Shown here: one piece after another, positions 1 through 64,000 of the stretch
Numbering within the stretch: the stretch's first letter is position 1
Layout of the letters: each line of letters opens with the position of its first letter
NCBI RefSeq assembly: GCF_009914755.1
Contig: NC_060927.1
From: the human T2T-CHM13v2.0 reference genome, Homo sapiens
Length of the DNA stretch: 64,000 bases
Strand: one strand, 5' to 3'
Position numbers and translations under genes: made by a program
The notes under the pieces: model-generated
Seen by the model: only the letters and a program-made list of their open reading frames with translations
Database searches by the model: none
Told to the model about the DNA's origin: nothing

Positions 1-229
1 CCCAAGGCAATTCTTGGAAAACGACTGCCTGATTTTATATCTTTATAAAACAAATCCTGTAACTGTGATGTGCTAAGGAATAGAAGTGTTTACCCAGCCC
101 CTGGTTAGTGAAAATTCCTCCTTTCCTCCAGTGAACATTTTATAATAATGAAGTCTTATCGTTAAATTCTGAGTCTGTGGTCTTTTCTATAATAATAATT
201 ATGTGATCTACAAATAATGATAATTCTGT

Positions 230-2860
<2,631 letters not shown>

Positions 2861-4015
2861 CCTATCATGGGCAGGAGAATCGTTTGAACCCAGGAGGGGA
2901 AGTTGCAGTGAGCCGAGACCGCGCCACTGCACTCCAGCCTGGGTGACAGAGGGAGACTCTGTCTCAAAAAAAAAAGAAATCAGAAAAATAAGAATAATCA
3001 AACATGAAGTATGACTAAAACAGACTCAGAAGAAAGCTTATAGACATAAATACAAGTATGAGAGAACCAAAAAGCTATAAAAAATTAGGCATGCTATTCA
3101 AAAACTAGAAAAAGAATATACGTCTTTCAGATTTTAAGAAATAAATCAATAATGATAAAATGAAACACGATATGGTATTAGACGTGTTCATGAAAAAGAA
3201 AAATGATACTAAAAATCAATGATATAGAAAAAGCAATGAAATATGAAAAAAACTAAAAGTTGGTTCTGTGAAAAATTCAATAAAAGAGAAAAAGTATAGG
3301 TAAACAGTAATTGATACAAGAAAAGGGACAAATCCCTTCAGACATGGACATATAAAAAGTAAGATGATTTTGTATCAGTAAATTTGACAGCCTATGCCAA
3401 ATTATTTTCTATGGAAGAAAGTACCAAAATTGGTTAAAGGCATTAAAAACCTGAATGGACTAATAACCACACAAGAGACGGAAAAGTTGTCAAATATAAA
3501 AAGGTGTTGGGTCCAGAATGACTTATAACAGGTGAAATTTTCATACCTTTATAGGACATTTTGGCCCTAAGTTATGCTTTCCTAAATAATATGAAACTGT
3601 ATATATACCTTCTATAGACATGGTCTCACTCTGTTGCCCAGGCTGGAGTTCAGTAGTGTAATGAGTTTCTTGGTTGGATGCAAACTGGTGCATTCACTGA
3701 GGTGGGGGAACCCTGGAGGAGGAACAGGGGGATGAGGGAAGGATGATGAGATTAGTTTGGAACATTTTGAATTTTAGGCTTTTGTAGAATAATTAGAAAT
3801 CAACAGGCAGTTTCAAACCCAGACCTCTAACTCCAAGCTATCTGCACACTGCCTGGCCAATAGGAAGCACTATTGCCATGAGTGTTATTAAATCTGGACT
3901 GCAGAAAGAGATACGGGAGTGTCTTACAGGAGAGTGGTGAGATACGCACGAATAATAATAATGTCAGCAATAATATAGCACTTATTTTGACTTAGTTCGG
4001 TACGGAACTGGACTC

Positions 4016-5582
<1,567 letters not shown>

Positions 5583-6059
5583 AAACTGTTGCATGAATTG
5601 ACTCAGTTAATTCACTGAATTTATAAATTACAAACTTTTACCATTCTCAACTGATAAATTGAGGCAACGATTTAAGTATAACTTGAGCAAGTCCATATAG
5701 AGTGGAGCCAGGAACGCAGACAATGAGACACCATACCCCATGGTCTTAGGTCACAGTCATTCAGTGGGAGACAGGGGCTATAAATTCATTAGAAGGTTAA
5801 GTTAGGAATTAAGTAATTAGGTAAGGAATTAGGAATTCAGTTAATTAAGTTACAAATTGTTAAATATGGAGGAATTTATCATGTAGTTGGGGTACTAAGA
5901 CATAAGAGAAAATAATAAAGAAAAACAGGAGCGGCCGGGCGCGGTGGCTCACGCCTGTATTCCCAGCACTTTGGGAGGCCGAGGCGGGCGGACAGCTTGA
6001 GCTCAGGAGTTCGAGAACAGCCTGCGCAACATAGCGAGACCCCCGTTTCAAAAAACACA

Positions 6060-6600
6060 CGAAAAAATTAAAATTAAAAAACAAACAAACCAGGCGCAGA
6101 GCGGTTGTGGAGAAGGGAAGCGAAGGGTTGGAGTTTCGTTTCGTGGGAACCATAGAGAAGGGCCAGCCTCCCGGCTTCCTAGAGAGGCTGTAGGGACCGA
6201 CGGCCGGCCAGCTAATGCTTCCGTCTTGGCCACCTTGCGAGCGCTCGGGTTGAGTTTCCCGGGCTTCCCTGACTCGGCTACCTGTTCTGGAGGTCAGGCT
6301 TTGGGCCCTTGCAGAGGTCGCCGAGGGGCCCGCGCCGCCGCCAGAGCCTGGGCCCAGTCCCCAGTCTTCAGAGACGCCCTCGACCTTCCTGCTCCGAAGA
6401 GCTGGCCTGATGTCCTCGGGTCGCGGTATTCATGGGGAGGATGGGAGCCGTGACTATAGGGTCTCCTGCTTCCCAGGGTGGAGCGTTCAGATCCCGGTTA
6501 GGTCTTCGGTCAGCATCACCCGCTGGGACATTAAGCGTCTTACCCTTGTCACCCGGGGCTGGGTCACCACTTATATTTTGTCCTGCAGCCTGTGGTTTGT
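6060..6600 (+). promoter_or_regulatory. ZNF619: CpG-rich promoter and non-coding exon 1 of ZNF619 (predicted donor after 6425)
   Basis: High CpG/GC content; ETS-like GCTTCCG at 6217-6223; donor CGCG|GTATTC aligns with the ZNF621 donor CCCG|GTACTG; downstream intron homologous to 54365-54440. Confidence 0.75.
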
Positions 6601-7047
6601 TTAGGGGTCCCCGTTATATCCTACTTTCTCTCCAGAGACTTGTTTTGGGTTTTTGCCATGAACACTAGAAGCATTCAATACAAACTGTTTAGTAATGCAT
6701 TCATAGTGGGGCCAAGAATTTTTTTTAAAAAACAGCCACGAATCCACTGCAGTTCTTGACTCTTACTTTACAGATATTCTTTCTAGAGTTTCCAGTGTCA
6801 CCAAGCAGATCTATAGGAGAATATGCAGAGGGAGCATTTGCAACATCCCATGAATCAGTGGAGAGGGTGAATGACAGCAGCTAGTGTGCCAAGAATATCT
6901 GCAATGCTAGTGGCAGGAGACAGAGGGGAAGAGGCGGCAAGTGTAGGAGACGAGACAGATCAGTCTCATTGTGGTTCTCTCTTAGCTCCGCAGGTTCTTA
7001 CTTTTCCAAACCTAGAGGGCAGTGCATGAAGCCAGGGGTCATCAGCC

Positions 7048-7071
7048 ATGCTCCAGACAGTGTGGTTCCAG
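7048..7071 (+). CDS. ZNF619: ZNF619 first coding segment MLQTVWFQ (exon about 6986-7071)
   Basis: CAGCCATG context, CAG|GTGAGC donor, phase 0; paralogous to MFQTAWRQ and MLQTTWPQ. Confidence 0.9.
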
Positions 7072-8569
7072 GTGAGCAGAGCTTTCTTTCAGCTTTCCAT
7101 ACTCAGAAAAGATATGGAAGGTCAGTACAGCCCCAGTAGCCTGACTTGGCCAGTCTCATGCTTAGTTTTACATCCTTCAATAAAGTATGTAAAAACAGTA
7201 TGCGAGGGGAGTTGACGAACGAGAGTAGGTGAATTTGGGAGAGTCAGGTAGGTTGGAAAAGAAGGAATGAATTATCCTAGAAAGTGGGAATCTGCATTCA
7301 TGAGAACTGAAAGTGTGGCCTGGAGATGAGCAGCTTTTGCATTACAGAGGGCTCTTGTTAGGCAAAATGTCAGGCCCCCTCCCCAGATCTCCTAAATCAG
7401 AATCTACATTTTTACAAGATCTGGAAAATTAAAGGGCAGATTAAAATTTGAGGAGTGCTAGTCTGCGTTCACAGTACACAAAGAAAAGCCATTTCTGAGG
7501 TTAAATAGACACTTCCAAGGGAGGAGTTTACCCTGCAGACCACTCAGTTAAGGTACAGTGAAGCCAGAACTGGAAACATGTGGAAAATGTAGATTGATGA
7601 GGGAGATGTATTTTTGGAGGAATGATGAGTTTGGAGCTGAAGCCAGTGCCTTTAGCTCAATGCGAAGACGTCAGTCTAACCTCTGTGAGAGTCTATATCC
7701 TTTCTTGGCTACAAATTCATGTAGCATTGGGAGGACTTTTCCCTCCAGTTTTCTTGGTGGTAGATGATGGTTTTACTGGATTTTTCTCCAGTGTCCTAGA
7801 TCATGGAATGAGAAAGCTGAGTTTATCATGTAATGGATGTATCTTGTAATGAGAAAGCTCCATCCCAAGGACTTAAAAACAATGTGTGTGTCCTTTTGGT
7901 GGATATTGGACCATCCACTTCTGTTCGAGAACTTCAGCAAAAATTCATTCCTACAAGTCAGGAAGTGTGCTGTGGGGGTATGCTGTGCTCTCCTGGTGCT
8001 TTGCCTGAAGTACAGAAATCACTTAGGATTAGATTCCCCAAAGAGGACCCCAAATGACAGTGGATTAAACGAGGTAAAGGCTTCTCTCTCATACAAAAGT
8101 ATCAAGAGTCAATACAGGGCTAGTGTGGCAGCTCCCCTATTATGCTCTCAGGCTCTGTCTTTCTGCTCTACCATCCTAGCAGTGTCTCACCTGCTCTAGG
8201 CCACTTTATTGTCCAAGGTGGCTGCTTGATCTCTAGCCATCATGTGTGCATTCCAGCTAGAAGAGGAGCTGCCCAAAAAAAGATGAACCTCTCTCTTTTA
8301 GGAACCTTCCCATAAGTCCCCAACAATATTTATACTTGCATTTCATTGGCCCCAGTTGGTTGCCCGGGTTGAGTGCAACCTCAAGTAAAATTAAGATTCC
8401 AATACTAAGAAAGAAAGGGGGTACACACACACCTGTCAGTCTTTGCTACAATCTCTAAGAGGAACATTTGTCATTTAGAATCTTCTAGGAAGTTCCCCCA
8501 ATCTCATCTGTGGTTGTAGTAAGTGCTGAGATTTAGATGATATCATGTGCCAGGTGATATCTTCGTGCG

Positions 8570-8970
8570 TTACAGATAATAACTTAATGCCATTCTTGTA
8601 AGAGTCCTTTCAGATAATTACTATTGTTATCCCAGTTTTACAAATGGGGGCAACTGAGGCACAGAAAGTTTAATTGTCTCATCCAAAGTTAACAGCTAAT
8701 GAGTATTAGAGATACTATTTGAACTTAGGGAGTCTAGCTTAGAGCAGGGTTTTTCAACCTTGGCATCATTTACATTTGGGCCAGATAATTCTTTGTTTGG
8801 GGGATGTCCTGTTCATTATAGGATATTCAGAAATGGCCCTGGCCCACTATCTACTAGATGCCAGTAGCACTACCATTACCACCACACTGCAGTTGTGACA
8901 ACTAAAAATGTCTCCAGATATTGCCACATAGTCTCTGGGGGACAGAATTGCCCCCATGTTGAGAGCCATA
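8570..8970. mobile_element. MIR fragment followed by MER20 DNA-transposon relic
   Basis: MIR core CCCAGTTTTACAAATGGGGGCAACTGAGGCACAG; MER20-like GTTGTGACAACTAAAAATGTCTCCAGATATTGCC. Confidence 0.7.
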
Positions 8971-9556
8971 GCCTTAACATCTGTGCCATTTGCCACTATG
9001 TTGTGCTGCCCCTGTAACCCACTTCCTATAGAAGGGAGTCAATAGCCCCACTTAATGGAGAAAGAGTAAGTGCAAGTAAAGGACAGAAGAGTGATCACAG
9101 ATAGAGAAGATCTGGAGAAGCTAAGTGTTTCAGAAAACAAGGAACCAAAGAATGTGCTGATAATTAGAGTGATGTTTCAGAGGTATGGAGAGGTAGAGCA
9201 TAATGTCAAGAAAAGTTGAGGTCCATATTCCCAGCTAGTTGTTGACTCTGAAGGAAGTAAGAGAAGAGTATTAACAGATGTATCTATTCTGCACTGTCCA
9301 GGAAGGTACCCCCTAGCTACATGTGCCTATTTAAATTGAAATCAATTAAAGTTCCTCAGTCATGCCGGCCACCTTTGAACTTTCTGGCTAAGGGGTATTC
9401 TGATTACTGTATAGTTACTGTTTTCCTCTTGTAACTAATAAGCAATCTATGAGGAGACATTTAAGATCATGCAAATATTCTGCTTCTCATCAAAATTTCC
9501 TCCTAGATTTAGCATCCATTGATGATTTTTGCCCAAACCAATCTTTACAGTGATGA

Positions 9557-9869
<313 letters not shown>

Positions 9870-10884
9870 CAAATCTTCTAGTACTTCTATGTTAGATTTC
9901 TTCACTCAGAAGAGACTTAAGTACAAAGAGAAGGTTGTTGACATGATGAATTGAGAAAGACTACAGTGTGAGTCAGAGATAGATGTTTTAATGGGACTAA
10001 TTTATATAAAAGTGGTCAGTTCATTTTGAACTTTTTGCTTCCTTATACAACCTTGTAATAAATACTCAAAGAGGACTCCTTTTAGTCTATTTCAAAGTGC
10101 TTAATATTGCTCATTCCCATCATCTGAAAATGGAAATAATAATTCTTATTTCACAGATGTGCTATAATGATTGAGCAAATTGATTTAAAAGTAACTGACA
10201 CAGGACAAAGCTTTAAACAACCTGTGATGGTGTCCTTCTTCCCTGAGAAGCTGGAGGTGGTTTTAGTGGGAAGCAGAAAGAGAGAGACACATAATGAAGA
10301 GGACAGCATTGGCAGGTCAGACAGAGCTTAGGTGATCAGTGGGCAGATTTCTGCAGAAGGATGGGAGATTGCCATCCTGTCCTGGAGTGAAGTGTGTTAG
10401 GAGACAAAGAAGTAACACTGCACATCACCTTCAAGGGAGAACTATTAATAGCTTCTGATAAGGCAAGATGATAGAAAGGGGAGAAATATCCAGGATGAAA
10501 GGAACTTTATCCTCATGAAATCACTCCTCTGTCTGTAGCAGAAGATGTAGAGGAGGAAGACCAGAAAGAAGCTGGGTGGAGGGCCCTGATACGTGCTTCA
10601 GGATGGATGGAGGCAGGGTGAAAGACGGTTACCTGCTGTGGTCGATTTAGAAAGCATGCCAGAAAAATATACCTGGCCTGTGGAACCAGACATGGGTTGA
10701 CATGATCACCAGGCAGAGAACAACAGGTGCTGGGCTGTGTACTTAGGATGATAATATTAGGGCCCCAGAGGTATGCACATGGAAAGTTGGAATGCTGGCT
10801 CGGGGCTGCCCCTGCTGGGGTCCTGTGTGGCTCTCCTTGCCAGTACAAACCTTCCATGGGGCTCAGTGCCATGGATTCCAGTAA

Positions 10885-11481
<597 letters not shown>

Positions 11482-11657
11482 TAGAGGCCAGAGTAAGCTT
11501 CAAGCCCTTCCTTAGATTCTGCAGATTCACTCCTCCCTGACTTCACTTAGTCTCCTGGGCCATCCTCTTCTATTTTCATCTGGCAAAGCAGAGTGTAGTC
11601 TGAGGGAGGTCAGTGTTGATTCTCCTCAGCTTCATGTTCCTTTTCTTTCTCCTGTAG

Positions 11658-11774
11658 CAGCATTTCCATTCCCCAAACCAGATCTGATATTCCAGCTGGA
11701 GCAAGGAGAAGCAGCATGGGGCCCAGATCCCTGGACACTTGCTGGGGGAGAGGCCCTGAGAGGCATGTGCACAG
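11658..11774 (+). CDS. ZNF619: ZNF619 KRAB-B exon (NAGNAG acceptor, start 11658 or 11661)
   Basis: FPFPKPDLIFQLEQGEAAWGPDPW...; polypyrimidine tract then TAGCAG; ACAG|GTGAGC donor; 117 or 114 nt, phase 1-1. Confidence 0.93.
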
Positions 11775-11999
11775 GTGAGCAGGAGAGCCTACCATCCTCC
11801 TTTCCAGCTTTGCCTCCTCCTTTCTTTTAACAATTTAGCATGAAAAAGGTTTTTCCTTGTCATATGATGGTTGTGGGGATTAAAATAGTCACTCTTATTC
11901 AAAGAAGTGTTGCTTACCAGAACTTCATCCCCGAACTAGAAAAGACGAGTCCCGCCATTTTATTTCTGCCATTTTTCTTTGTAAAGCTAAAGGATTTCA

Positions 12000-15790
<3,791 letters not shown>

Positions 15791-15877
15791 ATGTGTCTAG
15801 GGCAAGCTGTTACTGATTAACCCTTTTCCCTTCTGGAATAAATAAGGGACTTTTATGTTTTCTTTTTATCATGCTAG

Positions 15878-17313
15878 GTGGTAAAACCAAGACTGAGAAT
15901 GAGGAAAAAACTGCACAGCTAAACATTTCTAAAGAATCAGAGTCCCACAGACTGATAGTGGAGGGACTGCTGATGGACGTTCCCCAGCACCCTGACTTCA
16001 AGGACAGGTTAGAGAAGTCACAGCTACATGATACAGGGAATAAAACAAAGATAGGGGATTGCACAGATTTGACAGTCCAGGATCATGAATCTTCCACCAC
16101 TGAAAGGGAGGAGATAGCCAGGAAATTGGAAGAAAGTAGTGTCAGCACACATCTCATTACAAAGCAGGGTTTTGCCAAAGAACAGGTGTTTTATAAATGT
16201 GGTGAGTGTGGCAGTTACTACAACCCACATTCAGACTTTCACCTGCATCAGAGAGTTCACACTAATGAGAAGCCCTACACATGCAAAGAATGTGGGAAAA
16301 CCTTCAGATATAACTCAAAACTGTCACGGCATCAGAAAATCCACACTGGAGAGAAACCATACTCATGTGAGGAATGTGGACAAGCCTTCAGTCAAAATTC
16401 CCACCTTCTTCAGCATCAGAAGCTCCATGGTGGACAGAGGCCCTATGAATGTACTGACTGTGGTAAAACCTTCAGTTATAATTCAAAACTGATTCGGCAT
16501 CAGAGAATCCATACTGGGGAGAAGCCCTTTAAATGTAAGGAATGTGGGAAAGCCTTCAGTTGTAGCTATGACTGCATCATCCATGAACGAATTCACAATG
16601 GGGAGAAGCCCTATGAATGTAAGGAGTGTGGGAAGAGTTTGAGTTCTAATTCAGTTCTGATTCAGCATCAGAGAATCCACACTGGGGAGAAACCTTATGA
16701 ATGTAAAGAGTGTGGCAAGGCCTTCCACCGCAGTTCGGTATTTCTTCAGCACCAGAGGTTCCACACTGGGGAACAACTCTACAAATGTAATGAATGTTGG
16801 AAAACTTTCAGCTGTAGCTCCCGCTTCATAGTGCATCAGAGAATCCACAATGGGGAGAAACCCTATGAATGCCAGGAATGTGGGAAGACATTCAGTCAAA
16901 AGATCACTCTGGTTCAGCATCAGCGAGTTCACACTGGGGAGAAACCTTATGAGTGTAAGGAGTGCGGGAAAGCCTTCAGATGGAATGCAAGTTTCATCCA
17001 GCATCAGAAGTGGCATACTAGGAAGAAACTCATCAATGGAACAGGGCTATCCGCAGTTAAGCCCTACTGTCCCTGCGCCATCCTCTCTCCTCTGCCTCCC
17101 CAACATACCTGCTCTGCCCTAGCCCCACCAGGGCCTCCCTTATCTTCTTCACATGCAGTGGTACTTCCTCCCTCTGTGCCTTTCTTCCTGCTGCTTCCCT
17201 CATCTGAAAAGGCCAACCCTTCACCTGTCCAAATAGCACATTTTTTTCAGGATCTCGCTTTTCCTGGGAAGTCATCCCTTCAGAGCCCGAATCCTTTGTC
17301 TCACTCCCTGTAA
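15878..17313 (+). CDS. ZNF619: ZNF619 zinc-finger exon: spacer, 10 C2H2 fingers, Pro/Ser-rich tail
   Basis: ORF 15871..17313 with CxxC-x12-HxxxH repeats and TGEKP linkers; acceptor CTAG| before 15878; spliced CDS gives 566-576 aa depending on acceptor choice. Confidence 0.95.
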
Positions 17314-17709
17314 GCCCCGTCACGTTCTCAAAATCCTTTGCACCTCAAGTTAGGGATTCCACTGGTCTCCTGATTGTGTCTATTGATATTCCTCTGGTCT
17401 TGTCTTGTATAAGTTGTTACTGTTTTCCTAACTTCATTTTAAATTCTCACGCTTAAGGACCATGTTTGATTAGTTTCTTTTATCCCCCGGTAGGAAATGG
17501 CAGTACTTATTCTTTATCGTGTCCACATTTGGGCTGTATTATCAGTCTGCATCTCTCTTCTGGGGCTACTGGAGTTGGAAGAGTTTGCAGAACATTTTGG
17601 GGTTTAGGGCATATGGCATTATGATTATGATGAGATGGGGCATTATAATTAGAGACTAGGAGAAATGCAAAGCCTATGGGAGAACATAATCAGATAAAGT
17701 GTCCAATGA

Positions 17710-17910
<201 letters not shown>

Positions 17911-18989
17911 TAGTAGAGACAGGGTTTCACCATGTTGGCCAGGCTGGTCTCAAAATCCTGACCTCAGGTGATTCACCTGCCTCAGTCTCCCAAGTGCTGG
18001 GATTACAGGCATGAGCCACTGCATCTGGCCTGCTTTCAGGAGTTAAGGAGGGCCATTTGGTGGACCAGGGGCAAGGCTCACTGAAAGAATGTAAGACTTG
18101 GAATTTTTTATTACCTTGATAGTATAAAAAATTATGAGGGTCCTTTTATGCAAAAAGAAAATGAAGTGATGAGTTGGCATTGATAGCAATAATGTAAAAT
18201 TATGTCTTTGAGCTTTATTGGAAGGGGATATGGTTTTTCAATTTGGGTTCCTTCTCTATTTTCATTTTCCTTTTTTTTTTGAGACAGGTTCTTGTTCTGT
18301 CATCCAGGCTGGATTGCAGTAGTGCGATCATGGATCACTGCAGTGTGTTGACCTTCCAGGCTCAAGCAATCCTCCCACCTCAGCTTCCCAAGAAGCTGGG
18401 AGGTAGTGCAGCCTCCCAGTTTCTCAGAGGGCTGAGGTGGGAGGATTGCTTGAGCCCTGGGGGCATACACCACCACACCCAGCTAATTTTTGTATTTTTT
18501 GTAGAGACAGAGTTTTGCCATGTTGCCCAGGCTGGTCTCAAAACTCCTGGACTCAAATGATCCTCCCACTTCAGCCTCCCAAAGTGCTGGGATTACAGGC
18601 TTGAGCCACCATGTCCAGCCTCTATTCCTTTTCATATCTGTTGAATTTCAGTACCCACTCATATATGTAGGTACAAAAAGTGACTTGGACTTGTACCCTT
18701 TAGAGTAGATGCCTGAATATAGTAATCTCTAAAGCTGTACATGGATGGAACTTGTTGGCATCACACTGGTGAGCACCAGAGGCAAAGAAGAGAAACCTGA
18801 CCATGACTTGCTGTAGTTTCTCAGAAGTGAGTCCATTCCTGATGAGTTACTATGCAGGCCCTTGGATATGTCCTCACACCTACTCCAGATTTCCCTATGA
18901 TTAAATCTGAATTTTATTGGTGGCACTTTTAAATTAGTTTTATAAAGAACTGTTTTGATGACACCAAGAAATGTTTTCAGTGTGCAGAT

Positions 18990-20170
18990 TGCTATTGTTT
19001 GAATATCCCCAGCAAAATTCTTGTTGAAACTTAATCCCCATTGTAACAGTACTGGGTGGGGGGTCTTTAAGAGGTGATCAGGATTAGCCAAGTTCATCAG
19101 GGTGGAGCCTCCACGATGGGACTGGTGGCTTTATGAGGAGAGGAAGAGCAACTGGAACTGGGACACATGCTTGCTCTGTCTTGCCTTTTGATGCCTCCTG
19201 CCATGTCATGATGCAGCAAGTAAGCCCTTACCAGATGCCTGCACCTTTATATTGGACTTCTTAGCCTTCAGAACTGTGAACTAAATAAACCTCTATTCTG
19301 TATAAATTACCCAGTCTATGGTATTCAGTTAGAGCCACACAAAATGTAACAAGACAGAATATTGATAGCCATAAGTAGGTTTGCTGCTCTGACATTTACA
19401 TAAAAATGTAGAAGTGGCTTTGGAACTGAGTAATGGGTAGAGGCTTGAAAAATCTGGAAGATCAGGTCAGACAAAGCCTGTATTATCTAATGGAGCATTA
19501 AGGGTGATTTTGGCCAAGGCTTAGAAGAGAAGACTAGGGAAAGTCTGAACCTTCTTAGAGATTACAGGAGGTCCTTGAACAACTTGGGTTTCAACTGTGT
19601 GGGTCCACTTATGGACTTTCTTCTGCCTCTGTCACCCCTGAGATGGCAAGACCAGTCTCCCTCCTCTCCCCTTCTCAGCCTGCTTAACAAAATGACAAGG
19701 ATACAGACCTTTATGATGATCCATATAATATAGTGAATTATATTTACTAAATATAATTTCTCTTATGATTTTCTTAATATTTTCTCTAGCTTTATTATAA
19801 GAATATAGTGTCTAATATGTATAACATAAAAAATATGCGTTAATCGACTGTTTCAGTAAGGCTCTGGTCAACAGTAGACTATTAGTAGTTACATTTTTGG
19901 GGAGTTAAAAGTTATACATGGCATGGGGGTTGGTGCCCATATGATGGGACTGATGGCTTTATAAGAAGAGGAAGGGAGACCTGAGCTGACATGCATGCTC
20001 TTGCCATCTTGCCATGTGATGCTTTCCATCATGTTATGACACAGCAAGAAGGCCAGATACGGCCCCTCCACAGTTCCCAGCCCTCGGAACCATGAGCTAA
20101 ATAAACTTCTTTTCTTTATAAATTACCCAATCTGTGATATTCTGTTATAGTAACAGAAAACAGACTGACA
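18990..20170 (+). mobile_element. MST-type MaLR LTR, internal fragment and partial second LTR, with a Tigger2-like insert (about 19565-19940)
   Basis: TGCTATTGTTTGAATATCCCC...AAATAAACCTCTATTCTGTATAAATTACCCAG; internal GTGGCTTTGGAACTGAGTAATGGGTAGAGG; CCTTGAACAACTTGGGTTTCAACTGTGTGGGTCCACTTA. Confidence 0.7.
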
Positions 20171-20299
20171 CTGATCTTACCAGACATTATGATCTCACTG
20201 GTTTGGCCTACTGCCTAGAGACTGACCCTTCTCAGAATCACTGCTTCAGGGCAGTATAACAACATGCAAAGGTTTATTTATTTATTTATTATTTTTTGA

Positions 20300-20458
<159 letters not shown>

Positions 20459-20681
20459 TAGTAGAGATGGGGTTTCTCCATGTTGGTCAGGCTGGTCTCA
20501 AACTCCTGACGTCAGGTAAGCTGCCCGCCTCAGCCTCCCAAAGTGCTGGGATTACAGGCATGAGCCACCGCGCCCGGCCACAAAGGTTTTTTAAAAAAAA
20601 CCTTTGTTTTTTAAAAAACTACATTTTTAAAAAAACCTTTGTTTCCGGGCGCGGTGGCTCATGCCTGTAATCCCAGCACTT

Positions 20682-21402
<721 letters not shown>

Positions 21403-21470
21403 TTAAAAAAGGATAATGTTACGCATCATATGATGCTATGCTAGAGTTGAGTTGTGAGACCAAGCCACTA

Positions 21471-22100
<630 letters not shown>

Positions 22101-22178
22101 TAGCCAGGATGGTCTCGATCTCCTGACCTTGTGATCCGCCCGCCTCAGCCTCCCAAAGTGCTGGGATTACAGGTGTGA

Positions 22179-22337
<159 letters not shown>

Positions 22338-22568
22338 TGAGTAGCTGGGATTACAGGCATGAGCCACCACGTCTGGCTAATTTTTGTATTTTTACTAGAG
22401 ACAGGGTTTCACCATGTTTGCCAGGCTGGTCTCGAACTCCTGACCTCAGGTGATCCGTCTGCCTCGGCCTCCCAACGTGCTCTGATTACAGGCATGAACC
22501 ACCGCACCTGGCCTTCTATTTCTTCGGAAAGTGAAATGGTTATAGCTAAACATACTGACTTTTCCCCT

Positions 22569-23400
22569 TGTGATACTGTAATACAATAAGAAAGATATAT
22601 TTGTCCTTTTCCCCAGTTTCTGGCATAAAGCTGCTAAAATCCTTGTAGTTTCCTAGTAATAAGAGCATCTTTTGTTATAATATTCAGTCTTAGTTCTTGG
22701 CACGTGAACTTCTGAGACCCTTACAACCTCCAGAGTGGTGTGTCTTTTGTATGCTAATGAGATGACTGGTAGCTGAGGTCCCTGAGATAGCTTAGGGATG
22801 GGGTCTGGTGGCAGAAAGATCAAGGAATAATTAGAGGGCTGGAACATTCAACCCCAACCTCCAACCTCTGGGAAGGGGAGAGGGGCTGGAGGCTGAGCTA
22901 ATCATCAATGGCTAATAATGTAATCAATCATCCCTATGTAATGAAACCTCCATACAAACCCTAAACAAGGAGATTCAGAGAGCTTCCAGGTTTGTGAACA
23001 CATGGAGGTGCTTGAAGGGTGGTGCATGGAAGGTCCATGCCCCTCCCTCCATACCTTGCCCTTTGTATCTCTTCCATTTGGCTGTTCCTGAGTTGTGTCC
23101 TTTATAATAAATCAGTAATAGGAAGTAAAGTGCCTTCCTGATTTCTGTGAGCCATTCTAGCACATTATCAAACATGAGAAGAGGGTTACGGGAACAGAAG
23201 TACAGTGGCCCAGAACTTATGATTGGCATCTGAAGTGGGGACAGTCTTGTGGGACTGAGCCTTTAACCTGTATGGTTTGATGCTAACTCTGGGTAGTTAG
23301 TGCCAGAGTTGAATTGTTAGACACCTAGCTGGTGTCCAGAGAGCTGAAGAACTGGTTGTTGGTGTGGGAAGAAACCCAAATACTTATGTGAGAATTTGAG
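22569..23400 (+). mobile_element. MER21-like LTR
   Basis: Starts TGTGATACTGTAATACAATAAGAAAG; contains GGCATCTGAAGTGGGGACAGTCTTGTGGGACTGAGCC as recalled for MER21. Confidence 0.7.
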
Positions 23401-25261
23401 CAGAAACAGTTCATACTCCCCTCTACTTGCTAGTTCAAGATTTGCGTAAGGAATGTCCACTTTCTTCAGGAAAGACGGATGGCTATTAACTAAGTTGTGC
23501 TGTTTTCAGACTTTTGCCTTTAACAGTGAGTTAGCTAAGTGTGCTATTTAGGATTCTGTTTAAAAATAGCAGAAACCTACTTGAATTAACTTAAATACAC
23601 TTAATTTATTATGAGGATTTCTGCATGCACCCTGGCACCCAAAGGCAAGAATGCAACTAGAAGTTCTGGAGCGTGGAAAATCCAAGCAATCAGGAACAAC
23701 AGGCAGCACACTCAGGTTCAATCTCAGCTCTTTCCTCACTTCTGATCCCTTTTTTGCTCTTTGCTTTCCTGCTTTCTCTGATCCTAGGCATAGGGCAGAA
23801 ATTGCCAGAGGTCCTAAGTTTACAACTCCATTTCAGAGACCAGCCCAAATTCAGTTAGAATCTCTCAGACTTAATTCCTAATTCTTGGCAGAGAGAATCG
23901 GATTTGCTTAGTTTGGGTTGGTTGTTCACTTCTGGTCTGATCCTATGGCCCAGGGGGCTGGGTCATGTGATGTAAATGAAGCTTCCAGGGCCCCATCCTT
24001 TGGGAGGGGGTGGTTAACCGGGCTGATGAGACACCCAAAAGATGCCTGTTGCTAATTAGATCACAGTCTTTTCCCTCATTTCTATTGCTTCATGTCTCCT
24101 GACAACTAAGATAACTGAGAAGCTTCAGGATTTTTTTTTTTCTCTTCTGCCTGGAAGCTTTCATAAATTTATTTTTGACAATTCATTCTGCCTTGGTGTT
24201 GATTATACTCTATTAACGTTTTTTGGCTCTCAGTGATCTCTCAGACTGCATTCACATCTTCCTCTGATGACAGTTTGTGACTGGCCAGTGGGTGGAAGAG
24301 CTGGTGGGGTTAGGGAAATGGGGATATAGTCTCCTCTGATTTCCTTGGGGCTCTGTCTTTGGGGTAAACAGCCACCTCTGGCCATAGCTGAGTGAGTTGG
24401 GTCTTTCTGTTTGGGATATATGTGTGCAAGCAACTCAACAGTAGCAAGCCTGGCTCTCTGGCTATAGCTCTCCATTTGATTCAGTTCTGGTTATCCCTCC
24501 CCTCCCCTCCCCTCCCCTCCTCACTCCTCTCCTTCTTTTTTTTTTTTGTATTTTCATATCCACTCCAATATGGAAGCTGTCTTGGTGGTAACAACAACTG
24601 TGTGGCTGCATGATTTCTCCTTTAATTCTGTCACTACTGCCATTCCTCCTAATAAGTCTCTGGAATCTCCTATTCTACCAGAATAGGTCTCTGGTAGGGT
24701 ATTTCCTGCCTCTCCTTGAATGCCCCTGCCCCTAGCCGTCATCTTCCCAAGCTGAGATTTCTTAGTAGCACCTTCAGACACATCTCATTCCATAAACTCC
24801 CCGTTCTCTCTCTATATATATATATATTTTTTTTTTTTTTTTCTCCAAGAAGGGTCCTTGCTCCCATAGCCGGAGTGCAGTGGTGTGATCTTGGCTCACT
24901 GCAGCCTCCACCCCCCGGGTTCAAGTGATTCTCCTTCCTCAGCCTCCCGAGTAGCTGGGATTACACGCATGTGCCACCATGCCCAGCTAATTTTTGTATT
25001 TTTAGTAGAGATGAGGTTTTGCCAGTTGGCCAGGCTGGTCTCGAACTCCTGACCTCGTGATGCCCCCGCCTCAGCCTCTCAAAGTGTTAGGATTACAGGC
25101 ATGAGCCACTGCGCCCGGCCTGTTCTTTATATCTTAACAGCAGTTAACAAGCTGTGGGGGAAGAACTCTGCCTCTTACAGTTCAGTCCAAATTATAATAA
25201 GCTTGGCTAATACACCTCTGCACTTGAGAGTATGAAATTGGGCTACTTCTCTAGTTTGTAG

Positions 25262-25901
<640 letters not shown>

Positions 25902-26178
25902 TGATTACTGTAATGTTATAGTATGGATTGATATATGGGTACAGCAAATTTCCTTTTTCCCCAAAAAATATTCTCACTAGTCTTTTCATCTGTCCCTCTG
26001 TATAAGCTTCATAATCCAGATTCTTTAGAACTTTAGAATAAAAAATTATTTCCTTTGGGATTGCAGTGACTTATAGATTAAATGAGAAATGACAGTTTTA
26101 GAAAAATAATGCTTTCCACTTATGAACATGTTCTCTCTTGTTATTTATTCAGTTCTTCTTTTATGTTTTTCAGTGAAG

Positions 26179-26180
<2 letters not shown>

Positions 26181-26219
<39 letters not shown>

Positions 26220-26256
26220 CGTGCGCGCGCATGCGTGCACACGTGCATGTGTGCGC
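26181..26256. repeat. 76-bp alternating purine-pyrimidine tract, (GT)n(GC)n with Z-DNA potential
   Basis: Read directly; the alternation is unbroken. Confidence 0.9.
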
Positions 26257-27463
26257 TATAGGTCTTGTCCATCTTCCAACTGAATTTTGGGGTATACTAT
26301 TGATTTTCTATGTTGGTCTTCATCTGGCCATCTAATTATCTACAGCGCATCTGCTTCCTTCCCACGTTCCCACCCAGGGCTTGAGTAGGAATCTTTTGTT
26401 TCAGGAACTAGTGACCATCAAGGATACAACTTTCTATTTCACCTACAAACAATGGGCCAGCCTGATGCCTGCTCAAAAGACCTTGTACAGAGATGGTATG
26501 GGAGATACAGTTCTGTTGCTTCTCCAGATGACGCCCTCTCTAGGACTTAGCCTTTGTACTTAGCTTCCTGGCTTCTTTCCTCTTATAGGCTGAGGTATCT
26601 CTCATAAGCTCATTTTCAGAATTCCATGAGCTGAGTTACCCAACTCACCCGCCTCAGGGACTGCTGGCCAGGGAGAGCCCTAGATTCTCTGTAGTATTGA
26701 AACAGATGTCCCCAGTTCCCTAGTAGAGGCTCTGCTTTGGGCACAATGGGAAATGAAAATTTTTTTGATGCCCTAATTGAGCCCTCTGTCCCTACACCAT
26801 CCCTGTTTTCTTGAGATCTTAGCCTCCTACCATGTGGGTGGGATACTACCACTATTTCAGCCCACACTCTCACAGGGCCAGATGTGTTACGCTCCTTCCT
26901 GAGTAAGACAGTTGGGCTCCTTCTGTAGAGTGCTCCACTTTCCCTGAGATCCCGCCTCACTTGTTCTCCGGGGTGTTCCAGTTCTTCCTCCACTTGCTAA
27001 AGGCAGAAGATGGGCTGAAAAGAGTTCCAGATATCAATTCTGGTTGACTCCCCACATTTTCCTATTCCTTTTTTTTCTCCTTGAGAAACATTTTATTCCC
27101 AAAACAAGTTCTGATATCTCTGCTGGAGCAAGGGGAAATACCATGGGGCCCAGATCCCTGGGTGCTGCTTGGCAGAGAGGCCCTGAGAGGTGTCTGTTCT
27201 GGGGAGTGAGAGAACCTGTGAGCTTCCCTTCCTGCTTTTCCTCTTTGTTTTTGTGTTTGTCTGTTTGCTTGTTTTAAGAGATAGGGTCACTGGGCACGGT
27301 GGCTCATGCCTGTAATCCCAGCACTTTGGAAGGCTGAGGTGGGTGCATCACTTGAGGTCAGGAGTTTGAGACCAGCCTGGCCAACATGGTGAAACCCGGT
27401 CTCTACTAAAAGTACAAAAATTAGCCAGGTGTGGTGGCAGGCGCCTATAATCCCAGCTACAGG

Positions 27464-28008
27464 CCCTGGTGTGTGATGTTCCTCTCCCTGTGTCCATGTG
27501 TTCTCATTGTTCAACTCTCACTTATGAGTGAGAACAGGCGTGTTTGGTTTTCTGATCTTGTGATAGTTTGCTGAGAATGATGGTTTCCAGCTTCATCCAT
27601 GTCCCTGTAAAGGACGTGAACTCATCCTCTTTTATGGCTGCATAGTATTCCATGGTGTATATGTGCCACATTTTCTTAATCCAGTCTATCATTGATGGAC
27701 ATTTGGGTTGGTGCCAAGTCTTTGCTGTTGTGAACAGTGCTGCCATAAACATACGTGTGCAGGTGTTTTTTATCGTAGAATGATTTATAATACTTTGGGT
27801 ATATGCCCAGTAATGAGATTGCTGGGTCAAATGGTATTTCTAGTTCTAGATCCTTGAGGAATCACCACACTGTCTTCCACAATGGTTGAACTAATTTACA
27901 CTCCCATCAACGATGTAAAGCATTCCTATTTTTCCACAACCTCTCCAACATCTGTTGTTTCCTGACTTTTTAATGATCGCCATTCTAACTGGCATGAGAT
28001 GGTATCTT
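27464..28008 (-). mobile_element. L1PA-type 3' fragment joined directly to a truncated + strand Alu (27290-27460)
   Basis: ORF 27522..27830 is the L1 ORF2 C-terminus (CTRMFMAALFTTAKTWHQPKCPSMIDWIKKMWHIYTMEYYAAIK). Confidence 0.9.
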
Positions 28009-29296
28009 AAGACTCAGAGGTGTTCCTCTCCATGGAAATCTTTAGTAAAAGGTGAAAGATTTATATGATCTGAAGAGAAGCCAGAGTATAATTTTCTACT
28101 ATTTTCAATACAAAGATGTGTTTTCATTACAATTAGAGGAATATAGGCTTCTGTGAGCTAGCCTGGAAGCAAACATAATCATTATTGTTCATTGTTTCTG
28201 TGAGAAAATGTAATGCTGTTTCTAAATATTGACCTAACAATAAACTCTGAGGAATTCATGATTGTAACTGGATGGAAACTGGCTTTCTTCATTTGAAATA
28301 AATTAATTGAACAAGATAAAAAAAATCCAGAGACATATATTTTGGCTTTTCTTCTTATTTTCAGCCTGTTCCAATTTCAAATCAAGCTATACAGAATCCT
28401 TTTATAGCATAGTGCCTTTCAATCCAGCCCCACCATTACCTTGAAGCACTCCCTTCCCAGTAATGACCCTGCCCTAGGACTTAAGGCTATTTCAGTAAGA
28501 AAACTTCCCAACAGTCCTTCTGCATCTACTTGTGAATCCTCTTTGCTGCAGCTATAGGTCATCTGATTAGTCCACTAATGGCCTTCATTAATGAAAAGAA
28601 TAGCCTTCTAAAATTGTAGATTAACTAAGAATATTCCTTATGCAGCCAGTAGCTTTCTTATCTGCTTTCGGTATCAGCCAACTTTCTGATGAAGATTTTC
28701 TCTCTTATCACAGAATATTTCATGGGTAATATTTGAACATAGAATTTTCTGGAAGTAAGAGTCGTTGGTTGGGTGTTGGAACCCTCGGTTCCTGGTCTGT
28801 GCTTCTCAACCTGCTGGATCTGGTGTGGTGCTGCAGCTGCTCACCTAGCCCTCTCCTCCAGACCCAGGCACATCCTGTTTCTTCTTCCCATGCTCTTGCT
28901 GCTGCTTCTCCCTCTTCCACCTCACTCTTTTCTCTAACCTCCTTCCCATCTTGAAGGGACCTGTTCATCTCCCTCTACACTCTTTAATTCTTGTCGCCCT
29001 GCTTCTGGAAACAAAATAGCTCCTCTTTTGACCCATCCTGTTAATTACCAGCATCTTCAGTTTTCTGTGGGATCCCATTAGGTCTCTGTCCTTGTTTCCT
29101 CTGGCCCTTATGCAGCCATTTTAGTCTGTTGGGAAGAAACCATATACTCAGAAAGTAACCTAGTAACACTTGATTGACTTTCTCCTCCAGCCCAGCTAAT
29201 GATTGAAATTTGACCCTTCCTTCCCTCCTTCCTTTCCTTTTCCTTCCTTCCTTCCTCCCTCTCTCCCTCCCTCCCTCCCTCTTTCTTTCTTTCTGA

Positions 29297-29446
<150 letters not shown>

Positions 29447-30076
29447 TAGTAGAGATGGGGTTTTGCCATGTTGGCCAGGCTGGTCTCAAACTCCTGACCT
29501 CAAGTGATCTGCCTGTCTCGGCCTCCCAAAGTACTGGGATTACAGGTGCGAGCCACCATGTCTGGCCTTGTCTTTTCTTTTTGTTATGTCACCATATAAG
29601 ACCAGAATTGTCATTAAGGGACTAATCCACAGTTGCCAACTTCTGAAGAAATAGAACCCCAAGGACTGACATCAGCAAGGGATGCAGTCTAGCACTCTGA
29701 CCATTAGGGCAGCTTAGAGTGGCAGCAGGGTCATTGCACAAGGAAGAAAAAGACAAAGAAGAGAGGTTTCATAGATGTATCAGTCAGGCAATATAGGTCC
29801 CTCCACTGTTCAGAAGAGAAGTTTAAGAAATTAGGTAAAATCATTAGTGACAGCATGCACCTTGTTACAAATCTGAGAGTTCACACAGAACAGATCTAAT
29901 GAATGTGGTGAGTGAAGCTGATGTTTCAAACTAAGGTCAGTCTTTCACCAACATCAGAGAATTTACCCTGGGAAGATATCATACAATTGTAAAGAATGTA
30001 GAAAAGCCTTTAAATATAGGTCAGAACTTTCACAGCACCAGAAAATCCACATAGGGAGAAACGGTACGCCATGTAG

Positions 30077-30746
<670 letters not shown>

Positions 30747-31624
30747 AGAACACCCACCTTCTTTAGCATCAGAAAACTCCACGGTGATGGCAGCTGTATA
30801 AATGGATGGAGTGCGGAAAAAAACTTAAGCTCCAAGATTGCCTTGAATTCTGATTCATTCTGTACCAGAAACTAAACATTCAGAAGACAATTGTTCAAGG
30901 CCAGGCACAGTGGCTCACACCTGGAGTTCAAGACCAACCTGGCCAACATGATGAAACCCCCTCTCTCCTAAAAATACAAAAATTAGCCAGGTGTGGTGGC
31001 GGGTGCCTGTAATCCCAGCTACTTGGGAGGCTGAGGCAGGAGAATCACTTGATCCCAAAGGTGGAGGTTGCAGTGAGCCAAGATCGCACCACTGCACTCC
31101 ACCCTGGGTGACAGAGCAAGACTCTGTCTCAAAAAGAAAAAAAAAGGCACTTGTTCAAGAGTAGGGCTGTCCACAGTTAGACCCTGCTAAGGAATGACTG
31201 TTCGTTATCTCACCTCCTAATTACAGGGAAAGAGTGTGGTCTGGCCCCACTCAGATCATATATTCATTCTTGATTAATTCAACTATGGGTGGGGGAGCAG
31301 AATTACACAGTATTTACACAGCTATCTGGGACTCACTGCTGTTGGTGAGGAGGGCAGTTAAAGGGGCTGTTGTATGCTGATAGATACTCTACAAAGACCG
31401 TACCATGTTGAGCATATACTTCCTAGACTAAGTTCATTTCCCTCAACACTCCATGCCAGAGGCTCTTAACCCAACTGCCCATTAGAACCACTTGGGATGT
31501 TGTGTTTTTGTTTTTGTTTTTTAATACCAATGCCTAGGCTGAATCCTAGACCAATTATTTCAGAATCTCTGGGAGCAGGTCCCAGGTATCAGTATTTTTT
31601 TTTTAATTCCCTAGGTAATTATAA

Positions 31625-31836
<212 letters not shown>

Positions 31837-32449
31837 TAGTAGAGACAGGGTTTCACCATATTGGCTAGGCTGGTCTCAAACTCCTGACCTCAGGTGATCT
31901 GCCTGCCTCAGCCTCCCAGAGTGCTGGGATTACAGGTGTTAGCCACCGCGCCCAGCCAAATAACCACTTCTGTAGACCTTTGCTACTCAAATTGTCACCT
32001 GAAGACCAGCAGCATTGGCATCACCTGGGAGATTTATCAGAACTACAAGCTCACTGAATCAAACTCTACTCTTTGACAATGCTACCAGGTGACTTCGTGG
32101 ACACACTAAGGTTTGAGAAGCATTACTCCAGACCCTGCTCCATGTGTGTGTCTTGGCATCTAATATTGCCAAGAAGAAGTCTGAGGCAGCCTGATTTTGC
32201 TTCCTTTTCAGTCTGGAAATTTGCAGAACTTTAAATCTTAAATTTTCGTAATTTCACTAGGATATGTCTTGTTGCTGGTTTTTCCCCATTAAAATTTCCT
32301 AGAATTTAGAGAGCATTTTCAGCCTGCAGATTCTCCTCCCTGATGAATGGCTTTTTCCTTCAAGTTTGTCCTATCAGGATTAGAACTAGGGTTAGATTTA
32401 AGGACACAACCCATTTTAAGATTATGTTGTCTTTCTAGTATGTATATAT

Positions 32450-33490
32450 TTTTTAAATTGAGGTATCACTGACATACAATAAGCCATGCATAAAGTGTAT
32501 GATTTGATAAGTTTTGCCATATGTATATGTCTCTCAAAAAATAACACAATCAAGATAACAAACATAATCATACCCCAAAAAGTTTCCTTATGCCCTTTTA
32601 TAATCTCTCCATTCCAGCCTGCTCCTCTCCTGCCTCCAGCCCCAAGAAACCACCAATCTGTTTTCTTTTACTATAGTTTTCCTTTTCTAGAATTTTATAT
32701 AAATGCTATCACACAGTATGTACTCTTTTTAAAGTTATTATTTTTTTTGGTGTGATGTCTTTCACAACACAGAATTATTTTGAGATTCACCCATGTTGTT
32801 GCATATATATCAGTAGTTCATTCCTTGTTATTACTGAGTAGTATTCCACTGTATGGATATGCCACAACTTAACTCAAATGATGGCCATTTGAATTGTTTC
32901 CAGTTTTTGGCTATTATAAATTAAGCTGTTATGAAAATTTGTATGCAAGTCTTTGTAATGTAAGGACATATGTTTTCATTTCTCTTGGGTAAATAACAAG
33001 AGTGAAATGGCTAGATAATAAGGTAGGTGTATATTTAATTTTTAAAGAATCTGCAAAGTTTTTCCAAAGAGACTGTGCCATTGTACATTTCCATCAGTAT
33101 TGTATGGGTTCCACTTCTGATACATCTTTGCCTACACTTGATGTTGTCTCTACTTTTAGCTTTTCTAGTAAGTGTGTAATACTGTTTCACTGCGGTTTTA
33201 ATTTGCATTTCTCTAATGACTAACAATGTTGAGCATCTTTTCAAATATTTAATTGCTTTCCATATATCTTCTTTGGTGAAGTATCTGTTCAAATCTTTTG
33301 CCTATTTTTAAAAATTGGTTTATTTTCTTATGAGTGAGTTTTGAGAGTCCTTTATATATTTTGGAAACAAGTCTTTTATCAAATATTTTTGGTATTTTCT
33401 CCCAGTCTGTGGCTTGTCTTTTCATTCTCTAAAAGTATCTTCTGAAAAGCAGAAGATTTAACTTTGATTAAGTCCAATTTATCATGTTTT
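32450..33490 (-). mobile_element. Ancient L1M (L1MC-like) 3' fragment
   Basis: ORF 33035..33292 is L1 ORF2-like (NRYFTKEDIWKAIKYLKRCSTLLVIREMQIKT). Confidence 0.8.
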
Positions 33491-33714
33491 TTTCCACTGG
33501 CTAATACTGTTTAGAATTTGTGGTGTATATGTATGTACGTTTATGTGCACCCACTCATGGTAAATGTTCATTTTAATAGGTTTAGCGAAGGGACAGTATG
33601 CACATGTATGTCCTTGTCATGCCATTGTTTCTGGAAATCTAATTATTTAAAACAAGTGCTGTGCATAAACTTTAAAGTGAAAATACTATAGATTTTATAA
33701 AATGAACTGTTTCT

Positions 33715-34228
33715 GTGACAGTTAAAATCTCTGTGCTAGGTGGCCCCACAATGGCTCCCAATGGTTCTCATATCCTGGCATTCAAACCTTGTGTATCTCT
33801 TCCCACACTGAATCATGACTAATCTGAGGAGAATGTATTGAGGAAATCATGATGCATGATTTCCAAAACTAGGTCATAAAAGCTTTGGCCTTGGCCTCTT
33901 GGATTGCTCACTTTGGGAGAAAGCTACATGCCATGTTGTGAAAACCCTCACATGGGAAGGAACTGACGCTTCCTGCCAACAACCAGCACCCACTTGACAG
34001 CCATGTGAGTAAACCACCTTGGAGGTGGATCCTCCAAACTCAGTCAAGCTTCAGATGACTTCAGCCCCACATGACACCTGACTGCAACCTCAGCAGAGAC
34101 CCTCAGCCAGTACCACCCAGCCAAGCTGCTCTTGAATTCTGGGTCCACAGAAACTGTCAAAAGATAACAATGTTTATTGTTTTTAGCCACAAAGCATTAG
34201 AGTAGTTTATTATCCAGCAGTAGATACA
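33715..34228 (+). mobile_element. MLT1 (F/G-like) MaLR LTR upstream of ZNF620
   Basis: CAGCCATGTGAGT...CCCAGCCAAGCTGCTCTTGAATTCTGGGTCCACAGAAACTGT...CAGCAGTAGATAC. Confidence 0.7.
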
Positions 34229-34929
34229 TAATATACTCTCCATGGCAGGACTTGTTTTGAAAGTGGTGGATAAATCTAATTCCTGTGGAAGGAATAACTA
34301 AAATCTGTTTCCAGGCTGGGCCGGGACACACATCCCAGTACAGGGCAGGAAAGGGCTCTAAGCCAAATGTTAATAGCTCTTTCGCTAAACTTCGAAAATT
34401 GTCCTTAAAAAAATCTATTTCCCTAAAGCACGCCACATATTGGAGTCCCAGCAGCACCTATTTTGTGTCTTCAAAAAACACAATTGGAAAACAAAACAAT
34501 ACAAACTCACGAGTACATACTATGTGCCAGGCACAACTGTAAATAATTTACCTATCAATTAACTAATTTAATGAATTAACCCTGAACAGCCTCAAGAGGT
34601 TGGTACCACCATCATAATACCCATTTAATAGACAAGGAAACCGGGGCAAAGAAACTTGCTGCAGGTCACACAACTAGCAAGTGGTGCAGCTGGGTTTCTG
34701 GACCTACGTAGTCCATACACATTCGGCCTTCTGAGTAATGGGTTCGCCTTTCCCCACACCCACTTTTCCCACTGCAGCGCACCCACACAATCCAGACAGT
34801 TTTGGCGCATGTGAAGGGCGCGATGGTCCCTTCATTATCTGGAAGGACACCCAGAGTGGCAAATGCCAGATAACCACGAATAATACCCAGGATAGTAACC
34901 ATTCTGTGGCCTGAGCTGGCCAGACGTCA

Positions 34930-35350
34930 TGCCCCGAAGGAGCTACCAGGTGTGGGCGCTGCAGGACCCCTGCCTGGGGCCGCCCGCTCGGGCCCGTGTT
35001 GTCTCAGGCAGTAGGGACACTGGCGCTGACGGCGGGGGTAGGAAACCACAGAGACTGGCAACTTCCCAGGTTCCTAGAGAGGAGGGGCATGGAAAACGCA
35101 CTTCCGGCGGAGGGTCTCAAGCTTTCCCCGGTGTCGGCGGCAGGTGGAATTTCCACGCTTTATCTGCGCCTGCGCCGCGCGGGATTCGCGGTCCGAGCTG
35201 AAGAGGTTCGCGGTCCGGGTAACTGATTGGTTTTCCTGGGGCTTGTTCTGCCTGGTTTTGCAACCCCTTTGCTTTTTGGGGTGAGGAGTTGGCGGAAAGG
35301 AGAGGGGCCCAAGTAGCACAGAGGGCATTTGCGGGGTGCGAGGCAGCATC
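34930..35350 (+). promoter_or_regulatory. ZNF620: CpG-island promoter and non-coding exon 1 of ZNF620 (predicted donor after 35218)
   Basis: CpG-rich; ETS/GABPA-type CACTTCCGG at 35099-35107; NRF1-type GCGCCTGCGC at 35166-35175; CGG|GTAACT donor. Confidence 0.8.
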
Positions 35351-35432
35351 AATCTCACCGGTGCTTCTTTATTTTCTCTTCAGTTTCACTTCTCCGAACC
35401 CTGAGGCAGTGTGTGAAGCTGGGACGCCAGCC

Positions 35433-35456
35433 ATGTTCCAGACCGCTTGGCGCCAG
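35433..35456 (+). CDS. ZNF620: ZNF620 first coding segment MFQTAWRQ (exon 35384-35456)
   Basis: CAGCCATG context; TTCAG| acceptor; CAG|GTGAGT donor. Confidence 0.92.
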
Positions 35457-35769
35457 GTGAGTGAGCATCCTCTCCCTCCCTCCCACCCTTTAGATGTCAA
35501 GAGAGAGCAGGTGTCACCTCTGCATTCAGATCTTGAGTTGTGTAGGCCAGTGGCTTCCATTGTGCATCTGTCACTATGAGAGGGATGGAGAGGTGAGAAT
35601 GCCCAAATTAAGACTAGAAAACTAGTGAGTGTGGGGGGATTGGTTGGGATTTGGCATTTGAAGCCAGCTTAAAAATAAAAATTATGAAATGTGGAAATCT
35701 GCATTATTACATCCAATAAAGACCCCTTTCACCCTAGTCCGCAGGCTTGGAGAAGTACTTACTTCTTCA

Positions 35770-38240
<2,471 letters not shown>

Positions 38241-40527
38241 CCCATCTGTTCTTTGTTTCCTTTTATTCTCTTTTTCTATTTTCTTTCTTTTCTTTTTTTT
38301 CTTTTGTTTGAGACAGAGTCACTGTGTCACCCAGGCTGGAGTGCAATGGTATGATCTCGGCTCATTGCAATTTCTGCTTTCTGGGTTCAAGCGATTCTTG
38401 TGTCCAGCCTCCCACGTAGCTGGGATTATAGGCACACACCACCATGCCTGGCACATTTTTTGTATTTTTAGTAGAGATGGAGTTTCATCATGTTGGCCAG
38501 GCTGGTCTCGAACTCTTGGCCTCGAGTGATCTGCCCACCTCAGCTTCTCAAAGGGCTGGGATTACATGCATGAGCCACCGTGCCTGGCTCTTTTTTTTCC
38601 TATTTTCCATAGGATTAATGGTGTGTAAATATCAGGCATCGTTCTTTTCAGTCTTTCCAAATGATCCTTTCTCTGGCCTTGGTTAGTTTTCCCACACCCA
38701 TGTACTGATCTGTATTTTGTTGAATACTCTAAAGGGACCTTCTGCTGATAATTGAGATTCCATCTCTATGCAGCCCTCTCCTCTCTGGCATTCTGTCCTA
38801 TAAACTCAAGCTGCCTTGGTCTCTTCAGACTCTACAAGGAAATATGCCAGGTTCTGCCTCAGTTCCCCCTTCCTGTGTTGCAGCCTGGAAATTCCTCAGG
38901 GTAGTAGCTTAGGGAATTATAGGGCTCACTTCTTTTCTTTCCTGTTTCTCAGGGATTGTTGTCGTTTTTTGCATGATATCTTGAAAATTGTTTTATATAA
39001 TTTGTCTGGTTATTTTGTTTCAGGCAGGAGGGGAAATCCAGCCCCTGTGATTCCACCTAGATAAGAACTGGAAGTTTTCCCTTAGCATTTTTTTTTTTTT
39101 GAGACAGTCCCACTGTCACCCATGCCAGAGTACAGTAGCACGATCACGGCTCACTGTAGCCTCAACCTCCCCTAGGCTCAGGTGATCCTCCCACCTCAGT
39201 CTCCCGAGTAGCTGGGAGCACCACCTTGCATGGCTAATTTTTGCATATTTTGTAGAGACGGGGTTTCACCATGTTGCCCAGGCTGGTCTCGAACTTCTGA
39301 GCTGAAGCAATCTTCTCACCTTGGCCTCCCAAGGGGCTGGGATTACAGGTGTAATCTGTAATCCCTGCATTTTCAAAAACATTACCCTTTTACTTTTGGT
39401 GTTTAGTCTGTTGCCATCTCGACTTCCCAGTCTTCGTGTGTGTTGTTTTTCCTTCTCTGAAAGCCTGTAGGATCTGTTGTGTATTCTCATTTTTCTGAGA
39501 TGTCTCAGTTACATGCCTATGTGTAGATATTTTTCATTCATTGTCCTAAATACTTTGTTGGTCCTTCCTTCTCTATGTTGCTTTTAAGGAGATAGAATAT
39601 TTTACCAAGTTATAAACAACAGTGCACATTTACAAAATCCTTAGCTCATCCTTAGTTCTGTGGTGTGAATTGGGCCCCTTTTTGTTTGCTTCCCCTTCTG
39701 CCAGAAGTTGAGTTTCATCTTTGTCTGCTTTTCTAGTCTAGTTATCATTCATTCTCTTTCTGCCTTCTAAAATTCTGTTTATACCTCTAGTTGGCTTTGA
39801 TTCTTCTCTCTCTCTCTTTTTTTTGAGACAGGGTCTCACTCTGTCACCCAGGCTGGCGTACAGTGGTGCAAACACAGCTCACTGCAGCCTCGACCTCCCC
39901 GAGCTCAGGTGATCCTCCCATCTCAACCTCCCAGGTAGCTGGGACTACAGGCATGCACCACCACACTTGGCGAATTTTTGTATTTTTTGTAGAGACGGGA
40001 TTTCACCCTGTTGGCAACATCGCCAGGCTGGTCTCAAGCCATCCGCCTGCCTTGGCCTCCCAAAGTGCTAGGATTACAGGCGTGAGCCACTGTGCCCAGC
40101 CTGCTTTGACTCTTCTCTTGGGCTATTATGTTACTATCACTTTAATGGGGTTAGGGAGAGAGTGAAGATCAGTACAAAAGTGTTATTCACTGTGTTTATA
40201 CAGATGTCCCCTGTGCATGTGCACACAAAACCCACACTGGGGAAAGGAGCCCAGAGGAACAGATGGGCACACAGAGCAGGGCACAGTGGAGGCAAGCAGA
40301 GATCAGCAGATGAAAATAGAGCTGTTTGCTGGGGATGACCACAAAGGGGTGCAATGACCCTTGGACTCCCCTGTTGGTGCGGGCAAAGATGGCTGAGGGC
40401 TGGCCTCATGGTGGAGTGCTGGATAACTGTCCTTGGCAATACCACTAGACCCAGTAGATCTCTGCCCCACTACTTAGCCTGACCCTCTGCCCTCACACAG
40501 GGTTTGAGCAGGAACTTGTTGTTTTAG

Positions 40528-40755
<228 letters not shown>

Positions 40756-40758
40756 TGA

Positions 40759-41085
<327 letters not shown>

Positions 41086-41459
41086 TGAGCTGCCTGGAAG
41101 TTTCTGGGTGGAGAGAGCCCTGCGTTCCCAGGTTTTGAAATCACCTGTCCCTCCAACCCTGGGAGGGGCTGTACCCAAAACATGGGGGGGAAAGGAGCTC
41201 TTGGGAGCACAGCAAAGCCCCTTGTGTCTTCCAAGTTCTCTGAAGAAAACTTGAGATTCCCTTATGTGAGCGTGGGATTATTCTGGGACTCTGTGCCACT
41301 TTGTGGGAAATTTCTGTCCTCCAGCAGCATAGATTAAGTTTCTCCCTGACTCACCTTGTCTCTCACTACCTGGCTCAGCAGATAAAGATAAAGGGGGCTG
41401 CAAGAGGATCCTGGTTCCTGATTCCCCTTACCTTTTCCTGTTTCTTTCTCCCTGGGCAG

Positions 41460-41573
41460 CATTCCCATTCACCACGCCTGTTCTGGTCTCCCAGCTGGAG
41501 CAAGGGGAACTGCCATGGGGCCTCGATCCCTGGGAACCTATGGGCAGGGAGGCTCTCAGAGGTATCTGTCCAG
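41460..41573 (+). CDS. ZNF620: ZNF620 KRAB-B exon (114 nt)
   Basis: AFPFTTPVLVSQLEQGELPWGLDPWEPMGREALRGICP; GGCAG| acceptor and |GTGAGC donor. Confidence 0.93.
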
Positions 41574-42188
41574 GTGAGCATGAGAACCCACTAGCTGCCT
41601 TTTTGGCTTGGCTTGCTTTCTTGTTTTCACATTTCATTGTGCAAGAAGTGTTTCTTCTCTTGGGAGACTGTTTTTGTTCCTGTGGAATCATTACATGTGA
41701 TTCTCTGAGTTCATGGTGGTAGCCTACCTCAACTGGGGAAGGGCCAGTCTCTTTTAAGACAGGAATGACTGTAAGATTTCTTTGCATATTCGTCTTTGCC
41801 TGTCCTCCTCACAACCTGCCAAGGGAGACTGTCTGATTGGGCAGCACTTAAACCAGCTCATTTCTTCTCTGTCACATGAAAACATTTTATTTTTCTGCCA
41901 GTTTGTTTTTGCAAAGATGAGGATGTCAGCCACCTTTGGAGGAAAATAGGCTTCTGGCAACATGGCTGGCCATCTGCATATCATAGGCTACATTGTTTAA
42001 GCACTGACTTAAAGAATAAAAAGTTTGTTTTTATAATGGAAATTTTCAAATATATGCAAACACCAGCATAATGCACTCCATGTATCCTTCATCCAGCTTC
42101 AACAGTCACAAATATCCTTTGATTCTTATTTCATCTTTCCCCCACAGATACTTAAAAAAATTTCTGAAGCAAAATTTATTGTAAATTA

Positions 42189-42534
<346 letters not shown>

Positions 42535-42578
42535 TTAGCATGGACGTGGTAGCACGTGCCTGTAATCCTAGCTACTCA

Positions 42579-43810
<1,232 letters not shown>

Positions 43811-44824
43811 CTATCTCAAAAATAAATAAATACATAAAACATAGTATATTTTTTAATCTTTCTTATTCTGCTTCACCCATTCTCTGCCTGTGAAAATTTT
43901 CTGTGCTCTTCTGCAGAGAATGCCCATTACTGATCCACCCCCAAGTCTTGAGTTTAAGTTGTACCTTTCTGGATGTGACCTCAGGACCCTACGTCATCTG
44001 AGTAAAAATATTTTCTGAACAATTTTTTGTGAATGCATGCAGGCTGAAGATTTTACTTAGTCTGCAAAAGGTTTTGATAGTGGAGGGAATATTTCTCTTT
44101 GGTTTTCCCTTATTATCATGTGAGTTTAGTAGTTCACTTTTCAAACTGTTATATTAAACAAATGCACAACCTATGAGACCTTTTAGGAAAAATGGCAAGC
44201 ATCATTACCAGGCCCTCTTTGGGACTTACATTCACTCTTGGAAGAGTTCTTCACATTTCCAGTGCTTTTTGGTTTTAAAGGCAAGCCTCCAAACCTTCCT
44301 TTCTCCTGGATGCTGTGGTGGTTGCCATGCATGGCATCCTCAACCACTGCATGGGAGCCTGCTGCTTTACTAGAGCCAGCTTGATGGTAGAGATCAGCTC
44401 TCTTTTCAAGGTTATGACATGCATGATGTCTTTTAACAAGCATCTCTTAAGGAATCTCAGCCTGTGGGACCTGTTGTAGTGCTTGAACTGCTCAGCCTGC
44501 CCCTTCTCTAATCTTGGGAGTCTTCCTCTCACTTATGGATTTCCATTTGTTACTTTTTTTATGTTTGCATCTTTATCCACCTCATTCATTTTTCTCTTAG
44601 TCTTTCTGCCCTAATTAACAGTCTTTGCAGTTTTCTGGTTTTCACACTGTTTATGGGAATGCCTCCTGGCCTTGCTTCCCTCCCGTCTCATAGAGTTTTC
44701 ATGTCCCTTGCAGGGCTCTGTTGTGTGGTGATCTTAGGCAGCCATCTTGTGAGCATATTAGAAAATATCCATATATTCAGGGCAAATTAGAACCACTTGA
44801 TTCTGTTTCTTCTTCAGCACAGAT

Positions 44825-44826
<2 letters not shown>

Positions 44827-44864
<38 letters not shown>
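44827..44864. repeat. (TG)19 microsatellite
   Basis: Read directly. Confidence 0.95.
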
Positions 44865-44865
<1 letters not shown>

Positions 44866-44903
44866 TATCAGGGACTGACATTTGTATTTTCTTTTTGTGA
44901 TAG

Positions 44904-45907
44904 GGGATGAGGCCAGAACTGAGAAGGAAGGATTAACTCCAAAGGATCATGTGTCCAAAGAAACAGAGTCCTTCAGACTGATGGTGGGGGGCCTGCCAGG
45001 GAATGTTTCCCAGCACCTTGACTTTGGGAGCAGCCTAGAGCAGCCACAAGGTCATTGGATAATTAAGACAAAGTCAAAGAGGAGACATTTCACAGATACC
45101 TCAGCCAGGCACCATGAGGCCTATGAGGTCAAGAATGGAGAGAAGTTTGAGAAATTAGGAAAAAATATTAGCGTCAGCACACAACTCACTACAAATCAGA
45201 CAAATCCTAGTGGTCAGATATCTTATGAATGTGGACAATGTGGCAGATATTTCATTCAAATGGCAGACTTCCACCGACATGAGAAATGTCACACTGGTGA
45301 AAAGTCTTTTGAATGCAAAGAATGTGGAAAATACTTCAGATATAACTCATTACTTATTCGGCATCAGATAATTCACACTGGAAAGAAACCATTTAAATGT
45401 AAAGAATGTGGAAAAGGTTTAAGTTCAGACACAGCCTTGATTCAGCATCAGAGAATCCACACTGGAGAAAAGCCCTATGAATGTAAGGAGTGCGGCAAGG
45501 CCTTCAGTAGCAGCTCTGTCTTCCTCCAGCACCAGAGGTTCCACACTGGGGAGAAGCTCTATGAATGTAACGAATGTTGGAAAACTTTCAGTTGCAGCTC
45601 AAGTTTCACTGTCCATCAGCGAATGCACACTGGGGAGAAACCTTATGAATGTAAAGAGTGTGGAAAACGATTAAGCTCCAACACAGCCTTGACTCAGCAT
45701 CAGCGAATTCACACTGGGGAGAAGCCCTTTGAATGTAAGGAGTGTGGGAAGGCATTCAATCAGAAAATAACCCTGATTCAGCACCAGCGAGTTCACACTG
45801 GCGAGAAACCTTATGAGTGTAAAGTGTGTGGTAAAACCTTCAGCTGGTGTGGAAGATTCATTCTGCATCAGAAACTACACACTCAGAAGACACCTGTCCA
45901 AGCATAG
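44904..45907 (+). CDS. ZNF620: ZNF620 zinc-finger exon: spacer plus 8 C2H2 fingers
   Basis: ORF 44882..45907; GATAG| acceptor; 24+127+114+1004 nt gives 422 aa. Confidence 0.95.
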
Positions 45908-46188
45908 GGCTATCCATAGTTAGGCCCACTGTGCCTCTCCTTTTTTCTCTTTATTTTCATGCTTTTTATCAGTGTCCTCGCTGTCCTTCCTGGTTAGACA
46001 CTTGGCTTTCATCATGAACTCTTCTTTAAGTTTTTTGAACCTGTTTCCCCAACATGAAGTCTCTTTATGGTTAGAGAAGACCAAAAAACAAACAAACAAA
46101 CTTAGAAACATAAAAGGAAATGTAAGTTTCCAGATTTAAAGGACATGCTGGGTGCCCAGCAGGATGGATTCAAGGGAAACCTACATTA

Positions 46189-46617
<429 letters not shown>

Positions 46618-47809
46618 TTAGATTTTTCAACAGCAACCTTCAAAGTCAGATGACAATGTGTATGCCTTCAGACTTCTCATGGAAAATGTTTTCCCCTGCA
46701 ATTCTATACTCCAAAGTATAAGTATAGAATAAAGGCATTTCAGACCCTTTAAATCTGAAATCTTTATCTCCCATGCATCCTTTCTCATATGTGCAACACT
46801 ACACAAGGAGTAAACCAGTAAATAAAAAGACAGATATATGGATTCCCTATTGCAGTCCGTACGTCAGAAGTCTCCTAAATTCAAAAACGGGCCCTGTCCA
46901 TGTGGAGCCAAATGCATCTTGGAAGACATTCCTAGTAGGGTGCAAACTTCCAGAGACCTATCTCAGGTTCAGTGTCCACCCACCCTACTTATTCTTCAGT
47001 TTGTCTTCACTAGACAGTTGTACTCTGTGCCTTTGCAAAAGTCAGGATGTATATACTCTTTGAGTCAGGTGCAAGGCACCATTTGTCTTAAATTTATTCT
47101 CATTGCTGTTTCAAGTGACCTCAAAGCAGGCAGCATTTTCTTGCAATTCCATCTAGTTATTTTTTATGATCATGGAAGAACCTACCATTATTGCTGTTAC
47201 CTGTGGAAATGAGGGAAGATGTAAATGTGTTAGGTTTTAGCATCCCCTCTGGCAGCCAGCTTGATTTTGCAGGAAGCAGAGAGTAGTGATTAATAATACA
47301 GAGCCAGGCAGACTTTGGTTTGAGTCCAGGTGTTTGTCCTTGGTTAAGTTACAAAAACTGCACTAGTTTCCTTATCTGTAAAATGAGGATGACAGTTAAT
47401 CTACCTCATAGGTTTGTGTTGGGGATTAAATGCATTATTTGTAGAAGTGTTTCAAACAGTGACTACATATAATAAAAGTATTACCTATTATTGGCCGGGC
47501 ACAGTGGCTCATGCCTGTAATCCCAGCACTTTGGGAGGCTGAGGTGGGCAGATCACAAGGTCAGGAGATCAAGACCATCCTGCTAACACACTGAAACCCT
47601 GTCTCTACTAAAAGTACAAAAAATTAGCTGGGCGTGGGGTGACATGTGCCTGTAGTCCCAGCTACTTGGGAGGCTGAGGCAGGAGCCCAGGGAGGCAGAG
47701 GTTGCAGTGAGCCAAGATCATGCCACTGCACTCCAGTCTGGGCGACAGATTGAGACTCCGTCTCAAAAAAAAAAAAAAAAAATTTTTACCTATTATTATA
47801 ATCCTATTG

Positions 47810-50695
<2,886 letters not shown>

Positions 50696-51353
50696 GGGTG
50701 GGGATAGTGTGTTTTTAGGGAAAGCTAATCTCTCTGGCATTGATCAGGTGAGAGACATTCAGCTCCAGAGAGTTTAATTTTGCTGTTAGGTGAACCGACT
50801 CACAATTGCAAAGTCTGAAGTTTCCCATATCTTTTGGTTCACTTTTGCCCTTTAGCTTCCTCTAGGCAGCACTGCCTATAGTTTGCTTCTGTTGAGGCTG
50901 TTCTGGAAAAGAATGGGCCTCTTGTAGCATGGTCCCAATTTTCTCCTCTGACTGCTCATGATTCCTGTCATGGTTCCAACCTGGGGATTTTAGGCACTTA
51001 GTCTTGCCTACCAAAACTTTCATCTCTTCTCTCTGCACCATAATACCAAATGGAGGAGTTACATGTCCAATCTTGTTCCCTCTAGTTAATTCAAATTAGA
51101 ACTAATTGTAATAACTGTCTGATACTCTAGAGTTTGTGGTGTAAAAATGTGTACATGTATGTACACCAATATATGTGTGTCCATTTCTCTAGATTCATGG
51201 TAGATACTCTTTTTGATAGGCTTAGAGAAGGGGCAGTGTATAAATATATGTTCTAATGCTATTGTTCTTGGAAATCTAATTCATCTATTTAAAACAATTG
51301 TGCTTCATAAATGTTACAATAAAAGTACTATAGATTATAGAAAGGACTGTTTC

Positions 51354-52282
<929 letters not shown>

Positions 52283-52523
52283 GATACTCTCCATAATAGG
52301 ACTTCATAAGTCAGTCTAATTCTTAAGAAAGGAATAACAAATCCAAGAAGTGGGACCCCTGTAATAAAGCAATATATCTAGATATCCAGGATCATTTTTT
52401 ATCTTTTAGTGGTGGGAGACCAATTCCCCTTTATAGCATGGAAATGCTTGGTGGTGAGGAGCCTGGTATCTGGAACTGTGTTCAGGAGAAGTTATCAGCG
52501 TGATTAAAGTAAAACAAAGTCTG

Positions 52524-53063
<540 letters not shown>

Positions 53064-53659
53064 CTAAAATTATGTAAATTAATGGCAAGTACTTGTTAGT
53101 GACTTGGGACTTTGGTCAAAAAACAGTCTTTTCCTTTCCTGAATATGAAAAATAAGTTCTTTTAATTAGCAGCCTCCCCTCTTCACTGTTTTTTCTTCCT
53201 GCAGTCCAACTAACAGAACAGACCATAAAGGTCTGTCCAGATCATTATTTATGGAAGTATGAGATATATATATTTCAGCTGGTGTTAACATTTTATTTAA
53301 GTGCCAGTTACTGAGCAGAAAAATAGCTGTAACTACGAGTTTTTGTAATTTATTGGAAAAAGCTAAATATAAGACATTTAGGGTGTCCTCCCAAAGTCAA
53401 CACAGGACAAGATCATTTAATATAGGACATGTCCTGTGTATACAGGATGCCTAGCAACTGTATGTAGCCACGGGTGTTTTGGTTGTTAAATGAATCTGTC
53501 CTAAAAGGTTCTACGCACATCTAGGTCCTTGGAAGGGAGAGGGCTAAAACGGCGAGTGGAAACCATGGTTTCCCTGAGGACTGCCCAGCTGAGGACCCAA
53601 GCAAGATCCTGGGCTTGGGCCTCTTAGAGATGACAAAGCAGGCGCCATTCTCCCCTCAC

Positions 53660-54450
53660 CTGCACGGCCCAGGCTTCAGGTGAGCCACGGGGCCAAGGCG
53701 GCCAACAGCTGAGGCGCAGCCCGTGAACTGGGGGCCCACTTGTGCCTAGAGGGCGAGGTCTCGGTAGAGCCAGGCTGTATCAGTCCGTGACACTCCAGCC
53801 AGAGGCGATGCCGACGGCTGCCGGAGAAAGCCGGGCTTAGAGCGCCACAGTTCCACGCCCGCCGCCGGCCTCTCAGCCCAGCCGGTCGCCGCAACCTCGC
53901 CTCTTCCGCAGGGCGGGGCCAGCCATGAAAGGCGGGGCGGGTCTGGCCACGGGGCGACCGAGATGGCGGCCTCCGGGGGCCTAGAGGGACCCTGGGCGTG
54001 CACTCGCCCTTCCGGCTCGGCCTTTAGTTAGTGACCAGCTCCTCGGCGTTCTGCAGAGCGTGGGTTTCAGCGAGTTCTACGTGCCAGGTCCGCCCGGTGC
54101 CGGCTTCCTCGCTGCCCCTGGCGGCTCGTCAGCCCCCACTACCCCTGAACTTGGTCCCAATGGCGGCCCGCCCCTCCTTCACCCGGACCGTGGGCATCTG
54201 GGCCTCGCCGAAGCCGTCAAGGTGGCTGCTCGGGCTTCTAGAGCCCGTGTCCAGCCCTTTGCCACCGAGGCCTGATCCTCTTTTCTGCCCTAAAGAACTT
54301 GCCCTGACAGCCTCTGGCTCCCGGTACTGACGTTTCTGATGTTTGGGGTTGCCTGTTTTCTTGGGTGGAGTGTTAAGATCACGGTTGGGTGGGGTCTCCG
54401 GTCAGCATCACCCACTGGGACGCTGAGTATTTTACCCTTAATCCGCATTC
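53660..54450 (+). promoter_or_regulatory. ZNF621: CpG-island promoter and non-coding exon 1 of ZNF621 (predicted donor after 54323)
   Basis: CpG-dense; GC boxes about 53910-53941; YY1-type AGATGGCGGC at 53961-53970; ETS-like CTTCCGG near 54009. Confidence 0.82.
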
Positions 54451-54889
54451 AGCCACCCCAGTCCCTCTTCTCCTGAGGTTCTTTCTTTTGGGTCCACGTC
54501 ATCGTCCCTGTAAGCATTCTGTAAAGACTCTTTACGTTTGTAGAGACCCAACACAATAGGGACAGGGCTCTTGGGTCCCTCAGTTTACCCGTACGAATGG
54601 GCTCAAAAAAAGCTCTTCGGACTGAGCAGGCAGGTGGAAGATTGTCCTGAAGACTAGGCAGAACAATTCATAAGAAGTTTGGGGCTATCAGCGTGAGAAC
54701 AATTAGAGGGAGTCCTAGTAGAATCTCCGTGCATCCAGTGCTGGAAATGTGGAAACTGGGAGGGCCATAGGTTGCTGTAGGTGGTGGACGACAGGGTCCT
54801 TAGCACTCATGGCTCTTTTTCTCTTAGCTCTTGAGGATCTTGCTTGTCCAAACCCAGAAGACAGTGCATGAAGCCAGGGGACATCCGCC

Positions 54890-54913
54890 ATGCTCCAAAC
54901 AACTTGGCCTCAG
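54890..54913 (+). CDS. ZNF621: ZNF621 first coding segment MLQTTWPQ (exon 54828-54913)
   Basis: CCGCCATG context; CTTAG| acceptor; CAG|GTGAGC donor. Confidence 0.92.
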
Positions 54914-55404
54914 GTGAGCTGAGCTTCTTTCAGTTTTTTTGTTTGTTTGTTTATGTTTTTTTACTCACATTAGCTATCAGATAATCAGGAAAGGATGAGG
55001 AAGGCCTAACTTGGCCAAGCTGTGTTTTCCCCTTTGTATCTATCTCCAGGGCTATGGCAGATGTAAATATGTGCTGGGGAAATGAAAGTTTTGTGTATAG
55101 AGAGTGATGAGTTTGGATGTATAGATTTAAATGGAAGAAAGGGGACCTATACCAAGAAATTCTTTCTGAATGTGGAAATCCAGATCGTGTTCTAGAAATG
55201 AAAGTCACCTACTGAAATCAGACTCATTTTTTGTGAGACGGAGTCTCACTCTGTCGCCCAAGCTGGAGTGTAGTGGCACTATGATATCGGCTCACTGCAG
55301 CCTCTGCCTCCTGGGTTCAAGTGATTCCCATACCTCAGCCTCCTAAGTAGCTGGGATTACAGATGTGCGCCGCCACGTGTGGCTAATTTTTGTATTTTTA
55401 GTAG

Positions 55405-55584
<180 letters not shown>

Positions 55585-55923
55585 TAGTATTGTTGCTTTA
55601 ATATACATTTTCTAAATGCTAGATGCAAGGACTCTGAAGTTGCAGAGAAAGCTGGATGTACTCTAGAAACTGGAAGGGGTCAGAGAAAGTGGTTCAATAT
55701 GAGATGGAAGAAATAGATACCTGTATTATAGGTCATGGTGAGGACAGTGGTTTCTGTACTGGTTCATTGGGAAGGCACTGAAGAATTTTAAGCAGGGGGA
55801 TGACATGGTTGGATTTACATATTAAAAAGATTTTCCTAGCCCTTAGTGGCAAATTGATGGTAGAAAGGTGTTGGTCAATTAAGAAGATATTAAGTGTTGT
55901 CCTTTTATTTTTTTTGTTTTTGA

Positions 55924-56292
<369 letters not shown>

Positions 56293-56383
56293 TGACCTCA
56301 GGTGATCCGCCTGCCTCAGCCTCCCAAAGTGTTGGGATTACAGGCGTGAGCCACTGTGCCTGGCAAGTGTTGTCCATTTTTAA

Positions 56384-58000
<1,617 letters not shown>

Positions 58001-58027
58001 GTGTTATCCTTTTAAAATACAGTTTAA

Positions 58028-58522
<495 letters not shown>

Positions 58523-58718
58523 TAACAGTTTGCTATCTTCCTCAGATGTTTTGGGGATTCTAGTAGCCCTTGGGTTTGATGACTTCAGAGGAGAGTTTTG
58601 CAATCAGCAGCCTCCAGAAATACTGGGTAGGGAAATCCTTGGTTCTCTTTGTTTTTTGTTTGTTTGTTTGTTTTGTTTGTTTGTTTGTTTTGAGACAGAG
58701 TCTCGCTCTGTCACCTAG

Positions 58719-58850
<132 letters not shown>

Positions 58851-59259
58851 TGAAATTAGACTTCCTTATACTCCAGGAACAGTGTGGTCCTGGGCCCTGA
58901 GGGAAAGCATTCTTTCTGGCACCCTAAGTGAGCCCTTTGTTCCTTTGTCCATCCAGTTTTCTGGGGATGTTGGCCCTCCCTTTGTGGAAGGTTCTCCCAG
59001 GGGAGCAGTAGGTACATTTTTCCTGAGGGAGTTTGCCTTCTTCTGAGTCAGGGCCAGAATGCAGTTTCTTTCTGAGAAGAATCATACCTCCTTGGCTTTA
59101 TCGTGGAGCACAGTTTGGACCTCCTTGTCAGAACTCTCACTTGGTCTGCTGGTGTTCAATTTCTCTCCCAAGTAGCCTGATGGAGGGTGGGCTGAGAAAG
59201 ATCCCAGGAATAGCTCTGGACGTCTCCCCTCAATTTGTCTTTCTCTTTTCTTCATGAAG

Positions 59260-59367
59260 TAGCGTTTCCATTCCCCAAACCTGCTCTGATCTCCCACCTG
59301 GAGAGAGGGGAAGCACCATGGGGCCCAGATCCCTGGGACACCGAGATTCTGAGAGGCATCAGTCAAG
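59260..59367 (+). CDS. ZNF621: ZNF621 KRAB-B exon (NAGNAG acceptor, start 59260 or 59263)
   Basis: VAFPFPKPALISHLERGEAPWGPDPWDTEILRGISQ; AAGTAG acceptor; AAG|GTGAGT donor. Confidence 0.93.
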
Positions 59368-60524
59368 GTGAGTATGAGAATCCAGTGGTGAAGTTTCTTG
59401 TTTTGCCTTCCTGGTTTACTAGGTAAGAAGTGTTTCTTATGCTGCAGGGTACAAATCTCCCAGTTATTTATAAGTCGATACTCACTGTACTCTCTGACCT
59501 CACACTGAGTTCTGACCCTGAGCTTTGAAAGACCACCTCTGGGAGTACATGGCCTCATGCTGTCTGCACATTCATGTGGCTATCCTCCAAGGCAGAAAAG
59601 CTGTGACCCAGTAGCTCCTAAACCACTTCTTTCTTACTTACTGGTGGAAAAGTTTTAATTGTATGCCATTTTTCATTGCAAAGAAGTGGGGTTTCAGCCA
59701 AATTTAAGGAAAATATGATTTTTTGGGGCCAAACTGATTTATTTGTGCTATAGCTATAAATTTTACTTTAGGCCTTCAGCCCTGAAAAGAATGGCTTTAA
59801 TTTGCCTTTTTAGTATCTAAATCACTTAAGAGTTTCATTTGCCATAATCTTTAGATCTACATTATATTTACCATAGATGGGACTGTAGAGGAAAGGGCTA
59901 GGAATATTCTCCCATCATAGCCCCCTACGCACACACATGCATACACACAAACACATGCACACACGCACATGTGCACACACACACCACCTAAAATTTCCCT
60001 GAGATGGCTTACCAGTCCTGGAAGGTTTTGTTTACTTGCGTTTCCATTTCTTCAGAAGAAAATTTTCAAGCCTTCTCACACATTTATGCTTTTGTATATA
60101 GTGGTTCCTTTAGCACAGGTACCACAGTGGCTTACAGCTCTCTGATCCAACTTCTGTTCCAGCTGACTTTCTGAAACTAATCATCTTGTATCCCTGAATA
60201 TTGTGTGGGATATTTAAATATAGGATAATTAGGACATTGTTTAGAATTTGGGGTGATTGCCTGGGTTACAGGTAGGGCTTTGGGATCTAGTTTTTTCCTG
60301 GTTTGTGTTTCTCAGTCTGCAAGACCTCTTGTAGTGCTGGAGCTGCTTCTCTATTCTTCCCAGTCTCTCATTCCTTTCTCCTCTTCTGGGTTTCTGTCTC
60401 TCTTTAAACATTTTTCACATTTCTCACTGTTCTTTCTTATTCTCTCCTTCTTTTTTCTTTTTTGTCCCTCCTACCTTCTTTCCTTCTCATTCTTGATTCT
60501 CCTTCTTCCCATCACCTACCTTAG

Positions 60525-60965
<441 letters not shown>

Positions 60966-61080
60966 TAACCATTTCACAGGTATCTTTAAAAATTACATTC
61001 TACAAGAGAAAATTAGGAACACTGGATCCTACTTTTCTTCCAGTTTTGTAACTAGGAACACTTGTGGTTTCTTTGGTCAG

Positions 61081-62141
61081 GTGGTGAGTCCTGGATCAAA
61101 AATGAAGGGCTAGTTATAAAGCAGGAAGCCTCTGAAGAAACAGAGTTGCACAGAATGCCAGTAGGAGGACTTCTCAGGAACGTTTCTCAGCACTTTGATT
61201 TTAAAAGGAAGGCACTGAAGCAGACTTTCAATCTAAATCCAAATCTGATACTTCGAGGTGGAATGAAGTTCTATGAATGTAAAGAATGTGGGAAAATCTT
61301 CCGATATAACTCAAAGCTTATTCGGCATCAGATGAGTCATACTGGGGAAAAGCCCTTTAAGTGTAAGGAGTGTGGCAAAGCTTTCAAGTCCAGCTATGAT
61401 TGTATTGTACATGAGAAAAACCACATTGGAGAAGGGCCCTATGAATGTAAGGAGTGTGGCAAAGGTTTGAGTTCCAACACAGCCTTGACTCAACATCAGA
61501 GGATCCACACTGGAGAGAAACCCTATGAATGTAAAGAGTGTGGAAAGGCTTTCCGTAGGAGTGCGGCATACCTGCAGCATCAGAGATTACACACGGGAGA
61601 GAAACTCTATAAATGTAAGGAATGTTGGAAAGCTTTCGGTTGTAGGTCACTTTTTATTGTCCATCAGAGAATTCATACTGGGGAGAAACCTTATCAATGT
61701 AAGGAGTGTGGCAAAGCCTTCACCCAGAAAATAGCCTCCATTCAGCATCAGAGAGTTCACACTGGGGAGAAGCCTTATGAATGTAAGGTGTGTGGGAAAG
61801 CCTTCAAATGGTATGGAAGTTTTGTTCAGCATCAGAAATTGCACCCTGTGGAGAAGAAGCCAGTCAAGGTCCTTGGGCCATCCCTGGTCAGTCCCCAGTG
61901 CTCCTCTCCAGCCATACCTCCTGTTCTTCTCCAGGGATCCTGTTCTGCTTCAGCCGTAGCTGTGCCTTCACTGACCTTTCCACATGCTGTGCTCATTCCT
62001 ACCTCTGGGAATTTTTTCATGCTGCTGCCTACATCTGGAATACCTTCTTCATCTGCCCAAATAGTGCGTGTCTTCCAGGGTCTTACTCCCACTGTGAAAC
62101 CTTCCCCAGTTATTCTCACCCCTTCTTCTCACTCCTCATGA
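61081..62141 (+). CDS. ZNF621: ZNF621 zinc-finger exon: short spacer, 7 C2H2 fingers, Pro/Ser-rich tail
   Basis: ORF 61062..62141; GTCAG| acceptor; 24+127+108+1061 nt gives 439 aa. Confidence 0.95.
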
Positions 62142-62177
62142 GCTTTATCTTGGCAGTCTTACGGCTCTTATGCCTAG

Positions 62178-62498
<321 letters not shown>

Positions 62499-64000
62499 TA
62501 ATTTGAGTTTCATTTGTATTTTTTTCATCACCTTACATGTGTTAACAGCTGTTTCAACATAAACTCCATTATAATCTATATACATTTAAAGACCGTGTTT
62601 ACATAATCTCTTCTGGGTAGAAAATGGAAATACTTAACCTTTGCATTGGTCCCTTTCAGGCTTGAACAACAGTGGCTGTATCTGCATCGTGGGGTTGCTG
62701 GTGGTAGAACACTTTGGTGTTAGGAAAGTTTGGAAAAGAGGATATCCCTGTATTAGGCCATTATGATTAGAGATAAGCAGCCTGGGAGAAACATACAAGA
62801 CCTGTGGCTACTGGTAGAGAATTGGAATAAGCTTCCAACAATGGACTGTAGAGATTAATGGAGATTGTTTAGTGGGCCCATGGCTAGGTGGGGTATTAAT
62901 ACAGTTGAAGTTATGTTGCCCTTGGCACAGATCTTTGAGAATCTCATACATCTGTGAAAAAGATAATGTGAAATAAACAGTAAAAAAAAAAAGTATGTTG
63001 ATGGCAGTGAGAGTAATCATGTCTTTAAACGTGAAGTTTTTTTTTCTTTAGTTTTGCTCTTGATAGCTAGATGTTTCTTTTAACTTTTATTTCGTAAGTA
63101 AATATACACAAAGGCATTCATCTTTGTTGAATCTGTTGTGCAGATTTTTCTTGATGAGCATTCTGTTTTTTTTTCTTTGTGAGCACTGGCTTCTATATTT
63201 TATTTCATATTTATGAATTATAAATATGAATTTAATTACTAAAGAAATAAAAATAATGGTGTAAAGCCAACTCGAGGGGAATCTGAATAAGCTTCCAAAA
63301 TTTTTTTTTTTAAGAAATAAAGGGAGCTGTGTAGTGGGTCAGTGGCTAGGTAGGTTAGTGAAGTGGAATTTGGGGTTGCTCTTGGAAGTGGCCTTGATGA
63401 GGATCCTTTACAACTATTCAGAGGACTGTGTGAAGTAGTTACTGGAAAAAGAACTTGAATTATGCATTTATTGGCATTAATGTAAACAGTAAGTCCTAAG
63501 CTTTGATGGAAGGGTCCATACATTTTTTTTTTTTTTTGCTGATGTTGCTATCTAGATGTTTCTCTATAGCAATTAATAGCAAAACCTTTACATTCTTGGT
63601 TTTTAAACTTTACCATGTGCCTGAATTACATAGTGTGCTTGTAAAAAGAAGAGTTTTCTCTCTTGCACAAATTCTGATTTTGGCTATCTGTGGTGATGGC
63701 CAGATCTTTAGCATGGACCATACTTTGAGAGATATGCTTCAAACAGAAAATGCCCACCCCTCCTCCTTTACCCAGCATAAACTCTATGGTTAATTCTTAA
63801 AATAATGCCTTACAGTCTCCATTAACTCCCTTGCCCTTCTCTTGCTTTGTCATGCTCGCTTGGCAAAACCTCATCTCTGACTAAATGCAGTTCTTTGCCT
63901 TCTCTGTTCCTGCACCAAAAATGATCAGGAGAAAGCATATTACCAGGCTGAACTGTCACTTTAAATTCATGACCAGTAACTTCATGGAGGCCCTTAACGT

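What the first reader, a model, noticed from the sequence alone, without database searches (positions are those of the whole stretch)
7026..7071. Dual-ATG frame switch in ZNF619: an upstream ATG becomes in-frame exactly when KRAB-A is skipped
Seen: an ATG at 7026 lies 22 nt before the main ATG, reads MKPGVISHAPDSVVP without a stop, and leaves the exon in phase 1 (46 nt). Spliced to KRAB-A it stops after 20 codons (GGA GCC AGT AAC CTT TGA), so it is an overlapping uORF in a weak Kozak context (T at -3, A at +4). The KRAB-B and finger exons both begin in phase 1, so skipping the 127-nt KRAB-A exon puts this ATG in frame with all 10 fingers (46+117+1436 nt = 532 aa; 493 aa if KRAB-B is skipped too). 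Established: KRAB-A recruits TRIM28/KAP1, and skipping it normally frameshifts. Inference: one exon encodes two N-termini, giving either a repressor or a KAP1-blind competitor for the same DNA sites. Such an isoform may already be annotated; the conserved logic is the point.
Basis: partly seen in the sequence, partly recalled or inferred. Interest (0 to 1): 0.8.

Follow-up and report, generated by a model that had tools for sequence, protein, structure and literature searches.

The report
Old upstream ATG in ZNF619 start exon
An upstream start codon 22 bases before the normal ZNF619 start is real and old, and it would start a repressor-domain-less finger protein if the KRAB-A exon is skipped, but this is a familiar kind of isoform and its use in humans is unproven.

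Summary
ATG 7026 lies 22 nt before the main ATG 7048, is open for 46 nt to the exon end, and has T at -3 and A at +4. With the KRAB-A exon it is a short out-of-frame overlapping uORF. Without the exon it opens 532-aa or 493-aa ORFs carrying all 10 fingers.

The ATG is old. ZNF621 has the same ATG, context and spacing, while ZNF620 lost both. Six of seven non-human ZNF619 protein models that cover the site keep the methionine. Orangutan, Miniopterus and Pteropus models already join this frame directly to KRAB-B.

Against a tuned switch: horse spacing is 21 nt, and the ATG is lost in Pteronotus ZNF619, Miniopterus ZNF621 and human ZNF620. Shuffled leaders give such an ATG in 7-28% of trials. The stronger main ATG downstream predicts mostly a 17-codon ORF and NMD on skipped mRNA.

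KRAB-less isoforms are known (ZNF71, ZNF224/ZNF255, ZNF268, ZNF74). Human splice junctions, initiation and KAP1 binding could not be tested. Verdict: real, conserved, modestly interesting.

The parts
6986..7071 (+). ZNF619 exon 2 (86 nt), the start exon. It is open in two frames: the main frame from 7048 and the upstream-ATG frame across the whole exon.
   Evidence: Hub annotation; (the upstream-ATG frame is open for 92 codons upstream through exon 1, with no further ATG in that frame).
7026..7028 (+). Upstream ATG in weak context (T at -3, A at +4). It sits inside the only TGCATG hexamer between exon 1 and exon 5.
7026..7071 (+). 46-nt segment read from the upstream ATG (15 codons plus 1 nt); it leaves the exon in phase 1.
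7048..7050 (+). Annotated main ATG (G at -3, C at +4). The 24 nt of CDS in this exon end in phase 0.
   Evidence: Hub annotation.
10933..11086 (+). KRAB-A exon, 154 nt as annotated. Acceptor 10960 (127 nt) is the position homologous to ZNF620/ZNF621. Both lengths are 1 mod 3.
   Evidence: Pfam KRAB PF01352 E=5.8e-26.
10974..10976 (+). TGA that ends the overlapping uORF (29 codons on the annotated mRNA). It lies 110 nt before the exon 3 end.
11658..11774 (+). KRAB-B exon (117 nt; 114 nt from acceptor 11661), phase 1 to phase 1.
   Evidence: It had no Pfam hit on its own. The KRAB-B label rests on position and on the FPFPKP-type motif, which is recalled.
11685..11687 (+). Stop reached from the main ATG when exon 3 is skipped (17-codon ORF). 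It lies 87 nt before the exon 4 end.
15878..17313 (+). Coding part of the last exon: linker plus 10 C2H2 fingers, entered in phase 1.
54868..54913 (+). Homologous upstream ATG in ZNF621 exon 2. It has the identical 10-nt context, is 22 nt before the main ATG 54890, and is open to the exon end.
35413..35432 (+). Homologous position in ZNF620: GTG instead of ATG, and 20 nt instead of 22 nt to the main ATG. The feature is lost here.

Best explanation
ATG 7026 is a genuine and old upstream start codon in the start exon shared by ZNF619 and ZNF621. What it does depends on splicing.

On the usual mRNAs that contain KRAB-A, it opens a short out-of-frame ORF (29 or 20 codons) that overlaps the main start and ends inside the KRAB-A exon. 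Its context is weak, so most scanning ribosomes should pass it and start at 7048. The minority that start at 7026 are lost to the main ORF and terminate far upstream of two exon junctions. The expected net effect is mild damping of ZNF619 output.

On mRNAs that skip the KRAB-A exon, the main ATG gives only a 17-codon ORF. There 7026 is the only ATG that reaches the fingers, giving 532 aa with KRAB-B and 10 fingers but no KRAB-A. Annotation pipelines have already written this ORF for orangutan and two bats.

I expect the KRAB-A-less protein to be a minor product.

Shown: the sequence, the frames, conservation in the paralogue and in orthologue models, and predicted models using this frame. Inferred: leaky scanning, NMD, low yield, and loss of KAP1 binding.
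For: - Frames and ORF lengths.
- Contexts: 7026 has T at -3 and A at +4; 7048 has G at -3 and C at +4.
- uORF stop is 110 nt before the exon 3 end. The main-ATG stop on skipped mRNA is 87 nt before the exon 4 end.
- Paralogues: 1 of the 2 in the window (ZNF621) keeps the ATG, context and 22-nt spacing.
- ZNF619 versus ZNF621 identity: 31 of 40 in the exon-2 leader before the ATG, and 20 of 22 from the ATG to the main ATG. Flanking introns give only 113 of 215 and 116 of 224 aligned columns. The leader is therefore constrained or converted.
- Orthologues: 24 related protein models were fetched and 7 non-human ones cover the site. Six of the seven have Met there: Pongo, Pteropus, Miniopterus, Diceros, Bubalus, Equus. 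In 5 of the 7 the ORF starts further upstream, so the site is visible whether or not it is ATG; 4 of those 5 have Met.
- KRAB-A-skipped models in this frame: P0012 begins MKPGVISHAPDSVVPAAFPFPKPDLI. P0019 and P0024 show the same junction.
- KRAB-A is the corepressor-binding box and KRAB-B only enhances it (passages of PMC3731817).
- A preprint reports that a T-to-A change at Kozak -3 'in ZNF619' lowered a luciferase readout (10.1101/2024.02.26.582217, passages). This fits a strengthened 7026 stealing ribosomes. However, ATG 11007 also has T at -3, so the site is ambiguous.
Against: - No transcript, ribosome-profiling or peptide data for human were reachable.
- The hub table does not say whether any of the 11 RefSeq transcripts skips exon 3.
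- The Met is no better conserved than its neighbours in the same block, so the constraint may not be on the ATG itself.
- Horse has 21-nt spacing (ATG in frame with the main ATG). Pteronotus ZNF619, Miniopterus ZNF621 and human ZNF620 lack the ATG.
- Two earlier upstream ATGs (6215 and 6410) precede it in exon 1 and complicate any scanning prediction.
- Protein models are predictions. Those that start at this ATG were chosen by pipelines because the ORF is long, so they do not show translation.
Confidence: 0.55

Rival explanations
1. Exon 2 is a selected two-frame switch. Splice choice at KRAB-A is coupled to start-codon choice so that the gene makes either a KAP1-recruiting repressor or a KAP1-blind finger protein that competes for the same DNA sites. 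This logic is maintained by selection in the ZNF619/ZNF621 lineage.
For: - The same ATG, context and 22-nt spacing occur in ZNF621.
- The +1 frame relation is kept in Pongo, Pteropus, Miniopterus and Diceros, and in Bubalus after a 3-nt shortening.
- Three models join this frame to KRAB-B (P0012, P0019, P0024).
- The gene also has a second annotated-type route to a finger protein without in-frame KRAB: ATG 11007 plus the 50-nt exon 12744-12793, giving 560 aa, mirrored by P0007 and P0015. KRAB-less output is thus a recurring theme at this locus.
Against: - The weak context at 7026 and the better ATG 22 nt downstream predict low yield and NMD of the skipped mRNA (inference).
- Spacing is broken in horse. 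The ATG is lost in Pteronotus ZNF619, Miniopterus ZNF621 and human ZNF620.
- 7-28% of shuffled leaders have such an ATG by chance.
- The exon 3 splice sites look ordinary: acceptors with pyrimidine tracts and a GTAAGT donor.
- ZNF255, the KRAB-less form of ZNF224, has strongly reduced DNA binding and a different localisation rather than acting as a simple competitor (PMC8537547 passages).
Confidence: 0.2
2. The conserved feature is a nucleotide-level element in exon 2 and the ATG is incidental. Candidates are an RBFOX-type UGCAUG site, an exonic splicing element, or a promoter-proximal DNA element. On this view neither the uORF nor the alternative start matters.
For: - The ATG lies inside TGCATG. 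That is the only such hexamer in 9.8 kb of ZNF619 (exon 1 to exon 5) and the only one in 7.2 kb of ZNF621.
- A 19-nt block around it is identical between ZNF619 and ZNF621.
- Neighbouring residues (Gln-Cys before the Met) are as conserved as the Met across models.
- Third codon positions of the KRAB-A exon are as alike between paralogues (37 of 42) as first and second positions (77 of 85). This points to nucleotide-level constraint or gene conversion in these exons.
Against: - The reading of TGCATG as an RBFOX site is recalled and was noticed after the fact.
- Known RBFOX sites that control an exon are usually intronic and near it (recalled).
- ZNF620 lacks the hexamer.
- No significant RNA structure: the whole exon has z +1.47, and the three 3' segments have z 0.23, -1.23 and -0.21.
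Confidence: 0.15
3. Neutral leftover. The ATG arose by chance in the ancestor of ZNF619 and ZNF621 and simply has not yet decayed in most lineages.
For: - The chance rate is 7-28% per leader.
- There are several independent losses or spacing changes.
Against: - Introns flanking exon 2 are at random-alignment level between paralogues (about 52% of aligned columns), while the 22 nt from the ATG to the main ATG are 20 of 22 identical.
- The Met is seen in four mammalian orders.
Confidence: 0.1

Closest known systems
Overlapping upstream ORFs (uoORFs) in mammalian 5' leaders
   Same: An ATG in the annotated 5' leader that is out of frame with the main ORF, with its stop downstream of the main ATG, in a weak Kozak context that allows leaky scanning.
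   Different: Here the same ATG becomes the only productive start when one coding exon is skipped. Translation of this uORF was not tested.
KRAB-less isoforms of KRAB zinc-finger genes: ZNF71 (PMC8038441, passages); ZNF224/ZNF255 and ZNF268a/b (PMC8537547, passages); ZNF74 (PMC3731817, passages)
   Same: A separate KRAB exon is left out and the finger array is kept. The published cases show differences in repression and localisation between the isoforms.
   Different: In ZNF71 the shorter protein is described as encoded by the last exon. Here the frame is rescued by an upstream ATG in the start exon and KRAB-B is retained. No experimental data exist for ZNF619.
Predicted ZNF619-locus models in other mammals: P0012 (Pongo pygmaeus, named 'ZNF620 isoform X4'), P0019 (Miniopterus natalensis ZNF619 X2), P0024 (Pteropus alecto, 112 aa)
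   Same: The same reading frame of exon 2 is joined directly to KRAB-B with KRAB-A absent. P0012 and P0024 start at the homologous ATG.
   Different: P0012 is a ZNF619-ZNF620 read-through model. P0019 starts at a further-upstream ATG in the same frame. All three are computational predictions and none is human.
ZNF252 (PMC2865497, passages)
   Same: A KRAB zinc-finger gene in which the KRAB-A exon is not in the same frame as the finger ORF in human transcripts.
   Different: There the cause is an extra exon and a degenerating gene, not an alternative start codon in the start exon.

Membership tests
KRAB-C2H2 zinc-finger gene, canonical exon plan | KRAB-A box on its own exon | tested here: met
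   Pfam PF01352 E=5.8e-26 on the translation of 10933-11085.
KRAB-C2H2 zinc-finger gene, canonical exon plan | Tandem C2H2 fingers on the last exon | tested here: met
   Ten C-x2-C-x12-H-x3-H units; Pfam zf-C2H2 and zf-H2C2_2 hits.
KRAB-C2H2 zinc-finger gene, canonical exon plan | KRAB-A exon length 1 mod 3, with the downstream coding exons entered in phase 1 | tested here: met
   154 or 127 nt in ZNF619 and 127 nt in ZNF620 and ZNF621; that is 3 of 3 genes in the window.
Overlapping upstream ORF | ATG in the 5' leader, out of frame, with its stop downstream of the main ATG | tested here: met
   ATG 7026 and stop 10974-10976 on the annotated mRNA.
Overlapping upstream ORF | Ribosomes initiate at it | not testable with these tools
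   No ribosome-profiling data were available. Supplementary tables of an ORF catalogue (PMC13010147) could not be opened. The preprint's -3 mutation result is ambiguous between 7026 and 11007.
Overlapping upstream ORF | Start codon conserved in relatives | tested here: met
   Kept in ZNF621. Met is present in 6 of 7 non-human models that cover the site. Lost in ZNF620, Pteronotus ZNF619 and Miniopterus ZNF621.
KRAB-less splice isoform of a KRAB zinc-finger gene | Transcripts that skip the KRAB-A exon exist | not testable with these tools
   No human transcript data. Three predicted models in other species have the junction. The hub table cannot show a pure exon-skipping transcript.
KRAB-less splice isoform of a KRAB zinc-finger gene | A long ORF that keeps the finger array | tested here: met
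   532, 531 and 493 aa from ATG 7026.
KRAB-less splice isoform of a KRAB zinc-finger gene | The product fails to bind KAP1/TRIM28 | not tested
   Inferred from loss of the A box (role of the A box: PMC3731817 passages). No complex prediction was run.
Dual-coding (two-frame) exon under selection | Both frames are open and both are used in protein models | tested here: met
   The main frame is used in P0001, P0003, P0005, P0011, P0013, P0016 and P0021. The upstream-ATG frame is used in P0009, P0012, P0019, P0020, P0023 and P0024.
Dual-coding (two-frame) exon under selection | Frame relation (spacing 1 mod 3) preserved across species | tested here: inconclusive
   Kept in Pongo, Pteropus, Miniopterus, Diceros and Bubalus. 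Broken in Equus (21 nt) and in human ZNF620 (20 nt). Only protein models were available, not genomic DNA.

The most novel reading that the evidence does not exclude
Exon 2 of the ZNF619/ZNF621 lineage is a two-frame start exon kept since before the boreoeutherian radiation. It couples inclusion or skipping of KRAB-A to the choice between two ATGs 22 nt apart. The locus can then switch between a KAP1-recruiting repressor and a KRAB-A-less finger protein. On the main mRNA the same ATG acts as a damping overlapping uORF. This may be aided by the TGCATG hexamer around the ATG and by the ATGA overlap with the stop of the exon-1 uORF.
Probability: 0.2. Interest if true: 0.5.

Novelty: new member of a known kind. 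Interest (0 to 1): 0.3.

Why it matters
If the KRAB-A-less ZNF619 protein is really made, ZNF619 and probably ZNF621 would join ZNF71, ZNF224/ZNF255, ZNF268 and ZNF74 as KRAB zinc-finger genes with repressor and non-repressor forms.

The case would also give a clean example of one ATG acting as an overlapping uORF start on one splice form and as the CDS start on another. That matters for interpreting 5'-leader variants, such as changes at -3 of 7026, and for isoform-aware ChIP or knock-down studies.

The general idea is already familiar, though. KRAB exons are separately spliced, KRAB-less isoforms exist, and annotators routinely pick an alternate upstream start. The gain would be incremental.

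Tried and rejected
1. A hairpin about 15 nt downstream of the upstream ATG that could boost initiation. The whole-exon fold showed a 9-bp stem over the main AUG. However, the exon folds no better than shuffles (z +1.47; 188 of 200 shuffles fold at least as well). The stem disappears when the 46-nt segment is folded alone, and the three paralogue segments give z 0.23, -1.23 and -0.21 with different structures. Rejected.

2. Using the Translatomer preprint as direct proof that 7026 is recognised. The text says only 'T-to-A at -3 in ZNF619'. Both 7026 and 11007 have T at -3. The evidence is kept only as ambiguous.

3. Looking for a catalogued ZNF619 or ZNF621 uORF in the supplements of PMC13010147.

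4. Earlier findings of this scan were not open.

5. A family-wide test of +1 versus +2 upstream ATGs in all KRAB zinc-finger start exons. It was not attempted because the human assembly is searchable but carries no annotation of start exons.

6. A search of the whole human assembly with exon 2 found only itself and ZNF621 exon 2 (87% over 68 nt). No further paralogues were available for comparison at that sensitivity.

7. Literature searches for this exact logic:
   - 'KRAB' + 'zinc finger' + 'alternative splicing' + 'upstream ATG' gave 1 paper, an unrelated review.
   - 'ZNF619' gave 32 papers, 25 listed. None is about isoforms by title, and only the preprint above was opened.
   - The ZNF695 paper describes KRAB-truncating variants but no rescuing upstream ATG.

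8. PMC328446 (Urrutia review) is not held.

Full report
**What is there.**
ATG 7026-7028 lies 22 nt before the annotated ZNF619 start at 7048. It reads MKPGVISHAPDSVVP and leaves exon 2 (6986-7071) after 46 nt in phase 1. Its context is weak (T at -3, A at +4). The main ATG has G at -3 and C at +4.

Exon 3 carries KRAB-A (Pfam PF01352, E=5.8e-26). The last exon carries 10 C2H2 fingers.

One correction is needed. The selected RefSeq transcript uses acceptor 10933, so exon 3 is 154 nt. Both lengths are 1 mod 3, so the frame argument stands.

On the annotated mRNA the ORF from 7026 is 29 codons, or 20 with acceptor 10960. It stops at TGA 10974-10976.
- With exon 3 skipped it runs 532 aa (531 aa from acceptor 11661).
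- With exons 3 and 4 skipped it runs 493 aa.
- The main ATG then gives only 17 or 22 codons.

**Is it more than chance?**
In one gene, no. Dinucleotide-preserving shuffles of the leader gave at least one ATG in this frame, open to the exon end, at these rates:
- 373 of 5000 for the ZNF619 exon-2 leader;
- 672 of 5000 for the whole ZNF619 leader;
- 1385 and 896 of 5000 for the two ZNF621 leaders;
- 888 of 5000 for ZNF620, where none is observed.

Conservation is what makes it interesting.

**Paralogues in the window.**
ZNF621 has the same ATG at 54868. It shares the identical 10-nt context and the 22-nt spacing, is open to the exon end, and gives a 404-aa ORF when its KRAB-A exon is skipped. 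ZNF620 has GTG at the homologous place and 20-nt spacing, so the feature is lost there.

ZNF619 versus ZNF621 identity by segment:
- introns flanking exon 2: 113 of 215 and 116 of 224 aligned columns, which is random-alignment level;
- exon-2 leader before the ATG: 31 of 40;
- the 22 nt from the ATG to the main ATG: 20 of 22;
- the 24 coding nt of exon 2: 17 of 24.

A search of the whole human assembly with exon 2 found only itself and ZNF621 exon 2.

**Orthologues.**
No mammalian genomes were at hand, but the protein database holds models of ZNF619 relatives. Three searches returned 24 proteins (sequences; tabulated). Seven non-human models cover the site:

| Species | Model | What is seen at the site |
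|---|---|---|
| Pongo | P0012 | Met; model starts here |
| Pteropus | P0024 | Met; model starts here |
| Miniopterus | P0019 | Met |
| Diceros | P0020 | Met |
| Bubalus | P0009 | Met |
| Equus | P0010 | Met, one base closer to the main Met |
| Pteronotus | P0023 | no Met |

- So 6 of 7 keep the Met. In five of the seven the ORF starts further upstream, so the site is seen whether or not it is ATG. Four of those five have Met.
- The other 17 models do not cover the site.
- In the horse model the Met is in frame with the main Met, consistent with 21-nt spacing.
- In the buffalo model the residue after His is Ser. This excludes the main ATG at its usual place, so that model runs in the upstream-ATG frame.
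- For ZNF621, read-through models show Trp at the stop-overlapping codon in camel, so the ATG is kept with G at +4. They show Arg in Miniopterus, so the ATG is lost.
- Within the conserved block the Met is no better kept than its neighbours.

**Is the isoform already written down?**
In relatives, yes. P0012 (orangutan, named ZNF620 isoform X4, a ZNF619-ZNF620 read-through model) begins MKPGVISHAPDSVVPAAFPFPKPDLI. That is the upstream ATG joined directly to KRAB-B with KRAB-A absent. P0024 (Pteropus alecto) has the same start and junction. P0019 (Miniopterus ZNF619 X2, no KRAB Pfam domain) has the same frame and junction from a further-upstream ATG. P0022 joins a different 5' exon to KRAB-B.

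For human I could not tell. The hub table lists only exons that the selected transcript lacks, and a pure skipping transcript adds none.

**How it most likely works.**
On mRNAs that contain KRAB-A, 7026 starts an overlapping uORF. Its weak context should let most ribosomes reach 7048 (established scanning rules, recalled). Ribosomes that do start at 7026 terminate 110 nt before the exon 3 end, with two junctions downstream. This predicts NMD sensitivity by the 50-55-nt rule (recalled).

On skipped mRNA, 7026 is the only productive start. The better ATG 22 nt later leads to a stop 87 nt before the last junction. I therefore expect the skipped mRNA to be mostly an NMD substrate and the 532-aa protein to be minor. 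These steps are inference.

A preprint reports that a T-to-A change at Kozak -3 in ZNF619 lowered a luciferase readout, against the naive expectation (passages seen). That would fit a strengthened 7026. But ATG 11007 also has T at -3 and the site is not named in the text, so I give this little weight.

**Function of the product.**
Loss of the A box should remove corepressor binding, since the A box binds corepressors and the B box only enhances (PMC3731817 passages). Whether the protein then competes at the same sites is open. ZNF255, the KRAB-less form of ZNF224, has strongly reduced DNA binding and a different localisation (PMC8537547 passages).

**What is known.**
- KRAB-less isoforms produced by leaving out KRAB exons are described for ZNF71 (PMC8038441 passages), ZNF224/ZNF255 and ZNF268, and ZNF74.
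- A survey preprint counts differential KRAB inclusion among isoform switches of C2H2 genes (10.1101/2024.11.28.625692 passages).
- I found no paper describing this ATG or ZNF619 isoforms.

**Rivals.**
Spacing and ATG losses, the chance rate and the weak context argue against it.
- A nucleotide-level element. The ATG sits in the only TGCATG hexamer of the ZNF619 and ZNF621 gene bodies. Third positions of KRAB-A are as conserved between paralogues as first and second positions.
- Neutral persistence.

RNA structure was tested and rejected.

**Verdict.**
This is a new member of known kinds (overlapping uORF; KRAB-less splice isoform) and already modelled in other mammals. Interest is modest.

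Noticed in passing
window 11007-11086 with exons 11658-11774 and 12744-12793: A second route to a finger protein without in-frame KRAB. ATG 11007 lies inside the KRAB-A exon in another frame (T at -3, G at +4). It runs through KRAB-A and KRAB-B out of frame and is returned to the finger frame by the annotated 50-nt exon 12744-12793 (560 aa), or by the 71-nt exon 12723-12793 (567 aa). Models P0007 (Propithecus) and P0015 (pig) have this kind of N-terminus and no KRAB Pfam domain.
   Followed up: partly
window 10933-10959: The selected ZNF619 transcript uses an acceptor 27 nt upstream of the one used by ZNF620 and ZNF621. The old pyrimidine tract and acceptor are thereby translated as 9 extra residues before KRAB-A. 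Models of Pongo, Saimiri, Galeopterus, Miniopterus and Microcebus include the extension. Talpa, Condylura, Elephas and Equus models do not.
   Followed up: partly
window 6410-6425 + 6986-7029: A 19-codon uORF starts in exon 1 at ATG 6410 and ends at TGA 7027-7029. That stop overlaps the upstream ATG 7026 in an ATGA arrangement. Another 12-codon uORF starts at 6215. Whether termination there affects initiation at 7026 or 7048 is unknown.
   Followed up: no
window 7023-7028 and 54865-54870: The upstream ATG is embedded in TGCATG. This is the only such hexamer in 9.8 kb of ZNF619 (exon 1 to exon 5) and the only one in 7.2 kb of ZNF621. The corresponding span of ZNF620 has eight, none at the homologous site. 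TGCATG as an RBFOX-type binding motif is recalled, not tested.
   Followed up: partly
window 6190-62141 (all three genes); proteins P0012, P0016, P0017, P0018, P0006: Several predicted proteins in orangutan, a bat, camel and a whale are read-through chimeras across ZNF619, ZNF620 and ZNF621. In them the start exon of the downstream gene is read as an internal coding exon. ZNF620 exon 2 is open in the main frame over its whole length, which allows this.
   Followed up: no
window 10960-11086, 40528-40654, 58370-58496: The KRAB-A exons of the three paralogues are about 90% identical (114 to 117 of 127). Third codon positions (37 or 38 of 42) are as alike as first and second positions (77 to 80 of 85). 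The introns next to them align at random level. This suggests exon-limited gene conversion or nucleotide-level constraint.
   Followed up: no
protein P0009 (Bubalus), no window coordinates: The buffalo ZNF619 model lacks the main ATG at its usual place, since His is followed by Ser in the upstream-ATG frame. It reaches KRAB-A through the upstream-ATG frame plus an extra exon. This suggests start-codon turnover at this exon in ruminants.
   Followed up: no

What the first reader, a model, noticed from the sequence alone, without database searches (positions are those of the whole stretch)
54868..54913. Same upstream ATG preserved in ZNF621 but absent from ZNF620
Seen: ZNF621 has the same ACAGTGCATGAAGCCAGGGG context, the same 22-nt offset and an open frame (MKPGDIRHAPNNLAS plus 1 nt). 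It stops after 20 codons if KRAB-A is included and gives 403-404 aa if it is skipped. ZNF620 has GTG at the equivalent position (35413), 44 nt from the donor, so it has neither the start nor the phase. Inference: retention in two diverged paralogues hints at selection, though a 46-nt stretch could persist by chance or as a translation-dampening uORF.
Basis: partly seen in the sequence, partly recalled or inferred. Interest (0 to 1): 0.7.

Follow-up and report, generated by a model that had tools for sequence, protein, structure and literature searches.

The report
Lineage-variable upstream ATG in ZNF621
The upstream start codon in ZNF621 is real and could start a repressor-domain-less protein if one exon is skipped, but many other mammals lack it, so it looks like an ordinary, weakly used upstream start rather than a conserved feature.

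Summary
ZNF621 exon 2 has an ATG at 54868, 22 nt upstream of and out of frame with the annotated ATG at 54890. The frame stays open for 15 codons plus 1 nt to the donor at 54913. It stops after 20 codons if the 127-nt KRAB-A exon is included, and gives 404, 403 or 368 aa if that exon is skipped. ZNF619 has the same arrangement; ZNF620 has neither the ATG nor the phase.

The hint of selection does not hold. The context is weak (T at -3, A at +4). Chance alone gives such an ATG in 17% of shuffled leaders, and 68/86 identity leaves a triplet intact 49% of the time. Public ZNF621 orthologue models from 13 species read through the site with a non-ATG triplet, and in two squirrels the ATG is in frame with the main start. 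A 7,264-ORF Ribo-seq catalogue lists a different ZNF621 uORF but not this one.

The skipped-isoform idea is plausible. A bat ZNF621 model of 401 aa starts at this ATG, lacks KRAB-A, and aligns end to end with the human conceptual isoform.

Verdict: an overlapping uORF start of a known kind, variable between lineages and of low interest.

The parts
54868..54870 (+). Upstream ATG of ZNF621 exon 2. Weak context (cagtgcATGa: T at -3, A at +4).
54868..54913 (+). Exon-2 part of the upstream reading frame: 15 codons plus 1 nt, ending at the exon 2 donor.
54869..54871 (+). TGA in the frame of the annotated ATG, overlapping the upstream ATG by two bases. It closes the main frame upstream of 54890. Orthologue models have an Arg, Gln or Trp codon here.
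   Evidence: frame translations and orthologue segments
54890..54892 (+). Annotated ZNF621 start codon. Better context (tccgccATGc: G at -3).
   Evidence: hub annotation
58370..58386 (+). End of the 20-codon overlapping uORF inside the KRAB-A exon (stop at 58384-58386).
58370..58496 (+). KRAB-A exon, 127 nt (3n+1). Skipping it puts the upstream ATG in the zinc-finger frame and puts the annotated ATG out of it (8 codons only).
59260..59367 (+). KRAB-B exon with tandem acceptors at 59260 and 59263. It is the first exon joined to exon 2 in the conceptual 404/403-aa isoform.
61081..62141 (+). Linker plus zinc-finger coding part of the last exon. It was used as the query for orthologues.
54160..54834 (+). 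Another uORF of the selected transcript: 56 codons, spliced 54160-54323 plus 54828-54834, in the same frame as the upstream ATG, ending 33 nt before it. This one is listed as a translated Ribo-seq uORF.
54809..54811 (+). ATG in the last 20 nt of intron 1, in frame with the annotated ATG. Whale and pig models start at the equivalent ATG and read through to the main start; in human the TGA at 54869 blocks this.
7026..7071 (+). Equivalent upstream ATG and open 46 nt in ZNF619 exon 2.
35413..35456 (+). Equivalent stretch in ZNF620: GTG instead of ATG, 44 nt to the donor, no long frame.

Best explanation
The ATG at 54868 is a weak-context upstream start codon, out of frame with the main ORF.

- On the canonical ZNF621 mRNA it opens a 20-codon uORF that overlaps the main start and ends in the KRAB-A exon.
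- Most scanning ribosomes should bypass it by leaky scanning and start at 54890. The few that use it cannot make ZNF621 from that mRNA, so its expected effect is a mild reduction in translation, possibly with NMD. This step is inferred from the scanning model and was not measured.
- On any mRNA that skips the 127-nt KRAB-A exon, it is the only AUG that opens the zinc-finger frame. It would give a 403/404-aa protein with KRAB-B and the fingers but without the KAP1-binding KRAB-A box. The frame relationship is shown here; the existence of that mRNA in human was not tested.
- The codon is not a conserved feature of the gene. It comes and goes among mammals at what is most simply a CpG site (ACG to ATG). 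Its presence in both human ZNF619 and ZNF621 is not good evidence of selection.
For: - Sequence, frames and lengths.
- Kozak contexts: (T at -3 and A at +4, against G at -3 for the annotated ATG).
- Chance levels: 0.17, 0.49 and 0.11.
- Orthologue models. Of 122 proteins held, 31 matched an exon-2 frame and 23 cover the site.
  - 14 models from 13 species read the main frame through it with Arg (10 species), Gln (2 bovids) or Trp (camel). None of these can have ATG there.
  - Two squirrel models have the ATG in frame with the main start.
- The exon lies outside the promoter CpG island: CpG observed/expected is 0.11-0.23 around exon 2, against 0.8-0.87 at exon 1.
- The bovid Gln codon is one CpG-type step from CGA, which fits a CGA/ACG ancestor in that group (inference).
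- In the 24-nt overlap, the main frame is better kept between ZNF619 and ZNF621 (6/8 residues) than the upstream frame (3/8).
- The 7,264-ORF Ribo-seq catalogue table lists one ZNF621 ORF, the 56-aa uORF, and two ZNF619 ORFs. None is this one.
- No Rfam match and no unusual RNA structure: z = -0.10, +1.47 and +0.45.
Against: - Exon 2 as a whole is about as similar between the two old paralogues (68/86) as the coding exons are, while most intron sequence no longer aligns. Some constraint therefore acts on this exon. The 19 nt around the ATG are its best-kept stretch, and that exact 19-mer occurs only at these two places in the genome.
- For ZNF619, all 3 non-human models that show the site have ATG (Miniopterus, Muntiacus, Ursus), so the codon may be old in that gene.
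- Main-frame extended models can exist only where the TGA/ATG is absent. The 13-to-3 count is therefore biased and is not a frequency.
- By simple parsimony, ATG and ACG as the ancestral state of ZNF621 cost about the same number of changes.
- Two bat models use this frame for a KRAB-A-less protein, one of them (P0017) starting at this ATG.
- Absence from one Ribo-seq catalogue is weak evidence.
Confidence: 0.6

Rival explanations
1. The ATG is a functional alternative start, kept by selection at least in the human lineage and in ZNF619. KRAB-A-skipped mRNAs are translated from it into a finger-only protein that binds DNA without recruiting KAP1 and competes with the full-length repressor.
For: - Exact phase match in both genes, and in every exon combination that lacks KRAB-A.
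- It is the only AUG in that frame after the TGA at 54832-54834, and the first AUG of the short-leader transcript.
- Bat models P0017 (401 aa; 343/401 identical to the human conceptual isoform; no KRAB Pfam domain) and P0046.
- ATG present in 3 of 3 informative non-human ZNF619 models.
- ZNF621 is reported to undergo regulated alternative splicing, although the legend names 'exon1'.
- KRAB-less isoforms are described for another KZFP, ZNF71 (listing).
Against: - No ATG in 13 species for ZNF621, and the phase is lost in two squirrels (ZNF621) and in a bear (ZNF619).
- Weak Kozak context.
- The upstream-frame peptide is poorly kept between the paralogues: 3/8 residues in the overlap.
- Not in the Ribo-seq catalogue.
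- A search with the bat N-terminus found no other cluster that covers it: 1 of 7 hits.
- Automated models pick the longest ORF, so they do not show translation.
Confidence: 0.2
2. The 19-nt identity around the ATG reflects a nucleotide-level element, such as a splicing enhancer for the short exon 2 or a protein-binding site. The ATG is then only a passenger in it.
For: - Exon 2 and its splice-site flanks align between the paralogues while the introns do not.
- The leader part is also nearly constant across orthologue models from whales, pig, bats, carnivores and marmoset.
- The exact 19-mer is found only in these two genes.
Against: - A run of 19 or more is expected in 11% of trials at this identity.
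- The central triplet itself varies among species: ATG, ACG-type, ACA-type, CTG.
- No RNA family or structure signal.
- No binding or splicing data could be consulted.
Confidence: 0.12
3. The ATG is pure coincidence and has no consequence. Ribosomes essentially never start there, and no skipped mRNA exists.
For: Chance levels; absence from the Ribo-seq catalogue; weak context.
Against: An AUG in a 5' leader, even in weak context, normally captures some scanning ribosomes (established scanning model, from recall). In the short-leader transcript it is the first AUG.
Confidence: 0.08

Closest known systems
Overlapping upstream ORFs (uoORF/oORF) read by leaky scanning
   Same: An AUG in the 5' leader, out of frame, ending downstream of the main start. 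Weak context upstream and a better context at the main AUG.
   Different: Translation is not shown: it is absent from the 7,264-ORF catalogue table. The AUG is not conserved among orthologues.
KRAB-less or KRAB-A-less isoforms of KRAB zinc-finger genes (ZNF71 in the listing; ZNF268 and ZNF74 from recall)
   Same: Alternative splicing removes the repression box and leaves the finger array. Here the frame after skipping is rescued by an upstream AUG.
   Different: No human ZNF621 transcript or protein of this kind was seen here. The only direct instances are automated models from two bats.
uAUGs created or destroyed by CpG transitions in 5' UTRs (general knowledge, from recall)
   Same: The site reads as an Arg codon (most simply CGA, which makes the triplet ACG) in 10 species, and as a Gln codon one CpG-type step away in 2 bovids. 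Human has ATG/TGA, and the exon lies in CpG-depleted DNA.
   Different: Nucleotide states in other species are inferred from protein models, not read from DNA. The direction of change is not resolved.

Membership tests
Overlapping upstream ORF (uoORF) | AUG in the mature 5' leader upstream of the annotated start | tested here: met
   ATG at 54868 is in exon 2 of all three leader variants tried.
Overlapping upstream ORF (uoORF) | Out of frame with the main ORF and ending downstream of the main AUG | tested here: met
   22-nt offset; 20 codons; stop at 58384-58386 in exon 3.
Overlapping upstream ORF (uoORF) | Ribosome-profiling evidence of translation | tested here: inconclusive
   The supplementary table of PMC10032668 (7,264 ORFs) has 1 ZNF621 row and 2 ZNF619 rows, none of them this ORF. 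Other catalogues could not be opened because paper reading closed.
Overlapping upstream ORF (uoORF) | Conservation of the uAUG in orthologues (expected for regulatory uORFs) | tested here: not met
   Non-ATG triplet in 14 models from 13 species. ATG in 3 non-human species, two of them in a different phase. The sampling is biased.
Alternative start codon of a KRAB-A-less KZFP isoform | The start codon is in the zinc-finger frame once the KRAB-A exon is skipped | tested here: met
   404, 403 and 368 aa from 54868; 8 to 18 aa from 54890 on the same skipped mRNAs.
Alternative start codon of a KRAB-A-less KZFP isoform | KRAB-A-skipped transcripts exist in human | not testable with these tools
   No RNA-seq or full transcript table was available. 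The hub table lists only exons that differ. The SAM68 paper reports a ZNF621 splicing event labelled 'exon1'.
Alternative start codon of a KRAB-A-less KZFP isoform | The same isoform is modelled or observed in orthologues | tested here: met
   P0017 (Hipposideros, 401 aa, no KRAB Pfam domain, 343/401 identical to the human conceptual isoform) and P0046 (Miniopterus ZNF619). These are automated models in two species only. The search found no further cluster with this N-terminus.
Alternative start codon of a KRAB-A-less KZFP isoform | Start codon and phase kept across orthologues | tested here: not met
   ATG absent in 13 species; in frame with the main ATG in 2 squirrels (ZNF621) and in Ursus (ZNF619).

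The most novel reading that the evidence does not exclude
One CpG-derived base in exon 2 acts as an evolutionary toggle between two N-terminal options.

- In the ACG/CGA state, the main frame is open upstream and there is no upstream AUG.
- In the ATG/TGA state, that extension is closed, and a new AUG opens the zinc-finger frame on KRAB-A-skipped mRNA.

On this reading, lineages that flipped the base (human ZNF621 and ZNF619, a horseshoe-type bat) gained a non-repressing, finger-only competitor of their own repressor.
Probability: 0.1. Interest if true: 0.5.

Novelty: new member of a known kind. Interest (0 to 1): 0.22.

Why it matters
If the upstream ATG were used, ZNF621 and ZNF619 could each make two proteins: a KAP1-recruiting repressor, and a finger-only protein that occupies the same sites without repressing. 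The balance would be set by skipping of one exon. As the evidence stands, it is one more weak upstream AUG in a 5' leader. Its main practical value is as a caution: an element shared by old paralogues can be produced or erased by recurrent CpG decay, so the orthologues need to be checked before inferring selection.

Tried and rejected
- **Other paralogues.** A search of the window's own genome with exon 2 found only the exon itself and ZNF619 (2 matches). The 19-mer pattern with up to 2 mismatches gave 74 places against 4 for the reversed control. Only the two exact ones lie in this gene cluster. The one hit in a chr19 zinc-finger region was read and has no ATG 22 nt downstream of the matched ATG and no exon-2-like splice donor after it.
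- **Structured RNA.** No Rfam match at E up to 1 in 54500-55200. Fold energies of the three exon 2 sequences are ordinary.
- **Literature.**
  - 'ZNF621' occurs in 63 papers; none of the 25 listed concerns its leader or isoforms, judging by title and abstract start.
  - 'KRAB' + 'exon skipping' + 'upstream ATG' + 'zinc finger' gave 0 papers.
  - Passages of PMC2865497 held nothing on start codons or exon phase.
- **Third-frame orthologue models.** Dingo P0012 and hyena P0030 were dropped as uninformative, because His is encoded by both CAT and CAC.
- **Further isoforms with the upstream-frame N-terminus.** The search with P0017 residues 1-45 gave 7 hits of 10 candidates, and only the query cluster covers the N-terminus. 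Clustering at 90% may hide isoforms.
- **Further main-frame extensions.** The search with P0005 residues 27-66 gave 5 of 5 candidates, all already held.

Full report
**1. The observation**

The annotated ATG lies 22 nt downstream at 54890.
- From 54868 to the donor at 54913 there are 46 nt: 15 open codons plus one base.
- A script that joined the annotated exons confirmed the rest:
  - With the 127-nt KRAB-A exon, the frame closes after 20 codons (stop at 58384-58386).
  - Without that exon, the frame runs 404 aa into the zinc-finger ORF, or 403 aa with the tandem acceptor at 59263.
  - Without exons 3 and 4, it runs 368 aa.
  - On the same skipped mRNAs, the annotated ATG gives only 8 to 18 codons.
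- ZNF619 has the identical 19-nt context, an ATG at 7026 and the same 22-nt offset, and gives 532 aa when exon 3 is skipped.
- ZNF620 has GTG at 35413, a 2-nt deletion and 44 nt to the donor, with no long frame.

**2. Is it more than chance?**

- The two exon 2 copies are 68/86 identical: 31/40 before the ATG, 20/22 between the two ATGs, and 17/24 in the coding part. The longest identical run is 19 nt.
- With 18 mismatches placed at random, a given triplet survives in 49% of trials, and a run of 19 or more appears in 11%.
- Shuffling the 62-nt leader part of exon 2 gives an ATG in the skip-compatible phase, open to the donor, in 17% of trials.

Nothing inside the window lifts this above chance plus common ancestry.

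**3. Surroundings**

- The upstream ATG has a weak context (T at -3, A at +4). The annotated ATG has G at -3 within tccgccATGc.
- The selected transcript also has a 56-codon uORF starting at 54160. It ends at 54834, in the same frame as the upstream ATG and 33 nt before it.
- In the short-leader variant (54009-54087 plus exon 2), the upstream ATG is the first AUG of the mRNA.
- After the TGA at 54832-54834, it is the only AUG in the zinc-finger-compatible frame.
- Exon 2 lies outside the promoter CpG island: CpG observed/expected is 0.11-0.23 here, against 0.8-0.87 at exon 1.
- There is no Rfam match and no unusual RNA folding: z = -0.10, +1.47 and +0.45 for the three exon 2 copies.
- The exact 19-mer occurs only at ZNF619 and ZNF621 in the whole assembly. 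A look-alike on chr19 is not a homologous exon.

**4. Age of the paralogues**

- Between the ZNF621 and ZNF619 genes, only the exons and short flanks align collinearly. Identities are 82% for the exon 2 block, 78% for exon 3 plus 184 nt of upstream intron, 83% for exon 4 and 75% for the finger exon. The rest of the introns match only through interspersed repeats.
- A protein search with the linker and finger exon returned proteins named ZNF621 from elephant, aardvark, golden mole, tenrec, manatee, anteater and armadillo, as well as from many boreoeutherians. It also returned proteins named ZNF619 from elephant and many others.
- Both genes therefore predate the eutherian radiation. The placement of those taxa comes from my own knowledge.
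- Exon 2 as a whole is under some constraint.

**5. Orthologue evidence at the site**

I compared the three reading frames of human exon 2 with the N-terminal parts of all 122 proteins held. Of these, 31 matched, and 23 of the 31 span the site.

*Models that read the main frame through the site.* Human has TGA there, overlapping the ATG.
- Arg: marmoset, pygmy sperm whale, sperm whale, jaguar, cat, Arctic fox, Miniopterus (a read-through model, P0036), Pipistrellus, warthog and pangolin (two isoforms).
- Gln: buffalo and goat.
- Trp: dromedary. Here a second model in the third frame fixes the bases as a CTG-type triplet.
- In total these are 14 models from 13 species in which the triplet cannot be ATG.

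*Models that show ATG.*
- ATG is present in Hipposideros armiger (P0017).
- ATG is present in two ground squirrels, but there it is in frame with the main start, so the phase is lost.

*ZNF619 orthologues.*
- ATG is seen in Miniopterus (P0046) and in Muntiacus (a model flagged low quality).
- ATG is also seen in Ursus, where it is in frame with the main start.

*Caveats.*
- Three third-frame models were seen. The two without a partner in another frame (dingo P0012, hyena P0030) are uninformative, because His is CAT or CAC; the third (dromedary P0122) helped fix the camel bases above.
- Models that extend the main frame can exist only where the TGA/ATG is absent. The 13-to-3 tally therefore shows that loss or absence is common, but it is not a frequency.
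- The Arg codon one step from TGA is most simply CGA, which makes the triplet ACG, a CpG. The bovid Gln codon is one CpG-type step from CGA.
- Simple parsimony does not decide whether ATG or ACG is ancestral for ZNF621.
- CpG hypermutability in methylated, CpG-poor DNA makes repeated ACG-to-ATG changes the cheaper story. This is inference.

**6. The skipped isoform**

- P0017 ('ZNF621-like isoform X2', 401 aa, no KRAB Pfam domain) starts with the upstream-frame peptide and joins it directly to the KRAB-B exon.
- It aligns end to end with the human conceptual 403-aa isoform, with 343 of 401 aligned residues identical.
- P0046 (Miniopterus ZNF619 X2) reads the same frame into KRAB-B from a start further upstream; 398 of 531 aligned residues are identical.
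- A search with the first 45 residues of P0017 found no other cluster that covers that N-terminus: 7 hits of 10 candidates, with only the query cluster at full coverage.
- Whether human makes the skipped mRNA could not be tested. A paper on SAM68 lists ZNF621 among validated alternative-splicing targets, and its supplementary legend calls the event 'exon1' (passages and one legend seen).

**7. Translation evidence**

- The supplementary table of PMC10032668 lists the 7,264 catalogued human Ribo-seq ORFs. It has one ZNF621 entry (the 56-aa uORF), two ZNF619 entries (a 19-aa uORF and an internal ORF) and none for ZNF620. The overlapping ORF studied here is not listed for either gene (table rows seen).
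- This is weak negative evidence.
- Paper reading closed, so no further catalogue could be checked.

**8. Coding constraint in the overlap**

- In the 24 nt shared by both frames, ZNF619 and ZNF621 agree at 6 of 8 residues in the main frame but at 3 of 8 in the upstream frame.
- The visible constraint therefore belongs to the main ORF, not to the upstream-frame peptide.

**9. Conclusion**

- The feature is a genuine upstream AUG of a familiar kind: an out-of-frame overlapping uORF start in weak context.
- Its expected effect on the canonical mRNA is mild dampening through leaky scanning. This is inferred and was not measured.
- It has a real but unproven potential to start a KRAB-A-less protein on exon-3-skipped mRNA.
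- KRAB-less isoforms of KZFPs are already described for other genes (ZNF71, listing; others from recall).
- I found nothing in print on this ATG in ZNF621.

Noticed in passing
window 54869-54871 (ZNF621) and 7027-7029 (ZNF619): The same base that makes the upstream ATG also makes a TGA in the main frame. In ZNF619 this TGA is the stop of the catalogued 19-aa Ribo-seq uORF that starts at 6410, so that uORF's stop overlaps the upstream ATG (ATGA).
   Followed up: partly
window 54809-54811: An ATG in the polypyrimidine tract of intron 1, in frame with the annotated start. Whale and pig ZNF621 models begin at the equivalent ATG and carry a 27-residue N-terminal extension; in human the TGA at 54869 closes it.
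   Followed up: partly
window 54828-54889, compared with orthologue models P0005, P0016, P0019, P0058, P0066: The 'untranslated' part of exon 2 is nearly constant, when read as protein, across marmoset, whales, fox, bat and warthog. This suggests strong nucleotide-level conservation of the leader, of unknown cause.
   Followed up: no
window 58186-58369 vs 10782-10932: About 180 nt of intron upstream of the KRAB-A exon still align at 78% between ZNF621 and ZNF619, although the rest of the introns do not. ZNF619 uses an acceptor 27 nt upstream (10933), which makes its exon 3 154 nt long.
   Followed up: no
window 58546-58626: An annotated alternative 81-nt exon of ZNF621 is open in frame. It adds 27 residues between KRAB-A and KRAB-B (466 aa from the main ATG; 431 aa from the upstream ATG if KRAB-A is skipped).
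   Followed up: partly
P0036 (Miniopterus natalensis, named ZNF619 isoform X4): This model joins a ZNF619-like N-terminus to ZNF621 exon 2 and the ZNF621 body. It looks like a read-through or fusion model across the two neighbouring genes.
   Followed up: no
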